Source of the DNA: Guillardia theta CCMP2712
Lineage: Eukaryota; Protista; Cryptophyta
Assembly (NCBI RefSeq): GCF_000315625.1
Contig: NW_005434617.1
Coordinates: 417,085 to 481,084, forward strand
Length of the DNA stretch: 64,000 nucleotides
Reading direction: 5' to 3'
How positions within the stretch are numbered: position 1 is the first letter of the stretch; each line of letters starts with the position of its first letter. Below, piece after piece: positions 1 to 64,000 of this stretch. Under the pieces are notes generated by a model. It saw nothing but the letters and a program-made list of their open reading frames with translations. It was not told the DNA's origin and did no database searches. The position numbers and the translations under genes are program-made.

Positions 1-190
1 CGTAGAGGGCGAGAGGGGCAAAAAGAAATCGGGGAAGACGATGAAAGAGACCCAGGTCTCGTGGTACCTCGACTTGAGACTGAAAAGAAGCTTTTTCGAC
101 TCATATCCCCGTATGTACTTGAGACTGCTTCGTTTCGACTGTCTCGATCGGACACCTTAAAGCTTGTCGCAAGCCCTCCTCCGTCCCGCC

Positions 191-663
191 ATGCCTCCCC
201 CCCTCCAGACCGTCCGCATCGTCTACCCTCGAGCCTCCTCCTCTTCTCTGCCCGGCCAGGCTCGTCGCCCTCTCTTCCAGCGCATCACCCGTGAGCGGAT
301 CTGCGCTCTCATGCACCTCAGCCAGCCCGAGGCGGCGCGGCAGCTGGTGAGTCTCCAGGCTGGCGGGAGGCAGGGGAGATGGACGTGCGACTGCGAGGCC
401 GTACGCTGACGTGGCTGTGTTTCCCTCAGGGCCTCTCCGTCTCAGCCCTCAAGAAAGCTTGTAAGGCGCTCGGCGCTGGCCGCTGGCCGTACGCGAGGAG
501 ACGCAAGGCAGAGCCGATCGTGATCGAGGAGGCGTGGCTGGCATGGTACCTGTCGGCAGATGTGGATGAGGAGAGGTGTGAAGGCGAAGCGGGCTGGGGT
601 CACGATAAGGGCGAGCAAGCGAGCGACGAGGAGGAGAGAGAGGGAGGTCTGGAAGCGATGTGA
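191..663 (+). CDS. RWP-RK domain transcription factor (2 exons: 191-346, 430-663)
   Basis: Removing the GT..AG intron 347-429 gives ITRERICALMHLSQPEAARQL-GLSVSALKKACKALGAGRWPYARRRK, the RWP-RK consensus. Stop TGA at 661-663. Confidence 0.9.
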
Positions 664-959
664 CAGCGTGAGGGTGAGGATAGGAAGAGAAGGGCGTGCA
701 GGTAGATCAAACAATCAATGAAGAGACTTTACCAAGGCCGTCTGCGTCTTTTCTCCCACATGTATACCGTGACAGTGAGCGAGCTGACCCGTCAAGGAGG
801 GCGCGGGAGCTGACGTCAGGCGGCTCAGTCGCTGCGGGGTCAAGCAGGTCTGAGCTGCTGATCGAGGACGTGTGGGCAGGGCCGAGTAAGACGGCAAAGC
901 CCAGCAAATTCTCTGCATTCATGAGTCATTCTCTACAGCTTTCTTGAGAGGAAAGGGAA

Positions 960-1181
960 GGAAACACAGCCACGTCAGCGTACGGCACTTGCTGGAGTCT
1001 GTAGGCAGATAGCCTCTCGCTCCCTCCCCACGCTCATCCCAAGCTCCTCGCTCCCTCCCTCGCAGTCGCACGTCCATCTCCCCTGCCTCCCGCCAGCCTT
1101 GGAGACTCCCCAGCTGCCGCGCCGCCTCGGGCTGGCTGAGGTGCATGAGAGCGCAGATCCGCTCACGGGTGATGCGCTGGA
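960..1181 (-). pseudogene. Inverted partial copy of the RWP-RK gene (exon 1 3' half plus intron)
   Basis: The reverse complement matches 276-424 almost exactly. The donor GTGAGT has become GGGAGT, about 70 extra nt lie in the intron, and the acceptor and exon 2 are absent. Confidence 0.85.
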
Positions 1182-1757
1182 CTCTGATGGCCAGATGCGG
1201 GAGCGAGAACGAGGGACCTGTCATGCTGCCTGTCATCTGCCTGTCATGGCGATGCCGTGGAATGAGGGGGGATGGGGGCATGAAGCTCGTTCGCTTCAGA
1301 ATTGTGAGATATCTGGCTGGTGCTCTCTGAGGTCGGCTCAGCGTAAAAGCTCCAGGTTTTTATCAGACTGCACGGAAGGGTGGGGTCCTCAACCCCGGAG
1401 CCTCCGAGGCATCGGATGGGTACACGGACTACAGGATCTCACGCCTCTACGGGCCGGTAGGGAGCTGAAGCGCTCGATTATTGAAGCAGGCAGAGGGGAA
1501 CAAACGAGATAGAGATCGTTCGCCTTTCTAGTCGCAGGCGATGGGGAATAAGGCATAGAAATTGCTGTAAAAGTCGTTGTATATCAGATCCGACGAGACT
1601 GAGATACATTACAGTGAATGGCTCACGAGACCTCCGAGGCATTCACCAAACGTCGCGAGGTGAGACTCGTTGAAAAGGATCCAGGTCTCGTGCTCCATCT
1701 CCCTACCGCTACCTTTTAAGGTCGATTCACACAGTCCTTCCTTGGTTCCCCGCACGC

Positions 1758-2069
1758 ATGGCTGCTCAATCCGTCGCCTGTTCCTCTCCCTCCCTCTCCC
1801 TCCCTCTCAAGCCCAAGAAGCTGCTCCGCCTCTCCCCTGCTCAGCTCCAGTACCTGCAGGCTCATCCTCCCCCGCCCCCTCATCGTCCGCCCGCTGTGCA
1901 GGAGGGAGCGTGTCTGCAGAACATCCTGGAAGCGAGGAAGCGGTGGGAGGAGGGCGTGAGCTCGCGGCGATCAAGACCGATGGGACGGGAGGGATCAGCG
2001 CGGGACATCACGGAGGCAGCGAGGGAGCTGCTGGGAAAGAGGTCGAGCGGATGCGTCGAGCTTTCGTAG
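1758..2069 (+). CDS. Small hypothetical protein (103 aa)
   Basis: ATG-started ORF after a pyrimidine-rich leader, with an upstream CCAGGTCTCGTG motif shared with the RWP-RK gene. No recognisable domain. Confidence 0.3.
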   Translation: MAAQSVACSSPSLSLPLKPKKLLRLSPAQLQYLQAHPPPPPHRPPAVQEGACLQNILEARKRWEEGVSSRRSRPMGREGSARDITEAARELLGKRSSGCVELS

Positions 2070-2117
2070 TCTCTGCTTGCACAGATATGTACAACCACCT
2101 TCAAGACGCTCGAGTGA

Positions 2118-4370
2118 CTCAGGCTTGTCGCACGTCTCGGAGAAGTCATGTTGGTAAAGTCGTCTCGGACGTCACGAGCAAGTCAAGGTTGTTCCAGACG
2201 TCACGAGCAAGTCAAGTCAAAGTCGTCTCAGACTACATGAACAAGCCAAGGTCGACCGCGAGGACGACGTCTCGTTTGAGTGCATGCGAGGTTGATAGTC
2301 GTTGCAAGGTCAAGGCGAGACCTGTATGATAGCAGATAGATTGAAGGTCTTTGATGTCAAAGGGCTCCAATAAACGATGTGATAACACGTGATGTCTCGG
2401 CTCACATTGCCAAGCTCCAGCAGCAAGTGACCAATCTCCGTCAAAGCGTCAGCGAATCGATCACTGATTATACTCTTCGACGCCATGTTATGTTAACGAA
2501 CTTCTACTCTACAAATCTGAGGCTGTCGTATTTCAAGAGCACAATCTTCTTCAACTATTTGCCAATGGTTTTCATGACCCTGATCTCCGACTTGTCATGG
2601 TCCCCATTGCGCACATGCATCCTCCTACCGCTGCCACGATGTCACGTTTAGTACAGAAAGCTTTCGCCTTCGTCAAACCGTCTTCTTCGGTTCCTGCTCC
2701 GCAGCCTCTTGTGCCCTTCAACCCTCTCCGTCGACGCCAGGAGCTCAGCCCTCCCCAGCTCCCGCGCAGTCCTCCGGTTCTCCCCCGAATTATTTCTGCA
2801 CGTACTGCAAACGTTCTTGTCACACGTTGAAGTAAAGAAAAAGCAAGCTGATCGCAATGCTTCTTCCTCAGTATCACAGCCCAAGCAGCGCAGGAAGACG
2901 CCGCGTCAGCTTTTTCGACATGGGATGATTCTGACTGACCTCATCGTTCTTCAGCGAAGTCTTACGACAGATGGAAGTGACATGAACTCATCGACTACTC
3001 CAACTCTTTTCAAATCCTACAACACCTACCAAGTGACCAAAATCTCATCATAGCATATCTCGACGGTCTGAACGAGACGTTCAAGAATGATGCGATGTCT
3101 CACAGGCTAAACGAAATCCTGACTCAAGATTCACTCTATGACGCACAGAAGCTAAAAATCAAGAAACTGCTCAGGAGCAACAGCTGGTTGGAATCCGGCG
3201 GCGGTGGCAAAGAACCCCTACTAGCATGATGGAGCCAATCGACTTCCAAGTGATGAAGAAACACCGTGTCCGGACGGCGAGCAGAAGCTGCATACACTGT
3301 CTAGGTCAACAGAATCCTCTGAGAACAATGTACAGCTCTCGCACATGAACAGCGACGCTCAAGGGATTCTATCTCGCTGCAATTTGGACGCTGGAACATC
3401 TACCTCAGACCCTTCATCCCACTGCTGAATGATTCAGCCATGATTCATGCAGTGGAAAAAGTAGTAGACAGTTTCATTCACTCATACCCATAACATGATG
3501 CAGACTCATACAGGCAAGGCATCAAACGACCTGCGCATCCTTTCGCGCCATCAATCTCGCGGCTCTATTCTTGTGGTCTGCATTTCATCCCAACAACGTG
3601 AGCGTAGACCTCATGTAGCTGCAGGTCCACCCGTACTTTGCAAGCGCGACCACCTGGTAGTGATGATGCCTGAAGTCCACGGGGTTTGAGGCCTTGAGGC
3701 ACTTCGAGCATCCCCACGGGCGTTGCTTTGGACCTACACCAGAGATACCGGAACATGCTGAAGAAGACGTCGATGGCCTGCATCTTGACTACATCGGAAA
3801 GGCGATAATCCCTCTCGCAGTCGCTCATCACCACCTCCCTGGCATGACGTCATCCACGGATTCATTCAGCTCCCCCAAGGAGTAGCTCGCGAAGAAACCA
3901 AACCTGGGCCAGCGGACAGCAATTTCCAGCACAGCTCGGTCACCCCAGGGTTGTCACCAGGTTGTCCACGGCCTCATTCAAGTGGATCTGCAGGTTGGTG
4001 ACGGCATGGTCGATGGGCTGCGTCGTCGGTGATGACCAGGGCCCTGCAGTTGGGCACGATGTCCTGCACCCTCGGCTTGTCGACGTCACGGAGAAGTCAT
4101 GTTGGTGTGATACGCTACTGTCGTGTGGAGATCAGACTAAACAAGCAAGTCAAGTCAAGTTCGTCTCAGACTACATTAACGAGCCATAGTCGTCTCAGAC
4201 GTCACGATCAAGTCAAGTTCGTCTCAGACGTCACGATCAAGTCAAGTTCGTCTCAGACGTCACGAGCAAGTCATGGTCATCCAAGGACCAGGAGCATAAG
4301 GCCGATGTCTCGTTTGAATACCTGCGATGTTGATAGCCGTTGAATGAAGGTCAAGGCGAGACCTGTATGA
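2118..4370 (+). mobile_element. Decayed LTR-type retrotransposon remnant with gag-like fragments
   Basis: Diverged direct repeats at 2118-2329 and 4071-4370 flank broken ORFs. Frame 2987-3229 reads LIDYSNSFQILQHLPSDQNLIIAYLDGLNETFK and ~2415-2485 reads LQQQVTNLRQSVSESITDYTLR, both resembling retrotransposon gag. No clear TG..CA ends, TSD or RT motif. Confidence 0.55.
4150..4272 (+). repeat. 29-bp tandem subrepeat (GTCTCAGACGTCACGATCAAGTCAAGTTC) within the direct repeat
   Basis: Units at 4192-4220 and 4221-4249, partial at 4250-4272 and upstream. Related units at 2162-2235. Confidence 0.9.
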
Positions 4371-4540
4371 GTTAGTCATGTAGTCTTTTGATGGGATTTG
4401 AATGAAAGGAGCGAGACTGGGACACACTACTGGAGGTACGTGAGGTACGTGAGGTACTCGAGGAAGGAGACTCGTCTCTCTCCTCCTCCTCCTGCTCTCT
4501 GCGGGCGAACACCCTAGATTAGAGCAACTCCACGGGTCCC

Positions 4541-4692
4541 AAAGTTCAAAGTCAGTACGAGGACAATCAGGAGAGTCGAGGAGGCTTGACCCTGACACTG
4601 TCGCACTGGCCAAACGGCGAGAAGAGAAAAGACAGCGAGAACCAAACCCAATCCTGCCAACTGCTGTCCCCCAAACTTAACTGATACCTTCA
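4541..4692 (+). repeat. Dispersed repeat family, copy A
   Basis: 4557-4608 is identical over 52 nt to 14228-14279. The reverse complement aligns to 45882-46045, and the 5' part resembles 46378-46416. Confidence 0.9.
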
Positions 4693-5046
4693 TATACTTA
4701 ACAGCTACTAGCTAAAAGGACCTTCTCCAGGCCAGGATGGGAGGAGGGAGAAGTGAAAACAAGTAGACAGACGCTGATGGGAGAATGGACGAGGGATCAG
4801 AGCTGACAAGAGAAGGAAGACAAGACCACAGACCAGGAGTGACATGAAACATCTGTAGGTGTTGTACATGTTGACATTTGTGGAATGTCGAGAAGAGGGA
4901 TTTGTACATTAGATCATTTGTTGCATGAAGAAGATTGGGGATAGAGAAAACAACTCGAAGGTCAGGATGCTTGTAGCAATCGAGAAGCAAAGTCCTAGCC
5001 TCAATCTGACTCTCCTTGTTTCGCTCAAATACTCCTCACATCAGAC

Positions 5047-5553
5047 ATGGCGCTTCGATCTGAAGAGGACCTGGCACCGTTGCTGTTCCCAGACGTTCTC
5101 TTCAACCCTCAAGCCACTGAAGGGCAAGGTGAGGAACAATCTTGCAGAGAGAATCGTCTGTGACGGCCACCACCAACCTCAGAGGAGCAGGCGAACGAAC
5201 CAGAGGAATCACAAGATAGCGATGTCCCGCCTGCTCCAGACGTGTCAGACGCGAGCGGAGACAGCTCAAGCTTAGCATCGAATGTTGATCGCTCGACTGA
5301 GACGGCAACACATCAGCAGCTGTTGAGCCCAGCAGAATTTCAGCAAGACAACGAGGCAATGTCAAAGATATCTTGGAAGCCCTCGCTTAACGATGGTTTT
5401 CCTGACTTCGAGCACGGGCCCCGCAAGTTTGACCGCAGCTTGTGCTGTGACGTTCTCTCGGACGTGCCCGCGACCTTCTATGATCACTGGAGTGGTCTTA
5501 ACTTCAGCAGAGAGGCAGCTCGCACACTGAGAAGATACGGACAGAACATGTAA
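5047..5553 (+). CDS. Hypothetical protein (2 exons: 5047-5128, 5183-5553)
   Basis: The GT..AG intron 5129-5182 joins MALRSEEDLAPLLFPDVLFNPQATEGQ in frame to the 5242-5553 ORF. Confidence 0.6.
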
Positions 5554-5619
5554 GGAGGCGCGGTTATGTCAGCATGACAAGTGACGGAAGTGAAATGTAG
5601 GGGATATTTTTCGTATGAA

Positions 5620-6545
5620 ATGTCAGAACCAAAGAAGTTTGTGAGGTGTAAGCTTCTGAGAGGAAGCGAGTATGTGACTAGTTCGATTAAGATTCTTTGA
5701 CAAGCTTGAGTGGAACTGCGTTGGTTTGATGATACAGACGACAGAGGACGACGAGCTGGTCAGCCAAGATCCTTTTTTGATTTTCTTCTCATCGACTAGG
5801 CAAGGTCATCGCCGATGTTGTTGCAGGTGGCCCAGCATGTCAGTCAGGCCTAGCGGTGCGTGGGGCTGACAGGCAAGAGGAGGAGGTGACAGGAGCGACA
5901 GGCAGGAGACGTGCTGGTCTCTGTCGATCGGACCAGCGCAACATCGCTTGACAAAGTTTGCGCTGCCTTGAGTGGGCCGGCTGGCAACGAGGTGACTTGC
6001 TCTGCTTCTCAGCTCGCATTCACGCTCCTCGTTCCCAGGTGGAGCTCGTGGTGCGACGAGGAGGCGCGAGGCTCGGGCCCTTGGGTGACTCGCGACTTTC
6101 TGTCGCTCCTTCTCACCTGCCGGCAGCGGTCAAGAGAGTTCGATGCGACCGAGCCGTCGCCTCTCGTCGCGTGTCCTCGGTGAAGCCTCGCCACGTCGCC
6201 TCAGTCGTAACGTCGCAGCAGAGCTACGAGGACGTTCCCTTCTACATCTCCCAGCAGGACCAGGACAGCGCCGTGCATGAGGCCAGGGCGCGCGTGCAGA
6301 TGATCCGTGAGGGACGTGGGGCCGTGCGGCTGCTGCTGACGAGCGACGGCAGGAGATCGAGTGTATGCGGCAGCACGACAGAAGATGCGAGGAAGGTATC
6401 AGTCGCCTGATGATGATCCATGCCCGGGTCCTTGCATGATCAGCTGATCCCTTGCCTGCAGGCGTTCGCCGACTACTCACACCCTCACCAACTTACCAGC
6501 TGCCTTGACTGACGAAGTTGGGACCTGCGTCTGACTCCACTAAGT
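5620..6545 (+). CDS. PDZ-domain protein, multi-exon (ends approximate)
   Basis: Spliced reading VGLMIQTTEDDEL-VIADVVAGGPACQSGLA-AGDVLVSVDRTSATSLDKVCAALSGPAGNE-VELVVRRGG matches the PDZ pattern. Confidence 0.75.
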
Positions 6546-6599
6546 TGAGCGCCTCATCAGCCATGTTAGTAAACCGGTGACCTCAAACCATCATTATTA

Positions 6600-7260
6600 A
6601 CTAGTGAGCATTCCGTCGGTCCGATGGCCGCCGCATGGCGGCCGCCGCGGCCGCTGTCGCGGCCCGATCACCGTGCACTGGCCGGGCACTACCGTCGCCT
6701 CCGGTCACGGTAACCCCGGACCGTGGCACAGCGGCCTGGGCTAGCACGGCCGCGTCATGCCCTGCGGCCCCACGGTGACTCCGGGACCGTAGTGACAGAG
6801 TACGGCCCACGCCGGTAGGCGCTGGCCGGGCCGTCTGAGCCCCCGGGGCCGCCGCCCGCCGGGAGCGGCGCGGCTGCCCCGGCTGACTCGGGGGCCGCTC
6901 AGCGGGCTGAGGGCCGCCCTCAGTTCCGAAGTTCCGAGTGACTGATTGCCGAACCCGGAGTCGGTGGGGCTCACGATGGAGGCTGGAGTTGGCAGGCCGC
7001 TGACGGTCGGCCGGTCTCTGTCCGACCGTCACGGCGGTCCGATCTGATCTGCACTGCGGCAAGAACGCCAGTCGGCCCCACCGGGACGGCCCAGTTCGAT
7101 CGGACAGCCGGGTGACCGGGCCGCGCGATCCGGCGCCGGTCAGAGTCGAGTCCGCCGGACTCCCCGCCTCAGTCAGGCCCTGATCCGGGCCTGGCGTCGG
7201 ACTGCCAGGGTCACGGTCCGAATCACTGAAGCGGCAGACGGTCCGGGTGGCCGCAAGCCT
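6600..7260. other. GC/CpG-rich intergenic island (CCGG, GGCC, GAGTC, GTCAC words)
   Basis: Abrupt shift to very GC-rich sequence with many short palindromes. Its ORFs are R/P/A/G-rich nonsense. Confidence 0.75.
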
Positions 7261-7834
7261 GAACTTGGAAGGGTTGAATCAGTGCGGATCATGCCCGGCG
7301 ATTGCAGCTGCTGTTGTAGGCGATGAGCGTTACAATTGCGACGGTTAAAAATCCTCCGGCGGAAGCGCGTGATGGCGCCACAGGGCGAGCGATTGAAGGG
7401 GAGGAGAAGAGGGAGAAGAATGACGAAGGAGAGCGACAGGGAGACAAGGACATGAAGATGCTAGATGAGTATGACCAACTATGTAGATGACAGGACAAGT
7501 GCAGACAGTGCAGGGACGTCAGTTGTGTTGTTAGCTTGTTCCCCTAATTCCTTGTTTACAATCACCTTGTCTTGAATATTGTTGGTATTTTATGCTCTTT
7601 GTCACAACCTTCAACAAACATTTAGAAGAATGTCTTGAATGCCTCCCAACGTTTTTCAAACTGCTGCCGTTGTTTGCTCCTCGCCCCTTCTCTCGCTGAG
7701 CTGGACCCTTGCGAAGCATGTACCCCTGCTCAGTTTTCCTTGGCCATGAACACTCGACGAGCAGCTAAATGTCATGACAGGGATCGTTCACGTTGTCGGA
7801 CTGAAAGAAGAATCATCAAACACCCTCGGCATTC

Positions 7835-8433
7835 ATGGTGTGACGATGTATCAGGATGCCATGCGTTCTCTGAACTCCCCCTGCAGCTCTTCTACTCTGT
7901 TTTCAAGCGATTGATAGGGAAGGAAATCGTTGTAGAGCTCAAGAACGACCTGGCGCTCAAGGGAACCCTACACTCAGTTGACCAGGTTGAGACTTGCAAG
8001 GGAGAGGGAGGAGGAGGAGGAGGAGGAGGAGGAGGAGGAGAAGGAGAAGGGAGTGTGTTTGTGACGGGGGGTGAAGAGGAGGAAGAGGAGTAGGATGACG
8101 TGGTTGTTGCAGTACCTCAACTTTAAGCTGCTGGACGTGCAAGTCATCGACGAGGAGCGCTTTCCTCACATGGTTCGCTCCTCGTCCTCTAGGGCTCGAA
8201 AGGTTCTCATCCCCGTGTCTCAGGCATCAGTCAAGAACTGCTTCATCCGAGGGTCTGTCGTGCGCTACGTTCAGATCCCCCCTGGTGAGCGAAGAGGGAC
8301 TGGAGGGGAGGGGAGGGGGAGGGAGGTGAAAGGAGAGGAGTTCTGACCTAAGAGTGTTACAGGTGAACTCGATCCCGAGGTCTTGCAAGACTCAACAAGA
8401 ACAGAAGTGGCCAAGGAGCATGCGAGCCGGTGA
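7835..8433 (+). CDS. LSM2: U6 snRNA-associated Sm-like protein LSm2 (5 exons)
   Basis: Exons 7835-7837, 7887-7985, 8113-8172, 8224-8284 and 8363-8433 give MLFYSVFKRLIGKEIVVELKNDLALKGTLHSVDQYLNFKL...KNCFIRGSVVRYVQIP. Confidence 0.96.
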
Positions 8434-8525
8434 AGAGGAGGATGAGGATGAGGAGGGGAAGGAGAGAGGGTTAATGTGAGCTGTGTCTTTGATTAAACTT
8501 GAACCTCGATGTGTTTATTCGCATC

Positions 8526-8609
8526 GCATCTCAGGATTGATTTATTCATAATACATTTCAATATGAAAATGCATCTCAGGATTGATTTATTCATAATACA
8601 TTTCAATAT
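8526..8609. repeat. Exact 39-nt direct repeat, 45-bp period, in the 3' region
   Basis: GCATCTCAGGATTGATTTATTCATAATACATTTCAATAT at 8526 and 8571. Confidence 0.9.
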
Positions 8610-8649
8610 TAAATTCATCTTATGATCTTCTGTGTTACATGTCAACGCC

Positions 8650-11600
8650 TCTAAGGCTCCTGGTACATCTCATGCCGTATCTGATGTGCTCGCATCTGCC
8701 AGCTCGTCACATCACAACGACGTGGAAAGGGAAGCGCTCACAATGATCTCATTTCGCTTCTCCTGCATCAGCCTCAAGATGTCTTCCTGTCTCCTCCACA
8801 TCCCTGCCACTTTTCTCAGTCCTCGTCTGCCAGCTCGCAGACAGCAAGTAAGGTCCTCACCTTGTATCCCAGCATGACTCTCGTCAATGTGTTCTGGCCA
8901 CCAACGTCAACAACGAGGCCTCGACGCACAAGAGCCGCAAACCTCGACCGCCTTCTGAGTGTGACAAGTCGTTTCTGTGAGTTCCGTTCAGTCGCGCGTC
9001 CTCTCGGTGGGATGACGTGGCACCATTCTCAGCATGAACCTGCTGCGTCTCAGCCTCACCCTCCCCACGTTCATCGATCATCCTACCGCCCCCTCGTTTA
9101 GGTCGAGGTCACTGATCTCCAGGCGGTCAACAACAGTGTTGTTCTGTGCCAGTCACATTTAGTTTGCTTCCATCGGCCACGAGCGATCAGCATTACCCGC
9201 AGCACATGGTCCTCCACAGCGATGGTCTTCGCCACGTGCAACTGCACACTAAGTCGATATCCAGCGAGAGCCCAGCCAGACGCTCTACCTCATCGCCGTT
9301 GACAGCCATCGCCTCCTTCCTCTCCTGGTTCACTTCATCCGAAAGCGCATCATCCAGCTGATCGTTCCGTCACAAACTCACGGCCAGCCCACGGAAATTT
9401 CATAGTCGTACCGAGTCGTATTGCGGCGCCTGATCTCTAACAACATGCGCTCTCCTGTAGGTAGTATCAGATGGAGCATAGTTCCAGGCCCGAGTCATCA
9501 CCCGTTTGCGACGTGCTTCACTTTACCATTCTGAGTCTCATCGAGAGCGTACTTGGGTTCCTGCACATGAGTATCTTAAGGATTCGACAAGGTGCTGGAG
9601 TGCCTTGCCACCTGGGAAAGAACATCCGCGCCGTTATGCACATGATTCTGATGGTTCTCTCCGTCTTCCATCCCTTCAGCCCCTGGGGGAACAACCATCG
9701 CGTCCACTTCTTCTGGAGCATCAGGAGTCGTGCAGTCTGAGAATATTTCGTTTCCAGCCTCACTGTATTGCCTCCCATCCACGTCATCCGTCCGCTGAGA
9801 GCTTCGTCCTCGCGCTGACGCTCTTCCTCGTCTTGTAGGTGGCCGCACCCCTCTCGCTTCATCAATCTTGGGCAGGAACTGATCACTCCCGCTGCCGGCT
9901 GTAGCCTGATCAGCGTTGTCGTCCTCGTTCGAGACCTCGGGGACCTGAGCCAAGTCTGTCATGTGGCTTCTTTCATCGTCGCCGAGCTGAGGGGCCTCGC
10001 CCACAAGGTTGTCTCCGCCGGTCAGTCCCATGTAGTTATTCTGACTGCGAACGTACATCCCGCGCCCCCGTCGCGACTTGGGTCTGGCGCCAGTGGCTTC
10101 ATCAAACGACACGAAGGAACCAGCTGTGGTATCCGGCTCCTTGTACTCAACCCGTTCCATTGCAGGTTCGTACTTGCCTTTATCTTGGGATCCTCTGCTG
10201 TCCTCGTCGTCGCATACCATGGGGGCCTCTTCTGCCATCCTGTGAGCATCCTCCTCGTACTCACGAGACCTGATTCCCCTTCCCCTCCTGCTCTTGGGTC
10301 GCAAGCCCATCGCTTCTTCTTTGGCATACAGAGAGTTGCTCATCTGCAAGTCCTGACCCTCCACCTGCTGCTCCACCTCAAGATCCTTCGAGCGTGCACT
10401 GGGCTCTTGCGATTCCGCCCATGCTTCCTTGCGGGATTGGTTCAACTGCGATGCTTGTCGCGAGCCAAGTTCTGCCTTTTCTGGGCTCGACTGTGAATCA
10501 GCAGGTACGTTGACATTCAATTTCCCCTGCATCTAGATTAATAATCGGAAGCAGCACAAGTCTGGATGAGCTCATACCATGACCAGCCTTGCATCCTTAG
10601 CTGAAGGCTTGGGTCCATGCTGTTTGGCATGAGACTTGAGAGCTGCGATGAAGATTTCAGGAGGTCGATCAAGCAGTCATTTCATGACTCATTACATTGA
10701 ACTCTTGACGAAAGCTCCAAAATTGGCGCGATGTCTCGGGCCATGCGATCCATTTCTCGCAACTTTTGAGTCCAGGTCGGGTTGGGGTTCTGGGCCACAG
10801 TGTCTCGAGCAGGTTTGCTCACAGTCTTGGCACTTTTACCGAGAGTCTGTTGCTGAGCTTTTCTCTGCACTCTAGATTCCTGAAAGGATTCCATGTTGGA
10901 TTTCCCCATCTCGTAGCCTTTGCGTAGCACCTCAATGTCATTCTTCAGCTTGGACAAAGACACAGTAATTCCATCTTGGCTGCGACCTTTCTCAGAAAGC
11001 TTTTCTCCCGTTTTCTGAGCATAAAGCCTTCCACTCTTGTTCGGAGCGGTCTTGGGCCTTCCGCCAAAGGATCTCTTTTCTGAATTTTGATTTCGCTTTC
11101 TCTGATGGTCTTGCTCTGTAAAGCGTTCTCGAGTATTGCTCAGGTTTTCATCGACGACCGGTGTTTCTTTGATGCAATTGCAATATCTTGGATCGAATTT
11201 GCTGGCTAGATTCTCTGCTTCATGGTGCTTCACAGACATATCTGTGCAGGACAGTCATGGTGCAGAACAGGGAAAATCACCGTACACAAGTAGACTAAGG
11301 CAGCAGCAATGATAGCAAGAGGAATGTTTCATGTGTAATCCTACCTTGCTTCTTGGCTTGGTCACTGTGAATATCTTGCGAATATGATGCTCTTAGTTGC
11401 TCCCTGGAAGTCGTCGCTGCCAAGGACAGGGCGCCGATAGAAAATTCTTCACTGCAAATGGCGTCAGCGGAAAGAAGGGTTCACAAAAGAGAGATCAAGA
11501 AACCTGCCCCCCTTGGATTCGCTATTGCCCAGAAGAGGCTTGGAATGAGGTGGCAAACACATGATTCTGATTCGATCCGACGGAGTCAGGTGCGGTTCTG

Positions 11601-12600
11601 TAAAGCATTTCGTTTCCAAATCATGTTGACCGACATGGATATTGGCATAGCCACGGGAATAACCTCTTCCTCTATCCATATGCCTGTCATTGTCATTGTA
11701 CTCCTTGACATTCTTATGAAGTTCAGCACGGACAGTTTGAAACATTGAGATCAGCTCCGCCTCCTCGTGATCAGCATCATTCGTTCCTCCAGGCTGACTT
11801 GCGTTCAGGTTCTCTGAAGCTTTCCACATTTCTCTTATGGCAGAACTCGAGTCGTCAAACTGCCTTTGCAAACTGGATTGATGGACAGCATATTGTTCAT
11901 TCAACCATTTCTGAAGATGCTGCTGCTGCGATTCAGCTTGCTGAACCGACTCATGGTCGATTTGAGCCTTTTTGAGAGGGGAGCCCTTGGGATAATTGAT
12001 GTGACACGATATGTTTGTTTGGAGAGGCGCATCATGGTACACGCCCATAGAAACAGATCCATTCGGACGCACCAACTTGTTCATCAGGTTTGCGAAGGTT
12101 TGTCTCAGTATATCTTCGTCGTCGCTCTCCACCAGGGAGCCCTGCAACATAGTCAAAATTGTTGACATCCCTGCAGCAGCGCTGACCGCATCATCATCCA
12201 GAATCACTCTGGTATCCATGCTTGCAGGTACTTGAAATCGAGGTTCCTCTGTGCATAAGTTTTGGTCAGGGCTGAGGGGAGGGCGGGGGGTTGCATCAGC
12301 ATCCGCAGCAGTGCAAACCTTCATCGTCCTTGAGGATCTGAGCGCCATCTCTAAACATTCTATCGAATGGACTGAGGCCAGTGTCGTGAGCAAGGGATGG
12401 ATCATGGCAGATAACACGACACCTCTTGATGAACAGTTCTCTCCGATCCGGTAGAGGCACTGAAATTGGCCTGAGAATCACGTCAGTCCACTTGCAAGAC
12501 AAGTGGCAACGTTACTCTTTGTTGGAGCCTCGTAGAAGATTAGAGAATTTCAGAGGAATTGGTGTCACTTTGGAAGACATCTTTGATTTATATTCGGCCT
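8650..12600 (-). CDS. Large multi-exon hypothetical protein (possibly more than one gene; ends approximate)
   Basis: Long co-oriented ORFs 11464-12417, 10682-11239 and 9576-10532 are separated by intron-sized gaps. Coiled-coil/disordered composition with three EAxGxRPx(S/T)RRGR motifs. Confidence 0.6.
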
Positions 12601-13019
12601 CTCAACTGTAGTTGACAGCCTTCTCTTCACAGATCAACAATAATGCTCATCAGGTTCCCTTGCAATCTGAAGATTCATTATAAGCGGGGTGGGCAGAAAT
12701 CCAAGGCACTCCTCACCAGCAGACGTCCTCAGATGTAAGTGAGGCTTGATCGAAGACTAGACCAGACGGACGAGACGGAATTGATGAAGTCTATCTTGCC
12801 CGGCTCAAGTTCCCTCGCCACAACCCCACTCACTATAAGCAGCTTCACCAGCGCAGGACGGTAAACGATCGTGAGGTCTTCTCTAGCGTGTAGAGATATC
12901 ACACGGCTTACAATCAGATGGCTTTCAGGTTCAAACAATCTCCTCCTCTGCTCTGCTCTCCTCTCCTCCCTTCTCTCTCCTCTCCTCTCCTCTTCCTTTT
13001 TACTCCCTCTGCTACGCTA

Positions 13020-13900
13020 TCCGCCCCTGCCATCCGCCACAAAGGCCCCGCCTTTTGTTCCACCCTACCCTCGTCACAAGTACCCTACCATACTCATTTT
13101 CGTTCACCTTATCGATATACCCGTGGTTTTGTCTGGTGATAACCTCTTCAGAACCCTGTTATGGGGACCACAATAAACCCCCTACCCATGGACTATTGTC
13201 CCCTACCCCACCATTGAAATCATCCAGCAGTACCCACCCAGAATTGGTACTTCTACAATCACCCCCAGTGCTGGAACTACCCCACGACCTTGCTATACCT
13301 ACCCCCGATTTGACGACCCCTAGTTGACCCATCCACTTTTTCACCACCCCCTATCAAAAGGAGCACAAGAAAAGAGTACCCCAATATTTCCCACAATTTG
13401 ACCCCACCTAGCCTAGGTAACCCTTGGACCTACTAGATTCAGCAATACCACCCTCCATGACCCTCTTCAGGAGACTCTCCCACCCACCCCTCGTACCTGC
13501 CACCGTTGGGGACGGCCAGAGGATTTACGAACCCTTAGTACAGTGCAAGGTTTTGAATATATATATTTGTACCACTCAATTTTTATAACATATCAATACA
13601 AATTTTGAAAAGGATCTAAAACTCTAAAACGAATCCCAGTACTACACGAACAAAAGTCCAATAATATGTTGGGGTGGGGTCCATTGGTGTAATTGACAAG
13701 GCAGGGTGATTCTAAGACAAATAAAGGAATGATAAGGGGGGTGGGTTTAAAAAAGAAGGGTGGGGTGATTTCAATCTGTACCATGTATTGAATTTTTACA
13801 ATATTATTTTTGACAGGGACTACCCCTACCCTCATGTGAGATCAAATGAACAAAATCTTGGGGAAAAGTACCCCAGTTCCTACCACCCCCACCCTCAAAG
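13020..13900. promoter_or_regulatory. TACCCC/GGGGTA-word island (C-rich arm, AT core, G-rich arm)
   Basis: Dense TACCC/ACCCC words at 13020-13530, an AT-rich core at ~13550-13670 and GGGGT words at 13670-13870. It lies upstream of the minus-strand gene; a regulatory role is inferred only. Confidence 0.5.
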
Positions 13901-14200
13901 AGTGATATGCCTCTGAATGTTTCAACGAGCATCGTTCCTGATTCAAACCTTTGATCTAACATTGAATTGATCAACAAAAAGTTTTTGAAATCTCATTGGA
14001 GTATTTCGGGATCAACGGTGCCAAACTTGAACGATGGCCCCCTTAAAAGTATTTTTGGGAGCTCTTGGATTCCAGTACAAAGTAAAATTGATTTTTGAAG
14101 AACTTTTTCGGGCCGACCGGTGACCGGCTCGGCAGGCCCGCCGGTCACAGTTGGCCCGAGCAATGGCAACTTGCTTGAACTTTCATAGTACTCCGAGTCT

Positions 14201-14307
14201 TTACTCAAAGTTAAGTTAAAGATCAGCACGAGGACAATCAGGAGAGTCGAGGAGGCTTGACCCTGACACTGTCGCACTGAGTCAAGCCTCCTCTCCTTTA
14301 ACTTAAC
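14201..14307 (+). repeat. Dispersed repeat copy B with local fold-back
   Basis: 52-nt identity to copy A, followed by GTCAAGCCTCCTCTCCTTTAACTTAAC, the reverse complement of parts of the preceding sequence. Confidence 0.85.
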
Positions 14308-14578
14308 TCAGTAACTTCAGCCTGAGTGGCAAGTCATGACCGTGTGGCATGGCGGATCGGATGAATGCCATCCGATGATCCGATGATCCGATGATCGGCA
14401 GCCGCACTCAGTGTCGCCGGGCCGCCCGGCGACCGGACCGTTCTGAGTGACAACTTGAGCCTCGGAGGTCGTACGGCATGGCAGCGGCGCTGACCAGGTT
14501 GAAGAGACGAGTCACGCTTGCTGGTAAATCTACAGGAAAAGAAGCAAACGAGCTGAGAACTTACTGACCGTCGTGGCC

Positions 14579-14752
14579 TCATCGACCTGACTCTGAGCTA
14601 CGGCTAGACTCTGACAGTCGGGGTCCGCCGATTACGGGAGATTGCTGTTGTTGCTGCTCCAAGCCCTCACTCCCACGCAAGCCTCCCCTTGTCCTCTCGC
14701 CGGTGTGCAGCAAGCCTTGCAACCCCCTGTCCTGCTGCTTCTGTACCCCTTC

Positions 14753-14785
<33 letters not shown>

Positions 14786-14961
14786 CTGTACCGCTTGTTG
14801 TTGTTCCTGCTGCTGTACTCCTTGCTGTTCCTGCTGCTGCTGCTGTACCGCTTGTTGCTGTTGTTGTTGTTCCTGCTGCTGTACCCCTTGTTGCTGCTGC
14901 TGCGGCATCTGCTGCTGCTGCGGCATCTGCTGCTGCTGCGGCATCTGCTGCTGCTGCGGCA

Positions 14962-14996
<35 letters not shown>

Positions 14997-15137
14997 GGCA
15001 TCTGCTGCTGCTGCTGCTGCGGCATCTGCTGCTGCTGCTGCGGCATCTGCTGCTGCTGCTGTACAGATTGTTGCAGTTGCTGCTGCTGCTGCTGCTGTAC
15101 CCCTGGTTGTTGTTCCTGCTGCTGTTGCTGTACAGCT

Positions 15138-15209
<72 letters not shown>

Positions 15210-15210
15210 A

Positions 15211-15242
<32 letters not shown>

Positions 15243-15335
15243 ATCTGCTGCTGCTGCTGCTGCATCTGCTGCTGCTGCTGCTGCAGCTGAATCTGCTGCA
15301 TCTGCGTCTGCTGCTGCTGCTGCACCCCTTGTTGT

Positions 15336-15427
<92 letters not shown>

Positions 15428-15431
15428 TTGT

Positions 15432-15479
<48 letters not shown>

Positions 15480-15681
15480 ACAGCTTGTTGCAGTTGTTGT
15501 TGCGGCTGCTGCTGCTGTGAGCTCAGCAATATCTGCTGCTTCTCCCCGCCATCACTCAAGCTTCCCCCTACCCCTGAATGTAGCGGAGCCGAGACTGCCA
15601 CACCCTGCTGCTGCTGCTGCTGCTGTACAGCTTGTTGCAGTTGCTGCTGCTGCTGCTGCTGCTGCTGTACAGCTTGTTGCA

Positions 15682-15712
<31 letters not shown>

Positions 15713-15726
15713 TACAGCTTGTTGCA

Positions 15727-15757
<31 letters not shown>

Positions 15758-15824
15758 TACAGCTTGTTGCTGCTGCTGCTGCTGCTGTACAGCTTGTTGT
15801 TGCTGCTGCTGCTGCTGTACAGCT

Positions 15825-15887
<63 letters not shown>

Positions 15888-17422
15888 ACAGCTTGTTGCA
15901 GTTGCTGCTGCTGAAGCTGCATCTGCTGCTGCTGTACAGCCTGCTGCTCTTGGTGTGGATGATGCATCTGCATCTGCTGCTGCTCCCCACCATCGCGCAA
16001 GCCATCCCCTGCACCAGACTGCCTCGAGGCTAGAACTCCCATACTGCTGCCCTCGCGCAGCCCTCCTGCAGCACCTGAGCTTGAGGCGGCTCCACCCTCC
16101 TGCTCCACGTGCTTCCCGATCGTTCTGTCAAGTTCGCCTGCCATTGGCCCGGAGCTCCTGACAGCCACGCTTCCTCCAGCACCAGCAGATTTCTCCTCCT
16201 GCTGAACCCCCCCCGTCTCTGCACTGCCTCTCCCCTCCTGGCTGCTCGCAGACCGTCCGCTCTCCGCGCTACTCACCTCTGCAACGTGCTGCGGCCTGTG
16301 CCTGATGCTTGGGACCTGTGCCGCGTCCTCACTCGTTCCCGCCGACTCAGTTGGATTTTCAGTTCCTGCTGGGAGTTTCACACCAACGGGTTTCAGCCCC
16401 TGCAAGGAAGAAGCGCGGCTGCTCCGCTTCCTCACAAGCGGGGAGACAAGAAGGTACCTGAGGTCAGCTTGTGATGCAGGTGACTCAGCAGCCCGTTGGT
16501 GAGGGAGGCATACGTCTTGGCGTTGGACACGTTGACTGAAGGAGCCTGTCAGTGCTGTACGCGCTAGGAAGGACGGGGGAAGAACCTCGCGCTAGATCTC
16601 CTCGCAGCAGGTCGAAGACGGAGAGCAGCTCCTCGTGGTCCACCAGGTTGTCAACGTTCTTGTCGGCCATGGCAAAGATGATTTGCAGGGCCTCCGCGTC
16701 CTGACGACCAGCACCGAAGTGCAGCTGCAGAGAAGAGGGGAACATCAGGGCCGAGCACGAGTAGGAGCACGGCATGTTACTTGAAAACTTCCTTGGCTGA
16801 TCCCTGCGCTCCCGTCGTTCATCTCCCCGAAGAATCGCTTGCACAGCAACCTGAAGGAGCAGGAGCAGTCAGAACTTCACTTCCCTCCGTGCTCATCATG
16901 ACGTACGTCTGCTCCTCTGCCGTTAGCGTGTTGACGTGCGCGAAGGACTGGCCCTGGAACGACGTGAGGACGACAGGTAGGAGGAGGAGAAGGACGAGAA
17001 GGAGGAGGAAGAGGACAAGAAGCAGCAGCATGGTGGTGGTAGTGGTGGAGGAGCAGAAGGCTGACCTCGCATGACGACGCTACTTTGCCTTGTGTCGGGC
17101 TCACTATGTTCATGTAACCATGCGACTCTGTCCTCCGGGTGTTGCTGGAACAAGAACGGCAGAAGAACTTTGAGGACTTTGCATGCACTGAGAGACTGGT
17201 GGCCTTGGGGTAAGAGCAGATGCCGTCCTCATAGCGAAAGTATTCACAAGTGCTGCTCTCCTGACATAGCCTGCGCCACGCCCATGAGTGAAGGTGGTAG
17301 AAGAGGAAAAGGGAAGGGGAAGCAGAGGGCGGCGAAATTGTGGAGAACGAGGGGTGGTTGTAGTAGATGCACGATACAGGAGGAGGAGGAGGAGGTGGTG
17401 GTGGTGGTGGTGGTGGTGGTGG

Positions 17423-17461
<39 letters not shown>

Positions 17462-17465
17462 CGAC

Positions 17466-17507
<42 letters not shown>

Positions 17508-19475
17508 AACGGTTTCAAGTCACCTGCAGCACTGTAACATGGTCTCGGCTGTTCCTCGGATAATCCCAACATTCTCCGACATGATACGAGAATACTTCTG
17601 GTCCATGTACCTCGCAAACGCCCCGACGATGAATCGGTCGCAAGTCCACGTGCACCCGCACTGAGAGTCGAGAGGGTCGTGCGTGCTGCGATGGTCTGAC
17701 CTCTCATCGACAGGCGCGACGCTCGCGTTCCAGACGTGAGACGAGTCGTGGACAGCGATGCTGTCCGCTGGGTCCCCGGGGGGGAGGATGATCACGTCCG
17801 ACGAGGAGTTGGGGGAGGTTTCTGCAGCCAAGGACGCGTTCTCATGCGCGCCTGACCGCAGGCCGGACGGGAAGGACTGAGGGAGGACACAGCTGACCGT
17901 CATGTAGAAGTTGGACGTGCACCTCTTGGCGATAAACTCTGAGATCAGTGAGCCTCCTCTGCTGATCTCTGGGTTGAGGTGGAACTTGTGCTGGTAGTCC
18001 ACGTTGTACCTTATGGGCATCTCCCCGTCTGAGGTGCTCTCGATGTGGTGAGTCACCAGCACCGTTCTCAGCTTGCGGAAGTTCTCAGCTGGGTACACGC
18101 TGGAGATCCAGTCGTCCATCCACCAGTCCATGAGCACGGGGGGGTAGTGGACCCCGAAGATGTGCAGGTGCGTGACGTGCACGAAGTCATGTGTCAGGAT
18201 CCTCTCGTTCCCTTCCCGGCACGTGGGTCCCACCACCCCCACGTTGGGAGGCTTAAAGGAGAGCAGAGTACGGATGTAGGACGAGGTCCACGCGGTTCTG
18301 AACTCAGTGTCGTCGTTGATGCGGTAGATGTAGTCTGCCCCGTCCAGAGCCGCCGAGGAGGAGAGAAAGTTGAAGACGGGGCCTGGCTTCTTCAGCAAGT
18401 TCTCAAACCCCAGCACGGCTAGTTGCATCTCGACTCCGCGCTGGAGGTTGGGGTTGCGGATTTGGGTTTCGAAGTGAACCTTGATCTGCTGGAGGACCTG
18501 CTGGTTGTCGAAGAACAAGTCCCCCACGTCATACCCCATGTACACCGCATAGTCATACCCCAGCTCGGCCGTCTGGCTGATCGACGGGAGGCAGAACCTG
18601 ATCAGAGGGACCTCTTCGATGCCCTTCCAGCGGAAACCATGGGAAGTGACAGGGATGAGAACGGCGACACGGGGGAACTTGACTCCTGTCCTCTCCCTCC
18701 ACATCGCCCTCTTCTTCCTCCTCGCTGCCTCCCAGATCCCTTCCGTTGTGATAGAGAAGGGCAGGTTTATCCGTCTCGACCTCGAGAACCAGCTCCCCGT
18801 CTCCTTGCTCGCCTGCAGCTGCACAGCGCTGGCGTCGCACCCCACGCTCGTGAAGCAGTCGCAGTTGAGGCTGGTCCACTCCTCCTGCAGCGATTTGGGC
18901 AGCCACCCCCACGACCGACCGGGGAGGACGCTATACTTCTTCTCCATGTCCTTGCACTTGGTCCCTGCCCCCTGGTTACTCAGTACGCTTCTTTTCTCGT
19001 CCAGGAGCTCATCGCAACGAAGGTCCCTCCACAGTCTCTTCTCCTCCTGCGGCTGGGAGGAATGTCCCCGCATCCGCTGCTTCCTCCACAGGCTGTCAAG
19101 GTTGCGGCATCGCTGCTTGTCGCGACTAAATTCGTCCTTGTCCTGCACCACCCGAGTCCTCGAGCTCCAGGAGTCGAGGCCTTTGGACTCTCCCGTTTCG
19201 ATCTGACTGTGGAAGGAGAAGTGTAACGTCGTCACAAATATGATGACGAACAAGAGCAGCGTGTACAAGTTCGATCGGCAGGGGTAGAAGATACAGCTCA
19301 ACAGTTCTGACGTGAACACGGCACAAGTAGCAAACGCGTCCTGCATGCATTCCTCCACGTCGGTGGAGTCTGGATCTATCGCTCTCTTCATAGATCCTCG
19401 CTCAGGTTTCTTCACCTTCCTCACCTGCCTCGGCTGCATCAGCAGCTTCGGCTGAAACTTCTTGGGTTTCTCCAT
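14579..19475 (-). CDS. Type II membrane GT-A-fold glycosyltransferase-like protein with PAN-like Cys module, EF-hands and polyQ tail
   Basis: TM segment LYTLLLFVIIFVTTLHF. GT motifs RVAVLIPVTS, YIYRINDDTEF, GVVGP, THDFVH and WWMDDW. GT-AG splicing by eye continues in frame through CCRLCQESSTCEYF and FAMADKNVDNLVDHEEL into the 14579-16435 polyQ frame. Confidence 0.75.
14735..15985 (-). repeat. ~1.25-kb interrupted CAG repeat
   Basis: (CTG)n on the + strand with recurring interruptions that read AV, GV, MP, L and E on the - strand. Confidence 0.97.
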
Positions 19476-20072
19476 GCTCGAAACGGTTCCAACCCTTGAA
19501 CTCGGCCCTCCCCGTGCAGTCAAGGCATGAGCTTCAGCTCCTCCTCCTCCTCCTCATCGTCGCATCTTCCAGTCCCTAGTCGGTCCAACTCTCTCCCCTC
19601 ACTTCCTCGAGCTCTCCCCCCCACCCCCTTCCCTCCCATAGCTCCATGCCACCACGCCATCGCAAACGATGTGGCGAGGATGAGTGGGGATGAGGGCTAC
19701 ATAGCGCCTTTTGTGTACGGGCATGAAGGGGATGAGGGTGAAGATGTTTCAGTCAATTCTGAAGTGAACACCGCGATGGCTACGCATGTGCGGGGCGGGA
19801 CGGGGGGAGGAGGAGGAGGAGGGGGAAAGGGAGAGGGAGGGAAGGATAACGATGGCATGGGGAAGAAGGATAAGAAGAGATGTGTTGGGGTAGGAAGCCA
19901 AGAGAGGACAGCAAGCCGTAGAGCTCAAGTAGACGAGGGTTTAGGGGAGGAATGGGCGTGGCATGGCAACAAGATGCGAGTTATGGCACAGACAAGAAGG
20001 GGGAGGAGAGGAAGGAGCGACGAGGAGCAACTTTCTTTGGTTCTGACCTCTTGCTTGTCAAGACCCGTTCCC

Positions 20073-22122
20073 ATGCCACGAGACTACTATGAAGTGCTCG
20101 GGGTTCAGAAGAGTGCGGAAAAGCGGGACATCGAAAAAGCGTACTGAAGCACTGACCTGTTCTGGATGGCGGTAAAAGTCTTGCAGGTACAAGAAGTTAG
20201 CGTTAAAATGGCACCCGGACAAGAATCCTGATCGTCCTCAGCATGCCGAGGTAGAGAGCACGTGGAGCTTTCTTCAAATCAACTCAAACATTGAATGCAG
20301 AAAATGTTCAAGGAGATCAACGAGGCGTATCAGGTGGGCGGCAGCTGGATATGTCGATGCATCATGGCTGATCATGTCGCCTCCATCAGATCCTCACCGA
20401 CGACCAGAAGAGAGCTCGATACGATCAGTTCGGACACGAAGGCGCCAACATGGGAATGGGTGGAGGCGCTAGGCATGGAGGGATGTACGCGCAGGAGTAC
20501 GTGGAAGCTGCTGATGCGAGAGAGGAGCGTGTGACATGCTGTGTGGCAGGATGAGACCAGAAGATCTCTTCAACTTCTTCGACCACATGGGTTCTGGTGC
20601 GACTCCCCTCCACGTCATCTCACTTTCCCCCTCCTTCCTTGTCCTCCTCCTCTTCCCTCCCCTCTCCCGCCACCCGCAGCATCGTCGACCGTCACCGACT
20701 GCTTTCAGGCTTTGCCTTCGGTCCTGGCGTGCATTTCCGGTTTGGGCCTGGAGGAGCTCGTTACTATCACGGTTTGAACTGCACCTGAGCTTGAAGTCCT
20801 TGACACTTTTCTTTTGTCTTGCTGTTGTTTTTCCATGCGATGTTGTGTACTGGTTGCTTCTTTCTGCCTTCCTCTTGTTGTTGCAGCAAGAGGTAACACC
20901 TGTTGTCTGATGCCAGTGATTGTTGTCTGATGTCTGACTTTTGGCTGCCTTCAAGTGTGATTGTGTTACCGAAATCGTAATTTTGTGTTTTTGTGGTGTT
21001 CAGGATCGACAAGGAGACAGGCGCCTCAACAGCCTGATAGCACTTTTGGACTTTTGCAGGTCAGTTGTCCTCACCTCCATCTTCATCTTCATCTTCATCT
21101 TCATCTTCATCTTCATCTTCACTTTTCCTCTGCCTCTTCATCTTCATCTTCATCTTTGTCCATCTTCCATCCTTTGTGTCACTACCTTATACACCTTGTT
21201 GCTGACTGCTTTCTCAGCTGATGCCGATCTTGTTGATGTTCCTCTTCATGTTCAGCAATTTCTCAACCAACGAGAAATCTTCGACAGCCTCCCAGGTTCT
21301 GCTCGACATCAAAACGACAACCTTCTTGACCTCCCGTAGTTCACGTTTGAGAGAGATTCCATCCACATTGTGAAGCGAAGCTCTTCCATGCGAGGAGTTC
21401 CATACTACGTCAGACCAGCCTTCGAGAGTGCGGTAGATACATTGCTCTCCTCTCCTCTCCACTCGCCTCGTCCCGTCCGCAGTCCTGCTTCGCTGTGCAG
21501 TGCTCTGCTCTGCTCTTCTCTGCTCCCCTATGCTTTCCTGTCCTTTGCTCTTCCATGCTCTCTTCTGTGCTCCTCTGCTCTGCTCCTCCATCTCCTCCCC
21601 CTCCCAACTCTCTTCTCCCCTTTACTCTTCACGCTCGTTTGCTCACATGCTTGCTGTAGATGCATGCTCGCTTCGGGGATCGATCACACTGGATGGAAGA
21701 GTTTGACGTGCGTTCCTCCTGGTGCTCCTTGTGCTCCTGAGAAAACTTGTGGCAGGTGCGGGTGGAGGCAGACTATCACGCGAAGCTGCGGAAAGATTGC
21801 GATGCGGAGACGAAGAAGAGGGAGAAGCAGATGAAGGTGCAGAGAGTGGAGCATGAAGGATGCAAGGGAGAATTGGATGGGGGGAGAGGGAAGGGAGAGA
21901 AGGGAGGAGAGGAGGGAAGGAAGTTGAGGGAGGGGAGGAGGGGAGGGAGTTGAGGGGATGAAGAGAGGAGAAGGAGCTGACTTGGTCGGCAGTCGGCGAT
22001 GGTGAGTGAGAGCGTCGAGGAGATGAAGAAATCATTCTCCGACACGATGCCCAGCTGCGAGAAGCTCTACGATGTCTTTGGGGATTTTTACTGATAGTCG
22101 TCATGCTACGAGTGTTAACTAG
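20073..22122 (+). CDS. DnaJ protein, DNAJB12/B14-like (J domain, TM, DUF1977-like C-terminus)
   Basis: DYYEVLGV..YKKLALKWHPDKNP..FKEINEAYQ..KRARYDQFG, then TM LMPILLMFLFMFS, then GVPYYVRPAF..VEADY..LRKDC..MPSCEKL. Upstream exons from ~19680 are possible. Confidence 0.88.
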
Positions 22123-22124
22123 AA

Positions 22125-25100
22125 TCATGGTCTTCCTGCTCTGCTTGCCCGGCCAGCTCGAGGAGGTTCAGATCTGTGGAGCCTCCCCTGCCCCCCTCCC
22201 CTCCTGCATGAAGGAATTTCGCCAGCCCCTGCACATGCTGCGAGTTGAGGAGAGCAGCGTCGGCAGGCAGAGCTTACCTGTAGGAGGACAACCACTGGCC
22301 GAACTCTCCCGACGATCCCAACCATCTGCGTCGAGCCATCACTCGAGAGCTACCAGGTCTGCCCACCTACATGTCCAGCTGATGCCGCCATGGGGGCCGA
22401 CGATATGGAGACTATCACGCTGAGCTCAGTAGGAGAGCAGGAGCAGGAGAGGAAGCGGGACGGGGAAAGTGACGATTGAGAGGGGATAGTTGTAGAGGAG
22501 GAACAGCAGCAGCAGCACCCGCAGCAGGTGGGGGGGGGGGGGGAAGGGGCAGCAGCAGCAGCAGACCTCCTGTGGGCGAAACAAGGACATGGGACGACAA
22601 GGTTTTCTCGCGCTGCAACAAGATGAGAAGAAGAAGGAGCTGAGAACTTGTTACATGTCATACTGCCTTGCCCCCGACGGGTAGAAACATCCTTCCCCAG
22701 CTGTAGCGTTACAGTCTGCAACTCTCTTGATGCCAACCTGCCATTCTCTCATACTCAGTAGACACTTGCCTCCTCCTCCTCGTTCGCCTCTCCTCTCTCC
22801 TCCTCTCTCCTCTCTCCTCCACTTGTCCTCCACCTCGCTCCTCCTCTCCTCTCTTCTCCTCTTCCTCCTCCTCCTCACATCAAGCCCGAACTCCTTCTCC
22901 AATGAGTCGCCGTAGACGCGTCGACGCACAGCTCGCCTGCCGACAGGTTTAGGAGGGTCAAGAGGCGTCTGCGAGGACCTCGAGTAGAAGTGATCGATGG
23001 CTGAGGCTAGCGGGAGGTTGGCGGGGGACCTGAAGCGTCTTCAGCGACCGATGGGAGGGGAGGGATAGCTGACGGCTCGAAGGGAGGAACCATGCTGCCC
23101 TCCACTTGCGGGAAGACGTCGGGGATCGTTTCCTAGGTCGAGCTGGCGTCAGGGGCGAGGGAGAGGCAGGTTTCTCAGCTGCTGTGTCACCTGCCAGCGG
23201 CTCAAAGCATCTTCCCTGGTCAACAGCAGACTCACAACGTCTTCAGACCTGCGCTGCAACATCAGCGCCACGTGTCTACAACGAGCTCATGCTCGGATAA
23301 AGCACCATCTGTTCCCCCATACCCCTCTAATTCCTGCTCCATGCTCGCATGTCTCTCTGCTATGTGTTCTACCTCTCCCCCTTCCCCCTCTCCTCCCGTT
23401 TTGTCATCGTTCTGCTCTTTTTGCTTCCTAGAAGCCTCTCCACATCTGATCTGATCTCATCTCATCTCATCGCATCGCATCTCGTCTCATCTCGTTCTCT
23501 CATCTTCCACGCTTCTCTTCTTCACCTTCCCGACGCGACCAGACCGAGGTACAAGATGTTGTACTTGGTCTGCAGCACTTGCTGAAGCACTCCGATCTGA
23601 AGGTTGCACCTGCAGCACGTGAGAGGAGACGAGGAGGAAGAGGAGACAGGCACGGGTCTGAGGTCGTGCAGTTCTTGACGTAAGACTGGAAGCTGAACGC
23701 GTCTACTCGGACTGTTTGCGGGAAGATTGTGACGAGACCAGTCGCTGCTTCGACCTGCCAGTAACCTCAGACGAGGAGACGGAGAAGGAAGGGAGGACGG
23801 GAGCGATGCGAGTACCGTTGCGCTGGTCAGCAGGGCGTCAAAGCGAAGCTGTGGCATGGTGATGTTCCAGAAGAGGTCGGCTCGAAGAGTTGGAGTCTCA
23901 GCAGAGACGGCATTGTTCTCCTGCTCGCGCGCTCATCTTCCAGCATTCTTCATCCTCACTCACCATCGCAGACCCGAGCAGCCCGTCAGAGGACGTCACC
24001 ACAGCTCCCAGCACCGAGCAGGTGCCCCCGCTGCAGTCTTGAGCCATGGCGGTCACGAGGGTCTGATCCACCCACATGTCCCTCCCGTTGGCTTGAGGCT
24101 CATCAGCAGCAGGTCGCAGGAGGCGACGCGTTACATTTGTTGGCGGCAAACTGCTCGAAGAAGCACAACTCGTAGGCGCAGGCGGACGATGACCTGCGAT
24201 GAGCGTCAGGCATGGGGGGGCTCGCGTGCGAGTCACTTGGACGCGAGCTTCCTCTGCTGGCAGCACTGCATGTCTGCCGTGAACGCGTCGAGGCCCTGGC
24301 TCATCCGGTACTCGATGCCTGCGAGGGACGTCAGGCGCTCGACCGGAGGAGGAGCAAGAGGCGTCACAGCATTCAATGTCGGCTGCCAGCTGCGACTCGC
24401 CGTTGAGTTGCCGTCTGAAGGAGATGCAGCAAGACATGAAGGCGCTCTCGTAGCCCTAGTTGACATGCTCACTAGACCTCTCAGCCATCGAGCTCGTTAC
24501 ATTCGCCGGAGATGCCCCGAAGAGAATATTTGTACATAAACTCGTGCAGTTTGGCAGCATGTTGCAGACAGTCATGCAGTCAGGGAACTTGGTTGCCTGC
24601 CTCATTGTGAGCACAACACAACAGCAGTCGTGCCAGACCGTAGAGCACTCTGGAGGATTGAAGTTGGGATCTTCACAGATAGTGCAAGCTCTGTCAGGCT
24701 CGCGTCAACCGCAAGATAGACGAGGGTAGCGAGCACTTGTTGCCGTTTGCCTGGGGAGCGATGTTGAATGCTGTGCAACCCGCGCCGTACTGCTGGAAGA
24801 CCTGAGGAGGATGCTCAATATCAGCACGAGCACAGGCAGCTACCAGACTTGGAAGGACTGATCCAGCATCGAGTAGATTCTTGTTGCTATGGCCGAAGGA
24901 AACAGTGAGGGCCTGGGATATGGTTGCGTGAGAGCTGGAGGTAGCAGATGGTAGAGTCTCATACACATGGTTGCATCTGTATTCGCATGTCTGCGAGACG
25001 GAGTTCCAAGAGCAGGCACGAGTGAACGTCTGGGAGGAGTGAGAGGAGGCAAGAGAAGGAGCAAGTGTCGTCACAGTGGAGTAGATCGCAGCGAGGTCGG

Positions 25101-25930
25101 CAAAGGAGGAGATGGTTCGGCCTGCAGGGTTCAGTGTCACATGCTCGAGCAGCACACGAGCAGCCAACTACCGCTGATCATCTGACTTGCGTCCGTAGAG
25201 GGCGAGGCGCACGCGGCAGCAGTTGCGAACACGTCACATTGAGCCTGCACAATATCAATGGGAGGAGGGACATGCGGGAAGGTAGTCTGCCTGTCCAGCA
25301 TTGAGCTGCTGTATGCTGATGCCTTGACACCAGGGCAGGAGAGACGAGAACAAGGCCGAGAAGAGGAGGAAACGTACACCAGAGCGCTCGCTCCCTTGCT
25401 CCTCCTTCTTTCCTCGCTCCCGCAATGATTTCATCCTTGCTTGCTTGAAGCAACCATCGCCTCCTTGCAGGCCCCTCCTCCTTCTCACTCTCTCCGCCTC
25501 CAACGGTCTCTTCGATCTCACACCCTTGCCTCTACCCTCTCTCGTCACCTGTACATGTCCTGCTCATTGCTCTGTACATCCAATGCACCACAATCGAAGC
25601 TGCCAGGTTAGCTGCCGAACTTGTCGGGCCTTCATGCGTGGGGTAGGCATGTCATCAACGCTGGTGGGCAACCTTTACTCTCCTCTTAATTCTTCGTTTT
25701 CTTCCCTCTGCTCTTCTTCATTCTGTTTTTTGACTCCTTCCCTTTCCCTCTCCCACCCTCATCAGATCCTTCCAACTTCACTCGCGTTGCTCCGCTTCTG
25801 ATCTTCCCTGTCCTGACTCGTCCTCCTCTATGCATCTCTTCCGTCCTTGAACACTCCTCTCTTGTCCTCCCCGATCCTCCTCGCTGCTCGCAAGCTCCTC
25901 GACCTCTTCATCCTTCAACCGCTTCCTCGT
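22125..25930 (-). CDS. Multi-exon cysteine-rich hypothetical protein, probably secreted (extent uncertain)
   Basis: A series of minus-strand Cys-rich frames (e.g. 24694-25167, 23898-24437) with intron-like GA/CT tracts between them. No family recognised. Confidence 0.45.
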
Positions 25931-26353
25931 CCACCTGTAGCTACTGGATAGCAACACAAATGTTTTTAATTATAGTATTATTGTCTTTACTCATCAACAC
26001 TTTCAGTACAAATCTTATGGGCACAAAGATTTGTACATGGTACAAAGTCACTTTTAAAATGAAATCATCAAGTCTGCCTAGTGAAGGGTCTAATAATTAT
26101 TGAAAGACAGCAAAATGTCACTTAAGTCGTACGAGCGATTCATTAGTTGGGCAGCAGTGCGGAAAGCAGAAGACTTTGTCGAGAGTGAAGAAGGAGGGGT
26201 ACCGTTCATAGCATTGAAAGGGGATGGATGAGGGGTGGTCGAACAAGCCGTTGAGGGAAATGATGGTGGTACAGCGAAATGAGAGGGAAGGAGTTGAGTG
26301 AGGGCAGTCCTAGCTGAGATTCTTCACATTGCTAGTGATTCGATAGCGTCAAC

Positions 26354-27067
26354 ATGGCCGAACAAGACATGGTTCACTTCAAAGTAGGAGGAGAACGATT
26401 CCAGATCAGCAGAGACTATCTCTTGTACGATCAGGAAAGCATACTGTTCAAGATGGTAGATGGAACATGGAACACGCTGAGGGACGAGGATGGATGCATT
26501 ATCATCGACCGAGATCCGATTAGATTCCGCGTCCTCACCAATTTCCTGCGAACGAGAGAACTTGTTCTCGACTACGGCGTCACTGCATCCGGCATTCTCC
26601 AAGAGGCTAGCTTCTTCCAGCTGGAAGAACTTTCCCGCGCAGCTGCGGCCAAAGCAGATGAAAGCGACGAGCTTCGCCTTCTTACCTTGTATGTGGACGA
26701 AAGGAGGGGGAAGCTCCTCTGCCGCAGAGGAGAAGGAGAGGAGAAGATCCCCTCCAAAGCTGGCCTGACCATCTCCTTGTTCCGGGAAGCCCTCGTCCTT
26801 GTCTCACTGCATCTCGGCAAGGTTTCAGGCTTCAGCGTCAGCATCGCCTGCGGGTCTGATGGCAAGGAGGAGGAGAGACCTGCTGTGTGGAAGACAGAGG
26901 ACAGCAGGAAGCAATCCGCCATGTTTCGGCTGAGTGCAGGAGAGCATTCCATCCGGCTCAACTTCACAGCCCGGGGATCGGGTGCCTTCAACGAAGTGAG
27001 TGAGGAGACAGTGAGGATATCCGACCTTAGACCACATGGCAGATTGCGAGCGTGTACGGACCTCTGA
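26354..27067 (+). CDS. KCTD/potassium-channel T1-type BTB/POZ domain protein
   Basis: VHFKVGGERFQISR...DEDGCIIIDRDPIRFRVLTNFLRT...EASFFQLEEL. Intronless, 237 aa. Confidence 0.92.
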   Translation: MAEQDMVHFKVGGERFQISRDYLLYDQESILFKMVDGTWNTLRDEDGCIIIDRDPIRFRVLTNFLRTRELVLDYGVTASGILQEASFFQLEELSRAAAAKADESDELRLLTLYVDERRGKLLCRRGEGEEKIPSKAGLTISLFREALVLVSLHLGKVSGFSVSIACGSDGKEEERPAVWKTEDSRKQSAMFRLSAGEHSIRLNFTARGSGAFNEVSEETVRISDLRPHGRLRACTDL

Positions 27068-27502
27068 GACTTGAAGTGTGGAGGAAGAAGAACCTCTCCC
27101 TATGCTCGCTGCCATGTAACGTACCAGCAGGTATCCGAGCGTCAAGTACGAATGGATAGAAGGTTGGCATGACAGCATCACCCCCGAGAAAGTCGACAAG
27201 GTCAAGACTGATCTGCTTCACTCTTGTCGTGGCTGAAACGATGACTCTCAGTGGAGAGCGAAGGTGCAGGACAACAGCATGCTAGCTGACTCGCGAGAGA
27301 TCGGTGAGCCGCCTCTTGCCAGCCCAATGACCATGACACGCTTTACAGCTGCAGCCATGAGTGCGATCCTTCAGTCATGTCAGGGCGAGTGACTCAACTC
27401 AGCTGCTGGAGCCTGCAATGAGTCAACAAGAGGAGAGATGAACTGAGAGATATGGCATGCCCCTGTTCATTGTGTAAACTTTCCTTGCTCTAGCGACGCT
27501 CC

Positions 27503-30500
27503 CTACAAATATTTTCGGGCCCACATGGTCAGATCCTTGGTTTCCTTATCGTCAGAATCGCTAGCCTGTGTAAAAGTTACAATTGAGAAAGACACCATCA
27601 AGACAGGCTCACCTGCTTCAAAACTTCCATGATCGCTTGTGAGTTCAAGTGAGGCTTGATCCTCTCCTGATATGTTTCTCCCAAATCCCCGAGCAGACCA
27701 ACTGCCTTCTTCAATGTCTCTTCCGTACTATTATTCACATTTGACATCGACTCTATCAGCACAAGGCAGCCCTCCTTGAGAGCAACAGGAGTAAAGAATG
27801 CCTCGACCGCGCGGGCTGTTCCATCCTTCTCTGCCTGTTTCAATCCGTGCAAGATACCCACATACCCATCGAAAACACCTTCTGTCAGGGCAGTCAAATA
27901 ATTCCTCATGTCCTCGTCCTCTCCAGCTGCCAGGTCATTCTGAAGCTTCAAACATGTCTGGCAAGCTGCCTGCAAAGCCCTGAACCAGTACTGTAGGTAC
28001 TTCTCCATATCCTTAGTGATTGCCATCGCAATATCTCCAAAGCTAGAGCAAATTGCAGGCTTGATGTAATCGTGAACCTGAACGTAATCCGCATCAACTT
28101 CCGCTCGATGGAACACAGTCAGAAGCGCCTCCACAAGAGGATCACAATACTGAGTTACATTCCCCTCCAGGCATCGTGCTAAGTCAGATACAGTTGTCAC
28201 TGCGAGGACACAGAGAGGAGCGTCATGACAGGCATGAACGCAACTGACCAAGATGGGACCAAACGAAGCCATGTACCTCTGGAAGCCCTGCTCGAGTACA
28301 TTCAACACCGTATCCACTGCTAACAATGCTTCCTGAGCCGCCATTGTATTCTGTGAGCTAAAAACTTGGAGGAAGAGAGTCATTAGCTTGTCTGCCAAGG
28401 AAAGGCCACTGGCATCAGCCACCATGAGCACGTCAGTCTTGCCACTCATGTTGCCAATGCACGTCTGAATGGCACCGCAGAAGAAGCTCTGCCACTCACT
28501 TCGAGTATTGTTGTCATCCGCGTTCAGCACCTGCATGGTGAAGGTTTGATTCAACCTTTCACCAAGCATAGGGAGGAGCACAGGGACAATGAACGATTCG
28601 ACAACTGGTGTCGCACCAGGGCACTTGCTCGGATTTGCTGTTGCTATCAACGCATTCAGAGCCTCGTATGCCGTTGCTCTCAGATTATCTTCAGAGGCAT
28701 CCTGACGGTCTCCAGTAGCAATCAAGCATTCCACAGTGGACACGAACACGTTACTGAGCGGAAATTGGTTCAAAGCTGTGGGCAAATCCTCCAAGAATGC
28801 AACAAGGTTCGAAGAAATATGGTGGATGCACCAGCAGAGATGATTGGCTGTCTTAGGCTCGGCACCTGGAATCACCATGCAAATCTGAGGAACAAGCTGC
28901 TCAAGATGGTCCTTGATGAAATTGAAGTTCATTTCACAGACTCTCATCAGAGTCCATGCTGACGAGTTCTTGATGAGCAACTGCTCAGTATCCTGGCTGT
29001 CCTTCTTCAAATAGGCAAGAACGTTATCAAGCATCTGTGTGGCATTCATCGCTTGAGTCAGCAGCTGGTCGTCTGGTCCATCCATGATGCACCCAAAGGC
29101 CACGATGGCTGCTTCACAAAGTCTCCAGTTAGATTCTCTGACATGTTGGCCGACCCATGGCACAACTTTCTCAACAACTTCATCTCTGATAACTTGAGAG
29201 ATGGAAGCCAAGCAGAACGCTGCTTCTGTCGACTTGTTGAACGACTCGTCATCTTGACCTTCTTCTTGCTGTGCCATGGCAGTGAGCAAGACTGGAATCA
29301 AGTATTGAGCAGCACCCTTGACAAAATTGTTGCATCCAGATTCACCATCCAACAGGCGATCATACTCAACATCGCAGATTTGAATCCAGAAGGCGATGGC
29401 CTGCCTCGCCACTGCATCTGGCTGAGTTGAAATGGCGCTGATTGTCAACTCCAAGAGAGCTTGCATGTACTGCAAAAGCCTGTCGTAATACAACTCTGCA
29501 ATGCGGCCAAGACACTGGAAAGCGTTCTCTCGGACCTAAGACGGCCTCAGCGATCTAAGAAAACATGAGTGCCATGTTTACCTGCTCACTGGCCTGAGTG
29601 GTGCAAGCCTCGCAAATGACTTGCATGATGTAATTACGTTCAGCATCGACCTGGATAATTTATCAAACTGACTGTGGACGTCTTTCAGCATTAGGAAGTG
29701 ATGCCTGAAAGTTGCGGTCTGCAAACTCGAGGGCATTGGCAAGTGCTTGGGTTGCAGCGATCTTAATGTTCAGATCCTGCTCTTCCGTGCGCATTCCTGC
29801 TACGACCTGGAAAGGAGTCACCATAATTGCAAGCTTCGAATATCAGTCCTTTGACACACCGCAGTCAAGATATCATTAGACTTGCTGTGAAGACAATCCG
29901 TTTCGAGCTGTGCAATCTCTTCGCAGATGTAACCGATGGTGTGTAGAGCAGCTTCTTTCTTAGCAACCCCTAGCAGAGCGACTGAGTGAATTGGCAGCGA
30001 AGTGTCAAGAGAATACCCGAAGGATTAGCTTCCGGTTTTACAACAAACGACAAGAGAGCTTGAACCAAGTCTTCCCATTGTTGCTGAACATCAAATACGG
30101 CACGTCAGAAACTCATCGTACCTGAAAACTGTCACGAATTCATAAGGTTCTTACCTTGGGCAATTCAATGGTTGCAATTTTGGAAATGACTTGAGCTGAA
30201 GCCAAACGAACATCCTTTTGAGTGGATCCAAGAGCGTTCACACTGTTCAGCAGATTAAACGGTAGAGGAGAATGTAAAGGTAGCTACCTGTTGGCTTTCA
30301 CTTTATTCCTGATCTCTGGATTGAGGGACATCCAATCGTTTGCCAACTTCACCGCCTTTGACGCAGAGTGAGGATCAAACTCGAAGAAAACATGAGGAAA
30401 ACTAAACCTGCTGGTGCTCTTTCGAAGTCATGTAGTTCTTGAGCAAGATACCAGCCAACGCTCGTCCTTGCGCAGAAGGAGAGCTCTCATCAGCAAGCTC

Positions 30501-30742
30501 TTGACTCAGGAGGCTGATGCAAATGTCAGAGTTCGAGGCATGAGCTCTCAGTGCATCATACAAAAGGTGATTCGCTGGGTCAGTTTCGAACGATTGCTTG
30601 AGCTGAGCCTCAGCAGCATTTCGAACAGTGGCGTCTGCGTTCAAGGTCTCAGTCAGAGGTGTCTTGTTGCCATGATACGCAACATCCACATACCTGGATT
30701 TGTTGTCGCGATCAAGGCTTGTCGGATTGTTGTTGCGTCCAT
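27503..30742 (-). CDS. KPNB1: Importin subunit beta-1 (karyopherin beta 1), multi-exon
   Basis: IBN_N region (VRNAAEAQL..RALAGILLKN), TIGYICEE, ERNYIMQVICEA, FWIQICDVE, AFGCIMDGP, NLRATAYEAL, KPAICSSFGDIA and AVGLLGDL. Confidence 0.95.
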
Positions 30743-31289
30743 GGTGACGCAACCTTGCCAAGCATCGTGAGCGAAATTACCAAAGCAGAATCTACATCAA
30801 TGATGGAAACAAACAACAAGTTCGGTAGTTGGCAGCATTTCAGCGCTAATTCGAATCTCAGCAAGCAGTCTAAGAGGAAGAGGCAGGAAGGCAGTATCTA
30901 GAACAGCATGCGGGCATGGCGGAAAAGACAGTCACTTGGGATCATGACCAGACAAGTCCTTCATAGTGCGTAAGGATTCACGTGTAATATACAAGAACGA
31001 GTCTTTAAAACAAAGTGCATGAAAGTGATTCAGGGAGAAATCCCAGGAAATGAACGAGAAGGAGGATACAGTGGAAGGAACAGTTGAATCAAAGGATTAA
31101 GAGGAGGTGAAAGGATGCTAAAGGGACTAGAGGACCAGAAGAAATAAGCTGTGCAGAAGGGCGCATGGAAGTGAAGTGAGAAAGATAGAGGAGAAATTGA
31201 GAAGAGCGGCAAGCAGAGCAAGGAGGCAGGGCCTGATGCCGAAAACATGGCTGGATGCCAGCATGAGCAGCAGAGGGCGGGAAGTCTCA

Positions 31290-32030
31290 GGAGCACGAGT
31301 GGGGGGTGGGGGTGGAGGCACTTGGTCTTTGGTTAGGGAATTGTGGGGTACTCAGATATGGAAATATGGGTAGTCAATCAAACAAAGGGGTAGTGTGGCA
31401 AGGGGGTACTTTTGTCATGGAGCAACGGGTACTTGTTGAAACAGAAGGGGTGAACATTCACAGGTGGTGTCGATTACAGTCAAAGAAGGGGGTATGAAGA
31501 GGGAAAAGTAGGGTAGGGATTGAAAAAGTGGGGTGTACAGGAAAAAGGGTGGGTACTGAACCAAGAAGGTGGGTAGAAAGAAACCGGGTAGTAGTGTTCG
31601 GGTGCTGTATGGGGGGGTAGCTCCCTGAAAAGGAAGGGTGCGAATCTGAAACTTGATTTGAATTTTTCAAGTCTGGAATGCCACCACATTTTTAATGGTC
31701 ATAAGTACCGGTACTGGTGTCACAAAAATAACTGAAAGGGTTCAGATTTCAAGATGAGGGGTAGTCGCTCAACAGTGGCGGTGGGACGACCGGATAGGAC
31801 TTTGGTCATAGCAACCGGTATGAGAAGTGAGCTAGGAATTGATAATAAGCAGGTCCTAGGAATATGAAATTTGAATTGCGCGCGGAAAGGACAGGTCAGC
31901 ATGAGACTGAGGACCGGTCCTTTTGTCATCATTTACTTAGGTGGCCGTGGGAGCACTTAGGGGTAGTTGACTAACCAAAGTACCCCCAGTTTTTACTGGA
32001 TTGGCAAGGAATGCTAGGGGGTACTAGGAA
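31290..32030. promoter_or_regulatory. GGGGTA-word island between divergent importin-beta and RING genes
   Basis: Repeated GGGGTA/GGGTAC/GGGTAG words on the + strand. Function inferred. Confidence 0.5.
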
Positions 32031-32160
32031 AAGCGTACCGTCACTTTTCATCATGATGTATCTCCAAAAAATGTGCCAAGAAAGTCTATAAAAGGCCGAC
32101 CTGGGATGTCCCCCATCTACCACGCATTCCTCGCATCACTTCGCACATCGCTCCTCAGAC

Positions 32161-32739
32161 ATGGACAGTGGAAAGGAACGGGTGAAGTGCCCTAATCACA
32201 TCATGTGCCATAGTGTCAATGAGAAGCTGTATTTCGACTGCCACGGAGGTCGATGCCTTGATTGCAACATGACTTATGCGCGCGATTTCATCTTCTTTAC
32301 GTCGGAAGAGGTCTCAGGGGAGGAATGCCCGGTCTGCCTGGACACTTCAAAGGAAAACTTTCTTAAATACCCGTGTGGACACTACATCTGTGTTGATTGC
32401 TTCTATCCAACGATGAGGATGGACGGTCCAAGAGAAGTGGACTTTGATCCAGAGTTCTTTTCAAACCAAACAGAGGACATCACGGATGGAATATCTGATG
32501 ACCTGTTTGAACGCTGGCAGCAGGAAGAACGCCCTGAGTATTATGCTTGGGATCGGGCTGACGACAAGTTTCAGCAAACAGAGCAAGAGAGAATGCAACA
32601 TCACCAACGACTCTTGCGGCGTTGCCCAAAGTGCAGATACAAGGGCCTGCCTGTAGCAGGAAAAGTTGGTGGCTCTAGGGCCTGTGTTGAATGCCCGTAT
32701 TCCAATGCAGGGCAGTGGATCGGTATTCTATCCAATTGA
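32161..32739 (+). CDS. Intronless zinc-finger protein with N-terminal Cys cluster and split RING-HC domain
   Basis: CPNHIMC..C..CLDC, then CPVC..CGHYICVDC, ~70 acidic residues, then CPKC. TATAAAAG lies ~75 nt upstream (32086). Confidence 0.8.
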   Translation: MDSGKERVKCPNHIMCHSVNEKLYFDCHGGRCLDCNMTYARDFIFFTSEEVSGEECPVCLDTSKENFLKYPCGHYICVDCFYPTMRMDGPREVDFDPEFFSNQTEDITDGISDDLFERWQQEERPEYYAWDRADDKFQQTEQERMQHHQRLLRRCPKCRYKGLPVAGKVGGSRACVECPYSNAGQWIGILSN

Positions 32740-33738
32740 AAGCGGCTCTAGGGTCTGCGTTGCAGTCATCTAGCAACTAAATAAAGATTAGGAAAACATG
32801 AGCAGATCACATGGAAAATAAAAAAATCAAGTTCATATAAAGGATGCAACAGTACGTCCTTCTCCCAAATGCCCTCCTTCAGATGGCACACTGTATTCAA
32901 ACACCTTAAAACAGCATCATCACCAGCACCAGCCGTGACTATCTCAATGTGTTGCTGCTGTATTGACATAAGCGTTGGTGAAGCGAAGCTCGCCTACTTT
33001 CAACTTCCTGAATTCAAAACCTACCATACCGTGGCATCATCCAAAACCTACCATACTGCATCATCATTTGTATCTGTGTATACTTGTTCATGCCATTGAC
33101 TTTTTCAATGTAACTTGAGATGGAAAAATTGTTTGGCAGATTCGCTGCGATGTCGCTTTTAAAGAGTATCAATATGTTCCATGATCTTGAAACTTGAAAG
33201 ATGAGAAGATCATCAACCAAATTGAAACCCAGTGGTGGCCCGGGAAACGGCCCTTACGGTACCGCCCGGCCCGGGTGACTAGGCCGCTGCCCCCGGGGCC
33301 CGGGACTCCGATCAGGATGTAGCCGGCAACTTAAAGGAGGAGGCGGGTAGAAAATTTGAGCCAGTGCACTGGGAAGCGCCCCATGCGGAGGATGGGAGTG
33401 GAGGGAAGGGAGAAGGAGGGAGAGGGGGAAGGGGAGGGGTGAAGGAAGGGGATAAAGAGGAGGAGAGAGGGACGATACAGACACGAGAGGGAGGGAAAGA
33501 AGATGAGAAGGAAAGGGAGGAAATTGAAGAGGGAGAAACAATTGAAGGGTGGTGAAGGGAGAGGATAGGATCGGATGATGGTGTCTGACGTGTCAGTTGC
33601 GTCCTCTGACCCCTGATTTTTCAATCGGGCAGCCATAGAGTCATCATCTCATGGCTTGCTGAAAGATGTTGTTGGTGAGGATAAAACCTTTCACTCAGTG
33701 ATTTCCATGACTGCAAATGGTACCAGCTCTCTGCTACG

Positions 33739-36160
33739 ATGCTCAGCCTCCATGCTCGGAGAAGCCTCCTCTGCATCCTCCTCCTCCTCTCCTCTTTCCT
33801 CAATCTCTGCACTCCTTTCGCGCCAGCGGCTCTCCACATTCAGCGGAGCCTCCCTTCCTGTTGGCGTCCGGCATGGCCCTCCAGGTGCCACGACTCTGAG
33901 TTGGCAACGGTGACACTGAGGCCCTTGTAGTCTCAGCAGGTCATGCCGGCAAACAAGCACATGGAAATGCGCCAACGAGGTCTCAATCCCATGGCCCGAC
34001 CTTGCCGCTGATCCCTTCTCCGCCAGGACGTGAGAGGTTTCGAGGAGGAGGAGGACGAGAGGTAAATCTCCCTTCCCCCTCCCTGCTCTTCTCAGCTTCT
34101 TCTGCAGCCTGCGGAAGAGCACGCGGAGGAAGATGCGCGACAAGTCCAGCACAAGGTCACTCGCAGGGAAGAAGCTGAAGGTGAGGGAGGAGAGCAGGAG
34201 CTCGTGAAACGTTTTCAGCTGATACCCTACAAGCGGACGCGGGCGCGGGGGACCTCAACGGAGTTCCTGGTGGAGGAGCTCACGACAGATGATGGGCTCT
34301 TGCTCTCTGGAGGGCTGCTGCTAGAGGTACTGACCCCTCAGGAGCAGGAGGAGCAGGAGGGGGAGGAGCAGCAGGAGGAGGAGCAGGAGGAGGAAGTGGT
34401 GGTGGTCTGACTGTTTGCTCAACCCCAAGGCTCGCTCCAACTGGGTCCGAGACCTGATGTCTACCGGTCGATCGCTCCTCCTCCGCCGGATCGCCGACCG
34501 TCTTGGCTTCATTGGCCTCTGGTCCGTCTTCGTCTCCCTCCTCTTCGCCTTCTCCCCCGACGACTGGCACGTGCACGAGGTCCTCAAGGTGCCCGAGTGG
34601 CCGCACGAGCTCGTCGGTGGTTTCCTGTCCATCCTCCTCGTGTTCAGGACAGATCAGGCGTACCAGAGGTTCTGGGAAGGAAGGGAGCGATGGGCTGACG
34701 TAGCAGGTCATGGATCTTTCTCTTTTCCTCTCCCCTCCTCTTGCTCCTCCTCCTCCAACACCACCACCATCACCAACACCTCCTCCTCCTCCTCCTCTCC
34801 TCGATCCTTCTTTCTCATCCTGTCGTGCTGCTCGCCCTCTTGCTCGTCATGCTGTCCTTCCGTCCTGAGCATGCGCCTGTTCTTCTTCTCTTCCTCCTCC
34901 CCTCACAGCACTGTTGGCTGAAGTCTCATCGCTGGCAGCCCATCTCCGTACGATGACTCGCATCACGGTGACGGCGGTGGAGCCGCGATCTCAGGACGCG
35001 ATCCTCTCCCACCTCTGCGCCTTCCCCATCACGCTGAAGCAGCACCTGAGGGGAGAGAGGAGTGGCTCTGAACTAGAGCCCATTTTCGACGCGTTCAATC
35101 CCAACGAGGTCGAGGACGGGGACGAGGACGGGTCCCACAACATTCAGAACATCCTCGGAGCCAACAACATGCCCCTGACCCTGTTGACGTCTCTCTCTTC
35201 ACAGGTCCGCCCCCCTCCTTCCCTTACTCCCTCCTCCCTCCATTACCCCTTCCTCCTCCTCCCCTCCTCCTCCCCCCGCCCCCCCCTCCTCCTCCTCCTC
35301 CTCCTCCNNNNNNNNNNNNNNNNNNNNNNNNNNNNNNNNNNNNNNNNNNNNNNNNNNNNNNNNNNNNNNNNNNNNNNNNNNNNNNNNNNNNNNNNNNNNN
35401 NNNNNNNTCCCGGGCAGCGATGCCAAGAGGACACACCGCCTCTCCCCTGCATCACCTCCTCTTTCGGATACACGTCATCATCGCCGCCGACACCGGACGA
35501 CTCCTCAGCGACATCTTCATGCCGCCAGCTCTACACTACCTGTCTTCTTCTTCATCGTCCTCCTCCTCCCCCGCCCCCTGCCCCCTGCCCCCCCCTTTCA
35601 CTGCCGTCTCCTCAGCTTCATCTGCTCTCCATTTCATTCCTCTCTTCCTCTTATCCTCTTCTTCCCTTCGATTCTCCCCCTCCTTGCACTTCCCTCTCCT
35701 CTCTCTTCGCTCCTCCGACAACAAGCTCAGGTCCTGCCCCTCGATCGATACTGCTGGGGAATACAGCGAGACGTTATCCAACAGGTCAGAAGGAGGAGGA
35801 AGAGGAAGAGAGAGGAGAAGGAGGAGGAGGGGAGAAGAGAAGGAAGGATGAACAGGAGAGGAGGAGGAGGAGGAAGTGGTGGTGGTGCATCCGGGACAAG
35901 GACGAGGAGGAAGCTCTTTGACGATACGAGCAGGCGGTGTTCATGGCGGAGGGATCCAAGAGAAGAGTGAGTGGAGGAAGAGCAGAGGAGTGGGAAACAT
36001 GGATGGGCAGCGGGGAGGGAGGTGAAGGTAGCGGGGACGTTGGAGCAAGAAGGAAGGAGGGGAAGGGGAAGGGGAAGGGGAGAAGGTAAGAGCTGACGAT
36101 TCGGCAGCGGTATATGTCCATCTCTTCGCAGATCAAAGTGTCTTCACCATTCCGATAGAG
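33739..36160 (+). CDS. UPF0187/bestrophin-like anion channel, probably plastid-targeted (spans an assembly gap; 3' end uncertain)
   Basis: PHELVGGFLSILLVFRTDQAYQRFWEGRERW and AFPITLKQHLRG are family hallmarks. An N-terminal signal peptide is followed by FAP. Confidence 0.88.
35308..35407. other. Assembly gap (100 N)
   Basis: Run of N flanked by CCT repeats. Confidence 1.
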
Positions 36161-36283
<123 letters not shown>

Positions 36284-36597
36284 CAGGAGGCAGGAGGCAG
36301 GAGGCAAGAAGGACTCGTATCGGCCTATCAACTCTTAAAATACACACTGTATATGAATTTTGTCCTGATCCTCCTTCTCCTCCTCCTCCTCGTAATTCAT
36401 TCTCGTATAAAACGCATCCTTATCCTGACTACTGTCTCTCTGATCTCTCTCGTTATCTTCACTTCCTCTTCTTCTCTCCCCTCCCTCCGCCCCTCCGTCC
36501 CTCCCAGCCCTTCGTCCATGTCGGTTCAAGTTTTTCATTACATCTCCATCCTCTTCACAACATGCTGGCTGCAGGCACGTTCCTCCTCCTCACGAGT

Positions 36598-37643
36598 TCA
36601 GCTGCCGTCAGCGGCTGACTCGAGCTGCCAGCATCGAACAATCTCCGTCCTTGCCCGCTCCCTCCCTCCTCCTACGGCAGCGGCTTCATCATACTGATCA
36701 CAGGCCCTTCCAGCCTCCCTCCTCCATACACCAGCTCCTCCTTCACTCCAATCGTCGCCTCCTTCCGCTCCCCTCCCAGCGGCGCCAGCGTGTTGGCATG
36801 CAGCATGGTACCGTTGAGGTTCACCTGGAAGTTGAGGGGAGGAGGGCACTGGTCCAGGATGGTCTGAGCCTTGAGGAAGAGCGACCCCTCCCCTCCTCCC
36901 TCTCCCGTGTGGATCCCCCGCAGGTTCGTCCTGACTGTGCTCTCTCCAACCTGCCCACAAGGTCAGCATCGCCCCTCGCCCCTTCCCCCCGCTGACTCTT
37001 CCCCTCCTGCGTTTCCCCTGTCCTTCCCTCCCCCCCGCCCCCGCTCCTTCCAGCACACTCCTCCTCCTCCTGACAACAACCTGCAATGAGGTCGCAATGT
37101 TCTTGGCAATAGCAAGTCCCGCTCCAACATGCCTGATCACAACAACAGTAAGCTCCTCCTCTTCCTCCTGCTCCTGCTCCTGCTCCTCCTCCTCCTTGCC
37201 CTTCTCCCACCACCTTCCTCCTCCTATCTTGACAGGAACCGTCTCCTTCCCCCAGCTTCCCCCTACCTGCAGTAGAGGTGCATCGTGCAGGCCGCGATCG
37301 TCTTGGGCGCCTTCCCCGCCAGCGGACCTTGTTCCAAGCTGGTGGCCAGCTCGAAGAGAAGGTTCCTCGTCAGCTGGTCCTGAGCTGGGGAAGTCGAGAA
37401 CTGAATCCTCCGGAAGAGCTTCGACAGGACGGAGCTGGCGAGGTGCTGGGGTCCGGCCTCCACCTGCCGGATGGGAACAATGCGCTGCAGCGCCAGAAAT
37501 CCATCCCAGATCTTGCGACGATCCGGAGCCTCCTGCGAAGAAGTGGGGTCAGCAGGAGGAGGAAGAGGAGAGAAGGGGGCGGGAGGAGTAAGGTAGAGGC
37601 GCGGTGAGGTGAAGAGCAGGAGTAGTGAGTAGTACCAGAATTG

Positions 37644-37681
<38 letters not shown>

Positions 37682-38826
37682 CAGCAGCAGCAAGAAGGAA
37701 GAGGAGCAGGAGCAGAAGGAAGAGGAGCAGGAGGAGGAGCAGGAGGAGGAGGAGGAGGAGGAGGAGGAGGAGGAGGAGCAGGAGGAGGAATCTACCTTGC
37801 CCCAGACTTGAACGGCAGCAGACTCGATGTGAGCGAGGCGGGATTTGCATTCTGCCTCATCCCCCTCGTCTCCATCATCGCAGCTCATTGCCAGCACGAC
37901 AGCCGCGTACATCGGCCTGCATGACGTTCAGCTCTCCTCTGCTTCCCTCACTCCTCGTTTTCTACTTCCCATCATCAAAGATTTACGACTCCTCCCACAC
38001 ATCTATCACTGTCCCTTGCCCTCCATCCTTCTTGCCCCGTATCCTGACCCGAGTCCCCTTGCCTTGTCTTCCTCTCCCTCCTCCTCACCTCGACGGGCGG
38101 CCTGCTGCCTTGCCTGACTCCCGATACTTGTCATACAGCTGGATCGATTTCTCCACGAACTGCAGCAGCAGGAGCATAAGGAGCTGACTTAGCCCGCTCT
38201 TCCTTTCACCTTGCTTCCTCCCACGTACTTGGACGCTGCCTCGCACAGCAGGCGAATCTCCTTGTAGTGCTTCTCCGACCTGCTCGATCGCGTCAGCTGG
38301 AGAGCATGCCATGCTGAGCAAGCAAACCGGCTGCGCTTGGAGGAGGAGGAACTCTCGGGCTCCTTGTCCTCACGGGGACGCTTGATGGTCTGCTGCTGCT
38401 GCAGTTGCTGCAAGGAAGAGCAGAGGAGAAGCAGAGGAAGGGTGGAGAAGAGGAGAAGGAGGAGGAGGGAAGGAGGAGAAAAAGTCAGGAGCATACTTCA
38501 CAGGCACGCGAATGTCTCACCCCAAGGTCAGAGTTGAAGATACTCCTCTGCTGAATCGGATGCACGCACATTTGCGGTTGCTGTGCTGTCTCGATGCTGT
38601 GATGGAACGAGAGGACGCTCGGGGCGGGCTGGAGCTGGACGGGGCTCTTGCTGTCCAGGACGTTGTCGGAGGACGCCCACGAATGGGCTAACTCAGGGAA
38701 TAGGGCGGAGAGGCAGGGAGAGGCGTTCTCGTCTACAGCGCTTCCCTCCCACAGCCCTGCCCCCTCGTGCAGGACATCCACCCCAGGCTGCATCAAGAAC
38801 GAGAGAGCGCCATCGTCGTTCGCCAT
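36598..38826 (-). CDS. Divergent TFIIB/BRF-like cyclin-fold protein, multi-exon
   Basis: Exon peptides YKEIRLLCEAA..FVEKSIQLYDKY, YAAVVLAMSC, LAGKAPKTIAACTMHLYCR and KNIATSLQ-VGESTVRTNLR follow the order of the two TFIIB cyclin repeats. Confidence 0.6.
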
Positions 38827-39599
38827 GGTCCTCCTTGAGAACCCGCTGATCAGGCTGACATGAGCGTGTTCAAGTCCTCCTGCGGTCGAAATGCTATCAG
38901 TGGAGACCGTAAGGAGATGATGACTCGCTCGCAGCGATGACTAGAAGCTTCTCGAATCGTATCCTCCCCTCCCCGTCTACACACTAACACAGCCCGAGTC
39001 AAGCTACTTGATGGGATACACTACGCGGGGCGAGCAACGCAGTAGGTGTTGACGGGCTCTCAAGCTCAACCCTTGCCCTGAACAGATTCTTCCCTGTTGG
39101 GGCAATTTTCACACTCAGAGGAGAGTATATCAGAGCATGAACAACACATCAGAAGGAGGAGATGGGGCACGCCATGTGGACGATTCCTACAAGAATAGGA
39201 AGAGGCGCACTGCACAAAGGCTAGTGTCTCCACGAGTGCTGAAGGAGGAGGATGAGGAAGCTCCTGGAGCTGATTTGGAACAAGCAGGTTAAGGAATCTA
39301 GGTCTCTGCATCTTCTACAGATGGAGGCACAAGATGAGAACGCCTCGACCACTCCTTCTGCTCCTCCTGCTGCTCCTCCTGCACTATTGTGAATTACGAG
39401 CATGGAAGCGGCGCTTAAGTCTGTCCTTCCAAATCCAGTTGGCAGCAATATTTCAATGGAGTCCTCCAAATTATCAAATTATTTAAACTTCACAAAATGT
39501 TTACATAAACTGGCTCAAGATTTTCGAGCGTTCACACCAAATGCAATCAGACCAGCCAACTTAATTCAAAGTTGTAATGCAACGATTCGTCACGATGAC

Positions 39600-40870
39600 C
39601 GTGAAACGACTACCCCACCCCCATCGCTTTACCTCATCAGTACCCTTGAATCAACATTACTATCTGGGGGTGTTGTCCCTTATCGCTACCACCCACCCCA
39701 TAAGGTTGTTCAGGTCCCCACCCCCTTCCTCATGTCCCTCGTGATCATTACTACAGGTATCACATTGGAAACCAAAAGACCCTACCCCCCCCATACAAAA
39801 GCACCACTCTATTATAACCCCTACCCCATCTTCATAAGGGGTGTATTAAAGCAGACAAGCCTTCCTCATGACCCCTTTGCCCCGACTACCCCTATCCCCC
39901 AAGTACCCCCACCCTCAAAAACGAACACGGAATCCACCCCTGATATTGCTGTGCTCAATGCGTCCCCACTGTTGTAGGAGACTAGGAGACACTCCCTACA
40001 CCCCTCATGAGACAGGAGAAACAACCGGTACTCAGACAACTCTACGGCCACACACGCCGAAGGGCCTGATTTCTTGAGGCTCTAGTGTTGCAGGGTAGGT
40101 GGTTCTGAAGTCAACTTGGGGGTAGGAGAACAACAGGTGTAGTGAGGTAGGGGGGTAGGGGTAGTAGCGACGTCCGGTCCCTCCAAACGAACAGCAGGTC
40201 GTGAAGGGAGCATACATTGGTTAACCTAGGGGGGTGGGGTACCTCTCTGGTAGTTTAGGGGGATGTTGAAGGACAGGGAGAGGGTGGGGGTTCTGCATAA
40301 ATCGATTGAAATGATTTATGTTGAATGGCGGGAGATATTGGTGGGAAACCACCGGGTGGTTGAAGTATTCAAAGGGGGGTGGTAGATCAAATCGATAAAA
40401 CGATAAGGAGGGGGTGGGGGTCAGTGTAATTGTCGGATACGTATAAGGTTTTGTTGGCATTCTGACGGGTGGTGGACTCTGAGAGATTTCGAGGTGGGTG
40501 GGGTGGTGTTCATGAGAACAAGATAAGGGGGCGGTCATTTTGCCTGAGAAAATACACCGGGCAGGGGTGCTAGGGGTCCTCTTCCTATCAAATAACAGAG
40601 GGAGGGAGGATGGTGGGTAGGTAGTAAGGTGGAAATTGAGGGGTAGTAGGTGGGTGCAGTAAAGCCAGCAGGTATAAAGGCGAGGAGGCTTTTGTTTGGA
40701 ACCCTCGAAAGGACCGGTCAATATCCCACATGTCCAAGTGATGGTGTAGGGTAGGGTGATGAACCGAAGAGGCTAGAAAACGGCCAGTAACGGCACCGGG
40801 CCCGGGGCTTAGCAGGTGACTGACAGTGCGACGGGGAAACCCATGGCCCGCCCAGGCCCGAGTGATTGAC
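39600..40870. promoter_or_regulatory. TACCCC-to-GGGGTA strand-switching island plus short GC island, between divergent genes
   Basis: C-rich words at 39600-40050, G-rich words at 40090-40760 and a CCGG-rich patch at 40780-40870. Confidence 0.5.
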
Positions 40871-40912
40871 CGTTACAGTGATCCGTCAATTGTAACGGAG
40901 GGATCGGCTTGC

Positions 40913-41735
40913 ATGGCGGCTTTCTTGGATATAGATATCGGCGACGAGCAGAAGAATCAAGAGGTGGGGGAGGAGGAGGAGGGGAGGGAGGAGAGAGCAT
41001 GCGAGAAAGGGAGGGGGAGATGAGCTATGGGAGAGAGGGAGAGAGTTTGGTGGGGGATGGGGGATGATAGATGGAACGGGATGAAGAAAAGAAGTAGAAA
41101 TGAGTACAAGTGAACCATTGAACGTGAATCTCACGTTGAAGGCTCATGGGAATTAGGGGGGATGGTTGGTTGGATGGTCGAGGAGCTGACTGACGTGATG
41201 TCGTGTACGATGAGTTTAACTGAGTTTCTCTCCCTCCCTCCTCCCTCTCCCTCCCTCCTTCCCTCCCTCCCTCCCTCCCTCCCTCCCTCTTTCTCTCTCT
41301 GCAGGAGGTCGGAGAATGGGAGCGGGCATGCAGGTTTGGAGGGTGAGGGAGGTTGTTGCTGTGGAGATGACGTCCTTTCCTCGCCATGGAAGGTTCCTCA
41401 AGACCAGCGGGAAGCAGTATGGGTAAGCAGCCTGTCGTCTCCTGACGTCTCCGTTGACCTGCGGGCAGGCTGGTGGGAGAGACTCCGTCGGATCTGGATG
41501 ACGAAGGGAAGGAGAGCATGTTAGAGGTTTTGTTGTCTCTCAGCTTACGGGGGAGGAGAGGGGCTGAGAGGTCGCTGCCAGATGTACAAGACAGACCCCA
41601 TGAGCTCCGAGGGCCCGATCCGCTCTGCTCCTCCTCCCTCCCTCCGCGCGGGAAGATTGGTGAGTGAAGGTCATCGAGATGTTGGTCGTGAGGAGGACGA
41701 GTCGATGACGCCGACGTTGGGAAAGGAGGGAAGAA

Positions 41736-41797
<62 letters not shown>

Positions 41798-43485
41798 ACA
41801 GGAGCAGGAGCAGGCGCGAGGAGCAGGCGCAGGCGCAGGAGCANNNNNNNNNNNNNNNNNNNNNNNNNNNNNNNNNNNNNNNNNNNNNNNNNNNNNNNNN
41901 NNNNNNNNNNNNNNNNNNNNNNNNNNNNNNNNNNNNNNNNNNNCCCCCCCCCCCCGCCATCGCTAACTTCCTCCAACTCCTCTTACTTCTGCAAGTCTCC
42001 CTCCTCCTCTCATACTCTCTCTCCCTCGTTTCTCCTCCTCACGATCCCTGTCCTCTTCGTCTTCCTCTTCCTCTTCCTCTTCCTCTTCCTCTTCCTCTTC
42101 CTCTTCCTCTTCCTCTTCCTCTTCCTCTTCCTCTTCCCGTTCTTCTGGCACTCATTTGCATGTTGTATTCACGTCTTTCTCCTTTTCTCTCCTTCCCTTG
42201 GTTCCTTACCTTCTCTCTCTCCTTCTCCCCTCCCTCCGTCCCTTCCGTCCTTTCTTCCTTCCTTTCTCCTCTTTTTTCCCCCTCACTGCTCCATTCCCAC
42301 CTTCAGGGTTGTCCCTTCCATCGCATTCAGACGGGTGAACAATGTTTTTGTTCGGGAGGAGGAGAAGGTTAAGGACGTTCTGCAGGATTCGTGTGCCAAG
42401 GAGGAGACGTGACGCGATTCGATGGTGAGGGGAGGAAGGGGAGTAAGGAAGAGGAGAAGAAAGGAGGTGGAACGCATGTGAGCACGAGCTCGCAACCAAG
42501 GAAACTCGAAGGAGGGGAGGAGGGAGGGGCAGGGAAGGAGCGGATTGGTCTGGGAGGAAGGAGGAAAGAGGAAAGATTGTCTTGTAGGAGGAGGGTGAGA
42601 AGACGGCAGGTTCCGGAGGGGAATCAATCTACGGCAAGAAGTTCAACGACGAGAAGGACGGGATGAAGCTCAAGCACGACAGGGCAGGTGGACAAGCTTG
42701 AGAGGAGGGGAAGAGGAGGAAGAGGAGAGGAGAGCAGAGGAGGGGAGGGAAGAGGAGAGGAGAGGAGCAGGAGGAAGAGAGGTTCAGGAGTGATTGGAGG
42801 ATGAAGGTGTTGTGGCGATGGCAAACAGCGGAAAGAATAGCAACTCATCGCAATTCTACATCACATTGGATAAGGCTCCTCAGGTCCTCCCCTCCCTCCC
42901 TCCATCCATCCATCCATCCATCCATCCATCCCTTCCTCTCTCCCTCCCTGTCTCCCCATCCCCAAATCCCCTGCTGTCTTTCACTTGCCCTATTCTGTCT
43001 TGTCGTTCTGCTTGACCCTCATCATTGACATGTCCGGCAGTGTGACGGGAAGTATGTCGTCTTCGGCAGAGTTCGGGTCACTTGCTCTCTCCCCATCCTT
43101 TTCTTCTGCTCCCATGCCCCTTGCCCCAGTCATCCTACTCTCCTCTCGGTCCTCCCCTTTCCTTTCTGTCCTGATACTCCTCCCCTCTTTCTCCTCCCCC
43201 CTCAGTTCCCCTCTGTCCTCTTCCCAACTCCTACCTTTCCTCTCTCCTCCCTTCTCTCTTCTCCCTCCTCCTTCTCTCTCTCCTCCCGTCTACCTTTCCC
43301 CCCGATCCTCCCCATCCTCATCATCGTAGCAGGATGATTGCCTGCATGTTCTTGAAGCCATCGCTGCATGCAGCAGCCCCGATGGCACGCCAAAGGTTAT
43401 TCAGCAACCCTGCACGCGCCTCGTTTCCTCCTCCTCTCCTCCTCTCATTTTCGTCTCCCATGTTTTTCACCGTCGTATTGTCAGT

Positions 43486-43544
<59 letters not shown>

Positions 43545-43682
43545 TCGTTCTTGCTCGTATCAACTACTTCACATCCTATCTCCCTCCACTTTCCCCTCGC
43601 CTCGCCTCTCCCTTATCATCTCTCTCTCTCCTCATCCCTTGTGCAGGACCGGGTTGTCATCGCTGACTGCGGGCTGCTGTAA
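40913..43682 (+). CDS. Cyclophilin-type peptidyl-prolyl cis-trans isomerase, multi-exon (spans gap)
   Basis: FLDIDIG..AGRL, GCPFHRI, FVCQGGDVT, GGESIYGKKFNDE, GVVAMANSGKNSNSSQFYITL, CDGKYVVFGRV and VVIADCGLL*. Confidence 0.93.
41844..41943. other. Assembly gap (100 N)
   Basis: Run of N. Confidence 1.
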
Positions 43683-43895
43683 GAGAAGGAGAGAGAGAGG
43701 AAGAGAAGATAGTTAAGAGGAGAGGAGAGTTCAGAGGAGAGGAGAGTCAGGAGGGGAGAAGTTTCTGAGCATCATGGTTTATTCATCTCAACACAATTCG
43801 ATGCAACAACAAACTTGCGCATCAAGACAGTGAAAAATTCTCCCCGCACATAACGCAGGGGGCAGACAAACTCCAACATCAACATATCTGTGAAT

Positions 43896-44909
43896 TTACA
43901 TGGCAAACCTTTGGAGGACCGTCGCTTCTGCTCCCTCCTCCTCCTCCTCCTCCTCCTCCCTCCTCACCCTCCTCCTCCTCCCTCACCCTCCTCCTCCTCC
44001 CTCCTCACGACTCCCTCCCACTCTCCCCCTATCCTTCGTACCGCTGAGCTCCTCCACCTTGGGTGCTCGCATCGACATCTCGTACAGGAAGAACTTGAGC
44101 TCGAGATACTTGCGACTCCCCGTCCCCACCTCCTGGATCGAGTAGCGGCCCTGCAGCCAGGCGGGAGGCAGCTCAAGGGGCTCGAGGGGAGGAGGACGAG
44201 GGTTGCCGTCGGGGTCGATGTACCAGAATACCCGATCATGCTGGAGGCAGTTGTTGTCCGCGCAGTTGACCACCCCCCGCAGGTGCTTGCAAGGGGAGAA
44301 GTACCCCACCTCCAGCTGTAGCTGCCGGTACCAGGAGTACATCCTCGCTACCCGCGGGATCGGAACCTCGATGCATCCCGTGCTCGCCCTCTTCGCTGCC
44401 TTCCTGAGCTCGAGCCGGTAGATCGCTCCTGTCCCACACGAGCTCACGATGGGATCGGGAGCGATGAGGAAGGGAAACATCCCCTCCTCCTCGTTCCTGC
44501 AGCACCAGGAAGGATCCTTGCAGAGGATCCCCAGAAAGGGATTTGCATCCTTGGAAGGCTCGACGACGGCATGCTCCGGCAGCTGTCGCTTCAGCCATGG
44601 GACAAGGAGCGGCTGTGCAAACTTGTGGAAAAAGGAATTGACCTGGCAGAGGAGGTCGAACCGAACGTCTTCGTCACTGTAGGACACGAAGACGTACTGC
44701 AGAAATATTTCCATAGCAGCTTCCTTGGTTGATCTTGACTTGTCCTTTCCTTGAATGCAACGCGAAGCCATGGAGACTTCTTGTCCTGCCCCTTGCGAGA
44801 CTTTGTTTGTTTTCCCTCCGCCGCGAACAGCACAGCTCGCAAACTTGCAGGAATCCATGCGTGAGCTAGAGGACCTGCAGCACTGAGACATCACTGACGT
44901 GCTATCCAT
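43896..44909 (-). CDS. Hypothetical protein with possible F-box-like N-terminal segment
   Basis: A 308-aa frame with globular composition. IFLQYVF..LLCQVNSFFHKFA weakly resembles an F-box. The start and last exon are uncertain. Confidence 0.55.
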
Positions 44910-45189
44910 CCCCGCGGTTCACTTGCAACAACCTGCACCACCTGATCCTCCCGTGCTCCCACAAACTCGCGCAACGATCGTCGGAAGGCCTCTATGGAAC
45001 AGACTCGACTGAGAACACGATAGGAGAGCTCACCAAGATAGAGTGATGTCAAGTCAGCACAGACATGTGAAAGAATCTCCTTCCTTCCCTCCTTTTTCTT
45101 CTCTCGTCCTTCGCTCTTGTTCCTCCACTGTCGCCATTGCGCCGCCCCCTGTCACGTTACGTTTCCCTTAGAGAGAGGAGGTCCTAGGA

Positions 45190-46560
45190 AGGAGCTAGGA
45201 AGGTGCTATCTGGTCTTAAAAATGCTCAGTATTCCCCTAGGTTTCCTAAGACCCCTATGGCATCTTCTAAGTGATTCTGAGTAGGACCCTAGGACCTCAA
45301 ACTGTACCTTAGCCTCCCTCTCAGTACCCCTCTTCTTACCTCCTTCTACCCACCCATTTCGATCACCACCACCCCTCTTCACGAAGAGAAGTAGAAGGAC
45401 CCTACCCCTGTGCGTCCTTCCCAACCACCGATGTCGACAGATTGTGATCCGCCCGCTGAGACCACCCGGTCAAGGAGTACCCCTACCCACCATCATCATG
45501 GATTCACGCGTGATTTGAATGGAATTTCGAGGGTCCTCGACACCAAAGGATGACCCCCTGTACACCCCCACCCCCAATGGTATGCGACTACCCCTGTAAG
45601 ATGAGCCCCCCCGGTTCGCTGCACTGCTGCCACCTGAGTCTCATAGTTCCAGCTCCAACAATCATAACTGCCGATACCCCACCACCTCGTAAATGGCGAG
45701 TCAGTGATTTTAACACGTCTCAGGTGATCCGACTTGCAAACGCATCCCGGAGTCCGGTCCAGGATCTTTCGTCAGCTCAAGGCCGGGCCTCCCTCAGTGT
45801 CCTACGCTGCCATCATCGCGGGTGCATTCCGGTATCATGCGGCGTCTCATTCCTTCGGCGGCGGCCACAGCGCGTAGTAATTGAAGGTATCAAATAAGTT
45901 TGGGAGACAGCAGTCGGCAAGATTGGGTTTGGTTCTCGCTGTCTTTTAAAGAGTCCGAGTCTTCTGCGGCCGTTTGGCCTGCCACAGTGTGCGATAGTGT
46001 CAGGCCCCGGCGAGGGTCAAGCCCGGGCGGCCTCCTGACTCTCCTCAGTGTACTCAGTCACTGCGGCTGAGTGACGCGTGACTCCGAGTCGGCATCCGAG
46101 GCCGGGCCGCCCGGTACTTCATACGGGCGGCCGCGTGGCATCATATGATTGTGACCGTCACGGCGTACAAGTCTGACTTGAACAAACTTGCTTGTACTCC
46201 GTCACGGGGCACTGTGGCAGGCGCTGAAGCCTGGCGGCCAGCGCCCGGGCTCCGACGGCCGGGCGGCGCGCCGGGTCCCGGACTCGGACTGAGTCGGGGA
46301 GTCCGACTTGGAGTCCGAGCCGACGGCGAGCCTCGGAGTGTTTCACCGGCCCCCGGCTCCGGGGGGGCCCTTTACTGTTACTCAAAGTTAAGCCTAAATC
46401 AGTACGAGGGCAATCAATCAAGTCACTTCAAAAGATGTGGGTACCCCCACCTCTTTTTTCACCCACCATACTACCCCCTCAGCATATAGCTCCAAGGTCC
46501 GACTGGGGTGAAGGCGGAGGGTCGACAGGGTGGTGGTAGAGGGCAGGGGTGGTCGATGAG
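45190..46560. promoter_or_regulatory. Composite island: TACCCC arms around a CCGG/GAGTC GC core with dispersed-repeat fragments
   Basis: TACCCC words at 45190-45700 and 46435-46560, GC core at 45740-46370, repeat copy C (-) at 45882-46045 and copy D (+) at 46378-46416. Confidence 0.55.
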
Positions 46561-46989
46561 CGTTACTGCCATAGCGATGACAGCAGGGGCAGACATGGTT
46601 GTAAGGAGGAAGGGAGTATGAAGTGCAGGAGAAGGGAGAGCGGGAGCAGGAGAAACATCGAGATGGGGTTGCAAGCGAATGGCAGAGCATGAGATGATCC
46701 GATGATGAAGGATGCGTGTCGAGATAGAGGAGGTGATGTAATATGCTCCGGTTGTTTCAAGGAATCCATAAAGAAGTGCTTCAATGGGTTAGGGACAAGA
46801 GGAAGGGAACGAGCACAGCTATCTTCTTTCTGACATTCTCCTGCAGTCATTATGTAAAGTGCAGACAGTCCATCAGGAACGTACATCCGAATTTAGTGCT
46901 CGACGAAGGTCAGGTCGGAACGTTTATCTGAGTTATGAATTTGTGGAGCATTCTATCTGGTCAGCAACCGATGTAAGACTTCATGCAGC

Positions 46990-47619
46990 ATGTTAGGGTT
47001 GCGATCGATGCAGTCTATGGCATACCATCCGGACAGTAGAGCTCAAGTCTCGTTGTCTAGTCTAACCAAGATGTCCATGTTTCAAGGGAGATCAAGCTCT
47101 CCTGTGAAGGGATCCATATCGACCAATTTTTGTGAGAAGTGCAAGACCAAGACGATGGGCAAGCTTCAATTCCCATGCGGACGGGTGGTGATTCTTTGCG
47201 AGAAATGCGCATTGAGCTTCTTTGATGTTTTGGTTTTGAAATCGTCTGCAAAGAAGGTGGTTTGGGACACGTCGGGTGGCTCGCAAAGGAGCTCGATGAA
47301 AGTGACGGAGGAGGGGGGTGCCGCAGCTGCAGGTCAAGCGAGCTTCAATTGGCTGCGACAGAAACAGCAGGAGGGAGAGATTAAGCTGCCGGACAACCTG
47401 AAAAGCTCGTACCAGAAGAACCTCTCCTCCACCATCTATCCCTCCAAGGGGAGAAGGCAAGCGACTCTCGTCTGCAGCATCGGTGTGACCATAGCGACTT
47501 GCTGCAGTCAACTCGCAGGCATCGGCAGACGAGACGGGCCCCAAGGCTCGAGAGATACTCTCATTCCAGCTCACCTGGCTCGAGGTTTGCCCGGGACTAG
47601 ATTGATTCCCACCATCTGA
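46990..47619 (+). CDS. Hypothetical protein with a possible 4-Cys zinc site
   Basis: 209-aa ORF containing CEKC...C...CEKC. Confidence 0.45.
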   Translation: MLGLRSMQSMAYHPDSRAQVSLSSLTKMSMFQGRSSSPVKGSISTNFCEKCKTKTMGKLQFPCGRVVILCEKCALSFFDVLVLKSSAKKVVWDTSGGSQRSSMKVTEEGGAAAAGQASFNWLRQKQQEGEIKLPDNLKSSYQKNLSSTIYPSKGRRQATLVCSIGVTIATCCSQLAGIGRRDGPQGSRDTLIPAHLARGLPGTRLIPTI

Positions 47620-48481
47620 CAGAAGAGATTATAGAGAATTCTTCGATCTTGAAATCTATCTCAGATGTAAAGCATTCATTCTCTCGCTGTCGATATGTCA
47701 TTCGGCTGAAGTTTGAAACATTCCAGTTCGAAAGAAGACAATCAAGATACGGGTTGAAACTTTCACTTTCAACCGATCAAACTCATTCCAAGGTGTGAGT
47801 TGATGAATATTGGTGGACATATGGGTTTGACTGCTCGCTTGTTCAGGAACCCTTGGTGCAGTCGTCTTATCTGCTAAGACTTCACTGAGTGACATGCAGC
47901 AAACGGGAAGAAGTGCGGACAGAGACAGAAAACCCGGTGCTACAGGCAGCATGGTAATGCGAGCGAGCTGAGACGAGAGTCTGCGATGTCAAGGGATGGC
48001 AGGGGATGAAATCCAAGGAGGCGAGACGATCATCGGCAATCACTACAAGCAGCAAGGGGTTGGAAAAAGAAGTTCACATGGGAACACCGATCATCGTCCC
48101 TCCGACATACTCCTCGTACACTCTTGCAAGCTTGCTCGCCCCTTGCTGACTTGACTTGTAGGCTAAGCACTTCCAACGCCTTCCCCTCCATCTTTAAAGG
48201 TACCTCTCTCTCTCTGATCCCATGACTCATTCTCTTGCCCTGTAAGGCACAAGCTCTCCTCTGAAGAACCTCAGGGTCTGATTGAAGCCTCTCACCTCCA
48301 CTCCCTCGTCTCCTCTCTTCTTTGTTCTTACCTTCACTTTCTTATTCTTCCCCATTTTTTCTTGTGCTTCACACATTCCTCTCTCATTGGGAAGGGAATT
48401 TTGCGCTGTTGTTTATGAATCATTCTTTCATGTTGAAGTGTTCCTCTAGCCTTCCACTTGAGTCTGCACATCAAAGGAGAG

Positions 48482-50318
48482 TCAGATCGTGCCGTAATGA
48501 TTCGAAACATCTAACACCTTAGAAGACCGAAACTCGTTGTCAAAGAAATCTTTGCGTAGCCTCTCACGACCTGGATCTTCGGGAGCAGCGGCCTGTTTCT
48601 GAGTCCTCGGCTGATTTTCTTTCTTCTGCTTGTCGTCAAGGGAGAAGAATTGCAGCAGCGACCCAGCAAATTTCATGACAGACTTGGTGATCTCATGCTC
48701 TGCCTGCGGGTCGTCGGGGCTGGGAGATTCTTTCCGCAACATCCTCTCCAGGGAGGAGTTGGACTCCTCATGCATCTCCTGCAGCCTCCTTGCGATCTCT
48801 TGCTCTGCCCGATGCAAGTCACTGAGACTGGAGATCAGCCAAGCTGCACTCTGATACTTCTCTCTGCGTTATACTGCTCAGCATCGGCAAAGCACTCTTC
48901 CCTCACTCCCACAGCGGTTCTATCTGTTGGCAGACGGTGAGTTTTGACATCATGATTACTTTGTGCTCGACCATTGTTGTATTTGAGGCACAAGAGCAAA
49001 CTATGTACAGAAGCTTCATGCTCTTTCAGGTCCTGTTCACATCTCAGGGAACGAAATGCGAGAGTGGAGTTAGTGTCAAGAATACTTGTGATGTTACAAT
49101 GGGGGATGAGCCACACGCCGCAAATGCTCTTTGCTCTTTCAACCTCTTCAACTCCATTGCCACTCGCTGATGCTTGTTGCGAACCTTGTTGCGTAGTCAC
49201 ATGAGTATGCTACCCTCATAGCAGTACACAAGGAAGAGAGTACCTCAATGCAGTATTCCTCAAGGTTTTCAACTTCCCCTAGCTCGTTGTCAGGGAGCTC
49301 TACAGGTTTTTGCTGCTCAGGCTTGTGCATGTTGATGCTTTGACAAGGTTCTGTATCGACGAGGCACATCATACCTACCCAGCGTCTGACTGTTTGGTTA
49401 GCAAACGCGATGGCAAAGAGCTTGTCAAGTTCCCACTCCTGCATATCCCAGCGGGTCAACATCAGAAGAGCGGCTGAGGGGGCTCACCTCAAGGAACTCC
49501 TGGTAGTCGCGCAAGTCTAGCTCTGATGGCACCAACATGTCCGACTTCTCCACCTCTACTTGCAACACGCGACACAACTGAAGCAGCACCGTCACTGGAA
49601 TCCGAATGCACACAATCATACCTTCAACAGCCTTTCTGACGTCGTCGTAATGATTGAAGAGAGCAGGGAATGGATCGGTGTCTGTTTGTGTTGATGTTGA
49701 TACCAGGAGAAGAGATCCTCCAGTCTTTCATTACACGGTCTGTTTCCTACATCATCTCACGTCATTTCATCCTTCCTTCAGGTGGAATTTGCTGACCCCA
49801 AAAGAATTTTGACAGCTGATTGTCACAATCAGAAACGAGTCCGTCGCCGTCCTGATCCATCAACTTGGATGTGTGAGGAGACATGCATTTCATCTCAGTG
49901 TAGAGCTTACCGCGTTCAACACACGCATGTCCCCTTCTTCTGCTGTGATGAGCTTTGAGTGCTGTGGCGAGAGCAGATCCACTGGCCGATCAGGGTCCAG
50001 CTCATGCCTGCGCGCTGCATGGGCAATGAGCTTGTTGAGGGCGAGGAGCTGAGACGGCGAAACGAGAGTCCTCGCCATGTTCAGAGTGATAGGCGAAGAC
50101 GAGGCCGACTGAGGATAACTGTCGGGGAAGGGACGCCAAGCAACTCTCGCAGGAGCGGTTGGCGGGGAAAGAGAGAGCAAGGCGTGGACAGGGGAGTGAC
50201 GGATGGGAGGAGACGGAGGAGGAGAGGAGAGATCAGGACGGGGAGAGGCCTGGTCCCAGTAAGTTGGAACCGAAGCTGCCAGCGCCGGAGGAGGAGGGGA
50301 GGGAGAGCGAGACGACAT
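48482..50318 (-). CDS. Multi-exon hypothetical protein with EF-hand-like motif
   Basis: Chain of short minus-strand exons, with LMDQDGDGLVS at ~49835-49865 and a coiled-coil C-terminal frame at 48482-48817. Confidence 0.55.
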
Positions 50319-50379
50319 GGAAGCCGGTGTTCGCTTCAGGACACAAGGCGTGTTGTGTTGTGTGGGTGGGTGAAGATGG

Positions 50380-51035
50380 GATTCTGGTACCAGGGGGTAC
50401 CTTGTGATTGTGATGAAGTTGGGGTACTCAGGATAGAGGATGGGGTCATGAACATTCAGAGGGTCTCAGTAGCAGGGTGGTAAGTACAGTTATGAAGGAA
50501 TTTTTAGGGTTGTGAGGTCAGGAGGTGGGGGTGTAATTCTCATGGGGTGGGGTTCATTTCCTAGATGGGGTCCACATGAGGGGTTTGCGATCATACCCGG
50601 CTGCACTACCCCCTCATCCCCATGTGTTACTACCGTTCCGAGACAGATACCCTATGGACCCGACCCTCCAGCTCTACCTTTACGCTAGTCCACCCCTCCC
50701 TCCGACCCACGTCGGTAATCAAAGTACCCCACCCCTTGCCTGCAGTGCAGTACGAAACTTGCAGTGCTGAACTTTGTCCCACCCCTTGGCCTTGTAAACT
50801 CCGACAGCCCCCACCCCTCCATGAGATGCCTCTGGGCAGACAATGCACCACCACCCTGCACACAAGAATCCTGCATTTTAGACTTGAAATATATGGAACT
50901 ATTTTCGTGCGAAATTTCAAATAATGCCTTGAGTTTTTGAATAAGATATTTCATTTGAAATTTTCACCCACCCCAGCAAGTCAACGAAACAGAATCCCCG
51001 CGCAGATCTACCACCCCCACCTACCCAATATGACC
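50380..51035. promoter_or_regulatory. GGGGTA-to-TACCCC island between divergent genes
   Basis: G-rich words at 50380-50585, C-rich words at 50590-51035 and an AT-rich patch at 50870-50965. Confidence 0.5.
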
Positions 51036-51723
51036 ACCCACATCGGAAGATCTCTCTAAAAGGAGGTGGGGAGAGGATCGGGAGAATCGGAGAAGCAGCA
51101 AGGAGGGTGAAAATGGTAGTAGAACGAGGAGGAGGAGGAGGAGGAGGAGGAGGACGAGAAGAAGAGGAGTCAAGGGCAAGGTAGTCGAGGACGATGGTAA
51201 CAAGGTAGAGGGTGCAAGGCATATCGGCAAGGCAAGCTAGAAGGGATGGAAGGACGAGACAAAGCATGGGCTGGAGCAGCAACGGCGCCATAGTGCGAGT
51301 AGATGAAAGCGGGCAGAAAGATCAAGGAGAAAAGCCTCTGGCTGTGTAGATATAAGATATAATTGTCAGCAGGAGTCAAGGTGATGAAAGTATTAATGTT
51401 TGAAACAAGATGGAGAATAAGTGTTTCTGATTGCGAAGGAAACTGTGATGATTGTTTCTACAAAGTTATGTTGAAGGACAAAGGTTGGACGAGAGCTAGG
51501 GATCATGCATGCAGGAAGGCAGATGAATACACACACAAACGAAGAGGAAATTCAAGTGTGGATTGGACTCATATGAAATCTGCTCAAGAAAAAAATTGCA
51601 ACAAAGTTCTAGCCCATAGATTGAAGAACCGTGTATTTTTAAAAAGTTGCACTGAAGTATGTTACAACGCAAGATTTGATTCGAAATGGCAACCAGAGAT
51701 TGATTTCGGCATGTGACATTTTG

Positions 51724-54700
51724 ATGCAGATGCAAACGTCAGGGCCTCCTCACCTTGCCACGGAGTACATCAACGTCTCCAGGGAGGGGGTTCCCCAGGG
51801 GGACACACCTACAGGAGGGTTCTCTCCCAGCTACAACAGCATCTCTCCCAGGGGAGTATACGACTCCGGTCGCCGATACCAGGGTGACGTCAGGGGGAAG
51901 AGAAACTCCCTGGAAACAGCGCAAACGCGCAGGAGCAGCATGCTGAGGGTGAAGGATCACGACCTCGGGCAGGCTGGGGTTGGACTTGTCTTTGTCAAAG
52001 ACGATACAAACGACCATCCCGTGGTTGCAGCTGTGACGGCTGATGGGTCTGCCTTCCGGGACGGACAGATCCAAGTAGGAGATAGAATCACCAGGGTTCA
52101 AGGACAGCCCACTTTCGGAGTCAGCACGGAGGGGCTTGCGGAGAGGATTCTAGGTCCTTACGGATCTTCGGTGAGCCTGACCTTCATACGACAAGGAGAC
52201 GACAGAGAGTTTGTAGTCAGCCTCATCCGAGGATCTCCGATCTACTGGCACATGACAGATCAAATCCAAATCCTGCAGAAGACCGTGGAAACGCTGGATA
52301 TGGAGAAGATAAAGATTCGATCCGATTTGGAACAGCTTCTGACCAATGAAAGAAAGCAGCATTACTCTGAGATGAGCGAGAAAACCAAGAGGCATGATGC
52401 CTTCGTGTCAGAAATGAGTGCTCACCACCAGCAGTACGTTGAATCTTTGTCGAGGAAACATGAAGCCGATATGCAGCAGACCACAGACCGTTTTATGCAC
52501 CAGATAGAAACGTCCAAGAAGGATCATATGCAACAGATGACTGAGGCAGCTAAAAACTTTCAAGCAACGATCGATGAGTACAAGCGACAGTATAGCGATC
52601 TCATCGCTGAGCAAAAGAAGCAACACTCTGAAACCATTGCGTCGTATGAGAAAATGCAAATTCACGCAATGAACGAAAAGGAGGTGCAAATCGCTCAAAT
52701 TCACAAGAATTTCAACGAAAAGCTTGAAACTTATAATTTGGAGCTTCGGACAAAATCAGAAGTGCTCGAAACTAAAGAAATTGAGAACGGCCGACTCAAG
52801 AGTGATGTGCAAACCTTGAAGGGGAAATGCACATCTCTGGAAGGAGAGCTAAAAGCAGCCGCAAAAGACATGAAGGTATCTTGTCTTTTTCCCTGCTCGA
52901 AGCTTTAACGCCCTCGCCTTCAGGAGCTCAAAGATTCATTCTCAGCTCTCAAGACTGAGAACCAGTCGACTATCCAGCAATTGAGACAGGAGCTTGAAGC
53001 GTACATGCGCCAGGTCTCGGATCTCAACGCCAGCCTCTCCAAGCAAGCCCAGGAGCTCCGTATTGCACACAAGGAGAAGAGTGAGCTCGTCTCCTCCCTC
53101 AACTCCGTTCGCGCCGAGGCCGATCGGCTGCAGGCAGAGCAGAAGGTCTTGGACCCATGCTCGCTCCTCTCCGGCCTGTGACGAGACTTGGCAGGCGCTG
53201 GAGGGTAAGCTCGAGAAGCTGGGCTCAGACAGCAACCAGAAGATACAAGCTGTCGAGGATCGGGCCAAGCAGGTCCAGCAGAAGCTTGAGCAGCAGCTCA
53301 AGGCCGCCAAGGACGAGCTGGAGAGCACAAAGCACGCGCTCGGAGAGCAGAGGGCTCTTAGCGAGGAGCTGAAGATCAAGGGGGAGCGGCTGACCCAAGA
53401 CAAGCAGGTAAGAGATCGAGTCTGACCGGGAAGGGAGGGCATGGGCCGGAGAGGAGGGAGGGAGTAATGCACATCACAGGACCTGCGAAGCAAGCTCGAG
53501 AGTCAGGAGGCAGAGCACAGCACACGGATGAAGAAGCTGCAGGAGGAGCTTGAAGCGTACATGCGCCAGGTCTCGGATCTCAACGCCAGCCTCTCCAAGC
53601 AAGCCCAGGAGCTCCGTATTCTTACATTGAGCCCCGGTTTCGTCTCCTCCCTCAACTCCGTTCGCGCCGAGGCCGATCGGCTGCAGGCAGAGCAGAAGGT
53701 CTTGGACCCATGCTCGCTCCTCTCCGGCCTGTGACGAGACTTGGCAGGCGCTGGAGGGTAAGCTCGAGAAGCTGGGCTCAGACAGCAACCAGAAGATACA
53801 AGCTGTCGAGGATCGGGCCAAGCAGGTCCAGCAGAAGCTTGAGCAGCAGCTCAAGGCCGCCAAGGACGAGCTGGAGAGCACAAAGCACGCGCTCGGAGAG
53901 CAGAGGGCTCTTAGCGAGGAGCTGAAGAACAAGGGGGAGCGGCTGACCCAAGACAAGCAGGTAAGAGATCGAGTCTGACCGGGAAGGGAGGGCATGGGCC
54001 GGAGAGGAGGGAGGGAGTAATGCACATCACAGGACCTGCGAAGCAAGCTCGAGAGTCAGGAGGCAGAGCACAGCACACGGATGAAGAAGCTGCAGGAGGA
54101 GCTTGAAGCGTACATGCGCCAGGTCTCGGATCTCAACGCCAGCCTCTCCAAGCAAGCCCAGGAGCTCCGTATTGCACACAAGGAGAAGAGTGAGCTCGTC
54201 TCCTCCCTCCACTCCGTTCGCGCCGAGGCCGATCGGCTGCAGGCAGAGCAGAAGGTCTTGGACCCATGCTCGCTCCTCTCCGGCCTGTGACGAGACTTGG
54301 CAGGCGCTGGAGGGTAAGCTCGAGAAGCTGGGCTCAGACAGCAACCAGAAGATACAAGCTGTCGAGGATCGGGCCAAGCAGGTCCAGCAGAAGCTTGAGC
54401 AGCAGCTCAAGGCCGCCAAGGACGAGCTGGAGAGCACAAAGCACGCGCTCGGAGAGCAGAGGGCTCTTAGCGAGGAGCTGAAGAACAAGGGGGAGCGGCT
54501 GACCCAAGACAAGCAGGTAAGAGATCGAGTCTGACCGGGAAGGGAGGGCATGGGCCGGAGAGGAGGGAGGGAGTAATGCACATCACAGGACCTGCGAAGC
54601 AAGCTCGAGAGTCAGGAGGCAGAGCACAGCACACGGATGAAGAAGCTGCAGGAGGAGATGGATGAGTTGAGCAAACAATTGAAGGTGTTGCAAATCCTTT

Positions 54701-56164
54701 GTGCTTCGTCGTGGCTGACAACTTTCCCAGAATCTCTCAAAACAGTTGCAAGAACAGATGAAAATCAACGCAGACCTGAAAGACCAAGTACAAGATGGAA
54801 CAGACATGCAGGACGAAGTCAAGCGTCTCAAGGCTGCTCTGCTTGCCAGCCAGAAGACAGTGAAAGACCTTGATGAGACTGTGTCTCTCCTCCGTCCAGA
54901 GAACGAGCTGCTGCAAAGTCAGGTCGACGAGCTGAAGGAGGAGCTGATTCTCTTCAGGGTAAGGACGTGGGAGGATGTTGACAGCAGAGGTCTTGACTTT
55001 GTGTTCAGAACGCCAGGTTGCAGATTGTGACGAAGTATGCTCTCATGGAGAGTAAGCTTGAGGAGAAGATCTTTCTCCTGTCTGAAGAGCGAAACCGATT
55101 CAAGACTGAGATCGAACACTTCTACTCCTTGCCGTAAGAGCAGGACGAGGAGGAGGAGGAGGACGAGATGAGGAGAGGAGAAGGAACACTTCTACTCCTT
55201 GCCGTAAGAGCAGGACGAGGAGGATGAGGAGGACGAGATGAGGAGGAGGAGAAGGAGAAGGGATGACATTGTACCAGGAATCCTTGCGGAGTTGGGATGG
55301 GGCTCGAGACAAAAGTCATCACGAGCTCCAAGCTGAACGTTCATGAGGAGGAGGTGAGGGTGATCGACCTGGTGCCCGGAATGTCTGCCGCTCTCTCCGG
55401 TGCCATAGCGATCGGAGACAAGATCTTAGAGGTGAGAAGGAGGGGGAGGGAGAAGGGGAAGGAGGGGAGGGAGAAGGGAAGGAGGGGGAGGGGGAAGGGG
55501 AAGGAGGGGGAGGGAGAAGGAGGAGGGAAGAAGATTGGGGGAGTTTGAGGGGAATGACTGGTTCGCGAAGATCGACGGCTTTTCCACGTGTGGCAAGTCG
55601 TCGGATGAGATTAAGAACATCGTGTCGGGACAGCGCGGGTCCAAGATCGTGCTAAGTGAGCCCATGCTGCCTGCTCTCCCCCTGCTGACTCGCCTTCAGC
55701 TGTAAAGCGAACCAACGATGAGGTGGTCAAGGTCGTTCTTAAGCGCGGAGCATGGGGACCCGAGCATGCAGTTGTCACCCCAGAGCACTGGGACATGCAG
55801 GTAGAGGAGGAAAGGAGGGAGAGCAAGAGAAAAGAAGGGCGAGGAGGGAGGGAGCAGGGGAGAGGAAGGGGCAGGAAGGGCGAGACAAGGCGGGGAGTGG
55901 ATGGCAAGCAGGGATGGATGGATGGATGGATGGATGGATGGATGGATGGATGAAGGGATGGATGGATGGATGGATGGAGGGAGGGAGGGAGGGAGGGAGG
56001 GAGGGAGGGAGGGAGGGAGGGAGGGAGGGAGGGAGGGAGGGAGGGAGGAGATAAGTGAATTGACATTTAAAGTTGCAGAACGGAGGAAGTTGGCCGCAGC
56101 CTCGTTCACCGAAGGAGTTGGAAAGAGATCTGACATTAGAGAAGAACGATTGAAATCCAAGTGA
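51724..56164 (+). CDS. PDZ - long coiled coil - PDZ protein, multi-exon
   Basis: PDZ1: [44 protein letters not shown]2: [39 protein letters not shown] heptad-rich region lies between them. Confidence 0.88.
52988..54657 (+). repeat. Tandem triplication of an exon/intron module (556, 553, 556 bp)
   Basis: Units start at 52988, 53544 and 54097. Each has identical 49- and 72-nt introns and 145 (or 144) codons. Confidence 0.97.
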
Positions 56165-56232
56165 AACCTTGAATTACCTTTTGATTCAGTTTCATTGGTT
56201 GGAAATTCAAATTCATCTGTCTGAATTCATGT

Positions 56233-57097
56233 TCACGCATCGAAATTCTCTTCGTGCCTGGTTGCCCTGAGGCTCAAAACTCTCTCGAGCTCCTGCTGAT
56301 ACACCAGCTGGGATCGAAGTTGTTCCTGTTCAATATCATCGACTTGCTGTTTCTCTCTTGGCTCTTGTCGAGCATCGTGTTCTTGTCTTGCTGCAAGTGT
56401 TGCTGTATCTTGTTGTCTTGCTGTATCTTTCTGTTTTCTCTGTATCGTCATAAGAGAAATTCTGCTTGAACATGCACAGACTCACCGATGCGCTCGTTCT
56501 TCCCGTAGACCTCCTCGTCCTGATGTTGAGGAAGAGCTCCGTCATCACTTGCGGGGTCAAGGGCCCGCACGTCTGTTCCCCAAGGCTCAAGCTCTCCTCC
56601 TCCTCACTGCCTTCCTCTTCCCGACTTGAGCTCGCACAGAAAATGATCTCTTCCTCCGTGCTAGCTGCTGTCTCTCCCTCCTCAACTTCCTCCATCACGT
56701 CCTCAGTCTGTAGTTGCTCCTCCTCGCACCTCCTCCTCCTCCTCTTCCCCGGTGGCTCGTCGCCTTGCCGGGCAGGAGCGAGTGCGCGGTGAGCAGCATC
56801 AAGACAGGCGAGGGAGGCCAAGAGCTCCGCCCGCAGGGGGTCAAAGTGAAGCAGAAAAGTCGAACTGAAGTCATCAAAGAAGGAGACGTCGACATCTCCT
56901 CCTCCTCCTTCTCTCCTGCTCCTGTCACTGCATTCCACCTCTTCGCTCCTTATATCTCGTTCGTTCGCCATCCCACGCAACTGCTGCAGTCTCAAGTTCG
57001 CCTGAGCAACCAGTGAACGAGCCGAGCACAAGAACAAAGACATCACCAGCTCAACCCGAGCTGCTGCCTCCGACACACAGTTCTGGATCCAACCTCT

Positions 57098-57154
<57 letters not shown>

Positions 57155-57421
57155 CTCCGCAGAGCGGGAGACTGGGAGGGAAGCGTTCTGGCGTGCAAGG
57201 AGGAGGGAGCAAGTGCGACGAAGGAGGCGATCGACTCGGAGCTCGAGGCTGCTGCCGCTGCATAAGCACGAGAGCGATCGGAGCACGTGGAGTATCTCCT
57301 GCGATCAGGTCAGGGGAGGGGAGGAGGGCAGCGACTCCTCACGTTCTCCTCGTCCATTCGCCTCCACATGCAGTAGAAGAAATCTTTCTGTGCTCGGACC
57401 AGACTCGACTTGAGAGTTGAT

Positions 57422-57452
<31 letters not shown>

Positions 57453-57497
57453 CTTGTTGCTGTTGTTGTTGTTGTTGCTGTTGTTGCTGCCCCTGCC

Positions 57498-57538
<41 letters not shown>

Positions 57539-58814
57539 CTGTAGACCTCTGCGAGATCCTTCAAGCATCGTAACAAGATCTCGCGCATGTCTTGGCTCTC
57601 CCCTGCTCACAGAAAGTCAAGATTTTCCCCATCCCTCTGCTCCTCTCTGTTCTTCTCAACCTTGATCTTCTTGTTTCATCCACTTCTGCAGCCTCGAAAC
57701 TGCTGAGAGTCAGTACACCACGACCACAACCACCGCCATGTCCTCCTCCTCCCCTTCCACACCTTTGACATCTCCTTCCCCCCCCCCCCCACGCAAATGG
57801 AATGAGCATGGCAACTGGAGGAAGATAGGAGAGAGGAACTTTCTTAGCATGGACATATGTTCACATTACAAAAAACTGGGGTGGGTGTGCCTGCTATAGG
57901 CAGGAGAGGGGGGGCAAGAGGGCACGTATAATGAAGGAGGGGGGGAGANNNNNNNNNNNNNNNNNNNNNNNNNNNNNNNNNNNNNNNNNNNNNNNNNNNN
58001 NNNNNNNNNNNNNNNNNNNNNNNNNNNNNNNNNNNNNNNNNNNNNNNNCGCTCTGCTCTGCTCTGCTCTGCTCTGCTCTGCTCTGCTCTGCTCTGCTCTG
58101 CTCTGCTCTGCGCTCCTCTCCTCTCCTCTCCTCTCCTCTCCTCTCCTCTGCTCTCCTCTCCTCTCCTTTCTCCTTCCCTCTCCCTCGCTTTCGTCTTCCT
58201 ACTCGCGTCTGGTTTCGCCGTCTCCCGACTCTGAGGCGGAGGTGTGAGATATAAGGAGAAGCGAGGGAGGGGAGGGAGAGCAAGGCAGGCAGAGCATGAT
58301 CGACAGTAGGAGGAGGGGCAGGAGCAGGAGGGGCAGGAGCAGGAGGGGCAGGGGCAGGAGGAGCAGGAGCAGGAGGGGCAGGAGCAGGAGGGGCAGGAGC
58401 AGGAGGGGCAGGAGAGTCGAGCAAGAACGGATATCAATGATGACTAAGAGGACGGGGAGCAGAGGGCCACACGGCGAAGCAGGTGAAGCAGAGCAGCGAG
58501 ACGTCAGAACAAGAAGAGGAGAATGAAGAGGAGGAGGAGGAGGAGGAGGTTCAAGTGCAAGAAGGGGAAAACGAACACGAGTATCTGGGGAAGACCGGAG
58601 CTTACCTGACCTTACATGATAGAACCATGAAGATCCGTCGGGCGCTTGCAGCGTCGCTGCTTTCCATCGTTGTAAACTCGGGGCTGGTCGCCTCCTTCGC
58701 TTCATCTCCCGCTCTCGCTAGATCGATGAGCGTCAAGGCTGTGCATGCTTGCAGAGCTTCTTCTTTCCACGGCATGGTGAGGACACGAGGACCAGGACTG
58801 TGCGTGGTCATCAA
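56233..58814 (-). CDS. Multi-exon hypothetical protein with polyQ tract (spans gap)
   Basis: Helical-looking frames 58602-58814, 57310-57588, 56480-57300 and 56233-56451 with plausible splice sites. Confidence 0.5.
57949..58048. other. Assembly gap (100 N)
   Basis: Run of N next to (CTCTG)n. Confidence 1.
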
Positions 58815-59371
58815 GTGACGCGATGGCAGGCTGCTGGCCAGTCGTCAGTCCTCTCCCGCCGCTCTCGCTCTGTGCGGCTCAACGGCGTGTCGGGCTCGAG
58901 GATGGTGATTTACTGATCCATCAAAACCGCCTTCGACGCATTCAGATTCTATGTGCTGCGTCAGGGCGAGGAGCTGCGAGGTGAGAGGCGCAGGCAGCTG
59001 GGTTGCTCCTCATGCTGGTGCAGGTACCGGAGTGTGGGGAGCTCTCAGGATCAAGAGGGATCCGGATGAGAGCAAAGAGCAGGAGAAGAAGGAGGAGCGG
59101 GAGAGCTCTGACTAGGCCGCCCTGACGGGATACGCCCGAGAAGCGGGTGAAGGGAAGGAGCAACCATGACGGACGCATCAGAAAAGAAAGCTTGATACGC
59201 CCTGAGACCTCTTCCCTCCCTCCCCTCCCACTCGCTGCCTCTCCTTGGCGATGTTATAAATTTCAAAATCTCACGTGGAATGTCTGCGGGTAGTTAGAGG
59301 TTGGGATGAGCAGGAGGGAGGGAGCAGGGGAACAAGAGTTCTTCCTAGGAGGGAACAGTCAAGAGCAGCAA

Positions 59372-60872
59372 GTCATGTCCTCTTCAGCTCGCCGTCTCTT
59401 GTAACAAAACCTTCAGCATATCACCAACGGTCTGTGCGACAGGAAGCAGGTGTTCTGCTCCCGAACCAATCCCGAGGGCTCGTAGGGAAGCAGAAGTTTC
59501 TACCTCCTTGTCGCCTTTGAGGTCCTGCAGCAGGGTCAGCGAGGACATCCGGCTGTGGGACGGGAGGAGGAGCAGACCTCAGAGAAGATCCAGTCATCAG
59601 CAGGGCTGACAGGAGCAGGAAGGGACATGTCCAAGCATCCTCGAATCAGAAGCTCTCGCAGCTCTTTGGTAGCACGTCAGTCAGGCCCCCTACCTCCTCC
59701 TGCTGACCTTCCGCGCTTGTTCGACGCTCCTGCCCAACGATGAAGCGCCTGCGAGCCATGCTCACCCTCCTGCGAAACTCTCGGACGCTCCTCGTTCACC
59801 TGGACTCGCTCAACGCTTCTCCCGGCATCTCAGCAGCAGCGAGATGAGCCCGAGCAGCGTCTCGCACGTCACAGATCAGCCTCGTCTGCACCTGCTCGCA
59901 GCATGAGGGAAGGAGACGGCGGCCGCTGCTTGCCTTGCCCTCCCCTCTCAGCCATCGGCGAACTTGCTGCAAGGACGCACTCTTGACGCCTGAGGACCGA
60001 GGAGGACCGAGGAGAAACGTTGGAAGAATGGAAACTACTTCAATTCCATGCTCCCGTCCAAACTGCAAGGCTTCCTACTGGAGGGTGAGGGTCGACAAAA
60101 TATCGGGGGAAGCGAGAACGAAGAGGCGGAATTGAGGCAGAGGAGGAAGAGGAGGAGGAGGAGGAAGGACCTTCTCTGACTGAGTCTTTCCGTACTGGTA
60201 GGCTTCCATGCCGGGCCCGTCTTTCGTGCTCACTGTGTTCCAATCATCCGAAGTGAAGAATTCCTGCCGTCAGGGTCAGCGCACAGCCCCAGATATCGCT
60301 CGCACGCCCCACCCCATTGCGAGGTTTCTGTCCACTTCCTCTCAGAGCGGCGACAGAGGAAGTCAAGACCACCCGCCTCACTCCGGCTCTTCTCGCGCTC
60401 GCCATTACCTGTGCCTGCTAGTCATGCCGCCATTGATTCAGAGCAGCCGGACACGTTCAAGGTGCCTTCAATGCAAGTGCTGACTACTTGCTGCTTCTGA
60501 CTGGCTTGTTGGAGAGACACGGGGAACGGAGAGGCAGCGTGAAACACGACTTGCACTCCTTCGAAGGCTTCATCGAAGCTTCCTTCCTCCAAGAGCTCAC
60601 ACCCACGCACTACTCTCACACCATCCATGGCTGGTAAGGCAGCTGACGGCCGAGCTCTTACAGTCGTGACAACCTTGCGAACATTCAGCAACATACGAGG
60701 AGGCGAGTCGAACAACCTCGTGGCCCTGTGCGCATAGCTGAGCAATCAGCTCCTGACCCAGGAAACCTCCTCCTCCCGTCACACATGCAGCATATCCCGC
60801 AGCTCTTTCACTCCACAACACCAGGACAGAAGCAAGCAAACTCAAGCTGCTCAGTATTCTTGTCAAGTTCAT
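59372..60872 (-). CDS. NAD(P)-dependent epimerase/dehydratase-type extended SDR (CCR/DFR-like); 3' end approximate
   Basis: CVTGGGGFLG, VFHAASP, GTLNV, VVLTSSVAA, catalytic YQYGK and DVRDAARAHL, preceded by an N-terminal hydrophobic signal. Confidence 0.92.
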
Positions 60873-62047
60873 CCACGAGTCTTCTTCTCCCCCTCCTCTT
60901 AGTTCGCCATGTTCCCTACCGGATCCCACACCTGATCCCACCGGGACGAGCCTGGGCGGGCCTGTTTTCAACTACGAACCAGCTTCGTTGAGAGTTTTAA
61001 AATGACACATTGAATATTGAAAATACAAGCGTTTATTTCTTTCAGATTCAGAGCCACGAACTTGTTTCGTTTGACATTCCAAGTTTTTGGGTAAAGTTTA
61101 ATAATCACTATTAAAGAGATGTACTGTAAGCTGCATCAGATAGAGACTGAACTGGTACAATTTCTAATACCATTATATAAAACTATATATAAAGATCGAT
61201 TACCGGGAACCTTTGGTACAATAAAAGTGCCAATATTATATATCATTATATTTTGTACTGGTTGGAGACACTCAGGAAAAAAAACATAAAACTTATTATT
61301 TCCTTCATAAACGCTGGTCTTCGGATTCCCGGAGGGGGTGGTCAGGCCATTCACTTGTAGGGTAAGTTTGCTGGAATGATGGCAAAAGACCCACCCTTCC
61401 CTCATAAAATATACAGATTATAAAATACTCAATATCCTCATATGGTACCAAAATTTGAATTTGAATGAGTACCTTTGGAAATTTTCTGCCTCTGATGAAA
61501 ATTTGTGACTCACACACCATGGCAGGGCAGGTGAGGCAGACGCTTCAGGGAGGACGGGAAGATGTGGAGAGAGGAAAGGAAGGAGGCGGGGGGAGATGAG
61601 GGGCGGAGGAGGCGAAGAAGAATGCGTCAGAGAACATGATGGCCAGAAGGAGACGAAAGTTGTATATAAGAACATGAGGTTGTCTTGGACCGAGACAAAC
61701 CGCAGGAGTAAGAATATTGCAGAGTGTGGGAGAGAGGGAGAGGAAATCGAGACGGGAATGATTCGTTTTCACGGAAACAAAACATGAAAACCTATGAGAG
61801 GCGTGCGAGAATTGTCACAAGGTGGAAGGATGATTACTGAATTAGCAAGTTTCTTGATAATTGTAGACGAAGGGTACCGAACAAGCAGTAGGATCGGAAC
61901 AAATGACAAAACATGAGGTAGCAGATGCATTTTCAGAGGAGAGGAGAGCAGAGGTATCTTAGAGAGAACGTAAGCAGGAGAATTGCGTTCAGCGCAGGCC
62001 TTTATCCTTTCATAACGTAAAGTTGACGTCTTTTGCAGTGCATCACA

Positions 62048-63070
62048 ATGGATAACGATCTTGACATGTCAAGTCTGCCGTCGGATTGTTTTTCTGAGTG
62101 GAGTGGCAACGAAATGAGCAATATCAAGTATGATTCGCTTCTCCTGACTCCTGAGCGAAGCATCAAGGTTTGGGCTCACCCCTACGAGGAACATTTGTTA
62201 GACCCCTGCAAGTTCTTGGATTTCAATCAGTTCCCTGCCGTTGACTTGCCATGCACGAATCCCTTTGCTGCCCTCCAGACTTGCAGCAACTCGACGGAGT
62301 CAACGAGCAAGGAGGTAGCGCAGGGATGCTCGTCGTCGGATGGCAGTGCGCTGGAGGACGGAGTGCAGCAGTTGCCGTCTTGCGCGTCTTGGGGTAAGAG
62401 CGACCGGCGGGGAGTACGAGAGCCTCTGTCAATGTCCAACTTCAACCAGAGAAGCGAGGTGAGGGAAAACAGAGACCTCGACTCTGTGGACCTCGAGGGA
62501 GGCGAGAATGGTGAGTTGCCGATGATGAGGAGCGTGTGGACGAGGAGCAGCCACGAGGGTCTCCTCACATGCGTGGAGGGCAAGAAGCGATGGTACCAGT
62601 GCATCGACTGCTCCTACCGCAACGATCGACTCTACCACAGCAAACGTCACTACGAGAGGATCCATGTCAAGCACGGCAAGTCGGCTCCTTCCAAGCGCAA
62701 GTACCCCGAGGCTGCCAGCGACGGACTGCCAGGTCTGGTGCAGCTAGATCCGATATCGGTAGCGAGCCGATGCAACAAGGATGCTGGAGGAAGTGAAGGA
62801 AAAGTAGAGGAGGCTATGAACATGCAGCCAGTCAAGGTTGAGACTTGGAAAGGTGATAGTCAGGTCAAGGAAGAAGGAAAGAAGAAGCCGCGCACGGAGA
62901 AGCTGAAGCCTGGAGTGACCATGATTAAGTCGAGAAAGATATCGCAGACACTCAGCACGCGAGAGGATCTCGATCAGGCAGAGTGGGAGGCGGTTGCGAA
63001 CAATTATAATCACTTCCAAGTGGTGGCAACTTGCGACGACTTTTCGTGGAACTTTCACTCTGATTCATGA
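62048..63070 (+). CDS. Single C2H2 zinc-finger protein, likely transcription factor
   Basis: YQCIDCSYRNDRLYHSKRHYERIH in an intronless ~340-aa ORF with basic NLS-like patches. Confidence 0.85.
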   Translation: MDNDLDMSSLPSDCFSEWSGNEMSNIKYDSLLLTPERSIKVWAHPYEEHLLDPCKFLDFNQFPAVDLPCTNPFAALQTCSNSTESTSKEVAQGCSSSDGSALEDGVQQLPSCASWGKSDRRGVREPLSMSNFNQRSEVRENRDLDSVDLEGGENGELPMMRSVWTRSSHEGLLTCVEGKKRWYQCIDCSYRNDRLYHSKRHYERIHVKHGKSAPSKRKYPEAASDGLPGLVQLDPISVASRCNKDAGGSEGKVEEAMNMQPVKVETWKGDSQVKEEGKKKPRTEKLKPGVTMIKSRKISQTLSTREDLDQAEWEAVANNYNHFQVVATCDDFSWNFHSDS

Positions 63071-63269
63071 TGAATGTGACTCGACGCCTTCACACTTGAA
63101 CAAATAATCTGTCTCAGCTGTGATACTTGTAAATGTAGTGCTTATGTTTGTCCTGGCCGTTACTCTGCTCGATAGGTTTTGAAGAAGTAAAACAACACTT
63201 GTAACGAGTGTATATCGTTTGCATGCTAACCCACTATCCTACAGTCAAACATCGGTTGTCACTCATGCC

Positions 63270-64000
63270 CTAGACAGCATATCCCAGCCCAGGAGCCTGG
63301 CCCTTGCCAACAGAGATGGGGGGGGAGAGGAACTGTCCCAGTGCTTTGATCTGCGAGGGGTTGAGAAGCTTCTCATGAGATTCTCGCTGCCTCTTCTGCT
63401 CCACGCTCTTGTAGTACTTGATCCCCTCCGACAGTCTCTTCGCCTGCGGCCCCAAAACTTTCAGCTTCACCCTACTCACAAGGAGAAGCTACCAGTGCTC
63501 TGTTGTACCATTCGGCAGTCCCCCGTGAGCTGACGCGCTTCTTGAGAGGATGCACCTCCTTGCCAGTGACCTGTCACATCTCTCAGCCTCTTTCTTCAAA
63601 CCTACACAGATACACACACGCACACCACCACACCGGTAGCCATCTACTACCTTGTGAATGAAGTTCTCGACGTAAGGGCCCTGCGAGCTCTGCTCCATCT
63701 TGAGGCTCTGTCCGAGCTCCTGCGTGGACAAGTAAGGAGGGTTCTATTCCAGCAAGGCGATTCTCGACCTGAGCCAAATGAGTGGCAGAGTCCTTCTTCA
63801 AGAACTTGGGAGCAGCGTGTTTAGGGGCCCAGTTCTTATACTCCATCGTTTCAAGCTTCTGTGCCTCATGGACCTTTACATGAAGTTCGTTACGAAATTT
63901 GGCAACAGCGCTTGAGCACGTACCAACTTCTCTCCATCCTTCTTGTTCAGCGTGGGGTCGACGTGATGTACAGCCTTGCGAAGCCCCTCTTTCACAGCAA
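63270..64000 (-). CDS. 3' part of a multi-exon hypothetical gene running off the window
   Basis: Consecutive short minus-strand frames with intron-like spacers, ending ...PGLGYAV*. Confidence 0.5.

Follow-up and report, generated by a model that had tools for sequence, protein, structure and literature searches.

Short template switches appear in a linear alignment as clusters of indels and substitutions, and they create inverted repeats and the potential to form hairpins (PMC5453318, PMC8794818). High-confidence calls of such events have been limited to copied fragments of 14 nt or more (PMC5453318). Inserts of the polymerase-theta/SD-MMEJ type are shorter than 25 nt and reproduce nearby sequence exactly or almost so; they use 1-5 nt of microhomology, they can be direct or snap-back copies, and their synthesis is error-prone (PMC5068794, PMC5728401, PMC4912351). 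The template of polymerase-theta inserts lies mostly within about 20 bp, and the inserts are accompanied by deletions (PMC5068794). A third group of possible relatives comprises the footprints of transposons and the P/N nucleotides of V(D)J-type joining, where palindromic additions are made at a break and the filler is GC-rich.

Here we describe a copy of a MITE-like repeat in Guillardia theta CCMP2712 (copy C in Table 1), the second part of which is broken by five short GC-rich insertions (I1 to I5) beside a GC island. The locus resembles the short template-switch (four-point) model in its reverse-complement matches to the island, which measure 13, 10, 10, and 10 nt (a reverse-only control gave one 8-mer). 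However, the longest of them, at 13 nt, falls below the 14-nt cut-off, and lengths of 10-13 nt lie near the noise-prone range (PMC5453318). Copy C also departs from that model in that its changes are near-pure insertions rather than replacements, number five in 100 nt, are strongly GC-rich, and sit beside a special class of island. With the inserts of polymerase theta and SD-MMEJ it shares short length, identity to nearby sequence, microhomology at the junctions, and error (I4 matches its putative template at 7 of 8 positions), but the templates for I1, I3, and I5 are 73-330 nt away and only one ancestral base has been lost; a literature search returned no statement on a polymerase theta gene in Guillardia theta. 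Palindromic additions and GC-rich filler are common to copy C and to the footprints and P/N nucleotides; unlike these, copy C has flank duplications that are not constant in length and palindromes that are odd (with a single central base) instead of even, and we know of no candidate element. Our preferred reading, to which we assign a probability of roughly 55%, is that short insertions made by template switching or end joining have spread words of the island into copy C.

The window analysed here is a stretch of 64,000 nt from the forward strand of contig NW_005434617.1 (positions 417,085-481,084, assembly GCF_000315625.1). Table 1 gives the positions of the repeat copies, the insertions, and the GC-rich features of the locus.

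Table 1. Repeat copies, insertions in copy C and GC-rich features at the locus, in window coordinates (I1 to I5 are defined against the family consensus)
Feature	Position	Strand	Description
Copy A	4542-4692	-	Outside any island; colinear with the family consensus
Copy B	14198-14317	-	Shorter variant; island-type sequence on either side
Copy C	45876-46066	+	MITE-like repeat; 5' 72 nt intact, five insertions in the 3' part
Copy D	46378-46416	-	Inverted 3'-terminal fragment of the same repeat; 3' end directly at the edge of the main island
I1	45948-45959	+	AAAGAGTCCGAG, replaces one C; no flank duplication
I2	45966-45968	+	GCG for C, net +2
I3	45982-45989	+	CCACAGTG, 8 nt, 2-nt ambiguity (TG)
I4	46005-46015	+	CCCCGGCGAGG, 11 nt, ends in a copy of the preceding AGG
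I5	46024-46032	+	CGGGCGGCC, 9 nt, ends in a copy of the preceding GCC
GC island patch	46070-46135		GC 0.65-0.80; candidate templates 46105-46114 (-) and 46124-46132 (+)
Main GC island	46200-46372		GC up to 0.90; odd palindromes with a central C or G are dense
Candidate templates in the main island	46210-46222, 46242-46251, 46281-46290		All reverse complement

The repeat was recognized within the window by blastn at 4541-4698 (-), 14213-14279 (-), and 45876-45947 (+), corresponding to copies A, B, and C, with identities to copy A of 94% for copy B and 90% over 72 nt for copy C. Copy D was found with the extended consensus as the query (90% over 40 nt, E value of 9e-6). The core of the repeat spans about 151 nt; including the ends, the length is about 180 nt. 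The consensus of the loose ends of aligned reads lengthens the family slightly on both sides and indicates that the main family ends contain GTTAAG in inverted orientation, with some uncertainty as to the exact termini. Perfect 12-nt terminal inverted repeats are present in copy B (14296-14307 and 14210-14221), and its flanks show an imperfect ACTC-type similarity only as far as a target duplication is concerned, the ends of the element not being defined to the base. The repeat is thus short, non-coding, present in high copy number, and furnished with terminal inverted repeats, and the family behaves like a MITE, i.e., a short non-autonomous DNA transposon. Neither the repeat family nor the GC islands were described in any paper found in our literature search, and a 23-mer of the repeat had no match in a metagenome scan.

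Low-depth RNA reads cover both strands of the repeat (4542-4692), whereas the flanks of copy A have none; some copies elsewhere are therefore transcribed. GC islands account for just 2-4% or so of the window, yet three of its four repeat copies are situated inside or up against one (14080-14470 and 45720-46430). There are two ways to read this: the element targets islands or promoters, or it is the islands that form around the element.

The 3' part of copy C was compared with copies A and B, which are identical to each other across the 52 nt that hold three of the insertion sites. The reading made from the sequence alone had taken the differences as insertions in copy C on the strength of that agreement. 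With three sequences and all the indels on one unrooted branch, parsimony cannot separate a gain in C from a loss in A and B, and the flank duplications are uninformative on polarity because microhomology-mediated deletion gives the same picture. We therefore rely on public reads (one DNA contig set, two raw ChIP DNA sets, and one RNA set) aligned to copy A with its flanks (4300-4950) at 80% likeness. Raw-read depth, with both directions summed, was about 2000-2300 over 4542-4692 and about 8 in the flanks; in the two ChIP DNA runs, the repeat stood at about 270-300 times the flank level, from which we estimate roughly 250-300 copies of the family. Depth was even over the sites that correspond to the insertions in C, no indel was present in at least 10% of the reads (the threshold applied) inside 4542-4692, and internal loose ends amounted to 3-6 reads of about 2000 per position (<1%), bearing in mind that reads of 38 nt do not span long insertions and that a subfamily making up less than a few percent would go undetected. 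As the family is colinear with copy A, the extra bases in C are true insertions; they are derived, and the consensus of a few hundred copies does not have them, as the sequence-only reading had proposed from the two copies. This few-hundred-copy family provides a trustworthy "before" sequence and, with it, a base-by-base record of how island-type DNA was added to ordinary DNA.

The reads also give the majority base where copy A itself has a private (minority) one, at 4551, 4607, and 4659, with 4649 about evenly divided. At 4607, 88% of the reads differ from both A and B. When the majority base at this position is used, two of the segments that had been counted as separate, TGCCAC and TG, merge into the single 8-nt insertion I3.

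The first half of copy C is an ordinary member of the family. It carries the majority family bases, and over 45882-45947 it differs from copy A by five substitutions in 66 nt with no indel, in agreement with what had been read from the sequence, and from the family consensus by four substitutions, also with no indel. The overall divergence of copy C from the consensus is about 6-9%. Beyond this half, from 45948 to 46045, the blocks that match A are still colinear (alignment score of 68.5 for the second half, with a mean of 19 and a maximum of 35 among shuffles) but are broken by the extra segments. The inserted letters sum to 43 and are 77% GC, compared to 51% for the core of the element. Five insertions and a single 1-nt deletion, TCCT(C)GACTC, fall within about 57 consensus positions, versus none in the 72 adjacent positions. 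The other copies look different, since the indels in A, B, and D are only AT-rich or of the slippage type: A has just an AT-rich 4-nt insertion and a slippage-type 5-nt deletion, and D, in which we read no GC-rich insertion, has one of 6 nt in which a C is followed by a repeat of the AGTAA just before it.

The duplications at the flanks of the insertions measure 0, 2, 3, and 3 nt. The 3-nt copies that close I4 and I5 are as first noted. In each of I3, I4, and I5, what lies between the duplicated bases of the target begins with C and ends with G. Staggered breaks had been suggested, but target duplication is not a consistent signature here, and microhomology-primed templated synthesis explains the flank duplications equally well, which leaves the staggered breaks unsupported in the form first proposed.

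The inserted letters match the local island. We compared the 98 nt that bear the insertions (45948-46045) with the adjacent island (46070-46372) and found an exact reverse-complement match of 13 nt (45977-45989, including I3, with 46210-46222) and three of 10 nt, namely, 46023-46032 (I5) with 46105-46114, 46020-46029 (I5) with 46242-46251, and 45952-45961 (I1, word AGTCCGAGTC) with 46281-46290, plus three direct 9-mers. Each long match consists of inserted letters together with 2-5 ancestral bases at one end, the outcome expected if microhomology had primed the synthesis. These matches would look alike whether the island was copied into C or C into the island. As had been recognized, the inserted words are GC-rich island vocabulary. 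The I1 word GAGTCCGA(G) is almost confined to this locus within the window, while the I5 word recurs in several islands, which means that a local source for I5 is not required. For I4 no long match was obtained; its first 8 nt agree at 7 of 8 positions with the sequence after a near-repeat, GTCAAG, located 17 nt downstream. Part of I5 falls in this stretch, and judging from these letters I4 seems to have been copied from its neighbour later and in direct orientation.

Dinucleotide-shuffled versions of the island gave a mean of 0.13 matches of at least 10 nt and never three or more (0 of 500 shuffles), and a 13-mer match arose in 0.8% of the island shuffles. Because the islands share a vocabulary, real islands were added as controls: matches of at least 9 nt occur at 23 per kb locally versus 2.5 per kb in other islands with the vocabulary. 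None of 204 other 303-nt tiles of the window exceeds two matches of at least 10 nt, and the two tiles with two such matches are copies A and B. Reverse-only and complement-only controls yielded one 8-mer each, and the insertion-free consensus had no match of at least 9 nt with the island.

A repeat copy hidden in inverted orientation in the island, which would have made the inverted matches a matter of homology, was also sought and rejected: on the plus strand 132 of 300 shuffles aligned to the consensus as well as the island did, and the minus strand was marginal (17 of 300). The island lies between divergent ORFs, one of 308 aa ending at 44909 (-) and one of 209 aa starting at 46990 (+), and would be of the promoter type, judging only by this geometry. 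No Pfam match was obtained for four ORFs, including these two and the ORFs overlapping the repeat, and an exact-protein look-up of the 308-aa ORF returned no record.

At four of the insertions (I1, I2, I3, and I5) a palindrome spans the junction with ancestral sequence or lies next to it. I1 and its flank form TCTTT-T-AAAGA, where AAAGA repeats the adjacent TCTTT in inverted form; I2 creates CGGCCG; I3 and its ancestral flank form the odd palindrome CACA-G-TGTG; and the palindrome of I5 is GCCCGGGC. Odd palindromes with arms of at least 4 nt and a central C or G are also abundant in the islands, with 12 in 46070-46372 (1.3 expected), 9 in the flanks of copy B (0.6 expected), and 10 in the large island at 6595-7261 (3.5 expected). 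Even palindromes were not enriched in the islands, and two control regions were flat. Because the ancestral state at I3 is known, one of these odd palindromes is seen to have been made by an insertion. The fold of 45940-46300 taken as single-stranded DNA is better than that of any of 100 shuffles (z = -5.2), with the I3 pairing present in the centroid structure, a result that shows the density of palindromes and not a function. The island matches and the palindromes at the flanks point to errors of repair or replication and not to coding or satellite DNA.

A related pattern is the exact 11-mer composed of a triplet, C, the inverted triplet, G, and the triplet again. The window holds 11 of these, 8 without the tandem repeat, where about 1 is expected per bracket pair, and all 8 are in GC-rich islands (45745, 46156, 46328, 14457, 6924, 7051, 33291, and 424). 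None of I1 to I5 fits the exact pattern, although I5 does with one extra G. For the more general form target-C-middle-G-target, the islands show only weak enrichment with 3-nt middles, and with middles of 4-6 nt none that clearly exceeds that of other bracket pairs. We therefore regard the C...G bracket as a lead rather than a result.

On the preferred reading, the events at this locus could have run as follows. An ordinary member of the family, the future copy C, would have landed in a GC-island zone between the divergent ORFs, and its 3' half would then have gained at least five short GC-rich insertions, most likely one at a time. At a break or a stalled fork, a 3' end would prime on a few bases of microhomology, copy 5-10 nt from a template nearby, and rejoin. 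The template would be the adjacent island, mostly as its reverse complement, or the immediately adjacent flank, and each event would add island words and palindromes, so that island-type sequence would spread into neighbouring DNA. The island thus seems to be growing into the element through local copy-and-paste errors of repair. The break, the template-switch steps, the enzyme that would carry them out, and any extension to whole islands are parts that we infer.

Neutral decay of an old copy would explain the same stretch as an accumulation of unrelated indels, GC-rich by chance or retained because promoter motifs, GC boxes for example, are under selection. At 6-9% divergence copy C is not young, the C...G bracket shows no clear enrichment in islands for middles of 4-6 nt, and the locus has GGGCGG-type words, which we take to be possible binding sites. 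Against this, the indels are crowded into the ~57 consensus positions and spare the 72 next to them, the inserted letters are far richer in GC than the element, and the excess of local matches survives the shuffle, other-island, and reverse-only controls; we consider neutral decay unlikely.

Repeated insertion and excision of DNA transposons at a hotspot, leaving target duplications together with terminal or hairpin-derived palindromic bases, would account for the 3-nt duplications of I4 and I5, the 2 nt of I3, and the palindromes with a single central base, which resemble the products of hairpin-type excision chemistry. This chemistry is that of hAT-type transposition. The position of three of the four window copies at islands would fit as well, if islands attract mobile elements. 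Yet the duplications vary in length, the segments between them share no terminal motif beyond the initial C and the final G, neither I3 nor the 8-nt event at 46156 is a duplication of an 8-nt target, and matches of 10-13 nt to the neighbouring island are not predicted. An origin of the insertions as excision footprints, one of the options first put forward, finds no specific support in these data, and we judge this explanation quite unlikely.

An element with 8-bp target duplications was considered separately, as several of the insertions are 8 nt long, and was discarded because the inserted 8-mers are unlike the adjacent 8-mers.

The segments could also have arisen elsewhere, in a rare subfamily from which copy C descends or in a copy that converted it. 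A few contigs of other copies do have GC-rich inserts of 18-36 nt in the same internal region, and a subfamily of low frequency or with long insertions is what 38-nt reads would miss. Such an origin is nonetheless highly improbable, given that internal loose ends make up less than 1% of the depth, that the inserted letters match the island beside C and nothing in the family, and that the first half of C has the majority bases. An artefact of assembly or sequencing in a GC- and palindrome-rich stretch, in a window with assembly gaps elsewhere (runs of N at 35308-35407, 41844-41943, and 57949-58048), deserves next to no credence, since contigs from the DNA runs of three studies contain 44-78% of the sampled 31-mers of 45500-46500 and the pattern is structured and unlike random error.

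The reading in which short template-switch or end-joining insertions carry island words into copy C applies to one copy. Only one of the three island-side copies is riddled, and the broader proposal of the sequence-only reading, that the islands as a whole are scars, goes beyond this, as B and D touch islands and have no GC-rich insertions; that whole islands are built in this way is unproven. Sharing of 9-mers was no higher within islands than between them, so if local copying builds islands, the older copies must have decayed. As a tentative and rather doubtful generalization, GC islands might propagate themselves, with repair at break or fork-stalling hotspots in palindrome-rich promoter DNA adding a C, copying nearby sequence, often inverted, and progressively rewriting the neighbours, mobile elements included, into island; their origin would then be mutational and not a matter of selection on base composition. 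Were the process genome-wide, it would explain the origin of the palindrome-built GC islands of this alga and document, in nature, a repair pathway biased toward insertions.

Other copies of the family, as seen in contigs, have internal deletions with one breakpoint in 4571-4603 (coordinates of A), as well as the GC-rich inserts mentioned above in the same stretch (those of 35-36 nt at 4585-4593), one of them with a 7-nt duplication. The element may have a fragile site of its own, perhaps the odd palindrome GACA-G-TGTC. Given these rearrangements, the clustering of the insertions in copy C may partly reflect such a site, although the content of the inserts would not.

Downstream of copy C, the segment 46146-46197 (+) resembles the tail of the repeat once an exact 8-nt insertion of the 11-mer pattern type, at 46156, is removed. 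By score it comes 28th among 6335 tiles, some 13 of those above it are true copies, and a standard local alignment with the 3' tail of the repeat was not significant. Its identification as the displaced 3' tail of C is only suggestive; if it is correct, copy C would enclose about 100 nt of island-type DNA (46046-46145).

GC-rich palindromic insertions were absent from the other repeats of the window (52988-54657; 276-398 versus 1058-1181; and 2122-2329 versus 4074-4370). The window also contains a tandem triplication of 557 nt, with units 97-99.6% identical, in which the middle unit alone differs by one small complex patch of several indels and substitutions within 25 nt (53065-53090 versus 53621-53640 and 54174-54200). 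The patch looks like a single replacement event.

Three further sequences were observed near the repeat copies. The AT-richer gap between the island patches contains a 13-nt odd palindrome centred on T, with arms of 6 nt (46168-46180), and a 10-nt even palindrome, ATCATATGAT (46140-46149), and beside copy B the island-type sequence includes a short tandem repeat of the 8-nt unit ATCCGATG (14370-14396).
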